Part shown: piece by piece, positions 1-64,000 of the stretch | How positions within the stretch are numbered: the first letter of the stretch is position 1 | Layout: every line of letters starts with the position of its first letter | Virus record (IMG/VR): IMGVR_UViG_3300042539_001740 | Direction: 5' to 3' (one strand) | DNA: 64,000 nt | DNA from: a virus | Taxonomy: Duplodnaviria > Caudoviricetes | The notes under the pieces: generated by a model | Seen by the model: only the letters and a program-made list of their open reading frames with translations | Told to the model about the DNA's origin: nothing | Databases searched by the model: none | Program-made: the position numbers and the translations under genes

Positions 1-3000
1 CAAATATCTAATGGTGGTATAGGAGAAAGTTGGCAAAATTATATCAGAGGAATTTTCAATACAAAATATATACGTAATCAAATTTCTAATTCTAGTTTCG
101 AATTTATTAAAAGTTCTGATTTTATTAGTAGAGCTACTGAACCTCAATTATCAATTGTTGACGAAGACAAACTACAAAATTTTATTGATGATTCTACCGC
201 AGGTAATAAAGTTGATTTTACTGACACTTTTCCATTTACAAATTTAAATTGGTGTAAAAATAATTTAGCTAATGGTGTTGGTGTATCCACAGTTAATCAA
301 GCTATGGATACGAAAGATGTTATATTTTATAATAAAAATAAAAAAGTTATAACTAATTTTAACCAAGATACGACCTTTAACCAAATCAGACCAATTACAC
401 ACTTTGTTTTTCAAAATGTTAGTGAACCATCAGTAACGGAAGATAATTTAAAGACATTTTTACAAAGTAGAACAACTGATTATAAGTTACAACTTATAAC
501 TGAAGGTAATGTTGATTATTCAAATTATAATGGAAATTTAGGTTTGGCTAATCAAACATCTTCTATGTTTAATACACCATACTTTACCAACTCAATACAA
601 GAAGCAATACAGAAGTTTAGGAATGGTGACCCCTACCCTTTTACTGTTCCCGCTTACTTGTTTTTGAATAGTTTACCATTAGCAACACCCAAAGAAAAAT
701 ATAAAAGTTGGGACTTTGGTGAAGAAAAAACATTGAGTTATATTTTTGCAAGTTTAAAAAAATATTCGGGTGTTCACAAAGTACCATACGCATGGTTATT
801 AAAATTAGGTTCTGTTTGGCATCGTTATAAAAAATATGTTGAAAGTACAAATAACTTTGATATATTGGATAACTCTTGGAAAAACTTTAATAGCTTAGTA
901 AATTATGACCCAGTTACATCAGCAGCAACTAAAACATATAGTTTGACAATTAATAATGCAAACGTTGACATAGTATTAGAAGACATCAATACAATCGGTG
1001 TGGGGACTGGTACAACTACTTCCGTAATTATGAATGTTGGATTTTATCCAAAATTAATAAATGACTTTAACGTTTTTTATCAAGGTTATGAAATAATTAA
1101 AAGTAACCAACAAATAAATGGTATTGCAAGAGTAACTGGTGGTACAATATTAACAATTTCATCAGTAAATTTAGACCAACTCACAATCGGTAACATTTTA
1201 GGTGGGACAAGTTTTTTAGCTGGTACTACAATCTTATCACAAATAAATGGAACACCTGGTGGTATTGGTCAATATACTATTAATTTACCACAATCAGTAA
1301 CTGACTCAAACTTTTTTATAACCAATTCACAATCCGTTGGATATTCAGATACTTTAATACAACAAGCGTTAAGTTCTGGTTTAACAATGGAATATGTTGC
1401 TGAAGCAATTATAAATGAAACAAACTCAGCAAGAAATCTCAATACTAAAATCATACCTTGGTCGGTGAGTGTTAAAACACCAGCGGGTAAATTTTGGTAT
1501 CAAATACCATCAAGTGGTAGTTTGTTTAATCAAACAAAATTGGAATGTTTTAAAAAGACATCAACAAATGGAATTTCATCAGTTGTAATTCCAGTTACTG
1601 GTAATACTGCAATTCATAATGGTGCTGTTAGAACCTTTTGGACTGCCCCAAATTATGGATATTTTGATAACAATAAATTAACTAAACCTTCATACGATTC
1701 GTATTTAAAATATATAAACCCATCAAGTGATGACCAAGAAAATTTTAGTTTCAGTCCAGTAACCCCATCAAAGATTGAGGAACTTTTATCAATATTCCCT
1801 AAAGATGTTTTGGATGGTTTCGAAACTGAGTTTTTAAAATTTTCACGTTCAGTTTATGACATTGAAAGTGATGGGTCAACAAATATACCAGGAGGTATAA
1901 ATGAAATACCATCTAAAGCTGCATTCAAAAATTTCCAAGCTTTGATGAGGGATATGATGAAAATACCTGTCATAACTGGTAATACAGGTGAGGAAATTGT
2001 ATCAACTATTCAAACAAGTCAATTTGAAAAAATAAATTCTTATCTTTCAGATTTTCTTCTCTATGATATCTACTTTAAATTTGGTAATCCATCAAATTAT
2101 GATAGGAAGTTATTTTTAACTTTTTCAAATGAAGAAGTTGTTGACCCCATCGTTTGGGAAAAGTATCAAATCATAACACCTAATAGTGTACCTGTAAATG
2201 GAAACCCAACTTTGTTATTTTCAGAGGTTAATTATCCTAATGTTTGGAAGGCTTTGAGAACCTATGTGGGATTTTCAACAATACAAGATATAAGTTATAA
2301 AAATAGTGGTTCATATATCACTGATTTCTTTGTTGATTTTAATGTTGCGTTTACGGAAGATAATGTTAAATCTTTTGCTCAAATTATCAAAATTTACGCA
2401 ACTCAGAAACTAAATCAGTTTCAAGTAAATCAAATTGAACCACCTCAGTCACCACCAACACAACCAACTCAGATTGTAGGTATAACTTATCTCAAAAACT
2501 TATTTACAATTAACATAGAATACTATGATGGTAAATATAGAACAATTTATAAGAACTCTGGTGGGACACCTCTATTTGAAAGTAAGTATGAAAGTATTCC
2601 ACTTTCATTGAGAGCAGCAAACAATTTTAATGTGACTGCAACAACAAATGTTTATTATTCGGCAATAACTAATCAAGTTATTGAAACTGCATATAATTCA
2701 TTATCTAATAATCCTAATGACCCGCAATATATTGTAAGACAAGAATTTGTTGAACCACAAACTTATACACCAACACCAAACACCACACAACAGAAAGGTA
2801 AAAATGCCTTTCAAACTGCTATGTCATCCTACTTGTCTCAAGTGGATAACTTTAGAGATAAGATTGTTAACAATTTGATACCAAAATTACAAAAATCTTT
2901 GGCCAATGTTAATATGACAGTTGAAGAACAGAAACCATCGAAGTTGACTGGTGAACCACAACCTAAAGTTGAATTATGGGAATCATTTAAAGCACTAAAT

Positions 3001-4998
3001 GATAAATGGATTTCTGGTAATGACTACAAAACTAAAACATTATTTGAGGATGTTTTATTATTGGATAGGGCAAATAAAAACATTGGGGAAGAAGTATTAA
3101 TTGATATATTTTCAATAAGTGACCAAATTACAAACATAAATGCTTCGGCTAGTTTGTATTCTTACGTTACGGGTATATTACAATTAAATCATTTTGTTGT
3201 ACTTACAATACCTAACTACATCAATTTTTACAATGTACAAGATGCGATTAAAGACCCAAAACCAAGATTGGAAGGTACTGCAGAATTTGCAAATACACTT
3301 TTTGGGACATTTTTAAATGTTGATTATAGAGAATCAACAGCTAAAATGGTTTGTACTTACGCAGGTAAAGCTAGTGAACAACCTGATGTTAAAAGTGTTG
3401 ACTTCAGATTTAGAAGTGATTCATTTGATTTGACTAGAGCAAGTGATAATCCCTTGGTTGAAAATCAAGTTGGTAAAAAAGATTGGGATAAATCAAATAG
3501 AGTAGTTGGATTTAATGTTGATATCGGTCCTCAAAATCAGGGTGTATTTAAAAACTTTAGTGTTGGTCAAAATTCATCTTTAGCAACATCAGAATCACTT
3601 CAGATTTTAAACCAAATGGCAAATCAAGGTGGAAACAGAGGTGGTGCAACACAAAGTGTATCCTTATATAATTTATATAAGAACAGAAGTTATACTTGTA
3701 ATATTGATATGTTGGGAAATGCTTTAATACAACCAACAATGTACTTTAATTTAAGAAACGTACCTATGTTTAGTGGTTCGTATTATATTACTTCAGTATC
3801 ACACAACATCACAGATTCAAGTTTTGAAACTAGTTTTGAGGGAGTTAGACAACCAGTACCAAATTTACCAAAGATTGATAATTACATACAAAATCTTAGA
3901 GCTAACTTGGTGAGTAAAATTACTGAATTGATTAAACAACAAAGTACAACAACTACAGTACAACAAAATACAAACGTTAATAGTGTTACAAATAATGTTA
4001 CAAGTAATGCTGGTAATGGTGCTTCACAACAAGTTTCTCAAACAACAAATGAAGCTTGTAAACCAGTTGAACAATATAGTAAATTTGTTAACAATACTAC
4101 ACCTACTGAGGTTACAATTAATTATCAAGATTTGATTAAAGAAATAAAAGGTCAATCTAATGATGATAAACTACTTTATACTATTTTCTTTTGGTCTTAT
4201 ACAAATTCATTCAATGGTAAAGATGGACTAAGAGTTATTGGAAATAATCCAGGTTATTTATCTATTGACCAATATTTTGGTACAATTGGAAATGAAAAAT
4301 ATTTCTGTACAACGAAAAATATTCCGTATGTTGAGTTTAGTTCGTTGTCAAATTATGTTGAGTTTCTTATTAAAAGATGGCAATCAAGGGTTATTACTTT
4401 ACAAAGTAATGGAGAACAAATCAATGTGGATGATTACGTTAAATTTGCTTATATAAATTCATTTGCTGATAGTGTTGGTAAAGGAACTGAGAGTTACAAT
4501 AAAATGGTTGGAACTAATGACTTTCAAAAATATAAGGATGACTTTAATAAAGCACTACAAATATTAAAACCAGCAACTAATGTTGTAACTCAAATTACAC
4601 CACCACCAGCACCGCCACAACCTTCGATTTTACAAGAAACAATTGTCACTGGTGGATTAGATGGTAGTTTCCAAAGATTAACTATACAAATAAAACCAAA
4701 TAGTGGTTTGTGGAAAATATTTGCAGTTAATTTGGATTGGACTTCATCAGCATTGTGTTCACGAAGTGGTAAAAATAAATCTATACCAGAATATATTAGT
4801 ACAGACCAACAATCAGTATTGATAAATAATACTGATTTAATATCACGAATTGGTTGTAGTGGTGTCTCTAGAAATGATTTTATTGGAACATACAATTTTG
4901 TGATTTGGGTTTACGTTAATCCTGTTTTAGCTGATGGTAGAACAGACCAAAACAGACAACAAGAAATAGGAAAATATCCGATACAGATTGTATTGTAG
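1..4998 (+). CDS. Large baseplate hub/tail structural protein, 5'-truncated by the window
   Basis: Frame 1 is open from base 1 through the ATG at 304. The segment YTCNIDMLGNALIQPTMYFNLRNVPMFSGSYYITSVSHNITDSSFETSFEGVR resembles the C-terminal part of gp27/gpD-like hub folds. Confidence 0.6.
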   Translation, partial: QISNGGIGESWQNYIRGIFNTKYIRNQISNSSFEFIKSSDFISRATEPQLSIVDEDKLQNFIDDSTAGNKVDFTDTFPFTNLNWCKNNLANGVGVSTVNQAMDTKDVIFYNKNKKVITNFNQDTTFNQIRPITHFVFQNVSEPSVTEDNLKTFLQSRTTDYKLQLITEGNVDYSNYNGNLGLANQTSSMFNTPYFTNSIQEAIQKFRNGDPYPFTVPAYLFLNSLPLATPKEKYKSWDFGEEKTLSYIFASLKKYSGVHKVPYAWLLKLGSVWHRYKKYVESTNNFDILDNSWKNFNSLVNYDPVTSAATKTYSLTINNANVDIVLEDINTIGVGTGTTTSVIMNVGFYPKLINDFNVFYQGYEIIKSNQQINGIARVTGGTILTISSVNLDQLTIGNILGGTSFLAGTTILSQINGTPGGIGQYTINLPQSVTDSNFFITNSQSVGYSDTLIQQALSSGLTMEYVAEAIINETNSARNLNTKIIPWSVSVKTPAGKFWYQIPSSGSLFNQTKLECFKKTSTNGISSVVIPVTGNTAIHNGAVRTFWTAPNYGYFDNNKLTKPSYDSYLKYINPSSDDQENFSFSPVTPSKIEELLSIFPKDVLDGFETEFLKFSRSVYDIESDGSTNIPGGINEIPSKAAFKNFQALMRDMMKIPVITGNTGEEIVSTIQTSQFEKINSYLSDFLLYDIYFKFGNPSNYDRKLFLTFSNEEVVDPIVWEKYQIITPNSVPVNGNPTLLFSEVNYPNVWKALRTYVGFSTIQDISYKNSGSYITDFFVDFNVAFTEDNVKSFAQIIKIYATQKLNQFQVNQIEPPQSPPTQPTQIVGITYLKNLFTINIEYYDGKYRTIYKNSGGTPLFESKYESIPLSLRAANNFNVTATTNVYYSAITNQVIETAYNSLSNNPNDPQYIVRQEFVEPQTYTPTPNTTQQKGKNAFQTAMSSYLSQVDNFRDKIVNNLIPKLQKSLANVNMTVEEQKPSKLTGEPQPKVELWESFKALNDKWISGNDYKTKTLFEDVLLLDRANKNIGEEVLIDIFSISDQITNINASASLYSYVTGILQLNHFVVLTIPNYINFYNVQDAIKDPKPRLEGTAEFANTLFGTFLNVDYRESTAKMVCTYAGKASEQPDVKSVDFRFRSDSFDLTRASDNPLVENQVGKKDWDKSNRVVGFNVDIGPQNQGVFKNFSVGQNSSLATSESLQILNQMANQGGNRGGATQSVSLYNLYKNRSYTCNIDMLGNALIQPTMYFNLRNVPMFSGSYYITSVSHNITDSSFETSFEGVRQPVPNLPKIDNYIQNLRANLVSKITELIKQQSTTTTVQQNTNVNSVTNNVTSNAGNGASQQVSQTTNEACKPVEQYSKFVNNTTPTEVTINYQDLIKEIKGQSNDDKLLYTIFFWSYTNSFNGKDGLRVIGNNPGYLSIDQYFGTIGNEKYFCTTKNIPYVEFSSLSNYVEFLIKRWQSRVITLQSNGEQINVDDYVKFAYINSFADSVGKGTESYNKMVGTNDFQKYKDDFNKALQILKPATNVVTQITPPPAPPQPSILQETIVTGGLDGSFQRLTIQIKPNSGLWKIFAVNLDWTSSALCSRSGKNKSIPEYISTDQQSVLINNTDLISRIGCSGVSRNDFIGTYNFVIWVYVNPVLADGRTDQNRQQEIGKYPIQIVL

Positions 4999-5021
4999 TT
5001 TTTTTTTTCAGTTACAACAGA

Positions 5022-5028
5022 TATTTAT
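5022..5028 (+). promoter_or_regulatory. TATTTAT motif, putative phage late promoter
   Basis: Lies 15 nt upstream of the ATG at 5044; the same motif precedes many structural genes. Confidence 0.55.
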
Positions 5029-5043
5029 ATAAAAACTAAAAAT

Positions 5044-5268
5044 ATGAGTGTAAAATTAATTTTAGATAATTACTTAGGTAAAAATACTAGAACCTCTGAA
5101 AAAGATATGGGGGATGGTACTAAACAAGTTTGTGATTTAGACACTGGTGAATGTTACACAGTGAGAATGAAAGATGGTCTTATTGAAAGAGTTGATAATA
5201 CAATGAGAACTCATAAAAAAATTCAAGTTGAAACAACAACAGGAATAAAACAACTATTAAATGGTTAA
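5044..5268 (+). CDS. Hypothetical protein (74 aa)
   Basis: Clean ORF with an A-rich leader, directly downstream of TATTTAT. Confidence 0.75.
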   Translation: MSVKLILDNYLGKNTRTSEKDMGDGTKQVCDLDTGECYTVRMKDGLIERVDNTMRTHKKIQVETTTGIKQLLNG

Positions 5269-5270
5269 TA

Positions 5271-5987
5271 ATGAAAACTGACTTAAGAATTTTAGAAGAA
5301 CTAAAGAGATATAATCAAATTAATAAATACATAAACGAACAAGAACTACCACCAGCACCAGGGGGAGAAGTTCCACCAGTACCTGGAGGGGAAATACCAC
5401 CAGCACCAGGGGGAGAAGTTCCACCAGCAGGTGATGTTCCAGCTCCAGCTCCTGATACTGCAGCAGGAGCACCTGCACCACCAACAGCACCACTACCTGA
5501 ACCAATTGACACAGAGTCCGACCCTGATGTTGAAAAATTAGGAGACGAAAAGAAAAAAGGTGATAAGGAAGAAATTGAAGTCACTGATTTAGTTAAAGGA
5601 CAAAAATCTGTTGAAGAAAAACAAGATGAATATTTCGAAAGTTTATTCAACCATCTCAATGATTTGGAATCCAAATTAAATGCTATGGATGGTATATTAG
5701 ATAGATTAAATTCTATTGAAACTAAAATTGAAAAATACAGAGTTAAAACACCTGAAGAAAAATTAGAACTTAGAACTTTAGATTCAGGTCCTTTTAACCA
5801 AAAATTAAGTAAGTTTTTTGAAGACAAGGAGGAGGAAATGGAAGCGAGTGGAAAAAATGAATATGTTTTAACCACAGACGAAGTTGAAAGTTATTCACCT
5901 AATGAAATTAAAAGAAGTTTCAGAGATTTTGGTGATACTGAGATGACTCCTGAAAATGACGTAAGTAAATTCAAAAAAATATATTAG
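5271..5987 (+). CDS. Pro-rich, acidic coiled-coil protein; possible head scaffold/internal protein
   Basis: PPAPGGE-type repeats, an acidic region, a heptad-like segment and an INEQE motif. Confidence 0.6.
   Translation: MKTDLRILEELKRYNQINKYINEQELPPAPGGEVPPVPGGEIPPAPGGEVPPAGDVPAPAPDTAAGAPAPPTAPLPEPIDTESDPDVEKLGDEKKKGDKEEIEVTDLVKGQKSVEEKQDEYFESLFNHLNDLESKLNAMDGILDRLNSIETKIEKYRVKTPEEKLELRTLDSGPFNQKLSKFFEDKEEEMEASGKNEYVLTTDEVESYSPNEIKRSFRDFGDTEMTPENDVSKFKKIY
5347..5430 (+). repeat. Imperfect 21-bp tandem repeat encoding PP(A/V)PGGE
   Basis: Near-copies of ccaccagcaccagggggagaa(gtt) are visible in the DNA. Confidence 0.75.
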
Positions 5988-5995
5988 AACTTAAT

Positions 5996-6024
5996 TTGAC
6001 AAACCCACGGCTGACACTTACTAT
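5996..6024 (+). promoter_or_regulatory. Sigma70-type promoter upstream of SSB
   Basis: TTGACA (5996-6001), 17-bp spacer, TACTAT (6019-6024); an additional TATAAT at 6029-6034. Confidence 0.55.
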
Positions 6025-6063
6025 TGTGTATAATATTTCTTAACAAAAAACTTTTTAAACATT

Positions 6064-6915
6064 ATGGCGACAAATCCATTAGATGCTATTTTAGCTCAGT
6101 ACGAACAATCACAAAAATCAGGTAGTAATACCAACAAAATGTCTCAAGATGAGAGAATGAAGAAATACTTCGCAGCTCTTCTTAAGGACAATGAAAAACA
6201 AGGACAAAAAAGATTAAGAATCCTTCCAACTACAGATGGAAGTTCACCTTTCAAAGAGGTGTGGTTTCACGAAATCCAAGTAGATGGTAAATGGCAAAAG
6301 TTCTATGACCCAGGTAAAAATGATAATGAGCGTTCTCCACTTACAGAAGTATATGAAGAACTTATGTCAACTGGTAGAGATGCCGACAAAGAACTTGCAA
6401 AACAATACAAACCTCGTAAATTTTACATTGTTAAACTTATCGACAGAGATAATGAAAACGATGGAGTTAAGTTTTGGAGATTCAAACACAACTACAAAAA
6501 CGAAGGTATCTTAGATAAACTTATTCCTATCTTTAGAGCAAAAGGTGATGTAACCGATTCTCAAAAAGGTAGAGATATTATCTTAGAGATGACCAAAGCA
6601 AAAACCCCAAAGGGTGCAACATATACAGTTATTCAAACTATTATGTATGATGACCCAGCTCCACTCCACGAAAACAAAGAAACAGCTGAAGGTTGGTTGA
6701 ATGATGAACTATCTTGGGCTGATGTTTACTCTAAAAAACCAGTAGAATACTTGGAAGCTATTGCCAAAGGTGAAACACCAAGATGGGATAGTGAAAAGGG
6801 TGGTTATGTTTATAGTAACTCAGATTCAGGTGAAGTTGTATTAGGTGGTAAATCCACACCAACTTATTTGGACGATTCTGATGATTTCGAACCAAGTGGT
6901 GACCTTCCGTTCTAA
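6064..6915 (+). CDS. T4 gp32-like single-stranded DNA-binding protein
   Basis: LRILP...PFKEVWFH...KPRKFYIVKLIDRD...KGRDIILE pattern and an acidic tail ending DLPF. Confidence 0.8.
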   Translation: MATNPLDAILAQYEQSQKSGSNTNKMSQDERMKKYFAALLKDNEKQGQKRLRILPTTDGSSPFKEVWFHEIQVDGKWQKFYDPGKNDNERSPLTEVYEELMSTGRDADKELAKQYKPRKFYIVKLIDRDNENDGVKFWRFKHNYKNEGILDKLIPIFRAKGDVTDSQKGRDIILEMTKAKTPKGATYTVIQTIMYDDPAPLHENKETAEGWLNDELSWADVYSKKPVEYLEAIAKGETPRWDSEKGGYVYSNSDSGEVVLGGKSTPTYLDDSDDFEPSGDLPF

Positions 6916-6931
6916 AAATATTTTTTAACCC

Positions 6932-6962
6932 GAACCCCATTAACAAAGTGGGGTTCATTTTT
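6932..6962 (+). terminator. Rho-independent terminator
   Basis: Stem gaaccccat / gtggggttc followed by a T run, just after the SSB stop. Confidence 0.75.
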
Positions 6963-6971
6963 AAATCCTAA

Positions 6972-7199
6972 ATGAAAATTCAAATTAAAATGATTGATGC
7001 TCTTGCTCTTAAATACGAGAGTGAGATAGCAGAGGCTGAGGCCACTTTATTGGTTTATTTCTCTAACTCAGTTGGTATTGGTGAACATCCACAACATTTA
7101 GAAGAAATGGACAAGTATGTTGAGAAAATGGCTAATGCTAAAGACAAGTTGGAAACACTAAAAGAATTTGTAAAATATAATTTAAACGATGGCAATTAA
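6972..7199 (+). CDS. Hypothetical protein (75 aa)
   Basis: Clean ORF overlapping the recA start; contains VGIGEHPQ. Confidence 0.75.
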   Translation: MKIQIKMIDALALKYESEIAEAEATLLVYFSNSVGIGEHPQHLEEMDKYVEKMANAKDKLETLKEFVKYNLNDGN

Positions 7200-8193
7200 G
7201 AAAACGGATTTCAGTAGTATTAAAAAGAAGTTCTCCACCTCAGCAAAGTACAAACAACAAAGATACTTTGACTTGGGTACTGAGTTCTTGGATGCTGTTG
7301 GATTACCAGGTCCTGCTGTAGGTCACCTAAATATGTTTTTAGGTCACTCTGATACTGGTAAAACAACTGCTTTAGTAAAAACTGCAGTAGATGCTCAAAG
7401 AAAGGGTATTCTACCTGTGTTCATAATCACAGAACAAAAATGGAGTTTTGAGCACGCAAAATTGATGGGACTACAATGTGAAGAAGTTGTGGACGAAGAA
7501 ACGGGTGAAGTTGATTGGGATGGTTTTTATATCTTCAACAATAACTTCGAATACATTGAACAAATCACAGATTATATCAACGACTTACTTGATGCACAAG
7601 AAAAAGGTGACCTTGAATATAGTTTATGTTTTATGTGGGACTCAGTTGGGTCAATTCCTTGTAAAATGACATTTGAAGGTAAAGGTGGTAAACAACATAA
7701 CGCCTCAGTTCTTGCCGATAAAATTGGTATGGGTATCAACCAAAGAATCTCAGGTTCTAGAAAAGCGGATTCAAAGTTTGAAAATACTTTGATTATCGTT
7801 AACCAACCTTGGGTTGAATTACCTGATAACCCATTTGGACAACCAAAGATTAAAGCTAAAGGTGGTGAAGCAATATGGTTGAACTCTTCTTTGGTATTTT
7901 TGTTTGGTAATCAAAAAGGTGCTGGAACAACCAAGATTACGGCAACTAAAGATAAGAGAAGTGTTAAGTTCGCTTCAAGAACAAAAGTATCTGTATTAAA
8001 GAACCACATTAATGGTTTGGGATATGATGATGGTAAGATAATTGTAACTCCCCACGGATTCTTATCAGGTAAAGATACAACAGAAGAAAAAGTTTCTATT
8101 GAAAAATATAAGAAAGAATACGCAGATTATTGGAAAGATTTATTAGGTTTGGAGGGAGATTTTGATTTGAAAGAAGAAAAAGAATATGAATAA
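7189..8193 (+). CDS. recA: RecA/UvsX-like recombinase
   Basis: Walker A GHSDTGKTT, Walker B-like MWDSVG, IIVNQ and GGEAIWLNSS motifs. Confidence 0.9.
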   Translation: MAIKKTDFSSIKKKFSTSAKYKQQRYFDLGTEFLDAVGLPGPAVGHLNMFLGHSDTGKTTALVKTAVDAQRKGILPVFIITEQKWSFEHAKLMGLQCEEVVDEETGEVDWDGFYIFNNNFEYIEQITDYINDLLDAQEKGDLEYSLCFMWDSVGSIPCKMTFEGKGGKQHNASVLADKIGMGINQRISGSRKADSKFENTLIIVNQPWVELPDNPFGQPKIKAKGGEAIWLNSSLVFLFGNQKGAGTTKITATKDKRSVKFASRTKVSVLKNHINGLGYDDGKIIVTPHGFLSGKDTTEEKVSIEKYKKEYADYWKDLLGLEGDFDLKEEKEYE

Positions 8194-9193
8194 ACTAAAA
8201 GTAATATCACTATTTTCTGGTTATGGTACACAAGAGTTGGCACTGAAATACATTGGTGCTAACTATGAAGATGTTGCAAATTGTGACATCCTTAAAGTTG
8301 CGAACATAGCTTATGATTCATTACACGAGACAACATTGGGTAACTTGGGGGACATATCAAAGGTAAACGAAGATAGTTTCCCCCAATGTGACCTGATGAC
8401 CTATTCTTTCCCTTGTCAAGATATATCAATATCAGGGGTACAAAAGGGTATTCAAAAAGGTACAAGAAGTGGTTTGTTATATGAAGTTGAAAGGATTTTG
8501 ACAAAGAACCAACCGAAGTATCTTTTGATGGAGAATGTTAAAAACTTGGTATCACATAATCACATTGAGAACTTCAAAGCTCATATTTCATTCTTAAATG
8601 AATTGGGTTATGGTTGTTCTTGGAAGGTATTGAATGGCGCCGACTTTGGTTGTCCACAGAATAGAGAGAGGGTGTTTATGATGTCCGTATTTGGTTTGAC
8701 AAATAATGAAGTTGAAACAATTATGAGTGGTGTTGAGAAACATAAGAAAGATAGAGTTCCTATGAGACCATTCATCGAAAATGAGATTACAGAGGACTTA
8801 TTTATCACTTGTGACATTACACCTAACCATCCCAAAAAAGATAGTGTGTGCAAACTTGTGGCAAGGAGAAACGATGTTAACTACGACCAAGCAAGACGAG
8901 TTTATTCGATTGATGGTTGTTCCCCTTGTTTAACAACAACTGGTTCACCACAGATTATGGTTGATGGAAGAATAAGAACTATCACAGGAAGAGAGGCTTA
9001 CAGATTTATGGGTGTTAGAGAAGAAGATATTGATAAACTATTATCAACAAGTTTAACAACTAATAATCATATTGCGTTGGCGGGTAACTCCATTTGTGTA
9101 CCAGTAATGGAAGCTATCTTTACCGAGTTCTTGGGTGAGTATATCACTCAAACGAAAGAAACAAAATCGTTCACACAATTAAGTTTATTTTAA
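8186..9193 (+). CDS. C5-cytosine DNA methyltransferase
   Basis: Motif I FSGYG, motif IV SFPCQ, motif VI MENVKNL, motif VIII PQNRERVF, motif X LAGNSI. Confidence 0.93.
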   Translation: MNKLKVISLFSGYGTQELALKYIGANYEDVANCDILKVANIAYDSLHETTLGNLGDISKVNEDSFPQCDLMTYSFPCQDISISGVQKGIQKGTRSGLLYEVERILTKNQPKYLLMENVKNLVSHNHIENFKAHISFLNELGYGCSWKVLNGADFGCPQNRERVFMMSVFGLTNNEVETIMSGVEKHKKDRVPMRPFIENEITEDLFITCDITPNHPKKDSVCKLVARRNDVNYDQARRVYSIDGCSPCLTTTGSPQIMVDGRIRTITGREAYRFMGVREEDIDKLLSTSLTTNNHIALAGNSICVPVMEAIFTEFLGEYITQTKETKSFTQLSLF

Positions 9194-10201
9194 ATGACAA
9201 AAACACTTGTTATTGATGCGAACAACTTGATGAAGATAGGCTTCCATGGCGTGAAAGATTATTATCATAATGGAAATCACATTGGGGGTATATGGCATTT
9301 TCTCAATACAACTAGAAGATTTATTGAAGAATATAATTTTGATAAAGTAATGGTTTTTTGGGATAACGAAGGTAATGCTAATAAACGAAAGTTAATTTAC
9401 CCCCAGTACAAAGAAAATAGAATCCAAGAACAAAATGAGTTTAAGGTTCAATCATTTACCTTTCAAAAAGAGAGGGTAAAACAATACTTGGAGGAGATGT
9501 TCATTCGTCAAGTGAACATAGAAAATAACGAAGCTGATGACTTGATTGCATATTATTGTCAGATAGCAACTGACGAGAAGATTACCATTTTTTCATCAGA
9601 TAAAGATTTAACCCAACTTATATCCAAGAATGTTTCCATTTATTCACCATCAGCCAAACAATTGTATAATTTTGGTGATAAAATTAAACTCAAGGAACAC
9701 GAGATTCCTCACAACAATATTTTGGTTTATAAAATATTAGCGGGAGATAAATCCGACAATATTGATGGAATATATTATTTGGGTGATAAAACTTTATTCA
9801 AATTATTTCCTGAACTACTTGAACAAGACGTAACTATTAACGATATTTTATCCAAGGCAGAAAATCTCCTTAAAGAAGACAAAGAAAATAACACTCTTAA
9901 AAATCTTTTGACAGGTAAGACAAGAACTGGAATTTATGGTGAAGAATTTTTTGAAATTAACCAAAAGATTGTAGATTTGTCAAACCCATTGATTGATGAT
10001 GAAGGGAGAGAAGTGGTTGAACTTTATTATAAAGAAACACTTGACCCTGATGGAAGAGGACATCGAAATCTAATTAAAATGATGATGGAAGATGGATTTT
10101 TTAAGTTCTTACCGAAAGGAGATGACGCTTGGGTTAATTTCTTAAAACCCTTTTTAAAACTTACAAGAAAAGAAAAACACAATTTTAAAACAAAAAAGTA
10201 A
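9194..10201 (+). CDS. 5'-3' exonuclease / flap endonuclease (T4 RNase H / PolI 5'-exo family)
   Basis: LVIDANNL, EADDLIA, SSDKDLTQL and GDKSDNIDGI motifs. Confidence 0.9.
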   Translation: MTKTLVIDANNLMKIGFHGVKDYYHNGNHIGGIWHFLNTTRRFIEEYNFDKVMVFWDNEGNANKRKLIYPQYKENRIQEQNEFKVQSFTFQKERVKQYLEEMFIRQVNIENNEADDLIAYYCQIATDEKITIFSSDKDLTQLISKNVSIYSPSAKQLYNFGDKIKLKEHEIPHNNILVYKILAGDKSDNIDGIYYLGDKTLFKLFPELLEQDVTINDILSKAENLLKEDKENNTLKNLLTGKTRTGIYGEEFFEINQKIVDLSNPLIDDEGREVVELYYKETLDPDGRGHRNLIKMMMEDGFFKFLPKGDDAWVNFLKPFLKLTRKEKHNFKTKK

Positions 10202-10207
10202 AACACA

Positions 10208-10660
10208 ATGAGAGAGCAAGACATTACCAAATTGGAGTTCTTAATGATGGTTAACGACAACATCATAGTTCAAAGATACTTCAATGTTAGAGATTACAAT
10301 CCTGATGCAAGAAATTCAGTTGATTTCAAAGAGTATATGGATGATTTAATCCATAACTTGAATTATCAACTTAAGATGAAAGCTGTGAGTTATTTGTTGG
10401 AGAATCAATATGATATCACAAACAAACCTGACATCCTTAATACCTCCTATGTAGATGGCCCTGAGTACTTTAACATTTATTTAAAACAAGGGGACAAGTT
10501 ACTTTGTCATAGAAGATTTGACGCTAAAATCTACCCTCCAAAGATTAGATACACAGTTGACATCAGACAAACAATCAAAGGAATTTTATCAGAATTAACT
10601 AGTTTATTTTCAGCAAGAGACCTTTCTTTTGATTATCTTGGACTTAATACAAGAGTGTAA
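10208..10660 (+). CDS. Hypothetical protein between the exonuclease and helicase
   Basis: Clean 150-aa ORF with no motif I recognise. Confidence 0.75.
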   Translation: MREQDITKLEFLMMVNDNIIVQRYFNVRDYNPDARNSVDFKEYMDDLIHNLNYQLKMKAVSYLLENQYDITNKPDILNTSYVDGPEYFNIYLKQGDKLLCHRRFDAKIYPPKIRYTVDIRQTIKGILSELTSLFSARDLSFDYLGLNTRV

Positions 10661-10687
10661 TATTTATTCATACAACAAATTTAAACT

Positions 10688-12067
10688 ATGTCATCTAACA
10701 AAAATTTTGATTATTTAGGGAGCTCATTTCAGATACAACTACTTAATCAAATTGTGGTAGATAGTACCTTTTCAAGGTCAATAATTGATGTAATAGAACC
10801 TAATTATTTCGAAAACAAATACTTCAAACTCATCATACAGATGATTAAAGAGTATAATCAAAAGTGGGACTCAGTGCCCACTTTTGACACATTGGAACAA
10901 ATCACAAAATCTGAGTTTCAACAAGAACAAATTGCTAAAGTAGTAATTGACACACTTAAGAAAATTAAGGATGCACCTATCTCTGGTGGGGATTTCGTTC
11001 AAGAGAAAGCGTTAAAGTTCTGTAAACAACAAGAGTTACAAAAGGCTATCACAAAAGCACAAAAAGTAATTGATGGGGGTGAGTTCGAAAACTACGATAC
11101 CCTTGAGGAAATGATTAGAGATGCCCTACAAGTGGGTATCAATGAAAACGGAATGTTGAGTGTATTCTCAAACTTGGATGATGTACTAAACGAAGATTTT
11201 AGACACCCAATTCCTATGGGTATTGGTGGTATCGATAGATTATTAAAAGGTGGTTTAGCTAAGGGTGAGATTGGTGTTGTGTTAGCACCAACAGGTGTGG
11301 GTAAATCAACATTCTTGACCAAGATTGCCAACCACGGATTTAACTTGGGTTATAATATTCTTCAAATATTTTTTGAAGATAATCCCAAGGTTATTCAAAG
11401 AAAACATTTTACATTGTGGACTAAAATCCATCCAGATGATATGTCTAATAAGAAGGAAGAAGTAATGACAAGAGTTAAGGAGATTGAACAAAAAATGGAA
11501 AATCAACTTATCTTGGAAAAACTTCCCTCTGATACAATGACAATGACACAAATCAAAAATCTTGTAAGAAAAAAGATTGCTGATGGATGTAAAATTGATA
11601 TGATTTTATTAGATTACATCGATTGTGTTGTACCTGAGAAAAACTTGGGTGATGAATGGAAATCGGAGGGTTCAGTTATGAGAGCATTTGAAGCAATGTG
11701 TCACGAATTGAACTTGGTAGGATGGACAGCAACACAAGGTAATAGAAGTTCTATTTCTGCTGAAGTTGTAACAACAGACCAAATGGGTGGTTCTATTAAG
11801 AAAGCTCAGGTGGGTCATGTGATTATATCAGTGGCAAAAACATTACAACAAAAAGAAATGAAGTTAGCAACAATTGCGATTACAAAATCAAGAATTGGTG
11901 ATGATGGTATTATCTTTGAAAATTGTAAGTTTGATAATGGGATGTTGGACATCGATACAGAATCTTCGGTAACATTCTTGGGACACGAAGAACAAAAAGA
12001 AGAAAACAATAGACAAAGAATTAAAGATTTATTAGAAAAAAGAAAACAAAGAGAAAACACAAATTAA
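10688..12067 (+). CDS. dnaB: Replicative DnaB/gp41-like helicase
   Basis: Walker [25 protein letters not shown] and GSIKKAQ motifs. Confidence 0.92.
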
Positions 12068-12069
12068 TT

Positions 12070-13020
12070 ATGACAGAAAAAATATTAACAGAAAATCCCA
12101 ATCGTTTTGTGATTTTCCCAATCCAATACCACGACATTTGGGAATACTACAAACAACATCAGGCTGCGTTTTGGACAGCTGAAGAAGTTGATTTAAGTGG
12201 AGACATTAGGGATTGGCAGAACTTATCAGAGAATGAACAATACTTTGTTAAAAATGTATTATCATTCTTTGCAGCATCTGATGGGATTGTCAATGAGAAC
12301 TTGGCTGAAAACTTTTATAGAGAAGTGCAATATCCTGAAGCAAAATTTTTCTATGGATTTCAATTGATGATGGAAAATATCCATTCACTAATGTATTCTT
12401 TGTTAATTGATACTTATATATCCAATCCTGAAGAAAAAGATGAATGTTTCAATGCAATCGATAGATTACCCGCAGTTCAGAAGAAAGCCAAGTGGGCATT
12501 AAATTGGATTGAAAAAGCATCCTTCCAAGAAAGATTGGTAGCTTTTGCTGCGGTAGAAGGTATATTCTTTTCAGGTTCATTCTGTTCTATCTTTTGGTTG
12601 AAATCAAGAGGAATTATGCAAGGACTTTGTAATGCTAACTCCTTGATTTTCAAAGATGAAAACCTACATTGTGATTTCGCAATTCACTTATTGAACAACC
12701 ATATTGAAAACAAACCAAGTGAAAAAAGAATAAAAGAAATATTACTTTCAGCATTGGAAATTGAAAAAGAGTTTATTACAGAATCACTACCAGTATCTTT
12801 AATCGGTATGAACTCCAATCTTATGAAACAATATTTGGAGTTTGTTGTTGATGGTTTACTGGTTAAGTTGGGATGTAGTAAACATTTCAATGTAGAACAA
12901 CCATTCAAGTTTATGGAACAAATTGCCGTTGAAACAAAAGGTAACTTCTTTGAATCAAGAACGGTTGAGTATCAAAAAGCAAAACTTAACGAAACAATTT
13001 CATTCACAGACGATTTTTAA
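12070..13020 (+). CDS. nrdB: Ribonucleotide reductase class Ia beta subunit
   Basis: [25 protein letters not shown] (radical Tyr retained), VEGIFF and KDENLH motifs. Confidence 0.97.
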
Positions 13021-13029
13021 AATTAAACT

Positions 13030-15447
13030 ATGTCATTAAGAATTCAAAAAAGGGATGGGGATGTTGTATCCTTTAACCCCACCAAAATACAAAACAGAAT
13101 AAAAAAAGCGAGTAAGAACTTAAATGTAAACTCTGACCAGATTTTTATTAAGGTTATTACTTCCGTACCAACAGAAGGTGTCATATCAACAAAACAACTT
13201 GATAAGTTGATTTATGAAATTGCTGCATCATATACAGGTAGCCACCACGATTATTCGAGGTTGGCATCTTCTGTTGCAATATCTTCATATCACAAAGAAA
13301 CAAATGAGAGTTTTAGTGAAACAATGAAGTCGTTGGCCGACCTTGGTATTGTAAATCAAGAGTTAATCAATATGATTGATTCCTATGGTGATTTAAATAT
13401 TGATGAAGTAATCAATCACGAAAACGATTATAACTTTGATTACTTTGCTTGGCGTTCCTTATTTGAAATGTATTTGTTAAAAACACCTGAAGGTGTAACT
13501 GTGGAAAGACCCCAACATATGTATATGAGGGTTGCACTATGGGTAACAAAATCATTTGATGAAGCTGTAGAATACTACAAGTCATTATCAAATCAATTAA
13601 TATCCCCTGCAACACCAATTATGATTAATGCGGGTACAAAGATTCCTCAATTGGCATCTTGTGTTCTACATTATAACAATGATGACTCAAGAGAGGGATT
13701 GTTGGCCACGATGAATGACATTTCTACTTATTCTGCCGATGCTGCAGGTATTGGGCTTTGTATGTCAAATATTAGAAGTAAGGAGAGTAGATTAAGCACA
13801 TCTGGTGGTTTTGCTGGAGGTTTGTTAAAATATCTTAAAATAGCAAATGAATCATTAAGATTCTTTAACCAACAAGGTAGAAGACCAGGTTCTGCCGCAA
13901 TTTATCTTGAACCTTGGCATAAAGATATCTTTGACTTGTTGGACATTAAAAAGAATACAGGTGCAGAAGAACTAAGAGCAAGGGATTTGTTCACAGCTTT
14001 GTGGATTCCTGATAATTTTATGAGAGCCGTAAAAGAGGGTGGTGATTGGTATTTGTTCTGTCCTAATGATATTAAGAAAGCTGGTTTAAAACCATTACAA
14101 GAATGTTTTGGTACAGAATACGAAAGTGTTTATGAACAAGCGGTAAATCTAGGTTTAGGTAAAAAAGTAAAAGCAACAGATGTTTGGACTAAGGTAATTG
14201 AATCTCAAATTGAGACTGGTGTACCTTACCTTTGTTCTAAAGATAATGCTAACAACAAAACTAATCATCAGAACATTGGGGTTATTAAACAATCAAATCT
14301 TTGTAACGAGATTTACCAATTTACTGACGAGAAAACTACAGCAATATGTACACTATCTTCAATGGTATTGAAAAACTTTGTAAAAGATGGTGAGTTTGAT
14401 TTTCAACTTCTTTATGAAGAAACAAGAAAGGTTGTAAGAGCTTTAAACAAAGTTGTTGATATTAATAACTACTCAACAGCAAAAGGTGAAAAAGGTGGTA
14501 GAGAACAAAGAGCTATTGCTATAGGAACTCAAGGTTTAGCTGATGTGTTTTATCTTATGGATTATGAGTTTACTTCACCTGAAGCAAAAAAATTAAACAA
14601 AGAAATTTTTGAAACAATTTATTTTGCTGCAATCACCGAAAGTAATAGGTTGGTAATTGATGGTGATTATAGTAAATATGTCCATTTTGATGGTTCACCA
14701 ATGTCACAAGGTCAATTCCAATTTGATATGTGGGGATTAACAGAATCTGATTTATCAGGTAGATGGCCTTGGGAAGTATTAAAGTCAAATGTTAAACAAT
14801 ATGGTATTTGTAATTCATTGTTTACTGCTCAAATGCCTGTAGCAAGTTCTGCTAAGATTACTGGTTCATATGAAATGACAGAACCCGCTCACTCAGCAAT
14901 CTTCAACAGACGAGTAGTTGGTGGTGAAATCATGATTGTAAATAAGTATCTTATTAATGACTTTGAGAAACTTGGTATTTGGGGTGAAGATTTGAAAAAT
15001 GAAATTATATACAATGAAGGCTCAATTCAAAATATTAATTTCAACAACTACTTAGACCCCGAAGACAAAAAGTATAATCAAAAAGTTAAAAGAATTGAAC
15101 ACTTGATTAAGAAGTACAAAACGATTTGGGAAATATCACAAAGAGAATTAATTGATATGGCGGCAGATAGAGGACCTTTTATTGACCAATCACAATCAAT
15201 GAATATCTATATGGGTAATCCTACTTTATCGAAGATTACTTCATCACATTTCCACGCATGGCAAAAAGGTTTAAAAACACTTTGTTATTATGTGAGAACA
15301 AAGGCAATATCAACAGGAGCAAAACATTTGGCTATGGATATATCCAAGATGGATAAACCAAAAGTAACACCAACCTTACCTCATATTGAACCTGTTACAA
15401 ACAAACCAACGGATTCACCTTTTGATTGTTTTGGATGTTCATCTTAA
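13030..15447 (+). CDS. nrdA: Ribonucleotide reductase class Ia alpha subunit with ATP cone
   Basis: N-terminal IQKRDG ATP cone, ATPIMINAG, LASC, SNLCNEI and C-terminal CFGC. Confidence 0.97.
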   Translation: MSLRIQKRDGDVVSFNPTKIQNRIKKASKNLNVNSDQIFIKVITSVPTEGVISTKQLDKLIYEIAASYTGSHHDYSRLASSVAISSYHKETNESFSETMKSLADLGIVNQELINMIDSYGDLNIDEVINHENDYNFDYFAWRSLFEMYLLKTPEGVTVERPQHMYMRVALWVTKSFDEAVEYYKSLSNQLISPATPIMINAGTKIPQLASCVLHYNNDDSREGLLATMNDISTYSADAAGIGLCMSNIRSKESRLSTSGGFAGGLLKYLKIANESLRFFNQQGRRPGSAAIYLEPWHKDIFDLLDIKKNTGAEELRARDLFTALWIPDNFMRAVKEGGDWYLFCPNDIKKAGLKPLQECFGTEYESVYEQAVNLGLGKKVKATDVWTKVIESQIETGVPYLCSKDNANNKTNHQNIGVIKQSNLCNEIYQFTDEKTTAICTLSSMVLKNFVKDGEFDFQLLYEETRKVVRALNKVVDINNYSTAKGEKGGREQRAIAIGTQGLADVFYLMDYEFTSPEAKKLNKEIFETIYFAAITESNRLVIDGDYSKYVHFDGSPMSQGQFQFDMWGLTESDLSGRWPWEVLKSNVKQYGICNSLFTAQMPVASSAKITGSYEMTEPAHSAIFNRRVVGGEIMIVNKYLINDFEKLGIWGEDLKNEIIYNEGSIQNINFNNYLDPEDKKYNQKVKRIEHLIKKYKTIWEISQRELIDMAADRGPFIDQSQSMNIYMGNPTLSKITSSHFHAWQKGLKTLCYYVRTKAISTGAKHLAMDISKMDKPKVTPTLPHIEPVTNKPTDSPFDCFGCSS

Positions 15448-15452
15448 AAATA

Positions 15453-15487
15453 AGAATCACGACTTAAGGTCGTGATTTTTTGTTTTA
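15453..15487 (+). terminator. Rho-independent terminator after nrdA
   Basis: Stem aatcacgac / gtcgtgatt followed by a T run. Confidence 0.85.
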
Positions 15488-15490
15488 TGG

Positions 15491-15523
15491 TATTTATAGA
15501 AAAAATATAGGGTATATATTTAT
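15491..15523 (+). promoter_or_regulatory. Two TATTTAT motifs upstream of the baseplate operon
   Basis: TATTTAT at 15491-15497 and 15517-15523, just after the terminator; ATG at 15528. Confidence 0.6.
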
Positions 15524-15527
15524 TGTT

Positions 15528-15986
15528 ATGGCAAATGGTTTTACATATGGTATAAATTTCCCATTCAAGGATTCTTATGAAGGAAATTACTTAAGTTTAT
15601 CTCAAACAACTGAACAAGAAATCAGAAGTAATTTAATTCATTTATTGTTAACTAGAAAAGGTACAAGATATTATTTACCTGACTTTGGAACAAGATTATA
15701 TGAGTATCTATTCGAACCTTTGGATGGTCCTACTTTTTCTGATTTAGAATCAGAAATTAGAGATTCTGTTGCGGAATTCATACCTGGTATAACAATAACA
15801 AATGTGACTATAACACCTGCCTCGGAGGGTGAAGAAGATAAAGGATACTACATAAATGAAGATAACCAAAGAGAGTTTAGAGTACCAGGTATTGGACAAA
15901 TGGAACACACAGCAAAAATAAAAATTGACTACATATCAACTGATACTGCTTTTGAAAGTAGTGACTTTGTAATTATTAATATATAA
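15528..15986 (+). CDS. T4 gp25-like baseplate wedge subunit
   Basis: YGINFPF...IRSNLIHLLLTRKGTRYYLPDFGTRLYEYLFEP. The start is probably the ATG at 15528 rather than 15480. Confidence 0.9.
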   Translation: MANGFTYGINFPFKDSYEGNYLSLSQTTEQEIRSNLIHLLLTRKGTRYYLPDFGTRLYEYLFEPLDGPTFSDLESEIRDSVAEFIPGITITNVTITPASEGEEDKGYYINEDNQREFRVPGIGQMEHTAKIKIDYISTDTAFESSDFVIINI

Positions 15987-15990
15987 TTCT

Positions 15991-17829
15991 ATGGCTAACA
16001 AAAAAATATCATATACAACCAGAGATTTCCAATCCATAAGAACGGAACTTATTAATTTTACAAGAACATATTACCCAGACCTAATTGATAATTTCAATGA
16101 TGCCTCAATATTTTCGGCTCTATTGGATTTAAATGCTGCGGTTTCAGATAACTTACAATACAATATAGATAGAAGTGTACAAGAAACCGTACTACAATAT
16201 GCACAACAAAGGTCTTCCATTTTTAATATAGCAAGAACTTATGGACTGAAAGTACCTGGTCAAAGACCTTCTGTGGCATTGGTTGATTTCTCAATAACAG
16301 TGCCTGTTTATGGTGATACTGAGGACTTAAGATATTGTGGTATTTTAAGGAGAGGGTCTCAGGTTAATGGGGCTGGTCAAGTTTTTGAAACTGTGAGTGA
16401 TATTGATTTTGCTTCGCCAATAAGTTCGGATGGTGTTCCAAATAGATTAAAAATACCAAATTTTGATTCTAATAATAGATTATTAAACTACACCATAGTA
16501 AAACGAGAAACTGTAGTAAATGGTACTACAAAGGTATTCAAGAGAGTTATTACCGCAAATGACATAAAACCTTTTTTTGAGTTGTTTTTACCCGAAAGAA
16601 ACGTTTTAGGTGTAACGAGTGTTTTACTTAAAGATGGTACTCAATATGCAAATGTCCCTACAGCTGAAGAATTTTTAGGTTTAGAAAATAGATGGTATGA
16701 AGTTAAAGCATTGGTTGAAGATAGGGTATTCATCGAAGACCCAACCAAAGTATCTGACAATCCTGGTATTAAGGTAGGAAAATATGTTCAAACAAATACA
16801 AAATTTATATCAGAATTTACACCTGAGGGTTTCTGTAAATTAACTTTTGGTGGTGGTAGTCAATCAGCAGACGAACAATTAAGAGAATTTGCTAGAAATG
16901 GTTTTGAATTAAACTTATACAAATATTCAAACAACTTTGCTTTAGGTAGTACATTGAAAGCTAATAGTACACTATTCATTCAATATAGAATAGGTGGAGG
17001 TACTGGAAGTAATTTAGGTGTAAACGTAATTACTCAGATAGGTACAATAAACTTTAATGTCAACGGACCTTCAACTTCGGTAAATACAAGTGTAATTAAT
17101 TCTTTGTCTTGTACAAATGTCACTGCAGCAATTGGAGGAGCACCAGCACCAACTACCGAAGAAGTAAGAAATTTAGTGACATTCAACTTTTCAGCACAAA
17201 ACAGAGCTGTTACAATTAATGATTATGAATCATTAATAAGAACAATGCCTTCACAATTTGGAGCACCAGCCAAGGTTACAATCACAGAGGAGAACAATAA
17301 AATTAAAATTAAAATGTTGTCTTATGATGAAACTGGTAGATTGACTGAGGTGGTTTCAAACACACTCAAAAATAACGTAGCTAATTACTTATCGAATTAT
17401 AGAATGATTAATGACTACATTTCTATCGAAACTGCGAATGTAATCGACTTAGCATTTACGATAGATGTTGTTTTAGATAATAGTCAGAATCAAGGTGCCG
17501 TAATAACTCAAATAGTTGATAATGTAACTAATTTTATGTCACCTTCAGTTAGAAACTTAGGTGAAAATGTTAATATATCAGAATTAAGAAGAATATTACA
17601 ATCACAGAATGGTGTAATAACTCTATCAAACATATCGGTGTTTAATAAAGTAGGTGGTGAATATTCATCATCTCAAACATCACAAAGGTATTCAGATAGT
17701 GAAACTAAACAGATTGAATTAATAGATGACACAATTTTTGCAGAACCTAGTCAAACTTATCAAGTAAGATATCCTGGTAAAGATATTAGTGTGCGTGTTA
17801 AGAATTTGAGTACGGTCAATTTTTCGTAA
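15991..17829 (+). CDS. T4 gp6 / baseplate J-like wedge protein
   Basis: YTTRDFQSIRTEL N-terminus, YRIGGGTGSN and AQNRAVTINDYE motifs; follows gp25. Confidence 0.88.
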   Translation: MANKKISYTTRDFQSIRTELINFTRTYYPDLIDNFNDASIFSALLDLNAAVSDNLQYNIDRSVQETVLQYAQQRSSIFNIARTYGLKVPGQRPSVALVDFSITVPVYGDTEDLRYCGILRRGSQVNGAGQVFETVSDIDFASPISSDGVPNRLKIPNFDSNNRLLNYTIVKRETVVNGTTKVFKRVITANDIKPFFELFLPERNVLGVTSVLLKDGTQYANVPTAEEFLGLENRWYEVKALVEDRVFIEDPTKVSDNPGIKVGKYVQTNTKFISEFTPEGFCKLTFGGGSQSADEQLREFARNGFELNLYKYSNNFALGSTLKANSTLFIQYRIGGGTGSNLGVNVITQIGTINFNVNGPSTSVNTSVINSLSCTNVTAAIGGAPAPTTEEVRNLVTFNFSAQNRAVTINDYESLIRTMPSQFGAPAKVTITEENNKIKIKMLSYDETGRLTEVVSNTLKNNVANYLSNYRMINDYISIETANVIDLAFTIDVVLDNSQNQGAVITQIVDNVTNFMSPSVRNLGENVNISELRRILQSQNGVITLSNISVFNKVGGEYSSSQTSQRYSDSETKQIELIDDTIFAEPSQTYQVRYPGKDISVRVKNLSTVNFS

Positions 17830-17902
17830 AGATTTATTTTGAATTGTATTGAATTATCTTTTTGAAATGAACGTATAAACTATTTATTTCAAAAGATAAT
17901 TA

Positions 17903-20900
17903 ATGTCTCAATCATATAGAATAAGAACCGAAGTCGGTAAGGATAAGTACGTAAATGTACTATTAGAACAAGATTTCGAACAATTAGAAATCCTTTCATT
18001 AAAGATTCTTCAAAGTCAAATTTACACTAGATTATGTTCAGATTATGGTGTTGTTGCTGGAAGAATTACCGCTAATTCAGGGTTCGGTTTACCAAATTGT
18101 AAAGTGTCTATTTTCATCCCTCTATCCAATGAGGATGAAAACAATCCTATTATATCTGATTTATATCCCTATAAACTTTTAAGTGATACTAATGAAGATG
18201 GTTATAGATATAATCTATTACCTTATGTTAAATCACATAGTGGACATAACCCGACTGGTTCTTTTCCTGACAGAATAGATGTACTTACAGACCCAAATTT
18301 AATAGAAGTTTACGACAAATATTATAAATTTACGGTAAAAACAAATGATAGTGGGGACTTTTTAATATTTGGTGTTCCATTAGGTACTCAAACAATTCAC
18401 GTTGATATTGACTTATCTGATATTGGTGAGTTTTCATTATCACCCCAAGATTTAATTAGATTGGGTGTTGCGACCGAATCTCAAGTTGCTGGTACAGAAT
18501 TCAGAACATCGACCGACCTAAATACATTACCACAAATAATAACACTTAATAGAACAATTAATGTTGAGCCATTGTGGGGTCAACCTGAAGTTTGTACTAT
18601 TGGAATTACAAGAACTGATTTCGATATTACAGAGGAATCAGGTATAGAAATTACGCCAACAGCAATTTTTATGGGTAGTATTTTCTCAAATGGTAACGAC
18701 CAATTTCAAACTCAGAGATGCAGACCAAAATTAAGAAGTGGTGATTTGTGTAACTTAGTTGCAGGCCCTGGTGAAATATTAGCAATTAGACAAACAATAT
18801 TTAATGATGATACAGGAAGACCTGTTTTAGAAACTTTCCCTTTGGAATCAGGAGGTCAAGTTATTGACGATAATGGTGCTTGGTTGGTTGACGTACCTAT
18901 GAATTTAGATTATGTCACAACTAATGAGTTTGGTGAAAGAGTAATTTCTAATGACCCAAAAGTTGGTATTCCGACAAGAGGAAAATATCGATTTAAAATT
19001 AAATGGAATCAATCACCTACTTTGTCTGAGGACATAAAAAGAGGTTATTTCTTAGTTCCAAATGTTAGAGAATATGGTTGGGAAGTAAATGTGGACAAAG
19101 ACCCCTTAGTTATACAAGATTGGATAACTAACCCATTATCAATACCACCAACTATTGACCCAAACTTTTATCCAAACAATGAATTAGCAAAAAAATCGTA
19201 TTCCTTTAGTTTAGATTGGAATGATTATGTTGACCCTCAAACTGCAATTAATTGCGAAGATACATTTTATTTAATGTCTTTTAACAAAGTTTACACTGTA
19301 TCACAACTAATTGACCAATATAGAAGGGGATTTTTACCGAATGAATTCGTTGGAATAAAAAATAATTTAGATGATGCGTGTGAAAGTGATAACGTAAAGT
19401 TTCCAAACAATGATGCAAATTATAGATTTGATTTATTGTATTTGTTAGCACTTGTGGCTATGTTTATTTTTAAACCAATTTTATTTGGTTTAGTTCCTAT
19501 AATTCATATTGTTGCTGCTTTGGTTGCAATTTTAGGGTTCGTATTTGGAATTATTGTTGGGGTTATTTTATATATCGTTTTACCAATATGTTATGTTATT
19601 GCGGGAATTGTCGCTTTTTTGAATTGGTTAGGTGCTGGTTTGGAACCTATTGATTGTATTGACCCTGAAGAGATTAATCAAATTATGGACGATATGTTCA
19701 ATTTGTATAAAAAAATATTGAATATAAATTTACCATTGTTAGTTTATCCCAATTGTGAATTGTGTTCTTGTGAACCAGGAGGTGAGTTAAGTACCCCACC
19801 ATCAAGTGTTCAATCCTCAGGTAATTATGTCGCAGCAGCCACAGAAACGGGTGGAAATGGTATTTTATCAACATATATGTTACCTACCCAATATGATGTC
19901 AAAGATGTTGATGTTCAGTTTAGAAGTGGTATACAAGCTTTATTGGCTGGTGCTGCATATACTCGTGATGAACCATCAGGTAAGGCAAGAGTCCCCCAAT
20001 TTTCAAGTTTTGGAACAGATACTACTTGTCCTTCTGTAAGTACACCTGAAGACCCAACAAAAATAGTTTTATTTACTAACAACCTCACTTTAGCGGAAAG
20101 AATTAATTTATTTAACGTAAAAGCTAAATATTTCGATGAGAATCAAATAACAAATCCTGGTGGAGGTGTAAACAGAATTAAAGTAACTTTCAACACACCA
20201 AATAATAATCCACTTACAAAATTCCATTTGGATAATATGTTAGTAATTTCTTGTAAAGAAAATACTTTATCAAATTTTCCAGTTGGTCAAATTATTACGT
20301 TCCAAGACCCGAACTTAAGTTCGGATATAAATATTAATGGTTTTACACAATTAAATCAATATGGAACTGGTGCTGTAACTGGTTCAACATATCGTCAACA
20401 ACCTATAGAAAATGTACAATTATCATATGCAAATCCAAATGGTAATGGTTCTATCTCAGTGTTAGGGGGTTATGACTTATTTTTCTCAGGAGACCCACAA
20501 TTCCATAAGTTTCCTATGGATATTGAGTATTTCCAAGTAATTACAGCTATGACCTATTCAAATTATACTGGTCAATGTCAGTCAGCAAGTTTAAGTAATA
20601 ATAAAACATTACCACATCGTACTTTAGGTAATGATACATTGTTAAGAGAGGTAAATGGTGTTTACTCTTATAGTTATTATCCACCATCACCACCACATCA
20701 ACAGTTCCCGCCAGCAAGATTATACAATCCTATGAAATTGTATAAAAAAAATACTGAACAAGTTATTGTTTTTCTTGTAAGAGGTGTTGACCCATATTCA
20801 ACCAGACAACCTTGTGAATATGATTTGAGTAGATTGTTCGGATATGACTTGGATGTTAACGGACTACCACAAGGTAACGTTATAGTTAGAGGTAATTATA

Positions 20901-23251
20901 AACTTAATATACCAATACAAGCATCAAATAATAATAATAATCTAAATGGTCTAAGGGCTGTGAGACATAGTTTTGGGATAACAAGCACAACCCAAAATAT
21001 TTTATCTACGTCAGATATAATAACGGGAATACCACTATACTATAATTCTTTTAATTTTGAATTGTCCACAAGTGGTTTGGCTAAATTTAGTAGTTTTACT
21101 TCTGATATGCCAAGTTATTATTCTAGTTTGGACTCATCTGTTCCTGCAAGTTTTAGACCAAACGATGTACCATCAACAAGTCAAATTAGTTTAAGTAGAT
21201 TTGCTGAAACACCTTCAGTGTTTTACAACAACTCAGAAGTTTTGAGGGTGAAAAGTCATGCGGCAACCATTAATCAATTCGCAAACCCAACCTTACCATT
21301 TCAAGGGGGTAATTCACCATATTATTGGGGGTTTTCTGTTGAAATTGATTCATTTTTAGGTACATTTCCTGCTGGTTCAAACACATCAGGCTGTAATCGT
21401 GATTATTTTGGGGCATTACCTAATGATTATCTTTATGATACGAGAGGATACTATGTTAATGAAATTATAGATGGTGGTTCTTTGATGGGACAAGAAAAAT
21501 CTCGTATTACAAGTGCAGTATTTGATTTTTATGCTGATGGTTGGTACTTTGCCCCAAGATACAACAATACGTATAATTTCCAAGCGGCAACAACACCTAC
21601 GAATGCAAGAAAAATAATAATGCGTTCAGATAGATTACCAACTTCATCAACCGTTACTGATGTACAAGGAAATAGCTTACCATTACAAAGTAATCTAATC
21701 TTTAGTTTGTTCAGATTAAGTGATAGTGGTTTAACTCAAGGAACTACTGGTACAGCATCATTCATTGGTGGAGGAGCTGACCCATCAAATTTAGATTTAG
21801 TTACCTCTGAGTCAGTTCCCAATCCTGTTTTTGAATCATTTACTTGTGAGAATGCAGTACCATTATTTTGTTATACTGTAGGTACGAACAACGAAATTTC
21901 AATAAAACCTGATGATAACATTTGTTACACAAATGGTGTGACTGGAAAAAAAATAATGAAAAACGGATGTTATCAACTTATTTCAGAAATCTTGTTATCA
22001 CTACCTGCTGACCTTTTAATTGTTAATGAATGGACATCAAGGTTATTAGTTAATTTCGGTGCTTGTAGAAATGTGTGGTCTCATTTATTCGTTAATAATT
22101 GGATTAATGGTTCTTTGTATGCGTTTGCATTTAAAAATGACAGAATTTTTGATGCTAATAATGTACCACGTAGTCAATATTGTCGTAGGACATTATATCT
22201 ACACCCAACAAACAATTTTTATTATAGAAGTAGTCCATACGTAACTGGAACAACGACTGGATTTATTGGTGCACCACCAAGTACTTTCAACATATTACCT
22301 TTCGTACCTGGTATCCCTTTCGGTGGGAATGATAGGAACTTGAAGTTCCCAACAACTATGTTAGATTTAGGTCCTAGGTCTCAATTTTTACAAGAACTTG
22401 TTTTTTCTGATGAATTTGATGGTTATGTTGTTAACAGAATGGATGATTCATCTTATTCTGATGTAAGTGAGATATTAAATCTACTTATAATAAGTAGATT
22501 AACAAATCTAAGTTTTATTGGTATATTATTGAGTGCTGCAGGTGGAACTATATTTGAATTCTTCTTAAATAATAGAGATTTATTTAAAAACCTTGTTGAT
22601 GCTGATTATGCCCAAATGATATCTATAAGTTCCGAATTAGGAATTTCAGCTTTCGAACCTGCAAATTATCCTACTGACCCAAATGGACAAGACCCTATTT
22701 ATATCAATAGCCCGTTTGCTAGTGATGTTGTAATGGGAATATTTTGGTCAAGTGATACACAAGTTAGAGATTATATATCACCAAAAAGAAATATAATCAA
22801 CACCAATGCTAATTTAGGTTCAATTTGTGGGTTTTCAAATATACCTGTGTTCTCGCAAGAAGTTCCATTCTATCAATGGCAAATACAACCAAACGCAGAT
22901 GGTGGTGCTGCTGAGAGTATTTTTGGGTCTCAAGGAAACAATTGGTTTACTAACCCCATTAATAGTAATGGTACTTTTTTTAGTTCAAACTATCAATCAA
23001 TGGACAGATTACAACAAACTTCTAGATATTTTAGATATGATAGTAATACTAAAGGTACTGGTTATATTTTTGCTACAGACCAAAATGGTGATGAAGATGG
23101 TAATAGACAATTATGGTCACACAATAATCCTGACGACAACAACATCACTATTGGTGCACCATTCCACTTCTATTTTGGTCTGAAAAAAGGAAAAACTTCT
23201 TTTGATAGATTTAGAAGAAAATGGATAAAATTTGATACAATAACTGATTAA
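17903..23251 (+). CDS. Very large tail/baseplate structural protein with a long hydrophobic segment
   Basis: 1782 aa in the baseplate operon; N-terminal beta-sandwich-like GVVAGRITANSGFGLPNCKVSIF; hydrophobic stretch at 19433-19638; TATTTAT at 17881. Confidence 0.65.
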   Translation: MSQSYRIRTEVGKDKYVNVLLEQDFEQLEILSLKILQSQIYTRLCSDYGVVAGRITANSGFGLPNCKVSIFIPLSNEDENNPIISDLYPYKLLSDTNEDGYRYNLLPYVKSHSGHNPTGSFPDRIDVLTDPNLIEVYDKYYKFTVKTNDSGDFLIFGVPLGTQTIHVDIDLSDIGEFSLSPQDLIRLGVATESQVAGTEFRTSTDLNTLPQIITLNRTINVEPLWGQPEVCTIGITRTDFDITEESGIEITPTAIFMGSIFSNGNDQFQTQRCRPKLRSGDLCNLVAGPGEILAIRQTIFNDDTGRPVLETFPLESGGQVIDDNGAWLVDVPMNLDYVTTNEFGERVISNDPKVGIPTRGKYRFKIKWNQSPTLSEDIKRGYFLVPNVREYGWEVNVDKDPLVIQDWITNPLSIPPTIDPNFYPNNELAKKSYSFSLDWNDYVDPQTAINCEDTFYLMSFNKVYTVSQLIDQYRRGFLPNEFVGIKNNLDDACESDNVKFPNNDANYRFDLLYLLALVAMFIFKPILFGLVPIIHIVAALVAILGFVFGIIVGVILYIVLPICYVIAGIVAFLNWLGAGLEPIDCIDPEEINQIMDDMFNLYKKILNINLPLLVYPNCELCSCEPGGELSTPPSSVQSSGNYVAAATETGGNGILSTYMLPTQYDVKDVDVQFRSGIQALLAGAAYTRDEPSGKARVPQFSSFGTDTTCPSVSTPEDPTKIVLFTNNLTLAERINLFNVKAKYFDENQITNPGGGVNRIKVTFNTPNNNPLTKFHLDNMLVISCKENTLSNFPVGQIITFQDPNLSSDININGFTQLNQYGTGAVTGSTYRQQPIENVQLSYANPNGNGSISVLGGYDLFFSGDPQFHKFPMDIEYFQVITAMTYSNYTGQCQSASLSNNKTLPHRTLGNDTLLREVNGVYSYSYYPPSPPHQQFPPARLYNPMKLYKKNTEQVIVFLVRGVDPYSTRQPCEYDLSRLFGYDLDVNGLPQGNVIVRGNYKLNIPIQASNNNNNLNGLRAVRHSFGITSTTQNILSTSDIITGIPLYYNSFNFELSTSGLAKFSSFTSDMPSYYSSLDSSVPASFRPNDVPSTSQISLSRFAETPSVFYNNSEVLRVKSHAATINQFANPTLPFQGGNSPYYWGFSVEIDSFLGTFPAGSNTSGCNRDYFGALPNDYLYDTRGYYVNEIIDGGSLMGQEKSRITSAVFDFYADGWYFAPRYNNTYNFQAATTPTNARKIIMRSDRLPTSSTVTDVQGNSLPLQSNLIFSLFRLSDSGLTQGTTGTASFIGGGADPSNLDLVTSESVPNPVFESFTCENAVPLFCYTVGTNNEISIKPDDNICYTNGVTGKKIMKNGCYQLISEILLSLPADLLIVNEWTSRLLVNFGACRNVWSHLFVNNWINGSLYAFAFKNDRIFDANNVPRSQYCRRTLYLHPTNNFYYRSSPYVTGTTTGFIGAPPSTFNILPFVPGIPFGGNDRNLKFPTTMLDLGPRSQFLQELVFSDEFDGYVVNRMDDSSYSDVSEILNLLIISRLTNLSFIGILLSAAGGTIFEFFLNNRDLFKNLVDADYAQMISISSELGISAFEPANYPTDPNGQDPIYINSPFASDVVMGIFWSSDTQVRDYISPKRNIINTNANLGSICGFSNIPVFSQEVPFYQWQIQPNADGGAAESIFGSQGNNWFTNPINSNGTFFSSNYQSMDRLQQTSRYFRYDSNTKGTGYIFATDQNGDEDGNRQLWSHNNPDDNNITIGAPFHFYFGLKKGKTSFDRFRRKWIKFDTITD

Positions 23252-25071
23252 TGGGAAATATTAACTATACAAGAGTTGTTTTGGGGTCTTTGAGGTATAA
23301 GTCAGCGCCAAATACTGATTTATCCTTTCAGATTCCATTTAAGAGTACTCAACGTGAGTTGATAGAGTACGATAGGAGTGCTGATATAAATTTACAACAA
23401 GTATTCCAAGATGAAAGGGAAGCTTCAAATTTGTTCAGACCATCTTGTAAATTTAATGTAGTATTCAAAAATGGTTACACAGGTACAACCAATTACAGAC
23501 CTTTCGAACGAAACTTGTATTACACCAATGCTGAAGAAGTTATAAGTTCTAGATGTGTATATAATAATAATAGTTCACCTTTACCTTGGGGTGGTTTTCC
23601 ACTATATAATGAATTTGATTTTATACGAAACGATTACAATGTTTCAGGTTACACAACATCACCAAATAATCATATAAATTTTGTAGCAAGTAGTGCAAGT
23701 ACGTATAATTGGAATTTCTTTTTATCGTATGGGTATGATAATGATTATACCAAGGAACACACTGCAACCTTTTTGATACCTGATGATATAAATCCTTACT
23801 ATGAGACAGTTAATTGGGTAGTAGGTGATGGTATCCCCTTCGTATTGACAAAAGGAACTTTCAATGGTAGAAATGTTTTAAGATTTAGATGTCCAATAAA
23901 ACATGGTATGGATGTGGGTGAATATGTTCAACTAAGTTCAAATTTTACTTACGATAATAGTAGATTATTTCAAGTTTATAGTTTGGGGGATTATAGTTAT
24001 GGTTCTGAAGAGTATATTTTTAATTTGGTTGATTATGGATACACCGGAACAACATTCAGTGTTGGACTAAAAGGAACTGCTAAAAGAGTTTTAAATCCAA
24101 ATAACGTCACTGATACAATCTCAGAGTATTATGTTAGAAAACACAAAATAGTTACAAATGTTAATGATGCTTTATTAGTTAAAACTGGTTTTGAAGAAAA
24201 TAGTTACAACAATGTAAAGAAGTATGAAAGTAGTGGTTTTACCCCTGATGGCCAGGCAAGAGTTTCTGTTAAGGAGGGAGGTCAAGCATATTCATTAACC
24301 TTCAATAAAAAAATAGATATTGGTTCTTTATTAGACAATCAACGAAGACCATTAACAGAATTATTTTTTACGGTAATTTGGAAGGGATATTTTGGATGGA
24401 CTTTGGGCATGCCTAAAATTTCACCCCAAACTGGTTTCTACGGATTAAAACAAGGATGGGAATTCAATTTACCCTTAGATACAACAACTAATCAACCTAG
24501 TCCTTGGTGGCAAAATTCAGAATCTAGGTCTGAAACAAATTTTCCGATTGGAACATATACAACAACTCAAACTTCACAACCTCAGTATGGATTTACATAT
24601 GTTGAAACTCTAAATGAGGGGGATGAGATGGATGGTGAGATATGTGAGTGGAATAATTTTGCCCAAACTGAAAGAATGATTGTAGACATATATCATAAAA
24701 TACGATTTAATCCTTTTGTTTTTGCAACTAACTCAAACACGATAGATAACCTCAATTCTAGAGGTTATTATTATAAACCATTTTATAGTTTACCAATACG
24801 TGTTTTTTCTGATTATATTGAGGATGGTAATTTTAACACAATAGTTGGTGTACCCGATTACGCATATTTCTCAACATCACAAAATACCTTTAGATGGAGG
24901 GATTTATATCCATATGGCTTTGTTGACTCAACTGGATTGGGTTATGATTATCCATTTTTAAATGGTGTTCATTATCCTTATGACAATTATACTTTTAGAA
25001 TAATACCTGAAGGAACTAATTATACAGAACAAACTATAATAACTCAACCAACAATAGATAATTGTGAATAA
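23251..25071 (+). CDS. Putative tail/baseplate structural protein (606 aa)
   Basis: TAATG-coupled to the previous gene; aromatic- and Asn/Thr-rich. Confidence 0.6.
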   Translation: MGNINYTRVVLGSLRYKSAPNTDLSFQIPFKSTQRELIEYDRSADINLQQVFQDEREASNLFRPSCKFNVVFKNGYTGTTNYRPFERNLYYTNAEEVISSRCVYNNNSSPLPWGGFPLYNEFDFIRNDYNVSGYTTSPNNHINFVASSASTYNWNFFLSYGYDNDYTKEHTATFLIPDDINPYYETVNWVVGDGIPFVLTKGTFNGRNVLRFRCPIKHGMDVGEYVQLSSNFTYDNSRLFQVYSLGDYSYGSEEYIFNLVDYGYTGTTFSVGLKGTAKRVLNPNNVTDTISEYYVRKHKIVTNVNDALLVKTGFEENSYNNVKKYESSGFTPDGQARVSVKEGGQAYSLTFNKKIDIGSLLDNQRRPLTELFFTVIWKGYFGWTLGMPKISPQTGFYGLKQGWEFNLPLDTTTNQPSPWWQNSESRSETNFPIGTYTTTQTSQPQYGFTYVETLNEGDEMDGEICEWNNFAQTERMIVDIYHKIRFNPFVFATNSNTIDNLNSRGYYYKPFYSLPIRVFSDYIEDGNFNTIVGVPDYAYFSTSQNTFRWRDLYPYGFVDSTGLGYDYPFLNGVHYPYDNYTFRIIPEGTNYTEQTIITQPTIDNCE

Positions 25072-25909
25072 CAACAGATATTATATAACATTACCAGTAA
25101 CCTCACAAGAGATAAACATACCAATAGAAATTACAGAAGATTTCTTAGGAAGGTCTGATAGTATTGAACTTTATGAAGATGAGGTTTTGGGTCAAGTTAT
25201 TGGTATTCCATTTGATTTTGAAGTTGGTAGATATTCACATAATGAATATTCACCAACAAACACACAAACATCAGTTAACTACGAATTCTACTTTTATAGT
25301 GGAAATCCTAACACTTTGAGTGCAACAACATGCCCTTTATCAAGTTCACCTGATTTAACACTTTGGGGGAATAATTATTTGGCTGAAGGTTTCAATTCAA
25401 AAGAATTGTATTACTTTGCTAACTCTTTTGCAAATTCGTTTTTCAAACTTGATTTTTACGATAGACCTGACGAAAAAAACCAAACTAATTATTTTACCGT
25501 AATAATACCAACTCAACAAGGTTTTACGACAACAGCGTCAATTTCACCTTACATAGCACCAGTACAAGTTAAAATACCAAAGTATAAATTGGATTTTGTT
25601 GGTGACAAAGAGGGTTTCTTTTTTTATTGGTTAAATGTACCACAATTTTTGACATTAGATACTTTTTATATGTCAATGAAATTTTTTGATGCAAAGTTGG
25701 GTGTTTTTGTAAGAATGATGAATGAACCTCAATGTCGATTACCAAACAAATACCAATTTGATTCAAGTATATATTTTTATAATAAAGTGAAACTGAATTA
25801 CGATACAAAAAAATATGAAATTTTTGATGGTAAAAATCATAATAATAGAATAGGTACAACGACAAATCCTATGAAGTGGTACGAATATGTTAATCCACCA
25901 AATTTATAA
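25064..25909 (+). CDS. Putative structural protein (281 aa)
   Basis: GTG start overlapping the previous stop; operon context. Confidence 0.6.
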   Translation: MNNNRYYITLPVTSQEINIPIEITEDFLGRSDSIELYEDEVLGQVIGIPFDFEVGRYSHNEYSPTNTQTSVNYEFYFYSGNPNTLSATTCPLSSSPDLTLWGNNYLAEGFNSKELYYFANSFANSFFKLDFYDRPDEKNQTNYFTVIIPTQQGFTTTASISPYIAPVQVKIPKYKLDFVGDKEGFFFYWLNVPQFLTLDTFYMSMKFFDAKLGVFVRMMNEPQCRLPNKYQFDSSIYFYNKVKLNYDTKKYEIFDGKNHNNRIGTTTNPMKWYEYVNPPNL

Positions 25910-27087
25910 TGGAAAGTACAATTTATAACATAAGAATTTCACCTGAAAATATATCCAACGATTTATTTATTGTTCCGTATTTCGGAGGATTTTCCCCACA
26001 AATTAGTGGAGACCCTTGTTGTGTTACGACTTTTTCAACAACACAAAAATATGAAGGATTTACGTATGTTTACTCCTCTATGACAAATGTTTTATCAGGC
26101 GGTACTAATGGGACTTCTTTATTAACAGGACTAACATTACCTATTTTATTTACACAATCAGCTGTAGATTTCGGATATTATTCAGTATTTGATGGAATGA
26201 TATTACAACAAGATGTAATGACTAATTTTGTCTTTACAGGCTCAACCATATTCCCAAACAATTTTACAGTAATTCTTTACAATACATCAGAAATAGAACT
26301 AAAAAAATACTTGAGTTTTTCGAACTATCAAATTAGTTGGGGCGATGGTTCAACAACAACTATTGGACCTTATACTTCAACACCTTATACTCACACATAT
26401 AGTTCTGCTGGAGAATATACAATAACTATGTCGGGTATGAGTCCTTGGGGTTATAACACAATTCAAAAAACACTAACAATACCATTCTCTTCAACTACGA
26501 TTAACAATCCAAATGGTACTGCGTATTTTACCCCACTTGGTGGAAGTTGGTCAGGAAGTGCTTTGAATTACAATTTTATTTATAGTGGTGATTCAGATTG
26601 TGAAACAACAATAGAAGGATTCAATACATTTTTGGGTAACTCAGATTTAATCATATCAGGTTATAGTAAATCAGGACTTAATGATTTGGAAGTTTATGGT
26701 TCAATTAATAACCCTAATTTTTATTTAGGAAAATATAAAATCGGATGGCAAGTTACAGGTAGTTCCAATGTTGTTGGTACTTTTTGGGGACCGAATCCAA
26801 ATGGTTATACAGCATATACTATTAATGGTGTTGATTACTATGACTATCCTGATGGTACGACTTTATTCATCGTTAGTGGTGTGTCTGAGGTTGATTATGT
26901 TTGTTCTGCTATAACTAAAAATGAAGCACTACTCAATGTTATTGATGAACCTGCAATACAAACAAATGTTTTTGTTGAAAGGGGTAAGAATTCGGGTATT
27001 GAAACGATGATAAGATTGGGGGAGGTTGATAATCTTGGGGATTTAGATAATTATGGCTACGGATTTTTTAAAGTTACAAAGTTGTAA
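25909..27087 (+). CDS. PKD-domain structural protein
   Basis: ISWGDGSTTT...HTYSSAGEYTITMSG matches the PKD WDFGDG...H-Y-x-x-x-G-x-Y pattern. Confidence 0.7.
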   Translation: MESTIYNIRISPENISNDLFIVPYFGGFSPQISGDPCCVTTFSTTQKYEGFTYVYSSMTNVLSGGTNGTSLLTGLTLPILFTQSAVDFGYYSVFDGMILQQDVMTNFVFTGSTIFPNNFTVILYNTSEIELKKYLSFSNYQISWGDGSTTTIGPYTSTPYTHTYSSAGEYTITMSGMSPWGYNTIQKTLTIPFSSTTINNPNGTAYFTPLGGSWSGSALNYNFIYSGDSDCETTIEGFNTFLGNSDLIISGYSKSGLNDLEVYGSINNPNFYLGKYKIGWQVTGSSNVVGTFWGPNPNGYTAYTINGVDYYDYPDGTTLFIVSGVSEVDYVCSAITKNEALLNVIDEPAIQTNVFVERGKNSGIETMIRLGEVDNLGDLDNYGYGFFKVTKL

Positions 27088-27142
27088 CTTTAATATTTAT
27101 TAATAGGTTAGTCAATATAAACTTAGAATAAAAGAATAATAA

Positions 27143-28051
27143 ATGGCACTCGCAAGTTATGGTACTATAAGACCATCAGATGTTTCACCAGAAGACGTTG
27201 AGATAATTTTACATTATACCCCATCAAGGGATGATACAGCTAATTTTGTATTGACTAAATTAGATTCAGTTTCATTATTGAGACCATACTTTAACAATAG
27301 TAGTACTGGTGGTAATGCTAACATAGAAATATTAGGTGGTTTATATAATTTAAAATTACCTGCTGACCAATTTAATGCAATAGGAATTTACACAATTTAT
27401 TTAAGACCAACTCAAATAAGAACTAAAATATTAGATTGTGGTGTGTTATCAGCATTACCTAATGTTAGAGGTATAATAATTGATTTGAATCAAGTACCAA
27501 ATCAATATAGAAACAAGTTTACAAATCAAGGTTTAGTTGGTTTCAGAATTGAATATCTTAACACAGATGGTTCAAAAATACCTAACTTTTTTAGAGTAAT
27601 TACATCTTCATTTTTCTGTGAACCTGTAATTCAAAATCTAACGAACACTTCGCAAAAAGCGATAAGATACAGATATACTGATAGTAATAGTGGATTATTG
27701 TTTTGTACATTGTCACCATCATCAGCACCAACTAATAAACCGAATGCAATACCATACATTGGTCAACCTGACCAAGATATCATAATAACTAATACTTTCT
27801 TCAATCCAATAACCCTTGATATTGAAGTTGCTGAACACGATTTCTCAACGTTGGCTATTGCACTTTATGGTAATCAAACCAAATCTATTGATGATGGTAT
27901 CTACACTTACTACGATAGTCAAAATAACATATACAGACAATATAACCTATACGAAATCAGAGACCAGTTTAATGAGCTTCTATTTGAGGTAAGACAAGAC
28001 AGAGGTAATAATATAGATTTCAGTAAAAACTTCACTAACATCACTTCGTAA
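27143..28051 (+). CDS. Putative structural protein (302 aa)
   Basis: Clean ORF with TATTTAT at 27094-27100; coupled to the next gene. Confidence 0.65.
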   Translation: MALASYGTIRPSDVSPEDVEIILHYTPSRDDTANFVLTKLDSVSLLRPYFNNSSTGGNANIEILGGLYNLKLPADQFNAIGIYTIYLRPTQIRTKILDCGVLSALPNVRGIIIDLNQVPNQYRNKFTNQGLVGFRIEYLNTDGSKIPNFFRVITSSFFCEPVIQNLTNTSQKAIRYRYTDSNSGLLFCTLSPSSAPTNKPNAIPYIGQPDQDIIITNTFFNPITLDIEVAEHDFSTLAIALYGNQTKSIDDGIYTYYDSQNNIYRQYNLYEIRDQFNELLFEVRQDRGNNIDFSKNFTNITS

Positions 28052-31000
28052 TGGCTAAATTCACATGTCCTCCTCAAACACCATCAGGTGCTGGTACTTT
28101 TGCAAATAATCTAGTTGGTTTACAATTAGTTACTGGTGGGGGTTTGACACAAGGAACATTTAATTTTACACTTTCGGCAAGTGAAAAAGTTAATAGAAAC
28201 TTTTCCACTGGTACTTTTTCTAATCCAATCAGTTTGGATTCGATGGGTATCATAGATATTAATCAAGCCAAAGCTATTATAGAAAATAATTACAAAGTTT
28301 ATCCAAATTTTGATTTAACTCAAGTTACAAACTTTGTTTTATATGGGTCTATGGCCAAAAGGATGTCAGCTGCAGTAACACAAGTTATTAGTTATTTTCC
28401 TGCAGCACTAGAATCAACGACATTAAGATTGGATTATTCCACTGGTGTAACAGCATTTAATGTTGTTTTCAGTTTACAATATAATGAAACAACGTTTGAA
28501 TTAGACCTTACCAAAATAAGAAATCCTTTTGGAATTGATTATACAACTAACTCAACTAGAAATCTGTCCCTCAGAGAGATACCAGTATCAACATTGAGGA
28601 ATATGACATTAGAATATGCCAAGTATTCCTTATATTATAATGAAATTGGGTATCAAGTTAAACGTATAGTACCAACAAATTCTTTAACATCAGGTAATTT
28701 AAGTATTACTGTCGTTGGTAATCCATTTTCAGGTGAAACGAATGTTTTTGGAAATATTATAATAAGACCAAATGATAGTGAAGTTAATAAAGTTTTTAAT
28801 GAAAATTTAGACGAAGTTGAAAACTTCTTATTAAATAGAACATCAACACCGATATATACAGCATCTTTCGTCATCCCTAAAGAAGCTGATGATGGAACGT
28901 ATTACTCCGATAATGCTTCGGTAACTTGGCCAATATTGGGATTATGGAATTTGGACATTATCTCAAGCACTTTTGTTGATTACTTAACAGTGTTGAACGA
29001 CATCAGTGTATCATTTGATTCATATAGGACAAATCTTGTATCAAGATTTTTTACAACACCAGCATTTAAAGAATTTGATACCATTGGTCAAAAAATGGAT
29101 AAAGTTCTCCAAATCTATGGTAGAAGTTTTGATGAGGTAAATAAATATATCACAAGTTTATCTTATGTTACATCGGTTAACTACAATGTAAGAAATGACA
29201 TCCCATCTCAATTATTAAGAAATTTAGCTCAAACTTTAGGTTGGCAGACGAATATTTCACCGATAACTAATACTGATTTTTTAAACTCTGTTTTTGGTCA
29301 AACAAATCAAGAAAAATCTATGTTCAGTGGGGTTCCAGTTGCTCAAACACCCGATGAATTGAATTATCAATTTTACAGAAATGTCTTATTGAATACCGCT
29401 TATTTATTCAAATCAAAAGGTACTAGAAAATCAATTGAAAATTTGTTAAGATTAATTGGTGCACCTGAAGCTTTGGTTGAATTTAATGAGTACGTTTACT
29501 TAGCCGACCAACGAATTAATATAAATAAGTTTAATAGTTATTATGCACAAATTTCAGGTGGTACTTTAGTAGAACAAACACCAACACTAGAAAGTTCGAA
29601 TGTCTTCACTTTGTTTGGCGTACAATATACTGGATTTACAACTACTGTAACAATAAAAGACGTTAATATAACAATTGATGAATTCCCAATTGACGAATTT
29701 GGATTTCCCAAACCAATAACGGATAGTGAAGCTTATTTTTTTCAGATAGGTAGTGGATGGTTTGAACAAACCCCACAACACAGAGCACCTGAACAAGTGA
29801 ATTCAACTTTAAGTGTTTTCACAGGACTGAATCCCGATTATCAAACAAGTTTAAAACCATACACTTATGGTCAAGAATATTTAGACAGATTCAGAAAATT
29901 TCCATTTATTCAATTAGGCTATAATATTTCACCATCTGTTGATAATAACAAATCTTGGTACGATTCTGAAGTACTACTAAGAGTTAACTTAGATGGTAAT
30001 ATTAACGCAAGATACTTCGTTGCTGATGACAAATTAGTTTTAAATGTTAAGAATACTGAGATATTTTTGAATCCTGCACAAGGACTTTTATATGATGTTT
30101 GGTATATGTCACGTTTGTACAATTATCCAATACCAAATCAAGGTATGAATTATGTCAATCCGAATGGGTGTTTTCCAAACGCGGCAAGTTGCTACCCTGA
30201 TAGAAATGGTGTTGATTGGACGATTATTAACCCACAACCAAAACAAAAAACCTTCTTCGAATTTGCTCAAACATTTTGGAAGAATACGATTAATGTAAGA
30301 AATAGACAATATTCTACTGATGGTAAAACTAGTGGTTACCCAACACTACAATCAATTTATTGGAAATATTTACAATCATTACAAGATGTGAATATAGCAA
30401 ACAATAATTTCACTTACCAAACTATGATAGAATACGTTAATGGTTTGGGTGATTATTGGATACGCTTAATTGAACAAATGGTTCCAGCAACAACCATTTG
30501 GAATACTGGTGTCAAGTTAGAAAACTCAATTTTCCATAGACAGAAATTTCAATGGAAAAGACAAAGAGGTTGTCAGATTATATTAGATACACCACCACCA
30601 ACACCTGACCCTGTTGATTTATGTGAGTGTATAAGTATTACTGGTGCTTCAGTTGGAAGTAGTACATTAATAACAACATTGAGTCCTAATGGTTATGTTA
30701 ATGGCAAACAATCATTCTTGGGTTATGACCCTTGTTGTGGTTTAGTTAAAGATATAATTATTTCTTATAATTCGGGGTCAACTCGTTGGGAATATTATTA
30801 TGATGGAACTCTTGTAGGTACTTTAAACTCAACATCTGATTGCCCAATTGGTAGTGTTTGGTCGAATACAAAAAATAATGTTGGAACTATTTCATCAACT
30901 AATAGAACTATTTGCCCAAATCCTGCATCGTTTACACCATTGAGACCTAATCCTTGTAGACCATGTGAGTTGAATGATAGTTTATATACCTACGATTGTC

Positions 31001-31428
31001 CTATACAAAACACAGAGTGTCCAAAATATCCTTGGTTAAGTGACCCAAAACTTGGTAGTTTTGGTAGTGTTTTAGGTAAATTGTTGAATGAATATCTTAC
31101 TTCTATTGGTTATGACCCAAATAATTGTAGTTTGAATACGTTAACCACAGAGTGGTATGTGGATATTAGGATAGATGATATTCAAGTTGTTTCTTACCCA
31201 TTCTTCAATGGAATAGGATATAATTTAATACCATTAAGTTATCCTACAACTACGAATTGGGACACAGCATTAGTTACCGCTATGAATTTGATTAAACCAC
31301 TAGGTTATGATTATTACTTTACTAGTGACGATACTATTGTAGTTTATAATCAAGTGTGTTCTGTGTCAGAAGCTGATATTAACTTCAAGTTAAATATCGG
31401 AATAAACTTCTCAATTTATTGTGTATAA
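28051..31428 (+). CDS. Baseplate wedge protein (gp7 / P2 gpI-like) with a Cys-rich C-terminal extension
   Basis: FYRNVLLNTAYLFKSKGTRKSIENLLRLIG resembles the gpI/gp7 KGT motif; IEQMVPATTIW is also present. Confidence 0.65.
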   Translation: MAKFTCPPQTPSGAGTFANNLVGLQLVTGGGLTQGTFNFTLSASEKVNRNFSTGTFSNPISLDSMGIIDINQAKAIIENNYKVYPNFDLTQVTNFVLYGSMAKRMSAAVTQVISYFPAALESTTLRLDYSTGVTAFNVVFSLQYNETTFELDLTKIRNPFGIDYTTNSTRNLSLREIPVSTLRNMTLEYAKYSLYYNEIGYQVKRIVPTNSLTSGNLSITVVGNPFSGETNVFGNIIIRPNDSEVNKVFNENLDEVENFLLNRTSTPIYTASFVIPKEADDGTYYSDNASVTWPILGLWNLDIISSTFVDYLTVLNDISVSFDSYRTNLVSRFFTTPAFKEFDTIGQKMDKVLQIYGRSFDEVNKYITSLSYVTSVNYNVRNDIPSQLLRNLAQTLGWQTNISPITNTDFLNSVFGQTNQEKSMFSGVPVAQTPDELNYQFYRNVLLNTAYLFKSKGTRKSIENLLRLIGAPEALVEFNEYVYLADQRININKFNSYYAQISGGTLVEQTPTLESSNVFTLFGVQYTGFTTTVTIKDVNITIDEFPIDEFGFPKPITDSEAYFFQIGSGWFEQTPQHRAPEQVNSTLSVFTGLNPDYQTSLKPYTYGQEYLDRFRKFPFIQLGYNISPSVDNNKSWYDSEVLLRVNLDGNINARYFVADDKLVLNVKNTEIFLNPAQGLLYDVWYMSRLYNYPIPNQGMNYVNPNGCFPNAASCYPDRNGVDWTIINPQPKQKTFFEFAQTFWKNTINVRNRQYSTDGKTSGYPTLQSIYWKYLQSLQDVNIANNNFTYQTMIEYVNGLGDYWIRLIEQMVPATTIWNTGVKLENSIFHRQKFQWKRQRGCQIILDTPPPTPDPVDLCECISITGASVGSSTLITTLSPNGYVNGKQSFLGYDPCCGLVKDIIISYNSGSTRWEYYYDGTLVGTLNSTSDCPIGSVWSNTKNNVGTISSTNRTICPNPASFTPLRPNPCRPCELNDSLYTYDCPIQNTECPKYPWLSDPKLGSFGSVLGKLLNEYLTSIGYDPNNCSLNTLTTEWYVDIRIDDIQVVSYPFFNGIGYNLIPLSYPTTTNWDTALVTAMNLIKPLGYDYYFTSDDTIVVYNQVCSVSEADINFKLNIGINFSIYCV

Positions 31429-33569
31429 TGTCTTGTTTTTTAGATGTAGTAGTAAATAGTATAACTGGTGATTGTAGTAATACGTCCTCAGGTGCGTTTA
31501 ATATAAGTATCAATGGTAGTGCTCCTGATTTTACAATTTCTTGGATTGACCCTAGTTTTGGTACAATTCCACTTAGTGGTGCCACAGGGTACACAATTAG
31601 TGGACTTTCGGGTGGTTCTTATGTATTTAATGTTATTGATAGTTGTTCAGGAGGTAGTACAACATTTCCTGTAAGTGTCTATATTTCGACAGGGACTTGT
31701 GTTACCTTGACAGGTGTTCAGAATACAACTTGTAATCTGAGTAATGGTAGTATTACTGCTGATACAACAAATTATTATAATTCACCTACTTTTAGTTTAT
31801 ACGAAATATCGAGTGGGTTTATTACTTCAGGACAAAGTTTCAACAATATCTTCACATTTAATTCTTTATCTGCAGGTACATATTATGTTATTGCGGACGA
31901 TGGTGGGGGATGTACTGGTAAATCTGAATCATGTATTGTTAAGTCATCAACTACGTTAGATTTTGGTGTATATGTCATCAATGATGCGGGATGTGCAGTG
32001 GACTCAGGGGCAATCTACGTTACTGGTCAAACTGGAGTACCACCATACACATATTTGTGGTCAAATGGTCAAACAACCCCATCAATCACAGGATTAACAC
32101 CTGGTAATTACAATGTGGTGGTGACAGATAGTGCTGGTTGTTCTAATAGTTTGGGTGTGGTTGTAAATGAAGTACCACCAATTGGATTGGGAACATTTAC
32201 AATTACAAATCCATCTTGTTACACTTCGGATGGAAGTGTAACAGTTGTTACAACTGGTGGTACTGCACCTTTTTATTATTCAGGTTCTAACGGAACTGTA
32301 ACAATTACTTTTGCTTCGAGTTATACATTTACTGGTGTTGCCGCAGGTAATTTCTCAGTTAGTGTAACTGATGCTGGTTTATGTAATTTTGTGGCATCCA
32401 CAATTTTGTTGACTCCGAATTCATTTACTAACGTAACAGTTTCAACAACCAACTCACTATGTAATAATAATACAGGTGTTGTTTCAGTTTCTCTATTTGG
32501 TGGTTCCCCTCCTTATTCATATACTCTGATAGATTTCACAGGAAACTCAGCAACAACAGTTACTAATGCAACAAATGTAAACTTTAATGCCTTGGAATCG
32601 GGTAATTACACCTTACAAATTACTGATGGAGGACCTTGTGTTTTTACTCAAGCTGTGACAATAAATAATACAATTTTATATACTTTAAGTTCAGTTGTAT
32701 CAGGTACAACTTGTGGACAAAATAATGGTGTTGTTACTTTAAATATAAGTAGTGGAGGTACACCACCCTACATCTATCAGATGGATGGTGTTTTAGTTAA
32801 CACAAGTTTGTCAGGTTATACATTTTCAGGATTAGCACCTGGTAATTACACAGCATCTGTAATTGATGCTAATTTATGTCAACAATTTTTACCAATATTA
32901 ATACCAACCTCATCCTCGGTAAATTTTATATTAAACCCAACATCACCACTATCGGGAAATGATGGGATGATAGAAACTTTTATATTAGAAGGTGAACCTC
33001 CGTTTAATTTAATATGGAGTTCAAACGCACCAAGTGGACAAACTGGTTTAACAATAACTGGTCTCACTGCTGGTACGTACAATCTAAGTGTTACAGATGA
33101 TAATGGATGTACACAAGTAAGAAGTGTAACTTTATTCGGATACAATTTAATATCTTCATATCAAGTTTTAAATATTTGCAACGATAATTTTGTAAATTCG
33201 GGTCAATTAATCAAAAAGGGACTACAACAGATGTATCTTGAAGGTTTTCATGACTTAACATCAGGTGATACCAATTGTTTACTAAGTGCCGCAACTTTTG
33301 TTTGTGAAGTTAGTGTAAATGGGGTAACCAACTCAATTGGTTTTTATAATTCCACATCGTTAAACGATTTTCCAACTGATAGTGTATATTTTAATGTTGT
33401 TGAAATATTATTATCACTATACCCCGAATTAGAAACAATAACTATTGATATATCGACAGGTGAGATATTAATTAGTTCATTGTGTAATCCATCCATTGGG
33501 ATGATTGATGCAACAATAATTGTGAGTGTAATAATTCTTTACAACATAAATTGTGTAAGTTGTGCATAA
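31428..33569 (+). CDS. SprB-repeat protein (7 repeats); candidate fibre/adhesin
   Basis: Repeats of C-x3-5-G-x-(I/V)...GG-x-PPY-x-Y...GL-x-x-G-x-Y-x-V-x-VTD-x-x-GC. The likely start is the ATG at 31428, TAATG-coupled. Confidence 0.85.
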   Translation: MSCFLDVVVNSITGDCSNTSSGAFNISINGSAPDFTISWIDPSFGTIPLSGATGYTISGLSGGSYVFNVIDSCSGGSTTFPVSVYISTGTCVTLTGVQNTTCNLSNGSITADTTNYYNSPTFSLYEISSGFITSGQSFNNIFTFNSLSAGTYYVIADDGGGCTGKSESCIVKSSTTLDFGVYVINDAGCAVDSGAIYVTGQTGVPPYTYLWSNGQTTPSITGLTPGNYNVVVTDSAGCSNSLGVVVNEVPPIGLGTFTITNPSCYTSDGSVTVVTTGGTAPFYYSGSNGTVTITFASSYTFTGVAAGNFSVSVTDAGLCNFVASTILLTPNSFTNVTVSTTNSLCNNNTGVVSVSLFGGSPPYSYTLIDFTGNSATTVTNATNVNFNALESGNYTLQITDGGPCVFTQAVTINNTILYTLSSVVSGTTCGQNNGVVTLNISSGGTPPYIYQMDGVLVNTSLSGYTFSGLAPGNYTASVIDANLCQQFLPILIPTSSSVNFILNPTSPLSGNDGMIETFILEGEPPFNLIWSSNAPSGQTGLTITGLTAGTYNLSVTDDNGCTQVRSVTLFGYNLISSYQVLNICNDNFVNSGQLIKKGLQQMYLEGFHDLTSGDTNCLLSAATFVCEVSVNGVTNSIGFYNSTSLNDFPTDSVYFNVVEILLSLYPELETITIDISTGEILISSLCNPSIGMIDATIIVSVIILYNINCVSCA

Positions 33570-33570
33570 T

Positions 33571-33603
33571 AAAAAACCCCACCTAAAAAGTGGGGTTTAA
33601 TTT
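33571..33603. terminator. Bidirectional terminator between the convergent operons
   Basis: Stem aaaccccac / gtggggttt with A and T runs on both flanks. Confidence 0.85.
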
Positions 33604-34202
33604 TACCATAAATTTTCTTGTTTCATATATCCTAACACACAACAATAAGCATCACTCATATCAAAATTCTCTTTCTTAAGAGTATTGTTTTTTGTGTAAC
33701 CCCAATTTATTTGAGGTTCTCTTTTGGCTACTTGTTCCCAAATAATTTGTTTTTTGTCACAATCCTTTGGTAATCCACCAAACAAAACAAACTTCCCTTT
33801 ACCATTATCTTTCACTAACCATGGGAAAGCGTTTTTTCTTGAGTTGTATGTTGATATGTATTCAGGAACAATACCTAAAACATCATATATCTCTTTGGAA
33901 ATAAGAGTATTATATCTCATTAAAGTTTGTATAGTATAAACATTGTTACTATTTAAAAGTGGCTCTTCGATAACAACTTTTTTGATGTTTAATTCATCAT
34001 ACCCCTCTAATTTAGTTTTGAAAATTTCGGTCTTAAGAAATAATTCCTTCATTTTATTTTCTTCTTTAGGTTTGGTTACTGGTGAGATATGAGTTAATTC
34101 CAATAATTCCTTACTTTCTATGTCAAACAATGCCCAACCAATTGTTTTCGTAGAAATATCTAACCCCAAAACCTTTGGGGATTGTTTCATTTTATCATTC
34201 AT
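33603..34202 (-). CDS. ruvC: RuvC-like Holliday junction resolvase
   Basis: VLGLDISTKTIGWA, VVIEEP and DMSDAY acidic catalytic positions. Confidence 0.8.
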   Translation of the reverse strand: MNDKMKQSPKVLGLDISTKTIGWALFDIESKELLELTHISPVTKPKEENKMKELFLKTEIFKTKLEGYDELNIKKVVIEEPLLNSNNVYTIQTLMRYNTLISKEIYDVLGIVPEYISTYNSRKNAFPWLVKDNGKGKFVLFGGLPKDCDKKQIIWEQVAKREPQINWGYTKNNTLKKENFDMSDAYCCVLGYMKQENLW

Positions 34203-34205
34203 AAA

Positions 34206-36626
34206 TTAAATATCTAATTTGATTACAAACTGTTGAATCCCCGTTCTCGGATATGGAGATTGTAGCTTTGAAACAATCATAAGATTTTTGTCTGAATCGT
34301 AAAGACCAATTTCAGTTACGAATGGTTGGACTGAAGTATTCCACGATGGATTTGAGGAGTATTGGAATTCTGATTGACCTAATACTATCTGATACCTCAT
34401 TTCATAAATTGTGGCTTGAATGTCAGTTTCTATATTACCATAAAAATAATATTCATCACCAAAATTTAATTGAGTTCCTGAAAAACCTGCCGTAGTTATA
34501 TCAATATAATCACTTAAGTCATAAAGTGGTGCATTATCATATAAGTCCTGAGTTATAACAAACGTATTACCTGTTAAACCTGATTGTGTTAAATACCCAT
34601 TATTACTTGTACCACTAAGTTGGAAATTATAGTCAATTATTCTCCATTGTGATGGTTCTGGTCTACCATTACCCTCAACCTTTTGACAAATAATTTCAAA
34701 TGAATCAGCAATAAAACCTGACGTAATATCACAACCTACAGAACATATACTTGGATTAGATGATAAACAATTAAATTCATCACCAAATCTTACACTAACA
34801 TTTTGAGAATTCAAAGGATTACAAGTTATGTTAGGTCCTTGTATTACTTGATAATAATTAGAATGTAAAGAATTAGTATAGGCTGAAGAGTTTGATAATC
34901 GATATGTAACGTGTAAATATTCAGTTTCGCCAGTCAGAATTCCCTCAACAGATTCGTTATCCAAACCACAAATATTTGGTGTAATTAAAGCAACCTTTGG
35001 CGCTGGTAATGTCCAGTTTCTATTGGCTTTATATGACATTGCGGCAATAATCTCTTCATCATCAATAATGATTAGTTTGTGGTCAGGAAATACCTTACCA
35101 ATTCTGTTTGGTATTCCCGCAATCGGTGTTGTATTTGGGTTTGGATTAGTATCCCATAGGTGATAATATCTTATACCTGGATTATTCATATCTTGGTTTT
35201 GATTTGACTCCAAGTAATGAACAGTAAATAATGGTATAATTAAATCATCAAAACCAGGAGGGTCAACATAAAAAGTTTGTCCATAACAACATTCAGGGTT
35301 TTTATGCCACATTAACCACGGAATGTGTAATTTGAAATTCCTTGCTTCTCCTATTGTATCATCAGGTTCAGTAATATCGTGAGGTTCCAAGGCGAATTTT
35401 TCACCATAGAAAAAATCAATCGTATTATTAGTATAATGAATAATAGCAATGGCCTTTTGTTCTTCAGGTGTAACTACAACCTTTTCATCAAAAGAGTTAT
35501 AATAATAAGTTGAATCAGTATCGGTTTGTCCACTACTTGAAGCGTAACCAAAATATTCTTTAGACCCCAAATAATCAATAGAACCAAATTTAGTATAATC
35601 TTTGTGTGTTGAGGAATTTATACCTGCTGGACTTTCTGACCAAGGAATATTCATATTCCAAATTTTAACATCAAATTGGTCAGTATAACAAACCGATTCA
35701 AAATTGATAACATCATATGGGAAGTGTTGAGATGGTGTTACACTATCATAAATCTCAGTCATTCCTGATGGATATACAATTACACGAGCATAACAATCAC
35801 CACTTAAATATGTAAAATCAGGTGTTGACCTATCCAAAGTTATATTATCCAAACAAACATCAACAATTCGATATGTTAAAATCGTATAACAACTTGACAT
35901 ATCCACAACACAAGTTGCAGTATAACTCGGTAAACACGGGCCACAATTAGTCACAGGACAAGTTGTGGTTGTAGTTGTTGTTGGAGGTGATGGTGGACTA
36001 CAAGCGTCAGTTGTTGTTGTTGTCGTTACTGGTAAGGTAGTTGTAGTAGTTGTTGCAGTGAAACAATTACAGTCATTAACACCATTACCATCATAAATTA
36101 TCGTTATAAAATCACCAATTTGATAGTTCCTAACAAAATCATTGTTACATGTAATTGCCGAAACCACAATCAAATTTGAACCATTCAAACCACTCATTTG
36201 TATTACATAGTTAGATGTTAGTGCGTAGTCACCTGTGGTTATTGCACTCCACTCTATGTTTGAACCTGATGTTGTACCTAAGAAAAACCCCCTTGGTGAT
36301 GCTGTATTATACACTGGACTTACAATCGATTGCATAAATGGGATTCCATATGTATTTCCGTTGTTACCATCCACGTAGTAAGGGTATTTAATGTTTTCCT
36401 TATTTGATTGAGGAACACCTGCCGAATTTTGAGCATTGAAACTTGGCTCTAATACTCTACTATTATATTGGTTATAACTTGTTTGAGGAATAGCATTATA
36501 CGAAACTTCACTATCACCAATTTGAAAATAACTTATATTAAAATTACCTTGAGAAATTTTTTGTCTCCCAGTATCGGTAATCCTTGTGTTTATTAAACCT
36601 GCTGTGTTTTTTAAAATATATCCCAT
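34206..36626 (-). CDS. Baseplate/tail-fibre-associated structural protein with a poly-Thr linker
   Basis: N-terminal TDTGRQKI...YFQIGDSEVSY, C-terminal VTEIGLYDSDKNLMIVSKL, and the internal tract TATTTTTTLPVTTTTTT...PPTTTTTTT. Confidence 0.7.
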   Translation of the reverse strand: MGYILKNTAGLINTRITDTGRQKISQGNFNISYFQIGDSEVSYNAIPQTSYNQYNSRVLEPSFNAQNSAGVPQSNKENIKYPYYVDGNNGNTYGIPFMQSIVSPVYNTASPRGFFLGTTSGSNIEWSAITTGDYALTSNYVIQMSGLNGSNLIVVSAITCNNDFVRNYQIGDFITIIYDGNGVNDCNCFTATTTTTTLPVTTTTTTDACSPPSPPTTTTTTTCPVTNCGPCLPSYTATCVVDMSSCYTILTYRIVDVCLDNITLDRSTPDFTYLSGDCYARVIVYPSGMTEIYDSVTPSQHFPYDVINFESVCYTDQFDVKIWNMNIPWSESPAGINSSTHKDYTKFGSIDYLGSKEYFGYASSSGQTDTDSTYYYNSFDEKVVVTPEEQKAIAIIHYTNNTIDFFYGEKFALEPHDITEPDDTIGEARNFKLHIPWLMWHKNPECCYGQTFYVDPPGFDDLIIPLFTVHYLESNQNQDMNNPGIRYYHLWDTNPNPNTTPIAGIPNRIGKVFPDHKLIIIDDEEIIAAMSYKANRNWTLPAPKVALITPNICGLDNESVEGILTGETEYLHVTYRLSNSSAYTNSLHSNYYQVIQGPNITCNPLNSQNVSVRFGDEFNCLSSNPSICSVGCDITSGFIADSFEIICQKVEGNGRPEPSQWRIIDYNFQLSGTSNNGYLTQSGLTGNTFVITQDLYDNAPLYDLSDYIDITTAGFSGTQLNFGDEYYFYGNIETDIQATIYEMRYQIVLGQSEFQYSSNPSWNTSVQPFVTEIGLYDSDKNLMIVSKLQSPYPRTGIQQFVIKLDI

Positions 36627-36650
36627 AAAGATAAATATCGAAAATTGATT

Positions 36651-37376
36651 TTATGTGACGATAATGTTACAACAATAACATCCTGATATAGAAACATTAC
36701 TTAAAGTGTAATTTTCAACACTTTGACCTAAATAACAAGCGACATCTTGGTTTTTAGTTGTAGTTGTATATGTTGTTAATATTAAAGTATCTGAATTTGT
36801 ATAAGTGAGATTGTTCCATCCCTCAGTGTACGAAGTGATGTAAACATTTTGATTTTGACAACCTGGTGTTGGATTATAAGTTGTACTCAAAGTCGAACTT
36901 GAGTATGAAATAGATTGTGTGACACTATTTTTAACCAAGTCACTCGTTGACGTTGTTGTAGAAGTACCTGAGAATGGAGAAGATTTTGAAGTATTTAAAT
37001 GTACCAAATTAAATGTTATAGTTACACCACTTGGTAAACTTGGAAACACTGAAATAGTTGTATCGTATTTTTTTGTTAATGTTGTATTGTTATTAACTAT
37101 TGTTGTTGACGAAGTATTAATTGTAACGTTGTATGTTATTGAATTATTCGATGTGTTTAGAATAACAGAATTTGTTGATGTTTCACCCGACACGTCTTTT
37201 ACAATAACAGAGTATTGACCAGGACATAAATTACTAAATAATGGTGTATTAAAATAGGTTAAACCATTATTAATTGAGTAGGAATATGGTGGTGTTCCAT
37301 TGTAACCTTGAATTGCAAAAGAACCATCACATCCACAAATTGTATCATTTATATTAACAGTTGAAGTTAAAATCAT
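36651..37376 (-). CDS. Ser/Thr-rich structural protein with one N-terminal SprB repeat
   Basis: ICGCDGS...NGTPPYSYSINNG...LCPGQYSVIVKD. Confidence 0.7.
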   Translation of the reverse strand: MILTSTVNINDTICGCDGSFAIQGYNGTPPYSYSINNGLTYFNTPLFSNLCPGQYSVIVKDVSGETSTNSVILNTSNNSITYNVTINTSSTTIVNNNTTLTKKYDTTISVFPSLPSGVTITFNLVHLNTSKSSPFSGTSTTTSTSDLVKNSVTQSISYSSSTLSTTYNPTPGCQNQNVYITSYTEGWNNLTYTNSDTLILTTYTTTTKNQDVACYLGQSVENYTLSNVSISGCYCCNIIVT

Positions 37377-37379
37377 ATA

Positions 37380-39575
37380 TTAGCTTGTTGAAGTAAATGT
37401 GTATGTACTTGTTTTAGTACCCCCAGCAACTAAATTGGCTGTTAATGTAACTAAATAAGTATGTGTATTACCAATCGGAGGACACGGGCCTTCCCATCCT
37501 TGAGTATTTGAAGCACCTGGGTCACCTGTGGTTGGATTTATTGTCACACCACCAGGCCAAGGTATTGATGAACTAACCTGAGTGGTTGTATTTGGTATAT
37601 TTGTTACATCCCAATGAATATATCCCGGATTGTCTAAATCTTCACAATAAATTTCAAAACTACTAATGTCTGAACTTGTTAAACCCCCCAACAAATACCA
37701 TTTAAACCAAGGAGTTTCATTAGAACCACCACAAGCCCCTGAAAATTTAAATGTTGTTGGTATGTCACTATCATCTAACGCCCACCAAGCATTAATTGTT
37801 AAAGATAAAAAGTCAGAACAAGCACCTATTGATGTTATAGTTTGTTGTTGAGGACTTGGAGGATTAACAGACATTGTCCATGCTCCTGAAGTTGGTGAAC
37901 TTGGATATCCTTTGAATATAGTCCAAGTAGATGTACCTAAAGCTGTATTTATAATACTACTTGTTGATGCCGATAACGACCATACTCCCGAAGTACCAAC
38001 AGATGGGTTAAAATATACAATTTCATTACCAGAATTTGATATCCAAGATGTTTGGCCATTTATATAAGTGTTATATTGGAAAGTAATTTGAGTTGTGGTT
38101 GGAGTAGGTGTACCGCCAGTCCTTTTGGTTGTCGTAATTGACATACAGAAAATATTTTCTAAATAGTTTGGAACTGGAGGTAAAGTTGTTGTTGATGTTG
38201 TAGTCGTTGTAAAACCAGGTACTGTACAAGTTGTTGTGAAAGTATAGTCACCATAATAGTCACTAACAACGGCAGTATAACTACCAGTAGATAGACCATT
38301 TATTGTCTTACCACCTATTAGTGTAGCACCATTAGGAAAAGTCCATTCTATTGTGTATGGAGGAACACCACCAACGATACTTAATGTTATTGAACCATTT
38401 GAACTATCAGGGTTTCCAGTAATATTTGTTACATTACAGATTACGTTTAATGGTTGTATAGTGAGTACGTTACAATCATTTACTGGTATATAACCCGAGT
38501 TTATATATGACCTAGTTGTTGTAGTTGTCGTTGAAGTGGTAGGTGTTACACCAGTACAAGGTGTTCTTAAAACTTGTGAACAAAAAGGTGAACCCGAACA
38601 TGTTACTAATGTAAATCCACTCGAACAAGTTAACCCAGTAACACCTGAATTATCAAAAGTAGTACCCGTTAAATCTCTTGTGGTGAATACGGTTACTAAG
38701 GTTAATGCTGATTGGGAAGTAATTGCACTCAAAGACGAAACACTACCTGAATAAATTTCAGCACCGAAACCACCAGTAGCTCCTGTACTTGAATTTAGAC
38801 CTTCCATTTGAATATAATTCGGTCCTGCTGGTAAAGTTATTGGGAAAACTGACCAAGTTGAAAAAGTTTGACCATGTGTTCTATAAGCTGAAAATGAATT
38901 GTACTGATTACCGAAAGTAAAACCACTTGTATTAGCTTCAACTAATAACACACCATTTAATTTAAATCTGTAAAAATCGTCAGCACCCATTCCCAAATAA
39001 TAGGTTTGAGATGTTGGATTATTGAAACAAGCAGTGAAACCAATCCATTCATTTGCTGGAGAAAAAGGTGATGTTGTTGTTGGCCAAACACCTGAGTAAT
39101 TTAATCTACCTGGTGAATTGGGTAGAAAAGTTGTTGATTTATTACCCCATACTGTATTAGAATTAGCACATGGCCAAATTCTAGGTCCGTGAGTTGTTGC
39201 ACTTAATGAACAACTTTCTAATAAACCACTTGGAGAAACAATACTTTGACCAGCACCCGGGCCTCCCAAAATATAATTTAAAGTTCTATCCTTCAAACTT
39301 TTGGTAGTATCAGAATCTATAAAAAATGATGTGTTGAATAAGGGTGTCCCATTTTTTGTTTGAGAACCAGTTGTAATTCCTGTCAGTATAATTGGAAACG
39401 TCAAATTAGTTATGTCTTCATAAAAAATTGTCCCCATATATCCGTTGGTAGAAAACTGACCTGCTTTCAAAACAACAAGAGTTGAGGCAGAACCACTGGT
39501 TGATGCGGTTACTTCTCTTATACACTCAGAATTATCAGGTGCTGCGGTATAACCAGATGGACAAAAACAACTCAT
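37380..39575 (-). CDS. Mosaic adhesin-like protein: PA14-like, poly-Thr, SprB repeat, C-terminal PEBP/YbhB-like domain
   Basis: GADDFYRFKLNG...ITLPAGPNYIQME; GGVPPYTIEW...GLSTGSY; EDLD...IHWDVTNIP...WEGPCPPIGNTHTY. Confidence 0.7.
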   Translation of the reverse strand: MSCFCPSGYTAAPDNSECIREVTASTSGSASTLVVLKAGQFSTNGYMGTIFYEDITNLTFPIILTGITTGSQTKNGTPLFNTSFFIDSDTTKSLKDRTLNYILGGPGAGQSIVSPSGLLESCSLSATTHGPRIWPCANSNTVWGNKSTTFLPNSPGRLNYSGVWPTTTSPFSPANEWIGFTACFNNPTSQTYYLGMGADDFYRFKLNGVLLVEANTSGFTFGNQYNSFSAYRTHGQTFSTWSVFPITLPAGPNYIQMEGLNSSTGATGGFGAEIYSGSVSSLSAITSQSALTLVTVFTTRDLTGTTFDNSGVTGLTCSSGFTLVTCSGSPFCSQVLRTPCTGVTPTTSTTTTTTRSYINSGYIPVNDCNVLTIQPLNVICNVTNITGNPDSSNGSITLSIVGGVPPYTIEWTFPNGATLIGGKTINGLSTGSYTAVVSDYYGDYTFTTTCTVPGFTTTTTSTTTLPPVPNYLENIFCMSITTTKRTGGTPTPTTTQITFQYNTYINGQTSWISNSGNEIVYFNPSVGTSGVWSLSASTSSIINTALGTSTWTIFKGYPSSPTSGAWTMSVNPPSPQQQTITSIGACSDFLSLTINAWWALDDSDIPTTFKFSGACGGSNETPWFKWYLLGGLTSSDISSFEIYCEDLDNPGYIHWDVTNIPNTTTQVSSSIPWPGGVTINPTTGDPGASNTQGWEGPCPPIGNTHTYLVTLTANLVAGGTKTSTYTFTSTS

Positions 39576-39601
39576 TAATTAGATTTTAAATATAAATAGA
39601 T

Positions 39602-40579
39602 TTATTGATTGTTTTGAACAATCTTTTTCATTATTTCGATGTATTTTATTGTTGAACTATTTTTCTCCACGTAATCAAAAAAATTAATGTTGGTTTTCAA
39701 TTTATCTAAAGGACTTACATTAATAAATTCACCTTTATAAAATTTTGAAGATTTCAAGTCATCGGTAACACCTGCCATATGTAGTATTGAATGTTGATTA
39801 TAAATCTCCATTGAATCTGTTGCCCACGAAAAACTTAATTCATCTGATATTTTAGTTTCATAATTATGTAACCATAAATTCCACAATAAAGACCACATTT
39901 CTGCTGTCCAAAATTGTATTTCACCAGGACTTATCGGAAATCTTTTTTGGTAACTCAACATTTGGTCATAAAGTGGTGTACAATCTTCATAAATTTTTTT
40001 CCATAGTTCTTTTGTCGTGTTTTTCAACAAATACTGACCACCACCTGAGTTAAGTTGGTTTTCTTTTATAGTATTAACATCAATTCCTATAATATCACTC
40101 ATTTCTCTCAAAAGTTGACCTTTTTGTGAGTTTGGATGTCTTCCTTCATATCTTTTACAACAATCCATAATGTAGTTGTAACCAATATAACCGATTGTAT
40201 CTGATAAATAATTTATTTCATCTTTGAGTAATGAATTGAAATCAGGTAATTTTCTGAATACAATATCAGCATCGTGTAAAAAAATATTTCTACTTAAAAT
40301 CGGAAACTCCTCAATTAATTTGTAAACTAAAAATGGTTTTATGTTAGGTATATAATGTTTTTGTTTTCTATCATCTAAATAATGATGAACATTAATTCCT
40401 AAATCTTTTAAATTTAAGGATTCATCACTAGGTTTGGTATTACCATAAACCATTGCAAATACAACGTGTATTTGATTTGGATTGATTCCCATCTCAATAA
40501 AGTTGTGAACATAAACTCTTACTTGCCAATGAAAGTAAGGAACATCTGGTTGTGCTGATACAAAAATTAAATCCTCCAT
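39602..40579 (-). CDS. GT-A glycosyltransferase resembling HPAT (GT95) / SERGT1 (GT96) protein O-glycosyltransferases
   Basis: DVPYFHWQVRV, YIPNIKPF, FLHDADIVFRKLP (DxD), WTAEMW, ILHMAG and FYKGEF occur in the same order as the HPAT motifs. Confidence 0.75.
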   Translation of the reverse strand: MEDLIFVSAQPDVPYFHWQVRVYVHNFIEMGINPNQIHVVFAMVYGNTKPSDESLNLKDLGINVHHYLDDRKQKHYIPNIKPFLVYKLIEEFPILSRNIFLHDADIVFRKLPDFNSLLKDEINYLSDTIGYIGYNYIMDCCKRYEGRHPNSQKGQLLREMSDIIGIDVNTIKENQLNSGGGQYLLKNTTKELWKKIYEDCTPLYDQMLSYQKRFPISPGEIQFWTAEMWSLLWNLWLHNYETKISDELSFSWATDSMEIYNQHSILHMAGVTDDLKSSKFYKGEFINVSPLDKLKTNINFFDYVEKNSSTIKYIEIMKKIVQNNQ

Positions 40580-40608
40580 AATACAAAATTATAGAGGATT
40601 ATTTGACT

Positions 40609-41823
40609 TTATAAATAATATAAAACATCCGCAGCCCCAATAAAAGTAGCATTTGCACCTAATGGTGTTATACATAACCACATTTCATCTAAAGTACCAT
40701 TAACATTTGAACCAACTCTTATTTGATTGTCATCTAATTTAGTGGTCGTTAAAGCAGATGTACCAGCCTGACCAATTAATGATGTCATTACGTGTCCTGG
40801 TGTTGTTATTGTTGGAGTTCCATCACTTAAAGAATATTGAAAAGGTGAGTTAGGTATATCAGTCCAACTTGGCGTTGAAGATAATGTTGGATTGAATTCT
40901 ATAGTCAACAAGTAATTATCGTTTGAAGTGTTTAAGATACTGATTGTGTCAAACTGAGATGTTACACCAATGTAATTTTCTTTTAATCTATAGCCAATAT
41001 ATGGGTATTTTGTACCTGAGGTGGCCATCGTAGTTGTTGCGGTATGTGGAATTGAAACCGTAGAATACAAACCATTCAATGCACCTTCTGTAGATACTTG
41101 AGAACAAATCATATCAAAATAACCTGAACCAACACCAACTTGTCTTATTTCATATCTAATTGGTTGATTCGGTGAAGACATATATACTGTTGGAATATTG
41201 TTAGCAGCAGTATAATCAATAAAATATATTGTTTGACCTGATAAAACCATACCAAATCTCACTCTACCTACACCTAACCATTGATAATCTACAGTCATTA
41301 GATTTGTTTCAGCCCAATCAAAATTATTTGGGTCGAATTCGGTTGAGTTCCAAGTTGTTGAGTCAGCACTAAAAGTACAAGAACCACTTAAGAATATATT
41401 AAATGTTATTGCGCTAGTAACACCATTACTTTCCAAAAAGTAACCATCAAATACTGAATTATATGGTGACCCTGTTGTTGATTGAAAACACCCAACTCTT
41501 TTAATAACATTGGATTCAATTTGAAAATTACTAAAACTTCCCTCAAACAACTGACTTTTACCTGGTTGGTAAATTGGATGTGTTTTAGTTTTACGAATAA
41601 CTAAATCATTGTTAGCTGATGTTGACATTCTAACTCTTGCGTATTGTTGACTAAATACGGATGTTGCAGTACCAGCAGTTACCTCACTAACCTGAAGTGG
41701 ATTTTTATCAAATGTATGTTTAATATCCAAAAGATTTTGGACTGCGGCAGTCCTTAATCTACCGAAAGCGTCTAAGTTAGGTCCATCTGAATATTTTATT
41801 GAGTTATTAAAAATGTATGCCAT
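40609..41823 (-). CDS. Phage virion structural protein of the DAFGRLR type (possible lectin-like beta-sandwich)
   Basis: DAFGRLR, YQPGKS, YQWLGVGRVRFG and PIRYEI motifs, which I recognise from other large-phage structural proteins. Confidence 0.6.
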   Translation of the reverse strand: MAYIFNNSIKYSDGPNLDAFGRLRTAAVQNLLDIKHTFDKNPLQVSEVTAGTATSVFSQQYARVRMSTSANNDLVIRKTKTHPIYQPGKSQLFEGSFSNFQIESNVIKRVGCFQSTTGSPYNSVFDGYFLESNGVTSAITFNIFLSGSCTFSADSTTWNSTEFDPNNFDWAETNLMTVDYQWLGVGRVRFGMVLSGQTIYFIDYTAANNIPTVYMSSPNQPIRYEIRQVGVGSGYFDMICSQVSTEGALNGLYSTVSIPHTATTTMATSGTKYPYIGYRLKENYIGVTSQFDTISILNTSNDNYLLTIEFNPTLSSTPSWTDIPNSPFQYSLSDGTPTITTPGHVMTSLIGQAGTSALTTTKLDDNQIRVGSNVNGTLDEMWLCITPLGANATFIGAADVLYYL

Positions 41824-41824
41824 A

Positions 41825-42640
41825 TTATATTATCCACCAATTATTATTTCTTGCCACAAATGAAAGTGACATATAGTTTATGTTCATATCAACGTAAGCG
41901 TTCCCATCAATTGTACCCGAAGATGGTGTTATTCTTATTCTATAAGTACTTGCATAACCACCTTCGTCTTTGATTGTTAATTTATATCCTTGAATACCTG
42001 AGGGTGAAAATAAAGTGACATCAACATTACCTGAGTAACTTATTCCATTATAACTATAACCTGTAACTAATGTAATAGCTGAAGTTGATATACCAGTTGT
42101 TGATTCGGTGGAAGTACCTACACCTATAACATTAAAAGTACCACCAGTATTATTTACAAGTGTCAATGTTCCCGCCGAAAATGTACCACCAGTAACCCTT
42201 ATGTCCGTTGGTAAATTTTGATATGTCGTTGCTGATATTGTTCCACTACTAGTTGTTCCCGTGACTGATAAATTTCCATTAATTGTTAAACCAGTCATAG
42301 TATTAACATTTACAGAAAATGAACTTCCATCACTTTCAGATAAAGTAAATGTATTATTATTGTAAGTAAAAGCGGTAACACTTGTGTCTGTAAATCCTGT
42401 AACAAATCCTGAAACTGAAAAAGTACCACCAGAACTATTAGTAAATGTTATTACACCTGTTGAGGAATTATAAGTACCACCTGTAATGTATACCGATTGT
42501 ACTAAATTAGTTACTTGTTGGATTGTTGCTTTATATGATGAACCTGCAGGATTTTGCGATGTATCACTGGTATTAACAATATGTATTAAATCAGTGAATG
42601 TTACTCCTGTTGCTAAAGTTCTATCGGTAAGAAATGCCAT
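41825..42640 (-). CDS. Short tail-fibre-like protein with a gp9/gp10-like C-terminal domain
   Basis: TGGT(Y/F) repeats; C-terminal LTIKDEGG...ITPSSGTIDG...NYMSLSFV...WWII. Confidence 0.65.
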   Translation of the reverse strand: MAFLTDRTLATGVTFTDLIHIVNTSDTSQNPAGSSYKATIQQVTNLVQSVYITGGTYNSSTGVITFTNSSGGTFSVSGFVTGFTDTSVTAFTYNNNTFTLSESDGSSFSVNVNTMTGLTINGNLSVTGTTSSGTISATTYQNLPTDIRVTGGTFSAGTLTLVNNTGGTFNVIGVGTSTESTTGISTSAITLVTGYSYNGISYSGNVDVTLFSPSGIQGYKLTIKDEGGYASTYRIRITPSSGTIDGNAYVDMNINYMSLSFVARNNNWWII

Positions 42641-42661
42641 TTTATTTTTTTATATAAATAG

Positions 42662-42961
42662 TTAGGACATAAAGAAATATGGAACACCATCCATAAAAAA
42701 GAAATCTTGTAAATCCATAAAGTCCTTATTATCATCACTACAATATAAAACTTTGAATTTCTCACAACCATCACTTGTAATTACCTTAATACCCAAAGCT
42801 GGTGCAGTTTTGAATTGTTGTGGAAGTGCAAATAAATTATTTAAAGGTACGTTTGTATCAATGTACGCAACCAAAACACATTGAAGGCCATATACATCAC
42901 AAATATAAACTGTATAGGGAAAATTAAGACCAAAAATGGATGAAAATTCTAAAGTAGTCAT
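42662..42961 (-). CDS. Small Cys-containing beta-domain protein (99 aa)
   Basis: PYTVYICD...C, VITSDGCE; similar to 44969-45184; has its own TATTTAT. Confidence 0.7.
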   Translation of the reverse strand: MTTLEFSSIFGLNFPYTVYICDVYGLQCVLVAYIDTNVPLNNLFALPQQFKTAPALGIKVITSDGCEKFKVLYCSDDNKDFMDLQDFFFMDGVPYFFMS

Positions 42962-43001
42962 TTGAATAGTTACTTTAGATAAATACTACATTTTATATAA
43001 A

Positions 43002-44963
43002 CTAAAATCCACCATCAATCAAAGTACCTCCTTTACCTGTATCACCAATAGTTGAAATACAAATAGTACAATTTTCGAAGAAACTTACACCTGAAGTTGG
43101 AAAACTGTTTCCTGACAAATAAGTTGAAGTTGAACCCAAAGGTAACGTTGGATATGTGGTTGAATAAGAAATAAATTTCCAACATTGTCCATTGTATGGT
43201 GAACTTGATAAACTGAATACTTGATTTGGAGTATATGTCGGACCTGGTAAAGTTTGTATTACATATTGAGTTGGGTCAGAACATCTCTGATACAAATAAT
43301 AACCAACTGCTTGTGAAGACGTTGGAGTAGGTGTTAATGTTGGAGTGATGGATGGGGTTGGTGTAATTGTAGGGGTTGGGGTTATATCAGGAGTACAAAC
43401 ACTATCACAACTTGACAAACCAGTGATACTTCCCAAAGGACCATCAACCAAATCTATTTGGTCAACACCGATTACGTCTAATTCTATACCTAAGAACACA
43501 ACACACTTTGAAACACCATTTATATTTGCCTTGAATATATCTGATTGTGTTAAAGTACCACCTGATGGTAATATTATTGGATTTACAGCATAATATAAAC
43601 TACCATTTGAACAATCAACGAACTTCTTACTCGAAGGACATTCTAATATTCCAATTACTGGATTAAAGGTAACTGTTCCTGAGATATTACAAGGTCTTGT
43701 CACTTCAGGTGTCATTGTAGGTGTTACACTTATTGTTGGTGTTGGAGTTGGTGTATAACCAGTAATTGTTGCATCCAATGCTCTACCACCACAAGGGTCA
43801 CTTGGTGTTGGTGTTGGAGTTATTGTTGGTGTTAAAGAGATTGTAGGTGTTACACTCGGAGTAGGAGTAACTTCACAATCAAAAACCGCAGTGAAATCTA
43901 AAACTGAACAATTTACAGTTGGTGTTGGTGTTGGTGTTGGACATGCTCCACTGAAAACATAATCATCACATAAATCGGGACAACTTGAGTTACAAGGATA
44001 TGGTCCTTCAAGTAAACAAGAGCCACCCAACGTAGTCGATAAACACCAAGTACCTCCAGTTGTAAAATATATAAAGTCACCATTCGTTGTTCCAGACCAA
44101 TATGTTTCACTATTATATGTACCAGCAGACAAGTAGGTGTCATCATAACCTAAACCTGTGTCACTTATACAATATATGGGTGGACAACCCAAACAAGAAA
44201 TTAATTCACTAAAAAGATTAATTGAAGAACCTGTTAAATCCGATAAACAATTTAAAGCATTATCAATAGTTGTTGTAGTAAATGATGGACAATAACTTGT
44301 TGTTAATGAACCAGCACCCCTTGGAACTGATGTGGTTAAATTTTCTATTTCCCAATCATTAGTGTCCCAATACATTACCATAAAGTCACCATTGATATTT
44401 GTAAACGTATAATATTGTCTGCCATTTATAATACCATCATTGTATAATCCTCTATAATAATAACCACCTGAATATTCGATTCCAAGTAATAGACAACATT
44501 CATCTATATTACATTGATATGTATTTGTACAATCAACACAATCTGTAAAAATAACTGGAATTGCAAAATCCATTTGTAATGCTGTCACATATGGATATGA
44601 TGCTGCGTCACCATCGTCTGTAATGTTATGACATCCATAACTAACGTTAGTACTATTAGTAAAAGCTGCAAAGTAGACATAATATGACGCACCTGAAAAA
44701 CCTGATAACGAATTAGGAATTTCGACAGAAAATGAATCAACAGAACAACATGCAGAAAAATCGTAGGTTAAATCTAAAGTACCTTGTAATTGTACATCCA
44801 AACCCACATAAGTTGAACCAGTAACGGATTCATCAGCTGAAATATAAAATGTTTGACTTGGTGGTATATTAATTATAATATTACTACCTTGAGAATCTAT
44901 GAATGTGAATCCACTATATAATGTAGAACCTGTGTTTGCAACAAAAAAGCCGTAATTAGCCAT
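43002..44963 (-). CDS. Cys-rich fibre/adhesin-like protein with four (Thr-Pro)n tracts
   Basis: About 32 Cys in 653 aa by my count; PTPTPTPT, TPTPSVTPTISLTPTITPTPTP and similar tracts. Confidence 0.7.
   Translation of the reverse strand: MANYGFFVANTGSTLYSGFTFIDSQGSNIIINIPPSQTFYISADESVTGSTYVGLDVQLQGTLDLTYDFSACCSVDSFSVEIPNSLSGFSGASYYVYFAAFTNSTNVSYGCHNITDDGDAASYPYVTALQMDFAIPVIFTDCVDCTNTYQCNIDECCLLLGIEYSGGYYYRGLYNDGIINGRQYYTFTNINGDFMVMYWDTNDWEIENLTTSVPRGAGSLTTSYCPSFTTTTIDNALNCLSDLTGSSINLFSELISCLGCPPIYCISDTGLGYDDTYLSAGTYNSETYWSGTTNGDFIYFTTGGTWCLSTTLGGSCLLEGPYPCNSSCPDLCDDYVFSGACPTPTPTPTVNCSVLDFTAVFDCEVTPTPSVTPTISLTPTITPTPTPSDPCGGRALDATITGYTPTPTPTISVTPTMTPEVTRPCNISGTVTFNPVIGILECPSSKKFVDCSNGSLYYAVNPIILPSGGTLTQSDIFKANINGVSKCVVFLGIELDVIGVDQIDLVDGPLGSITGLSSCDSVCTPDITPTPTITPTPSITPTLTPTPTSSQAVGYYLYQRCSDPTQYVIQTLPGPTYTPNQVFSLSSSPYNGQCWKFISYSTTYPTLPLGSTSTYLSGNSFPTSGVSFFENCTICISTIGDTGKGGTLIDGGF
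43319..43942 (-). repeat. Mucin-like Thr-Pro codon repeats
   Basis: Degenerate (acacca)n tracts at about 43319-43394, 43715-43760, 43801-43870 and 43919-43942. Confidence 0.85.
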
Positions 44964-44968
44964 TATTA

Positions 44969-45184
44969 TTATACTACTAAATTGGAGATTATTTCACAAT
45001 TATTATCGTCAACAACCTTAAGATTATATGATAATTGACCATCCAAAATGAATGGGACATCAAAAGAATATGTTCCACCAGTTATGGTTGAAACATATAC
45101 ACAAGTTGTAAGGGGGTCATCACATAAATAAATGTCGAAGGGTGTAGCCCCAGTTACTCCATTTATTGTTATCGTTGTTGGCAT
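44969..45184 (-). CDS. Small Cys-containing beta-domain protein (71 aa)
   Basis: PFDIYLCD...C, VVDDNNCE; first gene of the minus-strand block, with TATTTAT at 45203-45209. Confidence 0.7.
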   Translation of the reverse strand: MPTTITINGVTGATPFDIYLCDDPLTTCVYVSTITGGTYSFDVPFILDGQLSYNLKVVDDNNCEIISNLVV

Positions 45185-45237
45185 TTGACAAAATTGTTTT
45201 TTATAAATATATTAGGTAGTAAAACTTTGTGAATATT

Positions 45238-46140
45238 ATGGCTGACGACAATGAAATAATAGTAGATTTACTCAATGACATATTTGGAAAGGAAAAACAA
45301 CATTACGAGTCCAAATGTCAAGTTTCATACAATTGCCCTAATTGTGATGAAGGTAAAAATAAGGGTAATTTGGAGATTAATTATTTCAAACATCTATTTC
45401 ATTGTTGGAGTTGTGGTGATACGGACAATATGCACGGGTCACTTGGAAAGTTAATAAAAAAATATGGTAAAAAGTCACATTATAAAACATATTCCATATT
45501 AGCTCCAGAAGAAAACAAACCATTACAAAGAAAGAAAGTTGAAAAACTAAAATTACCTGAACACTTCAAGAAGTTCAACGAAGTTTCAAGTATCTATCCT
45601 GTAAGGAGACAAGCCTACAACTATCTAATGAATAGAGGTATTACTGATGAAATTATTGAAAGATATGGTATTGGATTTTGTGATAATGGTAGTCACGCAG
45701 GTAGAATTATAATACCATCATATGATAATAAAAATGAATTAAATTATTATATTGCGAGAAGTTGGGATTTACATACAAAAGCTAAATATAAGAATCCTGA
45801 ATCGGAAAAAGATAAAATCATATTCTTTGAGAGTTTGATAGATTGGGAAAAAGATATTACCTTGGTTGAGGGAGTATTTGATTCTATCTTTATACCAAAT
45901 AGTATACCAATGTTGGGGAAACATATGAGTTCGTTATTATTTAATATCTTGTACGAGAAAGCCAAAAGAAATATAACAATTGCATTGGATGGTGATGCCT
46001 ATGATAATGCGGTAAGTTTATACCACGAGTTAAATGGTGGTGAATTATATGGAAGAATAAAGATTGTAAAATTACCACTTGATAAGGACATCGCTGATTT
46101 GAGGGGAAACATAAATGAATATTACATAACAATAAGATGA
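45238..46140 (+). CDS. dnaG: DnaG-type DNA primase
   Basis: Zn finger CPNC...FHCWSC, AKYKNP, TOPRIM LVEGVFD and ALDGDA. Confidence 0.9.
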   Translation: MADDNEIIVDLLNDIFGKEKQHYESKCQVSYNCPNCDEGKNKGNLEINYFKHLFHCWSCGDTDNMHGSLGKLIKKYGKKSHYKTYSILAPEENKPLQRKKVEKLKLPEHFKKFNEVSSIYPVRRQAYNYLMNRGITDEIIERYGIGFCDNGSHAGRIIIPSYDNKNELNYYIARSWDLHTKAKYKNPESEKDKIIFFESLIDWEKDITLVEGVFDSIFIPNSIPMLGKHMSSLLFNILYEKAKRNITIALDGDAYDNAVSLYHELNGGELYGRIKIVKLPLDKDIADLRGNINEYYITIR

Positions 46141-46982
46141 CAGATTTATATAAAGTAAGAGATGAGATATTGGAAATAGTGGGGAATAGACAAAAAGAAC
46201 TACAACTTACATTTGAGGAAGAAGCTCATAAATATACAATGTTGGATATCAATGGAAAACTGAAAGATGATTGGTATTCCGTATCAAAGATTATTAAAAA
46301 ATATTACGATGAGTTTCCAGCTGAAGAAATTGCATTAAAAAAGGCCAAAGGTGATGTTGAAGAACAACAAAAATTATTAAAAGAATGGGCTGATGCTGGT
46401 ACATATTCTACTAACTTGGGGAGTAGAACCCACTATTTGTTGGAACAAAAATCATTGGAAATGTTTGATATCGAAAAAGAAGTTAGACAACCCATATTTG
46501 ATTGTGATTTTGAACAAATATTGAAGAGTGATAGAATGGTTAGTGCTGGTGGTAATTATTTGGAATTAATGAAAGAAAGAGGTGCGGTTTTACTAGATAC
46601 TGAAATGGTATTAGGTGATAACGAATTACAATATGTTGGACAACCCGACCAAATGTGGTTAATTGAAAATAAAGAAAAAAACCAAATAGGTATTTTCTGT
46701 GGTGATTATAAAACTAACAAACCAAAAAACTTTGAATCTAATCAATTTACCAAACCAATGAAGTATCCCTTCAATAAGTTACCAAACAATGCTTTGGGAC
46801 ACTACTATATCCAACTTCCACTATATTTAAGATTATTATTTAAAATGTTGAAAGGAAGTAAGTATGAAAATATTGGACTATTTGGGGCAATTATAGTATT
46901 ATTGAAAGACGATGGGACATTTGAAGAATTTAGAATACCAACATCGGTTATTAATCAGGTAATGAATTTGAAAATCTTTTAA
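46137..46982 (+). CDS. PD-(D/E)XK exonuclease-like protein
   Basis: GSRTH, DTEMVL, GQPDQ, GDYKTN and HYYIQLPLY motifs. Confidence 0.8.
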   Translation: MTDLYKVRDEILEIVGNRQKELQLTFEEEAHKYTMLDINGKLKDDWYSVSKIIKKYYDEFPAEEIALKKAKGDVEEQQKLLKEWADAGTYSTNLGSRTHYLLEQKSLEMFDIEKEVRQPIFDCDFEQILKSDRMVSAGGNYLELMKERGAVLLDTEMVLGDNELQYVGQPDQMWLIENKEKNQIGIFCGDYKTNKPKNFESNQFTKPMKYPFNKLPNNALGHYYIQLPLYLRLLFKMLKGSKYENIGLFGAIIVLLKDDGTFEEFRIPTSVINQVMNLKIF

Positions 46983-46988
46983 AACAAA

Positions 46989-47174
46989 ATGGAATTGGAA
47001 AACGAAGTATTAATTGAAAGGGAGAAGGAATATCTCGATGACTTGAAAATGGTGCTCAAAAAATTAAAAAAGAAATACACATTTATTTATAATGGTGTGA
47101 AGTTTGTCTCTGATAGGGAAATTATAGGTGTTGAACCTGAGACATATAAATTAATTTACAAAAACAACAATTAA
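46989..47174 (+). CDS. Hypothetical protein (61 aa)
   Basis: Packed ORF within the operon. Confidence 0.6.
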   Translation: MELENEVLIEREKEYLDDLKMVLKKLKKKYTFIYNGVKFVSDREIIGVEPETYKLIYKNNN

Positions 47175-47177
47175 AAA

Positions 47178-47450
47178 ATGGAAAACCAAAAATTAGAATC
47201 AGTTGAAGTTTCAGTTTATGAATCTTTTACAACTTACCTTAGAAAAAAACCATTGGTTATTAACATTACAGATTATCCTGAATTGGATGGTATGGATGAA
47301 GACCAAATCCAAGCTTATATTTTGGAAAATGGTTGGGATATGAAACCTATGGATGGTAATGTTTATGAAAGTTTGATGGAAGAACTTAATAACCAAGATA
47401 CCGAATGGGATAAAATTGATAATGAAGATTTTAATATAATTGTAGAATAA
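47178..47450 (+). CDS. Acidic hypothetical protein (90 aa)
   Basis: Packed ORF with an A-rich leader. Confidence 0.7.
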   Translation: MENQKLESVEVSVYESFTTYLRKKPLVINITDYPELDGMDEDQIQAYILENGWDMKPMDGNVYESLMEELNNQDTEWDKIDNEDFNIIVE

Positions 47451-47451
47451 T

Positions 47452-47682
47452 ATGGATAACCTAATTAATACAGAACAAAACCTACCAAAAATTGACCTTA
47501 AAGAACAACCAACTATTACCTGTGAGGAGTGTGGGTCAAAATACTTTAAAGAAGTAGTTCTAATCAAAAAAGTTTCTAAAATGTTAACAGGTAGTTTTGA
47601 AGATACCTTAGTACCATTCCCAACTTATCGTTGTGATGATTGTGGACACGTTAATCCCGACTTCGAATTATTTGATAAATGA
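47452..47682 (+). CDS. Small zinc-ribbon protein
   Basis: CEECG...CDDCGH. Confidence 0.75.
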   Translation: MDNLINTEQNLPKIDLKEQPTITCEECGSKYFKEVVLIKKVSKMLTGSFEDTLVPFPTYRCDDCGHVNPDFELFDK

Positions 47683-47882
47683 TAGATAACAAGATATTAT
47701 TGGAAACTTATATGATTGGTTTCTCTGACGAGTTGAAAGGTGAAACAAGGGAATTCAAAGACCCAATGTTAATAAGAGCATATGAGTTGGGAAAAGTTGA
47801 TGCCTTTGTTGGTGATGATGTTATGTCCGTTAATTACCAATCTGACGAACATTTATTAAAACGAATTAAAAATTATGATTAA
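47679..47882 (+). CDS. Hypothetical protein (67 aa)
   Basis: ATGA-coupled at its start and overlapping the next gene. Confidence 0.7.
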   Translation: MIDNKILLETYMIGFSDELKGETREFKDPMLIRAYELGKVDAFVGDDVMSVNYQSDEHLLKRIKNYD

Positions 47883-48651
47883 AAAATTGGTTCATTTCTC
47901 AGATTTGCATTTGAGATTAATTAAAGACCACGACCTATATAAAACAATCCTTACGGATATGTTTAACCAATTCAAGGAAATACAACCTGATAGAGTCGTA
48001 TTTACAGGCGACCTAGTACATAGTAAAAATCAAGTCAGCCCTGAACTTATTGAAATGGTAAGGTGGGTATTAGATGAATGTTCAAAGATTGCCAAAACAA
48101 TTGTTATTGTTGGTAACCACGATATGTTGGAGAACAACTTATCACGATTAGACACATTAACCCCCATCATCCAATCAATGGACAATGACAATATTGTTTA
48201 TTATAAGGATAGAGGTGTATATCAAGACGAAAATATAGATTGGGTTGTTTATTCATTATTTGAACATAACATTCCACCAGTTATAGAGAAGTCAGACAGA
48301 TTAAAGATTGGGTTATTTCACGGACCTATTGTTGGTTTATACACAGATATTGGATATAAGTTTGAGACAGGATATGAGGTCAGTAAGTTTGAAGGATGTG
48401 ATATTGTTCTATGTGGTGATATACATGCCAGACAAACGATTTATTTGGATAAAACACCAATAATCCAAGTAGGCTCAACAATCCAACAAAACTTTGGGGA
48501 ATCTTTACGGAAACACGGATTTGGAATATATGATGTTATTAAAGATGATTATTCATTTGTTGACTTGAATAATCCTCGACCATTCCTTAAGTTTGAGATG
48601 AACTCATTTGAAGATATTATTGATGGAAAAGAAAAATTACTTAACGCTTAA
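47875..48651 (+). CDS. sbcD: SbcD/Mre11/gp47-like metallophosphoesterase nuclease domain
   Basis: SDLH, TGDLVH, GNHD, LFHG and GDIH motifs; an sbcC-like gene lies downstream. Confidence 0.85.
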   Translation: MIKKLVHFSDLHLRLIKDHDLYKTILTDMFNQFKEIQPDRVVFTGDLVHSKNQVSPELIEMVRWVLDECSKIAKTIVIVGNHDMLENNLSRLDTLTPIIQSMDNDNIVYYKDRGVYQDENIDWVVYSLFEHNIPPVIEKSDRLKIGLFHGPIVGLYTDIGYKFETGYEVSKFEGCDIVLCGDIHARQTIYLDKTPIIQVGSTIQQNFGESLRKHGFGIYDVIKDDYSFVDLNNPRPFLKFEMNSFEDIIDGKEKLLNA

Positions 48652-49243
48652 TAAACAAAACCAAAAAGATTTAACTGATTATTGTAAGTTAAATAATATT
48701 GAAGATGTTGATAAGTTCTTCCAGAAATGTTTTAAGAGGGGATATGATATTGAAAGATATGGATTGATTGGAAATACAAGTGAACCTGAAAAAATAATAG
48801 AATATGTTGAAAAAGAAGTTCCTATTGAGGTTGTTAAATATATCGAGAAAGAGACAATTAGAGAAGTCCCAATCGAAGTTATTAAAGAGGTTGAAAAGGA
48901 GGTCATTAACACAGTCTATGTCGAGAAGGAAGTCCCAATCGAAAAGATAGTTGAGGTAATAAAAGAAATACCTATTTACATATCAGGTGACACTCAAATT
49001 ATTGAAAAGATAATTGAAATTCCAATTGAGGTTATAAAAGAAGTTGAAGTAGTTAAGGAGATTGATAAACCAAATGAAAAGATGGGGATGTTACAAGAAA
49101 CCTTGATGAAACTGAGAAGGGAAATGGGGGATAAAGACAAAACAATTACAGAACTCAACAATAAGATTGAACAATTAGAGAAATTGGTATCAAACACTGG
49201 TGCCATATATATGAAAGGGTCAAACCTCAGTCAAAATCTTTAA
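48608..49243 (+). CDS. Protein with EVPIE/KEVE repeats and a C-terminal coiled coil
   Basis: Several (K/E)E(V/I)PIE(V/K)I copies. Confidence 0.75.
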   Translation: MKILLMEKKNYLTLNKQNQKDLTDYCKLNNIEDVDKFFQKCFKRGYDIERYGLIGNTSEPEKIIEYVEKEVPIEVVKYIEKETIREVPIEVIKEVEKEVINTVYVEKEVPIEKIVEVIKEIPIYISGDTQIIEKIIEIPIEVIKEVEVVKEIDKPNEKMGMLQETLMKLRREMGDKDKTITELNNKIEQLEKLVSNTGAIYMKGSNLSQNL

Positions 49244-49280
49244 TTTTTTATTAGTCCCACTATTTTAATATAAAAAAGTA

Positions 49281-49580
49281 GTGGGATTTATTTACTTCAT
49301 CAAAGACAACGCAAATCAAGTTAAAATAGGTTACACAAAAAGAAATGTAAAAGATAGGGTTAAAGAGTTGAACTCGCCAAATTTAATTACTATACTTGAA
49401 TACGAGACAAAGTACCCCACACAACTCGAAAAAGCATTACATTTCAGGTTCAAAAAACATAATATTGAAAGAGAATGGTTTTGTTTGGATGACTTCAAGG
49501 TTGAAGAACTGAAACAGATATGTGAAATGTTGAATGAGGGACTTTGTGCAATAAAAGAAAACAATTATTTCAAATTATGA
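49281..49580 (+). CDS. T5orf172/MUG113-type GIY-YIG protein
   Basis: FIYFIK...VKIGYT...RVKEL...LEKALH...EWF; GTG start. Confidence 0.75.
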   Translation: MGFIYFIKDNANQVKIGYTKRNVKDRVKELNSPNLITILEYETKYPTQLEKALHFRFKKHNIEREWFCLDDFKVEELKQICEMLNEGLCAIKENNYFKL

Positions 49581-49930
49581 TTTCAGTACAATTAATTACT
49601 TGGTTTATCCTATCTTACGGATTAATGAACATTATGGTTTATGGAAGTATATTCCAAGGACTTAGAGATTTCTTCAAGAATCTTGGAAATAATCCGTATC
49701 AACCATTCCAATTCTTTTTCCACTTCATTGATGGTATTTTATCTTGTCCAATGTGTTTCAGTTTTCACGGAGGATGGTTTTTATCATTGGTAATATTCTC
49801 ACCTGTTCATATATTGTTTGGAGTTCCTATTTGGGGTTCTTGGTTCTTTGATGCTATTTTATCATCAGGTGCTGTATGGGCAATCAATGCAATCGTTGAA
49901 TATTTTGAGGAAAATAGACCATCTAAATAA
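49577..49930 (+). CDS. Membrane protein, DUF1360-like
   Basis: Hydrophobic helices and GILSCPMCFSFHGGW; likely start at 49577. Confidence 0.6.
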   Translation: MISVQLITWFILSYGLMNIMVYGSIFQGLRDFFKNLGNNPYQPFQFFFHFIDGILSCPMCFSFHGGWFLSLVIFSPVHILFGVPIWGSWFFDAILSSGAVWAINAIVEYFEENRPSK

Positions 49931-49945
49931 TTAAAAAAAATTAAA

Positions 49946-50152
49946 ATGAAGTTAGTAGAGTTTAAATTAGAAAAAGGTTCAGTTTTCGTCAATCCTGATA
50001 AGATTGTTTCAGTTAGTGAAAAACCTGATGGAAGGACAGAAATAACAACAACAAATTATAATGAATTTTATAATGTTGACGATAATATCACTAATGTTCT
50101 CAAACGATTGGACATTTATGGTAATTTTACAATTTACAAATTAAATCAATAA
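49946..50152 (+). CDS. Small protein, loosely FlbD-like
   Basis: VFVNPDKIVSVSEKPDGRTEITT resembles the FlbD-family pattern. Confidence 0.4.
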   Translation: MKLVEFKLEKGSVFVNPDKIVSVSEKPDGRTEITTTNYNEFYNVDDNITNVLKRLDIYGNFTIYKLNQ

Positions 50153-50156
50153 CAAA

Positions 50157-50408
50157 ATGGGAAAGGCAAAAAAAGAACACAACAGAAAGATTGCAAAAAG
50201 AAACGAAAGAATTGCTGCAGAAAAGAAAAAGTTCCAAAAACAATACACTGAATTGTTGGAACAAAAATTGAAAGAATACCAGGCAAAACTTACAGAAAAC
50301 GAACAATTAGAAAATGAAATGAAAATCTCTTTAGGTGGACAAGATTTGAATTTCTCTATTGTTGACCCAAGTGAAATAGAAGTACCAACCACAGAAGAAA
50401 ACCAGTAA
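50157..50408 (+). CDS. Basic-N-terminal hypothetical protein (83 aa)
   Basis: MGKAKKEHNRKIAKRN followed by a coiled coil. Confidence 0.7.
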   Translation: MGKAKKEHNRKIAKRNERIAAEKKKFQKQYTELLEQKLKEYQAKLTENEQLENEMKISLGGQDLNFSIVDPSEIEVPTTEENQ

Positions 50409-50415
50409 CATCCCT

Positions 50416-52788
50416 ATGGATTTATTCAATCCACCCCCAGATTACAATTACAATTTTATGATTAAAGATATTGATTTTAACAAATTTGATAACCCATATA
50501 TTCAAGTTGTATGGGAGGATTATCCTGAAAACTTTACACAAGAAAAGATAAAGAGTGTTAGACATTACTTCCAAAAGAAGTATAACTCAACTAATGTTAA
50601 TGTAATAACCAAAACTAAATCTAGTGAGGTTACAACACAAACAATTGATGTATCATTCAATATCTTGGATAAGAACTATCAATATGTATTGGTAAAATCA
50701 TTCTTGGAAAACAAAAATCTAACAAATCTAACAGAATCCATTCTTAATTTGGATAAAGCTGTTGATAGTAGATTATTATTAAATGAAAGTGAGATATCAC
50801 CCTTTAAAAGATGGTATATCAAAAACATTGAGTTCTCCAATTTCTTATCGTATGGTGAAAATCAAAAGATTGATTTTGATAAGTGTAATGGTATCTCGGT
50901 GGTGGAATCAAATCCCCCTAACTTTGGTGGGAAAACGGTTTTAACAGTGGATTTATTGTTATTCTTATTCTTCAATGAAACAACCAAAACATCAAAAGCT
51001 GAAGAAGTTTTCAATAGATTTTCTAGTAAGGATAAAGTTCACGTCAAAGGTGAAATTATCATTGATGGTGATGAATATGTTATTGTTAGAAATATTGAAA
51101 GAAAGAAGAAAAAAGATGGGGATTGGAATGTAAAAACTGAATTAGATTTCTTTAAGAAGTTATCAGATGGAACATTACAGAACTTCACAGGAGAACAAAG
51201 GAGAGAAACTGAAAGTTTCATTAAAACTTCTATTGGTACGAAGGAAGATTTCTTAATGACAATTTTAACTACGGCAACAAACCTTGAAGAGTTAATTGAC
51301 TCTAAACCCACAGCAAGAGGGCAGGTATTGTCTAGATTTATGGGGTTGGACTTTATTAAAAAGAAGGAAGACACTGGTAAAGAAATCTATTCAGAGTTTT
51401 CCAAGTCAATGTTATCAAATGTATATTCAAGTGAAAAGTTGAAATCAGACAATGATGGATACAAAGAAAGAATTGAATTACTACAAACGGAAAACATTAC
51501 CCAACAAAACAATTTGATTGATGTTCAAAATAGGATAATCAAAGGACAAGAATATAGAGATACATTACTAAAATCCAAACATACGGATATTGATATTGAA
51601 ATCTCGAATATTGTTCCTGAGCGTATTGAAAGTGAAATCATCGGGATTAAAACCCAAAAACAAAGTGTTGAAAAACAATTAAAAGAACTCAAAGTGGTTG
51701 AACCAACAGAGTTTTACTCGGAACAAGAACACGACTGGTTAAAAGATGAACACAAACATTATTACAAAAAGATTGTCCAATTAGAACAAAATATTAAATC
51801 GATTGAAAGTTTAAAATCTTCAGTTGATGGTGGAATTAAATGTGAACATTGTGGTATTGAATTGATGATGGCCTCAATAACCCAAAACAAAATTGCTGAA
51901 CTTGAAGGACTTATCATTCATAAAACCGAAAATGAGGTGTTAATGAATGATTTAATAATCAGAGAAGCTAAGTATGTTCAGTTAAAAAAAGAATTTGATG
52001 AGTATGAGAAAAACAAACTTATCAAAGAAAAATATGAACTTACAATTGAGGGTTATCTGATGAAAATCAAAGGATTGGAAGATAAGTTGGAAAAGTTTAA
52101 CTTGTTACAGGATAAAATATCCACAAACAACAAGATTGAAACCCAACTTATCAAAGCCAACCTAAGATTAGATGAACTAGATAGAGAAAAATCATCAGTT
52201 CAAAGAATATTGGATTCTAACAACTATCAAATTCAAAGTTTAAAAGATAAGATTGAACAAAATATCCAAATGATTGAGAAAATCAAAGTTGAAGCTGAAA
52301 AAGAAAGAATCTATAAAGTTTATTTGGAAATCTTTGGAAAGAATGGTATATCTAAAACAATAATGAAAACAATGATTCCAATGTTGAACTCTGAGTTACA
52401 AAGATTATTGGAAGATAGTTGTCATTTTAGATTGGAAATCAACATAAATGACAAGAATGAGGTTGAATTTGTTATGATTGATAACAACACCCAAGTTGAG
52501 AAATTAATGTCCTCTGGGTCAGGTTATGAAAGAACCATAGCATCATTAGCATTGAGAGCTGTATTGACAAAAATATGTTCTTTACCAAAACCGAATATTG
52601 TTGTTATGGATGAGGTATTTGGAAAGATATCAAACGAGAACTTGGAAATGGTTGGTGAATTTTTCACTAAAATTAAAAACTATTTTGAAAAGATATTCGT
52701 TATAACCCACAATCCATTGGTTAGTAATTGGGCTGACAACATTATAAAGATTACCAAAGAAAACAATATTAGTAGTGTGAGTCAGTAA
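50416..52788 (+). CDS. sbcC: SbcC/Rad50/gp46-like ABC ATPase with an N-terminal extension
   Basis: IEFSNFLSYG, NFGGKT, Zn hook CEHC, signature SGSGYE, Walker B VVMDE and H-loop VITH. Confidence 0.9.
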   Translation: MDLFNPPPDYNYNFMIKDIDFNKFDNPYIQVVWEDYPENFTQEKIKSVRHYFQKKYNSTNVNVITKTKSSEVTTQTIDVSFNILDKNYQYVLVKSFLENKNLTNLTESILNLDKAVDSRLLLNESEISPFKRWYIKNIEFSNFLSYGENQKIDFDKCNGISVVESNPPNFGGKTVLTVDLLLFLFFNETTKTSKAEEVFNRFSSKDKVHVKGEIIIDGDEYVIVRNIERKKKKDGDWNVKTELDFFKKLSDGTLQNFTGEQRRETESFIKTSIGTKEDFLMTILTTATNLEELIDSKPTARGQVLSRFMGLDFIKKKEDTGKEIYSEFSKSMLSNVYSSEKLKSDNDGYKERIELLQTENITQQNNLIDVQNRIIKGQEYRDTLLKSKHTDIDIEISNIVPERIESEIIGIKTQKQSVEKQLKELKVVEPTEFYSEQEHDWLKDEHKHYYKKIVQLEQNIKSIESLKSSVDGGIKCEHCGIELMMASITQNKIAELEGLIIHKTENEVLMNDLIIREAKYVQLKKEFDEYEKNKLIKEKYELTIEGYLMKIKGLEDKLEKFNLLQDKISTNNKIETQLIKANLRLDELDREKSSVQRILDSNNYQIQSLKDKIEQNIQMIEKIKVEAEKERIYKVYLEIFGKNGISKTIMKTMIPMLNSELQRLLEDSCHFRLEININDKNEVEFVMIDNNTQVEKLMSSGSGYERTIASLALRAVLTKICSLPKPNIVVMDEVFGKISNENLEMVGEFFTKIKNYFEKIFVITHNPLVSNWADNIIKITKENNISSVSQ

Positions 52789-52792
52789 AAAT

Positions 52793-52827
52793 AAAATGGT
52801 GAGAAAAAAACTCACCATTTTTTCTTT
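52793..52827 (+). terminator. Rho-independent terminator after sbcC
   Basis: Stem aaaatggtgag / ctcaccatttt followed by T-rich sequence. Confidence 0.8.
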
Positions 52828-52844
52828 TAACAGAAATATTATTC

Positions 52845-52852
52845 TATCTTTG
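52845..52852 (+). promoter_or_regulatory. Bacteroidota-type -7 element (TAnnTTTG)
   Basis: TATCTTTG lies after the terminator and before the 52878/sigma operon. Confidence 0.65.
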
Positions 52853-52877
52853 TATCCAACAAAAACGGCATAACAAT

Positions 52878-53393
52878 ATGAAATACCTACTTTCAATTTT
52901 CATCGAACACAACGAACAAGAATTATTTGTAAAATCTATTGGTAAGGAGATTAGTACTATCTCATCCAAAAATGGTGTAAAATACTTTTTCGGCCCTCAG
53001 ACAGCATTATTCACTTTCGAAACGAAACTTTCTTTTGAAGGTGTAAAAAACTTTTTTGACTCAATCCTAAGTGATTTGTCAATAACACATATCCTTGTCC
53101 CAATAAAAACTGACAAAATGTCATATTGGTTCGAAAAAGAACACGAGAAACTATTGTTTGGTACGGATATTTGTGCAACGAATGAAGAATATTCAGAGGA
53201 AGAACAAGAAGAAATGAGAGAAGCAATTTTGGGTGACTTAACCAAAATCTTTGAGAAAGAAATTATCGAAGAAAATAGAGTCAAACAAAAAATTGTTCCT
53301 ACCTTGGATGACCTTTTGGATAAGATTAATATGAGTGGGTTGAACTCACTAAATGAAGAAGAAAAAGATTTGTTAAAACAATATTCAAAATAG
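52878..53393 (+). CDS. Hypothetical protein with a DUF6576-like C-terminal helix pair
   Basis: LDDLLDKINMSGLNSLNEEEKDLLK. Confidence 0.6.
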   Translation: MKYLLSIFIEHNEQELFVKSIGKEISTISSKNGVKYFFGPQTALFTFETKLSFEGVKNFFDSILSDLSITHILVPIKTDKMSYWFEKEHEKLLFGTDICATNEEYSEEEQEEMREAILGDLTKIFEKEIIEENRVKQKIVPTLDDLLDKINMSGLNSLNEEEKDLLKQYSK

Positions 53394-53394
53394 C

Positions 53395-54195
53395 ATGAAA
53401 GAAAAAAATTCAGGTATTCCAATCAATCAAGAAGAGATTCAACAATATCTCAAAGACATTAGAAAGAAAAAAGTTATGACTCCTGAGAGAGAGAAGGAAT
53501 TATCCTCTTTGATGAAATCAGGTACATTAACATCAGGTGATGTGGACAAAGTCCATAAAGAACTATTGGAGGGTAATCTTCGTTTTGTTATTACAGTTGC
53601 AAAACAATATCAAAATCAAGGATTGGATTTGGCTGACCTTATTGCTGAAGGTAATTTGGGTTTAATGAAGGCCATTAAGAACTTTGATTGGAACAAAGAT
53701 TTGAGATTTATATCCTATGCCGTGTGGTGGGTAAAACAATCAATCCTACAAAGTTTAAATGACAATGCAAGAACCATTCGTCTCCCTGTGAATGTGGTTC
53801 AAGACCTCCATAGAGCCAAGAAAGAAATTGACGCCAAAGGTGGGGAGTTAGATAGTAGATTTACCAGTCTTCCATCTATGGTTGATTTGGATATGGAAAT
53901 CAATGAAGAAGGAGATAATCTATTCGATGTATTGAAAAATGATGACGCTGATATGCCTGATGAAGCATTTCATACCAAGGACATTTTAAGAACAAAACTA
54001 TTAGGGTTATTGACTTGTTTGGATGAAAGGGAACGAGCAATCGTTGAGGACTATTTTGGCCTATCTGGTTCACCAAGAACATTGGAAGACATCGGTGGTG
54101 ATTTTAATCTAACGAAAGAGAGAGTGAGACAGATAAAGGAAAAGTCATTGAGAAAGTTGAGAAACCTATCAGGTGACCTATTTGAATGGATGTAA
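53395..54195 (+). CDS. Sigma70-family (RpoD-like, Bacteroidota-type) RNA polymerase sigma factor
   Basis: NLRFVITVAKQYQNQG, DLIAEGNLGLMKA, FISYAVWW and region 4 TLEDIG...LTKERVRQIKEK; no region 1.1. Confidence 0.93.
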   Translation: MKEKNSGIPINQEEIQQYLKDIRKKKVMTPEREKELSSLMKSGTLTSGDVDKVHKELLEGNLRFVITVAKQYQNQGLDLADLIAEGNLGLMKAIKNFDWNKDLRFISYAVWWVKQSILQSLNDNARTIRLPVNVVQDLHRAKKEIDAKGGELDSRFTSLPSMVDLDMEINEEGDNLFDVLKNDDADMPDEAFHTKDILRTKLLGLLTCLDERERAIVEDYFGLSGSPRTLEDIGGDFNLTKERVRQIKEKSLRKLRNLSGDLFEWM

Positions 54196-54230
54196 TTAAT
54201 AAACAATTAATATTTATAAAAAAAGAAAGT

Positions 54231-54524
54231 ATGAAAACAATAACTGAATTTTTGGGGAAACACGGATTGATTATAGCATTAGTTCTAGTTTTAATTTCTA
54301 CTTGTACAGGAAGTATGAGTAAAAAACTAAGTGAGAAGAAAATGTTGAATCAAATCGATAGTTTAAGAACTGAAGTAGTAATTTTGAAACAAGAACTACT
54401 AAAAGAAATTAAAATTGAAGGATTGAAAGCTGAGAAAAGAATGATTCAATCAACAGACAGAAAAATCCTTGATGTTAATAGACAAGCTGAAATAGACAAA
54501 GAACTTCAGCAACTTGAAAAATGA
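54231..54524 (+). CDS. Signal-anchored coiled-coil protein; possible spanin-like lysis component
   Basis: N-terminal hydrophobic helix ending ISTC, then a coiled coil; TATTTAT at 54211. Confidence 0.45.
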   Translation: MKTITEFLGKHGLIIALVLVLISTCTGSMSKKLSEKKMLNQIDSLRTEVVILKQELLKEIKIEGLKAEKRMIQSTDRKILDVNRQAEIDKELQQLEK

Positions 54525-54979
54525 AAATAATAATCACGGAACAACAATTAGAAGAAATAAATAGATTTCAGATGAGAGATGACCCCAAATATAGGGGTTG
54601 TCTTATGTCTGACCTAACCAGAATGGAGTTGATTGATAACTTCCTAAAAAAAGTTGAAGACAATCCTGAATATAATACTGAAGACCCTGATTATGATATG
54701 TTATTAGATGATTGGGATGGGTATGATGACCAGGTATATATTCAAAATAAAGATACCTCAATTGTATTTTGGGAAGGTTGGGTTGATAGTTGTTGGAACG
54801 CAGCATTTAAAAAAGAACAATATAAAGGATTAGAAAAATCTGAAGTTATTGACAAAATAATAGAGGAGAGATTCCCAAGGATTGCCGAAGAATTTGGTAT
54901 GGAAATAATTGACTATGGGTATATTGATAACGATGGTTATATTATGTATATTGAAATGAAAAAACAAAATAATGAATAA
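54521..54979 (+). CDS. Acidic protein with an MKIIITEQQL N-terminus; putative internal head protein
   Basis: The N-terminal ITE motif matches motifs in other late proteins here. Confidence 0.55.
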   Translation: MKIIITEQQLEEINRFQMRDDPKYRGCLMSDLTRMELIDNFLKKVEDNPEYNTEDPDYDMLLDDWDGYDDQVYIQNKDTSIVFWEGWVDSCWNAAFKKEQYKGLEKSEVIDKIIEERFPRIAEEFGMEIIDYGYIDNDGYIMYIEMKKQNNE

Positions 54980-55769
54980 TTTATTTACTTGGATTAAAAA
55001 AAACCCCATCCGTTCAATGTTCTTAGTCCCCATCTTCTTGGTGGCTGGTATATCTATATCCCATGTGGTTGCATGGTATGACATTACGAATCCATTTAGT
55101 TGGGCAATCTACCTTTCAATAGCTATTGAGATTGGTGCCATAACAGCACTGATTGCCGCTACACAAAGAATTAAGGGTGGAGTATGGTTTATGTTCGGTT
55201 TGGTAACATTCGTTCAAATGGTGGGAAATATATTCTATTCATATAAAGAGATTGACCCGACAGGAGAACTATTCACATCTTGGGTTGAACTCACATCTCC
55301 AATATTTGAATTATTTGGAACAGAACCAACTGATATAATTGCACATAAAAGATGGTTGGCAATATTAGGTGGGGGACTTCTTCCTGTGATATCTCTAACC
55401 TCATTACACTTCTTTGTGAAGTATGAAGAAACTGAAAAACCAGTTGTTAAAAATGATGTAATAGACAAGGATTTGGAAATAGCTTCTTTGTTTGACTTAG
55501 AAACAACTTTGGAACAAGAAGAAAAACCTAAAGTAAAAAGGGGTAGAAAAAAGAAAGAAATCGTGGAACAATGGGAAAATAGTGGAATATTAGATGAACT
55601 AAAACCTATGGGTGAGACATCACTAATTCCAATAGTTTTAGAACCAAATCAAGAACAACAAATTGATGAAATTGAAACTAATGAAATAAAAGAAGAAATA
55701 CCGGTAATACCAACTCGTCCAACAAAACTGACATACACTAAGCCAAATGTATCCATAGATAGATTATGA
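54972..55769 (+). CDS. Multi-pass membrane protein; holin candidate
   Basis: Three to four hydrophobic helices in the N-terminal 150 aa and a charged tail; ATGA-coupled to the amidase-like gene. Confidence 0.5.
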   Translation: MNNLFTWIKKNPIRSMFLVPIFLVAGISISHVVAWYDITNPFSWAIYLSIAIEIGAITALIAATQRIKGGVWFMFGLVTFVQMVGNIFYSYKEIDPTGELFTSWVELTSPIFELFGTEPTDIIAHKRWLAILGGGLLPVISLTSLHFFVKYEETEKPVVKNDVIDKDLEIASLFDLETTLEQEEKPKVKRGRKKKEIVEQWENSGILDELKPMGETSLIPIVLEPNQEQQIDEIETNEIKEEIPVIPTRPTKLTYTKPNVSIDRL

Positions 55770-56362
55770 TGGATTTAATCAAATATGGAGATTTTAAACC
55801 TTCAGGTAAACAAAAGAAAAAGAACCAAATAATTCTTACACACACAAGTAGAAATGTGGAGAATTATTTGGCTTCTTTACGTTATAGACATAATGGGAAA
55901 TATAAAAAAATACCAAACTACATTGTTACAAAAGAAGGTAAAATTCTCAAACTTTTGGAAAACAATGAACATACTGAATATTTCTCCGAAAAAAATATTA
56001 ATAGAAATAGTATTATAATTTGTTTAGAAAATTTGGGTTGGTTAGAGAAACAACCATTAGAAAACCAGTATGTTAATTGGGTAGGTGATATTTATAAAGG
56101 TAAGACGTTCGAGAGAAAATGGAGAGATTATTTTTTTTGGGAACCGTATCCTGAAATACAAATTCAATCATTAACAATTCTTTGTAAATCAATAATGAAA
56201 GAATTGAGAATATCAAAAGATATAATCGAACATAATACAAAAATAAATGGTATCGAAAAATTCGATGGGATTGTAACTAGAAGTAATTTTGACACATACT
56301 TCACTGATTTAAGTCCTGCATTTAATTTCGAAGATTTTAGAAAAAAAATAGAAAATGAATAA
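55766..56362 (+). CDS. Amidase_2 (N-acetylmuramoyl-L-alanine amidase)-fold protein with altered Zn ligands
   Basis: IILTHTS, PNYIVTKEG, NRNSIIICLEN, QIQSL and TDLSP follow the amidase_2 order. Confidence 0.7.
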   Translation: MMDLIKYGDFKPSGKQKKKNQIILTHTSRNVENYLASLRYRHNGKYKKIPNYIVTKEGKILKLLENNEHTEYFSEKNINRNSIIICLENLGWLEKQPLENQYVNWVGDIYKGKTFERKWRDYFFWEPYPEIQIQSLTILCKSIMKELRISKDIIEHNTKINGIEKFDGIVTRSNFDTYFTDLSPAFNFEDFRKKIENE

Positions 56363-56981
56363 TTCACACGATGAGATAAAAAGATTGTTGAAAGCATCGA
56401 GAACAATGTTATCAACGAAAGATTCTATCAATGAATCTTTTAATATTAGAAAAAAATACAACTTGTTATCTGAACAAGAAATTGAGTTCGAAGGTGATAA
56501 TGTTACAAAAAAAATTAGTGTTGGTGATTCAATCGAAGATAATATAAAAAAAGACGAAGAAAAAAAACGTAAAGACGAAAAAACACAAGGTTTTAGAATA
56601 TCTGGTGGGATATTGTATTTACATGGAGAAAGTGAAAAGGAATTAATTTTGACTTCTGATGAGAAAAAAGCTTTTCAAGAAACTATGGAAGAGTTTGTTA
56701 ATGAAGTATCAAATTACACAGATTTCGGCCCTTTAAATGTATATAAAAACGATGTTACTTGGGAAGGTTTAATTAATGACTTTGGATTAAACTTTAGATA
56801 TTCTACTGCAGAAAAAGAAGGTGTCTATATTGAAGGTGATATGATTAAAGTTGACAAAAGTTTCATAGAATTTGCTCAAAAACTTAATAGTTACTATGAA
56901 AAATTCAAATCAAAATGGGTATCAATAATAGGAACTAGAAAAGAAACCAAAATAAACCAAGATTTTGATTTTGAAGATTAA
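56355..56981 (+). CDS. Hypothetical late protein (208 aa)
   Basis: Contains EIKRLL, INES and LSEQE motifs. Confidence 0.7.
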   Translation: MNNSHDEIKRLLKASRTMLSTKDSINESFNIRKKYNLLSEQEIEFEGDNVTKKISVGDSIEDNIKKDEEKKRKDEKTQGFRISGGILYLHGESEKELILTSDEKKAFQETMEEFVNEVSNYTDFGPLNVYKNDVTWEGLINDFGLNFRYSTAEKEGVYIEGDMIKVDKSFIEFAQKLNSYYEKFKSKWVSIIGTRKETKINQDFDFED

Positions 56982-56982
56982 T

Positions 56983-57657
56983 ATGAGCATAATAAAAAAA
57001 ACAATCAAAAAATCTAATATTACTGATTTAATTGGTAATACAAAAATGAATTTACCAATAGGTAAACTTTACTCAATGAAAAAAAGTGAAGCTAAAGAAT
57101 CTAAAAAATCAGGTGTGACTACTACTAAAAAAGATATGACTGAAAAATGGAGTCAAAAATACAAAGATAGTATTGATTGTTCCAACCCCAAAGGTTTTAG
57201 TCAAAAAGCCCATTGTGATGGAAAGAAGAAAAAGGAAACTAAAGAAGCAAATGGTGCTGGAAGTGCTGGTGGATTTGTTGCACCATTAGCTTTCAATCAA
57301 AATAGTAAGTTTGTTAAAGATAGTTTTAAAGAAACACCAAAGAAAGTAGAAACAAAAGAAGCGACAGGTTCAGGTTCTTCAGGGTCTTACGAAACACCTG
57401 CAGCTTGGGCTATATCAACAAAAAAGAAGGATTGGAGAGGTAAAAGTAAGACACTATTCCCTGGTGGTCAATTTGTTCAGGTTAAGAAAAAATGTAAAAC
57501 CTTTCCATATTGTAACCAAGGAGATATCAATGCTTTAAAACTTACAAATGAAAGTGATGTTTCTAAAACAATATCTAAATTGAGTAAAAAGTATAATGTA
57601 AGTGAAAATTATATTCAAAAACTAATTATCAAAGAATATCGTAAAGGAAAACTATAA
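56983..57657 (+). CDS. Lys-rich hypothetical protein with the KWSQKYKDSIDCSNPKGFSQKAHC motif
   Basis: Clean ORF; likely start is the ATG at 56983. Confidence 0.7.
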   Translation: MSIIKKTIKKSNITDLIGNTKMNLPIGKLYSMKKSEAKESKKSGVTTTKKDMTEKWSQKYKDSIDCSNPKGFSQKAHCDGKKKKETKEANGAGSAGGFVAPLAFNQNSKFVKDSFKETPKKVETKEATGSGSSGSYETPAAWAISTKKKDWRGKSKTLFPGGQFVQVKKKCKTFPYCNQGDINALKLTNESDVSKTISKLSKKYNVSENYIQKLIIKEYRKGKL

Positions 57658-57679
57658 TATTTATATTAAAAAACTAAAA

Positions 57680-59278
57680 ATGAAAAATACACAAAAATAT
57701 TTAGAAACTTTAATTAAAAAATCAATCAATGAAACTTTGGAAACCAAAGCTATTAAATTGATGGATAAAATTAAAGAAATGGAAATGGAAGAAGGATTTG
57801 ATAGTCCTGAGATTAAGTTTGATAGAGGTGGTAAAGATTATGACAAATATGAGTTCAGTAGAAAAGTAAGACCATATGAGTTTATGAAAGATTTGGAAAT
57901 GGACTCACTTACACCTGATGAATTTGAATATCAAATGTATACTAAAGACATCGACTTAGATGATGAACTATATGGTGATGATGAGGACTTAGACCCATTT
58001 ATCGATGGTGATGATGACGACATCGAACCAATCAATGAAGGAGAAATGTGTGAACAATGTGGCGGTGGACTTAGTGAAGGTGAATGTATGGAATGTGGTT
58101 ACAGACAAATGGAGGAAGAAACATATGATTTGAATCCTGAAAACGAATTTGATTATGTTGAAGAAGAGGAAGAATTTGATTTATCAGATTTTGAAATTGA
58201 AGATGACTCTGAAGTATCTATGAAAGACAAAAAATATGGAATAGGTTCTGATGTTGATGATGACGATGTTGTCCGTGGTTATTGTAGTCAAGAAAGTCCA
58301 AAGTACAATATGGATGCTTGTAAAGCAGTTAAGGGGGCTATTAATGAAAGATTATATGGTAAACAAACCAAATTGGATAAAAATAAAAATGGTAAAATTG
58401 ATTCAGACGATTTCAAATTACTAAGAAAAAACGTAAACAAAAAAAGAAAAGATAAAGCTGAAGTTGAAGAAGGTAATGCTTTCACAGCTAAATTAGCTAA
58501 AACAAAAAAAGGTGGGGAGTTCGAACTAAATGGTAAAAAATTTAAAGATACATCTAATTACGATATGAAAAATGAAAGTATAGAATATCACATTAAAGAT
58601 AATCAAGGTGACATAATTAAATTAACTGAAAATGAAATAGTTGATTTAATTGAAAGTTTAGTAAATGAACAAAAAACACCTGGTTTTAAAACAATTGGTA
58701 AACCAAGAGGACTTACAACTTACGAAAAAGCTCATAAAGGTTCTGGTGATGAAAATAAGGAGTATTTGAAATCAGTTACCAAAAAAATGAAAGATTATTT
58801 AAAAGATGGGTCAAAGGGTACATATGAAATGAATCCTAAAATGTTCCCACAAGGAAATGGTGAGTTAGCAAAAATGGATAAAAAAGCATTTAAGATGACC
58901 GATGAGTTGGAAGATTTCAACTATGAAATTGCAGGACAAAATTTCCCAGTTCCTGATGCAATTGACTATAATGAAGAATGGATGGAGAAATTATTTAAAG
59001 GTGATTCTATGACAGGTAATGCACCTGGTGGAAATGCTTTGGAATCTAAAACCAACGATAGGTTCAATAAAATGAGAAAGAAAAACACTCTTAAAAAATT
59101 GAAAGACCAATCATATAAGAGAGTTCCACAACCTGTATTTAATGAAAAATCAGGAACAGACCAAGGAAAAGGGTTAAATATAAAATTAGAATCCTTAGAA
59201 CCAAAAAAAGCTAACCAACTTAATGAAGAATTTGATAGAATCAAACAATTATTAGGTTATGATAGAAAAACTCAGTAA
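57680..59278 (+). CDS. Acidic putative internal head/scaffold protein with an EF-hand-like loop
   Basis: DKNKNGKIDSDD loop, CEQC...CMEC, many (I/L)xE motifs; TATTTAT at 57658. Confidence 0.65.
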   Translation: MKNTQKYLETLIKKSINETLETKAIKLMDKIKEMEMEEGFDSPEIKFDRGGKDYDKYEFSRKVRPYEFMKDLEMDSLTPDEFEYQMYTKDIDLDDELYGDDEDLDPFIDGDDDDIEPINEGEMCEQCGGGLSEGECMECGYRQMEEETYDLNPENEFDYVEEEEEFDLSDFEIEDDSEVSMKDKKYGIGSDVDDDDVVRGYCSQESPKYNMDACKAVKGAINERLYGKQTKLDKNKNGKIDSDDFKLLRKNVNKKRKDKAEVEEGNAFTAKLAKTKKGGEFELNGKKFKDTSNYDMKNESIEYHIKDNQGDIIKLTENEIVDLIESLVNEQKTPGFKTIGKPRGLTTYEKAHKGSGDENKEYLKSVTKKMKDYLKDGSKGTYEMNPKMFPQGNGELAKMDKKAFKMTDELEDFNYEIAGQNFPVPDAIDYNEEWMEKLFKGDSMTGNAPGGNALESKTNDRFNKMRKKNTLKKLKDQSYKRVPQPVFNEKSGTDQGKGLNIKLESLEPKKANQLNEEFDRIKQLLGYDRKTQ

Positions 59279-59325
59279 TTACATTTTATTATCAGTTATT
59301 ATATTCTCCATAAGATAAGTTTCTT

Positions 59326-59793
59326 ATGGAGAATTTTTATAACTATGTGACGAAAGTAGTACCATCAGACGAAGTTGATATTTGGTTAAAAATCAACAAT
59401 ATAATACCTGAAAAAATGGAGTTATTTTCTGATTTCAGTCAGTCACTATATGACTTGATGAGAATGACGTATTTAGGTGAAACAACAAATTCTTATGAAA
59501 CTAAAATAACCTTGAGTGAAGATGATAACCATAAGCATTTTGAGTGGTGTTGGAATAAAACAATCGAGAATTTCAAAAAAGAAGGTTTATTGTTTAACTC
59601 AAAAGGCGAACACTACGATTATTTTGATACTTTCTTCAAAGACATTTTCTACTACCAAAAAGAGGAAAAGATTAAGAACTCGGTTAAAGATTTTTTCAGT
59701 GATTTATTTGATATAAAAAAACCATTCACAAAATCAGATTTGGATATGATTGGAATTCTTTATAAACTTTTAGATAAAAGTTTAAATGTTTAA
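59326..59793 (+). CDS. Hypothetical protein (155 aa)
   Basis: Clean ORF. Confidence 0.7.
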   Translation: MENFYNYVTKVVPSDEVDIWLKINNIIPEKMELFSDFSQSLYDLMRMTYLGETTNSYETKITLSEDDNHKHFEWCWNKTIENFKKEGLLFNSKGEHYDYFDTFFKDIFYYQKEEKIKNSVKDFFSDLFDIKKPFTKSDLDMIGILYKLLDKSLNV

Positions 59794-59856
59794 AACTAGT
59801 TTTTTATTTACATCATCACAAAAAATCGTAATTATTAATTAATAAAATAAATCAAA

Positions 59857-60039
59857 ATGGAGACAATCGAAAAAATCAAAACATTGACAGAAGAACTTTC
59901 AGTTGATACTGGTAAATTTTTTAAAGGTAATAACAGTGCTGGTACAAGAGCAAGAAAATTGGCACAAGACCTTAAAAATTTACTACAACAATTAAGAACT
60001 GAAATTTTAGAAGAGAGAAAAAAAGAAGAGAATGTTTAA
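59857..60039 (+). CDS. Histone H1-like (Hc1-type) small basic protein
   Basis: KFFKGNNSAGTRARKLAQDLK matches the GNxxAGTRARK signature of the Bacteroidota/Chlamydia Hc1-like family. Confidence 0.8.
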   Translation: METIEKIKTLTEELSVDTGKFFKGNNSAGTRARKLAQDLKNLLQQLRTEILEERKKEENV

Positions 60040-60220
60040 TATAGATACTTTATTTCTTTTTTTTAATGTATTTTCTATTCTACTCGTTCTTAGAGTAATC
60101 TATAGATTTATAAGTGCCCTATTATCCAATCCTCCAACTAGGTTGATTATGAATAATAGGGAACTTATATTCTTTGGAATCTCATTAGCTTACACAATAA
60201 CCTATTTCATAAAATTATGA
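60032..60220 (+). CDS. Small two-helix membrane protein
   Basis: Two hydrophobic segments in 62 aa. Confidence 0.65.
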   Translation: MFNIDTLFLFFNVFSILLVLRVIYRFISALLSNPPTRLIMNNRELIFFGISLAYTITYFIKL

Positions 60221-60645
60221 GTTTATACCAAGAATTTTCAGCCTTATTACCATACCTCCAATCAGTAAGAAAATTAAAGAATTATTTATCGTTTGATGTT
60301 AGTTTTCCCACAACATGGAAACTACCCAAAAAGTTTGTTGAAGAGGATAAAATAATGGAACAACAATCACCCATTGCTAATGAAAGATTGTTTTCCTATG
60401 TCACTGAGATTGATGAGGATAGTGTTCAGAAAGTACACTTGAACATTAAAAATATTATAAAATACAATCTTGAACGTGAGGAAAAAGACAGGTTATTTGA
60501 AACAAAAGTGGAGGAACTAAAAAAATTATTTGAAAAACAGAACTTAGATAAATTAAAGGGATTATATTTTGACATTAGTGAACCAACAACAAAAAAAATA
60601 GAGTTAGAAGACGATGAAGAACAAATCACTACAACAACAACTTGA
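60217..60645 (+). CDS. Hypothetical protein (142 aa)
   Basis: ATGA-coupled ORF. Confidence 0.7.
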   Translation: MSLYQEFSALLPYLQSVRKLKNYLSFDVSFPTTWKLPKKFVEEDKIMEQQSPIANERLFSYVTEIDEDSVQKVHLNIKNIIKYNLEREEKDRLFETKVEELKKLFEKQNLDKLKGLYFDISEPTTKKIELEDDEEQITTTTT

Positions 60646-60805
60646 TTGGTTAGAAAGAGAAAAACAAAAAGATGAATTGATGTTAAATATTGAAAAGAAT
60701 CAATTAATCAGTCAAATTAAAAAAATAAAAAAAGAGGAAGTTCTACCTCCAAAACCAAAAAAACTAACATTATGGCAGAGAATAAAGAAGGTGTTAATGC
60801 CTTAA
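60614..60805 (+). CDS. Hypothetical protein (63 aa)
   Basis: Overlapping packed ORF ending LTLWQRIKKVLMP. Confidence 0.6.
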   Translation: MKNKSLQQQLDWLEREKQKDELMLNIEKNQLISQIKKIKKEEVLPPKPKKLTLWQRIKKVLMP

Positions 60806-61020
60806 TTGAAAAATTGGCTTTGATATCTGAAGGACTTTCAGAGATATTCCCACAAAGTAAATCAGTAGTTGTATTTTCAATGAATCAAACTGATTTTGAT
60901 TTCGTTAAGAATCAAGTTTATGATATGTCAAGTTCCGAACAATTCAAAATTGATATATCAGGGATTGAATTTATTTTTTTGAAAGATGTGTTGTTGAATA
61001 ACGCTGAAGATAGTCAATAG
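60772..61020 (+). CDS. Hypothetical protein (82 aa)
   Basis: Packed ORF. Confidence 0.6.
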   Translation: MAENKEGVNALIEKLALISEGLSEIFPQSKSVVVFSMNQTDFDFVKNQVYDMSSSEQFKIDISGIEFIFLKDVLLNNAEDSQ

Positions 61021-61609
61021 GAAATCCTTTTTCAACTAATAAATTATATAGGTATTTCTTTTGTGGTTTGGATGAATCTTTAACTATTAAACAATCCATT
61101 CTTTTTTCTTTTTGAAATTTATTAACTAAACTTTCTAAAAAAATCTCACAATCGTCTTCACACTTAAATGTGAACAAATTTATTTCATCATCTCTTTGAA
61201 ATATCATTTTGTTGTTTAGTTTTGAAATTAGTTTTAAACCATCCCCCCTCAAATATTTTTTCTCAAAATCACTAAAATAAATTCTTTTCTTATTGGAGTA
61301 GTCAACAAACCCCTCTTCAACCCTATAGTTAGAAATGTTTTTTATTGATAAATTTTCATCATCAGTTTCTACTTTAATAGTTCTCCCCAAATTATCCTTA
61401 ATATATAAATTAATGTTATTCTTTGAGTTTTCCATCAAAGCTAATTCATAATCACATTTTTCTCCATTTTCGGTTTTCTTCTCAAAAAAAACATTTTCAC
61501 TTGATTCTAATAAACTCTCGTAGTATTTTTTTGCTCTTTGAAAAGTTTTGAATTTGTTGATAATTTTTCTTTTTTGTTTATTTTTAAACAAAACAATAAA
61601 ATAATTCAT
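60971..61609 (-). CDS. Hypothetical protein (212 aa)
   Basis: Long clean ORF convergent with 60772-61020. Confidence 0.7.
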   Translation of the reverse strand: MNYFIVLFKNKQKRKIINKFKTFQRAKKYYESLLESSENVFFEKKTENGEKCDYELALMENSKNNINLYIKDNLGRTIKVETDDENLSIKNISNYRVEEGFVDYSNKKRIYFSDFEKKYLRGDGLKLISKLNNKMIFQRDDEINLFTFKCEDDCEIFLESLVNKFQKEKRMDCLIVKDSSKPQKKYLYNLLVEKGFPIDYLQRYSTTHLSKK

Positions 61610-61639
61610 AAATAAAATTTTTAAAAAAATAGATAGTTG

Positions 61640-62542
61640 ATGGAAAATCTGTATGATATTTTAGAAGTAAATGAAAATGCGACACAAGATGATATAAAGA
61701 AAAACTACAGAAAAATGGCTATGGAACATCATCCTGATAAAGGTGGGTCGGAAGATAAGTTCAAAAAAATATCTGAAGCTTATGAAACACTTGGTGATGA
61801 AAATAAAAGAAAGGAATACGATTATAATAGAAAAAATCCACATAGGGGTAGTAGTATATTTGATGAATTTTTTGGTAATTTTCATACTCAAAGAAAAACA
61901 ACAGTCCCTGACAAGATGGTTGATGTTGAAATTGGTACATTAGAAAGTTTTCTTTCTGTAGAAAAAAATATAACCTATCAAAGGAACTTTGCCTGTGAAC
62001 CATGTAATGGTAATGGTGGGGACAGACAAACTTGTAATACTTGTGGTGGAGGTGGATTTATTACCAAAACGATGGGTTCTGGTTTCTTTACACAAGTTTT
62101 TAGACAAGGTTGTCATACTTGTGGTGGTCATGGATTCACTCTCAGAAATGTTTGTGGTAGTTGTCAAGGAAAAGGAATTCAACAAAGAACGGAAACTATT
62201 AAAATAAAACTACCACATGGTGTATCAGATGGTCAATACTTTAGAATGCAAGGTAAAGGTGATTTCATCAATGGCGTTTATGGTAATTTAATGTTAAGAG
62301 CCATAATCAAACCAGAATCTAATTTTAATAAAGCCGAAAATGATTTGATTTATAATTCTTTTTTGAATCTAAATGACCTGAAAAAGGATACAATAGAAAT
62401 CCCTCATCCACAAGGAAGAATATCTGTGAAGTTACCACAAGAATTTGATACCTCAAAATCGTTACGAGTAAAAGCCAAAGGGTTTCAAACAAACCAAATT
62501 GGAGATTTAATCATTAATTTACACGTTAAATTTAAAAGATAG
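61640..62542 (+). CDS. dnaJ: DnaJ co-chaperone (J domain plus four Zn-finger repeats)
   Basis: HPD motif; CEPCNGNG, CNTCGGGG, CHTCGGHG and CGSCQGKG; C-terminal GDLII. Confidence 0.93.
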   Translation: MENLYDILEVNENATQDDIKKNYRKMAMEHHPDKGGSEDKFKKISEAYETLGDENKRKEYDYNRKNPHRGSSIFDEFFGNFHTQRKTTVPDKMVDVEIGTLESFLSVEKNITYQRNFACEPCNGNGGDRQTCNTCGGGGFITKTMGSGFFTQVFRQGCHTCGGHGFTLRNVCGSCQGKGIQQRTETIKIKLPHGVSDGQYFRMQGKGDFINGVYGNLMLRAIIKPESNFNKAENDLIYNSFLNLNDLKKDTIEIPHPQGRISVKLPQEFDTSKSLRVKAKGFQTNQIGDLIINLHVKFKR

Positions 62543-62675
62543 ACAATATATTTTCAACAATCTTAATTGTACCATATATACTTGCAACTAAAATATATAG
62601 GGATAAACCAACTAAATACCATTGTCTGTTAGAGAAACCCTTTTTACATTTACTACAACCTTTTTCCTTTTCCAT
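62532..62675 (-). CDS. Small CxxC plus transmembrane protein (47 aa), absent from the ORF track
   Basis: Hand translation: MEKEKGCSKCKKGFSNRQWYLVGLSLYILVASIYGTIKIVENILSIF*. Confidence 0.6.
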   Translation of the reverse strand: MEKEKGCSKCKKGFSNRQWYLVGLSLYILVASIYGTIKIVENILSIF

Positions 62676-62696
62676 AGTTTTTTAATTGAAAAGTAT

Positions 62697-62704
62697 TATA
62701 TTTG
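62697..62704 (+). promoter_or_regulatory. Bacteroidota-type -7 element
   Basis: TATATTTG upstream of the 62781 gene. Confidence 0.45.
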
Positions 62705-62733
62705 TCCCAATAATCAATAATAGTTATTGGGAC
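62704..62733. repeat. Perfect 10-bp inverted repeat between divergent genes
   Basis: gtcccaataa, 10-nt spacer, ttattgggac. Confidence 0.8.
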
Positions 62734-62780
62734 TACTATTTTTATCACATCAAAGATATTTATTAAGAAAAACCAAAAAA

Positions 62781-64000
62781 ATGAGATTTACTTCCGTACT
62801 TAAGAAATTAATTGTTGAAAACTCAAGATTCAAAGTTCTTTATGATAAGATGGTTACCCCATCACAAAAAGCATTAGAAAAAAATCCAAAAGCTAAAGGT
62901 TTGATGACCTTTGACATATTAAAAAGAATCATATTTGCTGACCCTGACACCAAAGCACCTGAAAACTTTGATATAGATGGGGCATCGATTGATGATATGG
63001 ATAAAGTTAAAGTGGGTAAGTTTACACAATGGATGTTGAAAAACTTTGCAGTACCTGCTATGACTGAAGAAATGAAAGCGTTAGACCCCCAATCTAAAGA
63101 GTTTAAAAACGCTATCAAAAGTTATAGAGAATTATATTTGGAAGATTTGTTCAAAATGACTGAACAACTTCAATTTTTCGAAAAGGTAAAACAATATCTA
63201 CCTGAAAACCAAAGGGACATCAATAAATTGACACCAGCTCAATTGAAAGATATATTTGCTAACTTCAAGTTACCTGAGAAGAAACAAAAAGAGATTGAGA
63301 AAAAACAAGCTAAGAAGACTAGAGAAGGATTGAAACATGCTGGTGGTCAAATCATTTTTGAAGGAAGTGATTGGGTATTGATTAAAGTTGAGGGTAACAA
63401 CCCAACTAGTAAAGACGCAGCAATCTATTATGGTGGTTATAAGGATTATAGAGAGGGTGAATCTGACTGGTGTACATCAGCACCTGGTTTGACTTGGTTC
63501 GAAAATTATATTAAGAATGGACCTCTTTATGTTGTATTCCCACAGAATGACAATGGTCAAGTTGGTAAAAGAACAGGATTACCTGAAGAAAGATATCAGT
63601 TCCATTTCCCTTCAAGTCAATTTATGGACAGACACGATAGACAGATTGATTTAGTAAAGTTTTTGAATGAGAAGGCACCTGAGTTGAAAGATTTCTTCAA
63701 AGGGGAGTTTGCAAAAGGTTTGACCACAAAGGGTGGAAAGAAAGTTGAAATTTCTTATCCAAATAGTTCAGCAGGAAAATATGTTGCATTATATGGTTTC
63801 GAAGAATTATTCGACAATTTACCAGATGATATTGAACATTTGATGATTAACAATACATCTCAAACACCAATAGGTTTGGATGTGCCTGAATCTTTGGGTA
63901 GATTCAAAAGTTTGGATGCTTTGGTTTTACAAAACATATGTAAATCATTACCTAATAGTATTGGAAACTTACAACAATTAAGTTTTCTTTCTTTACCTGA
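62781..64000 (+). CDS. Large protein with a WCTS/YQFHF domain and leucine-rich repeats, 3'-truncated and absent from the ORF track
   Basis: Hand translation is open from 62781 to the window end (MRFTSVLKKLIVENSRF...WCTSAPG...GPLYV...YQFHF...VPESLGRFKSLDALVL...LPNSIGNLQQLSFLSLP); TATTTAT at 62757. Confidence 0.8.
   Translation, partial: MRFTSVLKKLIVENSRFKVLYDKMVTPSQKALEKNPKAKGLMTFDILKRIIFADPDTKAPENFDIDGASIDDMDKVKVGKFTQWMLKNFAVPAMTEEMKALDPQSKEFKNAIKSYRELYLEDLFKMTEQLQFFEKVKQYLPENQRDINKLTPAQLKDIFANFKLPEKKQKEIEKKQAKKTREGLKHAGGQIIFEGSDWVLIKVEGNNPTSKDAAIYYGGYKDYREGESDWCTSAPGLTWFENYIKNGPLYVVFPQNDNGQVGKRTGLPEERYQFHFPSSQFMDRHDRQIDLVKFLNEKAPELKDFFKGEFAKGLTTKGGKKVEISYPNSSAGKYVALYGFEELFDNLPDDIEHLMINNTSQTPIGLDVPESLGRFKSLDALVLQNICKSLPNSIGNLQQLSFLSLP

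Follow-up and report, generated by a model that had tools for sequence, protein, structure and literature searches.

Glycosylation of virion proteins is known from mycobacteriophages and, in the part of the work of Freeman et al. 2023 presented in PMC12363180, is described for Che8 (gp108-110), Corndog (gp38) and Myrna. Another point of reference comes from plants, where SERGT1 and the HPATs initiate peptide O-glycosylation on repetitive extensin substrates (PMC4908140, PMC8012813). A preliminary description of the DNA analyzed here had proposed, as new to bacteriophages, that an enzyme resembling these plant families is encoded next to Thr/Pro-rich fibre genes and modifies their products. While phage virion glycosylation itself was already known, our literature search, which mostly covered sources outside subscription journals, returned neither a described pairing of poly-Thr with a glycosyltransferase nor an HPAT/SERGT-like enzyme in phages.

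We analyzed a stretch of 64,000 nucleotides (the window) from IMG/VR virus record IMGVR_UViG_3300042539_001740 (Duplodnaviria; Caudoviricetes). Based on sequence comparisons and structural models, we consider it probable that the glycosyltransferase (GT) encoded in this window O-glycosylates, in the host cytoplasm, virion proteins of the same phage at their poly-Thr runs.

Fold and conserved motifs of the glycosyltransferase

The reading frame containing FLHDADIVF is present on the minus strand as initially described and encodes 325 aa. It shows a significant full-length HMM match to phrog_4417 (E 6.5e-70; residues 6-320 aligned to profile positions 3-291 of 293), a PHROG family without annotated function. 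AlphaFold2 predicted a single globular GT-A domain (pLDDT 97.5, pTM 0.94), which begins at residue 5 in a model covering all 325 residues and leaves no hydrophobic N-terminal segment. In an alignment of 56 diverse family members, D105, H267 and K282 are invariant and D103 is nearly invariant, with D103/D105 forming the DxD within FLHDADIVF. Altogether, the invariant or near-invariant columns comprise P11, Y15, W18, Y76, D103, D105, Q222, W224, M228, W229, H267, A269, G270, F280 and K282, and all six motifs listed in the preliminary description map to such columns. A DxD followed by a downstream His/Lys pattern is typical of Mn-dependent GT-A enzymes. The modeled Rossmann-like fold with its conserved DxD, together with a PDB fold search giving at least 309 matches at E <= 0.001, of which the best 50 were all glycosyltransferases, allows us to assign the protein with confidence as a predicted soluble GT-A glycosyltransferase. 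A Pfam search of the 325-aa protein gave no GT-family match, including GT8 and GT24, and PDB sequence searches with the single sequence or a profile yielded no meaningful match.

Next, we compared the model with Swiss-Prot models using Foldseek. Arabidopsis SERGT1 (GT96) ranked first (E 1.6e-10, TM 0.64), followed at ranks 2-8 by seven HPAT/RDN/PLENTY/NOD3 proteins of GT95, among them HPAT1-3 (TM 0.59-0.63), ahead of GT8 and GT24; Chlamydomonas SGT1 (GT96) stood at rank 10, and ranks 1-8 and 10 together span TM 0.52-0.64. Among Swiss-Prot models, the CAZy families GT95 and GT96 are thus the closest structural neighbors, a comparison of predicted model with predicted model on both sides. Similarly, the commonest named matches in a search of AlphaFold DB clusters were HPAT-like domain proteins once members of the phage family were excluded. 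The PDB fold search returned no chain named GT95 or GT96. The order of the plant motifs, as given in the preliminary description, recurs on the invariant columns of the phage family, so that the proposed resemblance holds for fold and motif order; it does not extend to a sequence match with the Pfam HPAT family. The 325-aa protein gave no match to PF23452 at E <= 1, only 2/56 family members reached a sub-threshold E of 0.09, and a PF23452 search of the genome found no match, although the same search was also silent in every control genome. The kinship with GT95/GT96, at about 12-14% identity, is therefore one of fold and motifs rather than of Pfam HPAT sequence membership. Plant HPAT and SERGT1 enzymes are Golgi/ER membrane proteins with an anchor in the secretory pathway, whereas the phage enzyme carries no type II membrane anchor and is predicted to be soluble and cytoplasmic.

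The best matches among solved structures belong to the retaining GT-A group GT8/GT24/GT6 (E 3e-7 to 2e-5), represented here by glycogenin, LgtC, LARGE1, the UGGT catalytic domain and the ABO transferases. These enzymes have the DxD and downstream His/Lys pattern in common with the phage protein, and glycogenin and UGGT also act on proteins. However, TM values reach only about 0.38-0.46 at 9-13% identity, Pfam gives no GT8 or GT24 match, and the phage protein groups with the GT95/96 models instead. By analogy with its nearest folds, the enzyme probably follows a retaining mechanism, which would set the stereochemistry of the linkage.

The gene block and its threonine-rich tracts

The gene lies in a block of ten minus-strand genes (Table 1).

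Table 1 Features of the minus-strand gene block in the window.
Feature	Position	Strand	Remarks
199-aa RuvC-like Holliday-junction resolvase	33603-34202	-	Last gene of the block; phrog_159, E 3.8e-8
806-aa protein	34206-36626	-	Three T6-T7 runs (35961-36053) in a Cys-flanked linker
241-aa protein (T 18.7%, S 14.9%)	36651-37376	-	T/S tract 36942-36965; possible acceptor
731-aa Thr/Ser-rich, Cys-containing protein	37380-39575	-	Directly downstream of the GT gene; poly-Thr runs 38514-38546 and 38184-38210; C-terminal PEBP-like domain; candidate acceptor
325-aa soluble GT-A glycosyltransferase, phrog_4417	39602-40579	-	Translation, profile match, AlphaFold2 model and alignment; proposed poly-Thr O-glycosyltransferase
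TATTTAT motif	40611-40617	-	Ends 31 nt upstream of the GT start codon
404-aa virion structural protein, phrog_1645	40609-41823	-	Directly upstream of the GT gene
271-aa protein (T 18.5%, S 13.3%, no strict tract) and 99-aa protein	41825-42961	-	Co-oriented genes of the block
653-aa Cys-rich protein	43002-44963	-	Four (Thr-Pro)n linkers, 43314-43940
71-aa ORF	44969-45184	-	First gene of the block; Kre9/KNH Ig-like match, E 3e-4, below the Pfam cut-off

The 404-aa protein is a tract-free, conserved anchor gene product whose homologues in cyanomyoviruses are annotated as 'virion structural protein'. The earlier interpretation of this region as a structural block does not suit the ORF with the lowest coordinates, which encodes the RuvC-like resolvase and lies outside the glycosylation system. 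Among the block proteins, only the 404-aa neighbor shows homology to annotated virion proteins. The 11.6-kb block found no match among GenBank phages by megablast. Cultured phages likewise yielded no tblastn match to the proteins of 806, 731 and 653 aa, whose designation as fibres is for this reason putative.

Only 8/202 ORFs in the 194.5-kb genome bear tracts, and four of these eight fall within the ten-gene block. Runs of at least five Thr occur seven times in all six frames of the genome, five of them in the two large ORFs that closely follow the GT gene. The Thr/Pro tracts exceed chance, and since their codons are mixed ACN they are not simple repeats at the DNA level. Tract positions in the 806-, 731- and 653-aa proteins agree within a few bases with those first reported, and the T/S tract of the 241-aa protein adds to them. 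As judged from sequence, the 806-aa protein is the best-supported acceptor in the window. Its fold, predicted from 18 orthologues, reached a pLDDT of 41, too low to place the poly-Thr region as an exposed linker, and a complex prediction of the enzyme with linker residues 186-232 (score 0.02, mark 0.34) was counted neither way.

The TATTTAT motif is likewise present where it was first noted. It is not enriched overall (36 observed vs 45 expected) and occurs within 60 nt upstream of 10/46 gene starts, among them 6/10 block genes, and it might represent a late-promoter element common to the GT gene and the adjoining structural genes. Away from the block, the genome carries a large island of glycan genes, and at least ten more of its products are GT-like or sugar-modifying enzymes.

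Poly-Thr runs and the enzyme across phages

Using orthologues of the 404-aa anchor protein, we contrasted loci with and without the GT gene in the window's own lineage. The gene is present in 17/56 loci, and poly-Thr was found at 11/17 loci with it vs 1/39 without it. Orthologues of the 806-aa protein carry poly-Thr in 12/15 GT-positive phages vs 0/16 GT-less phages, the latter having (TP)n linkers in its place. In ten GT-less records, two of which are genomes of 100% completeness, searches detected no member of the GT family anywhere, with the positive control found in 4/4 cases. Three GT-positive genotypes without poly-Thr in the 806-aa orthologue and one GT-less locus (L177) with a T6 run are exceptions to the pattern.

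A second contrast is offered by the phiFL1-like Enterococcus phages, where the major tail protein carries a poly-Thr tail at 12/12 GT-positive loci vs 0/14 GT-less loci. At ten of the 12 GT-positive loci, another strict tract lies about 2 kb upstream, in phiFL1A at the C-terminal end of gp45, the major head protein, whereas the 14 GT-less loci (113.6 kb, six frames) contain no tract. When whole records were scanned, five GT-less genomes of 90-100% completeness had a single T5-coding run among them, compared with 7-11 per genome, at two places about 2 kb apart, in five GT-positive relatives. Both kinds of genome interleave across the identity tiers of the tail protein. The proposed co-occurrence of enzyme and tracts is thus strongly borne out in two independent phage groups, with counts that are raw and uncorrected for phylogeny; they are also inflated, because the GT and poly-Thr genes lie close together and are inherited jointly as a recombination module.

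These comparisons also separate the two kinds of tract that had been suggested as substrates: it is poly-Thr, not (Thr-Pro)n or hydroxyproline, that tracks the enzyme. (Thr-Pro)n linkers are found at 14/39 GT-less loci of the lineage, and orthologues of the 653-aa protein persist there together with their (TP)n tracts, so this protein is poorly supported as a substrate and its tracts are probably ordinary, GT-independent linkers. Hydroxyproline, the GT95-type acceptor that had been considered as an option, found no support either: the 194.5-kb genome (record 66% complete) contains no match to the prolyl hydroxylase family PF13640, and with the (TP)n tracts being GT-independent this acceptor was dropped.

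The family itself is large, with at least 836 clusters at 50% identity, 77 records of cultured phages (tblastn), for example phiFL1A and VPE25 of Enterococcus faecalis and Iacchus of Lactobacillus plantarum, and at least 593 confirmed IMG/VR matches. The phiFL1A member is gp51. In phiFL1A (the major tail protein with its tail), Lactobacillus phage Iacchus (gp072) and Chryseobacterium phage MA9V-3, poly-Thr is encoded by the gene directly upstream of the GT gene, and a six-frame scan of 36 diverse loci found co-oriented poly-Thr tracts no more than 2.5 kb upstream in 25. The partners are non-homologous, including tail tube, capsid, a small protein consisting mostly of Thr-rich repeats and fibre-like proteins. 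In two genomes, a distance of about 40 kb separates the tracts from the gene, and G005, a GT-positive genome of 100% completeness, lacks any run of at least seven Thr. Some homologues are fused to PF11397 (GlcNAc-T), protein O-FucT, GT6 or F5/8-C domains, and members in bacterial and environmental, non-phage glycan clusters may act on glycans rather than peptides.

Proposed function and comparison with known systems

In the proposed mechanism, the infected cell would produce a soluble, metal-dependent (DxD plus His) enzyme, which would transfer a sugar from a host nucleotide sugar to the threonine hydroxyls of poly-Thr runs before or during particle assembly. In the window phage, two proteins encoded just downstream, of 806 and 731 aa, have poly-Thr linkers that are the putative acceptors, and the 241-aa protein from the same stretch may be a third; in small siphophages the family would act on C-terminal poly-Thr tails of the major capsid and tail-tube proteins. 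Poly-Thr would then be a portable tag with this enzyme for its writer, and exposed regions of the particle would be clad in a mucin-like glycan sleeve. On balance, we lean towards a broader interpretation, in which any exposed virion protein that acquires T5-T10 could be made mucin-like in the cytoplasm by a single soluble GT95/96-like enzyme in a horizontally spread two-part system. This would cover capsid, tail tube, decoration domain and fibre linker in phages of Bacillota and Bacteroidota and in large aquatic phages.

DNA or the host surface are common targets of phage glycosyltransferases (PMC12619734), and the enzyme could act on such a non-protein acceptor (host wall polysaccharide or teichoic acid, a lipid-linked glycan or phage DNA), with the link to poly-Thr reflecting co-inheritance in a mobile structural module. 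LPS glycosyltransferases (GT8 RfaJ/RfaI, LgtC) among the second-tier fold matches, homologues in bacterial and environmental glycan clusters and the glycan-gene island, which points to other glycosylation business of this phage, are consistent with this idea. We nevertheless regard it as unlikely, as module linkage fails to explain why tracts recur in non-homologous neighbors in unrelated phages, tracts lie some 40 kb from the gene in two genomes, and the enzyme is soluble and has no membrane partner. Moreover, in the temperate phage phiFL1A the gene is flanked by those of the major tail protein and the tail chaperones and does not occupy a moron or lysogeny position, and DNA-hypermodification genes are not annotated there; gene position and poly-Thr association thus render DNA modification and lysogenic conversion improbable.

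If the acceptor is a virion protein, the enzyme might still elongate glycans begun by another phage or host enzyme, as the domain fusions imply multi-step glycan synthesis in some members and the window's genome offers several further candidate enzymes. This is quite improbable in view of phiFL1A and its relatives, which keep their poly-Thr tails with this enzyme as the sole GT candidate; since no other candidate exists in the phiFL1A genome, the enzyme must initiate glycosylation there, as do its closest folds SERGT1 and the HPATs (PMC4908140, PMC8012813). We give very little weight to the view that catalysis is irrelevant to the tracts, the protein being a poly-Thr-binding assembly factor or virion component, or the tracts ordinary flexible linkers. 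The phiFL2B homologue gp49 is labeled 'major tail protein' in GenBank, but the label is unsupported, the true tail protein being the upstream gene product, and while (TP)n linkers do occur without the gene, poly-Thr is nearly absent without it. Furthermore, the (near-)invariance of DxD, His and Lys across the 56 aligned members of so large a family favors catalysis. Poly-Thr O-glycosylation hence remains our preferred explanation.

If correct, it would provide a function for a large unannotated phage protein family and extend virion glycosylation beyond a few mycobacteriophages. Phages infecting Enterococcus, Staphylococcus, Lactobacillus, Lactococcus, Clostridium and Chryseobacterium would be included, as would large phages that are abundant in the environment, making virion O-glycosylation common instead of a mycobacteriophage curiosity. 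The plant and algal extensin-glycosylating families would gain a relative in prokaryotic viruses, and a poly-Thr run together with this gene would become a simple rule for predicting glycosylated virion proteins. Glycan coats alter antibody recognition in mycobacteriophages and could alter protease resistance, mucus adherence or host-range interactions, which would be relevant for therapeutic Enterococcus and Staphylococcus phages.

The mycobacteriophage systems described in PMC12363180 resemble the proposed one in that cytoplasmic phage glycosyltransferases modify the phage's own capsid and tail-tube subunits, and the phiFL1-like tags are found at the C-termini of these same two target proteins. 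The enzymes differ: Che8 gp110 is GT25-like and gp108 combines GT2 with a methyltransferase, both unrelated to the phrog_4417 family, and homology was rejected also on the basis of an hhalign probability of 0.05% between the family profile and gp110. Mycobacterium phages do not appear among the 77 tblastn matches, poly-Thr runs are absent from the capsid and tail proteins of Che8, and its GT genes are located at the genome's far end rather than next to the substrate genes. Dense O-glycans on disordered Thr-rich tracts would recall eukaryotic mucin-type or GT60-type O-glycosylation, a functional analogy alone, as these systems use another GT family in another cell compartment. Like SERGT1 and the HPATs, the phage enzyme would initiate O-glycosylation on repetitive hydroxy-amino-acid peptides, with poly-Thr as its putative acceptor where the plant enzymes use Ser-Hyp4 or Hyp.

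Gene block and its threonine tracts

The source record is an IMG/VR phage sequence of 194.5 kb (66% complete, ~31% G+C), whose genes include baseplate, RNR, helicase and primase. The feature itself is a ten-gene block on the minus strand, and the coordinates and motifs of the preliminary description were all confirmed in the sequence. Its picture of a structural block holds for the 404-aa gene, whose homologues carry a structural label, but not for the last gene, a resolvase. No fibre homology was recognisable in the window's tract-bearing proteins.

Features in and around the block and in related phages (block genes in transcription order; positions in the window unless an accession, a locus or the contig of the full record, G000:C1, is named)
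Feature	Position	Strand	Remarks
71-aa ORF		-	first in block
653-aa protein	43002-44963	-	second in block; Cys-rich, four (Thr-Pro)n linkers
99-aa and 271-aa proteins		-	between 653-aa and 404-aa genes
404-aa protein	40609-41823	-	upstream of GT; phrog_1645; cyanomyovirus homologues labelled 'virion structural protein'
325-aa candidate enzyme (GT)	39602-40579	-	between 404-aa and 731-aa genes
731-aa protein	37380-39575	-	directly after GT; two poly-Thr runs, PEBP-like C-terminal domain
241-aa protein	36651-37376	-	between 731-aa and 806-aa genes; Thr/Ser-rich
806-aa protein	34206-36626	-	before resolvase gene; three T6-T7 runs
RuvC-like resolvase		-	last in block; not structural
TATTTAT upstream sites	36631, 39592, 40611, 42654, 42979, 45203	-
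TATTTAT upstream sites	10661, 17881, 27094, 57658	+
142-aa charged protein	60217-60645	+	TTTTT at extreme C-terminus
223-aa charged protein	G000:C1:173866-174537	-	Lys/Glu-rich; internal T7 run
Second cluster (L155)	G000:C1:103626-115102	-	weak minor-tail and tail-fibre-assembly matches
Glycan-biosynthesis island (L153, L154)	G000:C1 ~123500-145200		outside the window
VPE25 open frame (LT615366.1)	L003:5710-5868		52 codons, three poly-Thr runs; annotated 'intergenic'
phiFL2B gp49 (GQ478085.1)	23978-24832		GT homologue labelled 'major tail protein'

Tracts occur in 8 of 202 ORFs genome-wide, four of them inside the block. A six-frame count over the whole genome gave seven T≥5 runs, five of which lie in the two large ORFs directly downstream of the enzyme gene. 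The tracts are written in mixed ACN codons and are thus maintained as protein sequence. Outside the block there are just two T≥5 runs, one each in the 142-aa and 223-aa proteins; both proteins could be further tagged substrates.

The 731-aa Thr-rich putative virion protein has a domain set that is unusual for a phage structural protein, with a PEBP (phosphatidylethanolamine-binding-protein) domain at residues ~602-713 (Pfam E 1e-11; phrog_5139), an N-terminus that resembles cEGF and a weak match to PA14. The motif TATTTAT stands 4-42 nt upstream of 10/46 gene starts in the window, including six of the ten block genes, although overall the window shows no enrichment of it (36 seen vs 45 expected). 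It could serve the GT and its putative substrates as a common late-promoter element.

Enzyme family and fold

A Pfam search with the 325-aa protein gave no match; the protein is a member of phrog_4417 (E 6.5e-70), a family of unknown function. An exhaustive search found 836 representative clusters at E ≤ 0.001, and the family occurs in 77 cultured-phage records and in at least 593 confirmed IMG/VR matches. The AlphaFold2 model, built from a 56-member family alignment (A1), is a single domain of very high confidence (pLDDT 97.5, pTM 0.94) with no N-terminal anchor. Its best matches among solved structures were retaining GT-A enzymes (UGGT catalytic domain, glycogenin, LARGE1, WbbM, LgtC; TM ~0.4-0.45). 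Among Swiss-Prot models, Arabidopsis SERGT1 (GT96) ranked first (E 1.6e-10, TM 0.64), followed by seven GT95 hydroxyproline O-arabinosyltransferases (TM 0.59-0.63), well ahead of GT8/GT24; in AlphaFold DB clusters, with the own family set aside, the commonest named matches were algal/protist 'HPAT-like domain' proteins. These model comparisons agree with the HPAT/SERGT-like fold proposed earlier, and the six GT95/GT96 motifs cited in its favour fall on invariant or nearly invariant columns of the family, which in A1 include D103, D105, H267 and K282. By sequence, the protein does not fall within Pfam HPAT, and its kinship with GT95/GT96 is a distant one, seen in fold and motifs.

Long homologues are fusions to PF11397 GlcNAc-transferase, protein O-fucosyltransferase, GT6 and F5/8-C domains, and for some of them the genomic setting is a glycan cluster on a bacterial or environmental contig. 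These fusions confirm a predicted glycosylation role for the family. One such protein, P0173 (1369 aa; L221, bacterial MAG GCA_039208045.1), combines O-FucT, PF11397, F5/8-C and the GT-family domain, while P0170 (L222) and P0264 join the family domain to PF11397 (1019 aa) and GT6 (992 aa), respectively; the family is therefore not confined to phages. Genes for GT_PLOD/Nucleotid_trans, sulfotransferase and epimerase neighbour P0173 and P0170. The label of phiFL2B gp49 is probably a mis-annotation, because in phiFL1A, a sister phage, it is the upstream gene that encodes the true major tail protein.

Poly-Thr tracts as probable partners of the enzyme

Comparison between phages gives the decisive evidence on what the enzyme would act on. 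In three phages of very different hosts, the gene directly upstream of the enzyme homologue encodes a long poly-Thr tract: a tail at the C-terminus of the major tail protein in Enterococcus phage phiFL1A, ~80 of 129 residues of Thr-rich repeats in the small protein gp072 of Lactobacillus phage Iacchus, and an internal tract of a 428-aa protein in Chryseobacterium phage MA9V-3. When 36 diverse loci (several of them near-duplicates) were scanned in six frames, 25 had co-oriented poly-Thr tracts ≤2.5 kb upstream of the gene; in two of the exceptions, poly-Thr runs lie ~40 kb off on the same contig.

In Enterococcus phage VPE25, the poly-Thr frame lacks a start codon of its own and lies between the capsid gene (end L003:5737) and the GT (5986), where it shares 28 nt with the end of the major capsid gene and is read in the -1 frame relative to it (junction GCA AAG TAA). 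This arrangement suggests a -1 frameshift that would give a fraction of capsid subunits a poly-Thr tail, adjoining the GT. A Thr-rich end (TTTD plus T10) is also present on the major tail protein of VPE25.

Among phiFL1-like phages, sampled as IMG/VR loci with a homologue of the tail-protein core of phiFL1A, the tail protein has a poly-Thr tail in 12/12 loci with an adjoining enzyme gene, and 10/12 carry a second strict tract ~2 kb upstream, which in phiFL1A forms the C-terminal end of gp45, the major head protein. No such tract was found in any frame of 14 GT-less loci (113.6 kb; Fisher p 1e-7, uncorrected for phylogeny). Whole-record scans gave 7-11 T5-coding runs per genome, in two places ~2 kb apart, in five GT-positive genomes, and one run in total in five GT-less genomes that are 90-100% complete. 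GT-positive and GT-less genomes alternate over tail-protein identity tiers, a pattern implying that gene and tract were gained or lost together more than once.

In the window's own lineage, taken as 56 loci with an orthologue of the 404-aa gene at 70-97% identity, the enzyme gene is present at just 17. No family member turned up anywhere in ten GT-less records, two of which are 100% complete genomes (294 and 304 kb); the positive control scored 4/4. Poly-Thr tracts occur in 11/17 GT-positive vs 1/39 GT-less loci, and (TP)n tracts in 15/17 vs 14/39. Likewise, 806-aa orthologues have T≥5 runs in 12/15 GT-positive phages vs 0/16 GT-less ones, where their Cys-flanked linker is (TP)n; these statistics ignore kinship, and the GT and its poly-Thr partner genes are physically linked. 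Therefore, poly-Thr and not (Thr-Pro)n tracks the enzyme, with a few exceptions. In L155, proteins of 417, 260 and 321 aa have (TP)n linkers and no poly-Thr, which fits (TP)n as a general linker in this phage.

The co-occurrence anticipated in the preliminary description was thus found in both phage groups, and of its proposed Thr/Pro partner the poly-Thr part stands while (TP)n does not. Hydroxyproline, its alternative acceptor, fared less well: no prolyl hydroxylase gene was found in the window's genome (66% complete record). Altogether, the feature is real and the interpretation in the preliminary description is supported, with poly-Thr, rather than (TP)n or Hyp, as the probable partner.

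Proposed function and known virion glycosylation

We propose a soluble DxD/His GT-A enzyme, expressed together with late structural genes, that would work in the cytoplasm and use nucleotide sugars of the host to O-glycosylate the Thr residues of poly-Thr tags on virion proteins. Its sugar and linkage are inferred, as is the putative benefit, which may lie in shielding, stiffness, protease resistance or adhesion. In phiFL1A, the family enzyme must be the initiating enzyme, because it is the sole GT candidate in the genome. In the window's phage, one speculation is that the GT may prime glycans which other enzymes extend. The large glycan-biosynthesis island of this phage encodes a dual GT2 protein (633 aa), further GT2 domains, three GT11-like and one GT17-like protein, two DegT-type aminotransferases, an RmlD/epimerase-GT2 fusion, an 854-aa epimerase plus sugar C-methyltransferase, DUF5672 and DUF3431, with PhoH and NAD synthase genes interspersed. 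Its glycans may be destined for the virion, the host surface or elsewhere, and a tie to the GT is speculative.

The searched literature, with most subscription journals outside it, yielded no description of the phrog_4417 family or of a phage poly-Thr/GT pairing. In the mycobacteriophages Che8, Corndog and Myrna, virion glycosylation by phage-encoded GTs is established (PMC12363180, citing Freeman et al. 2023). However, the Che8 GTs are GT25-like and GT2-type, are located at the far genome end and are unrelated to the window's GT family (hhalign probability 0.05%), and the Che8 capsid and tail proteins, unlike the partners of this family, are without a poly-Thr run. Phage virion glycosylation is thus already known, and what appears new here is the enzyme family together with a predictable acceptor tag.
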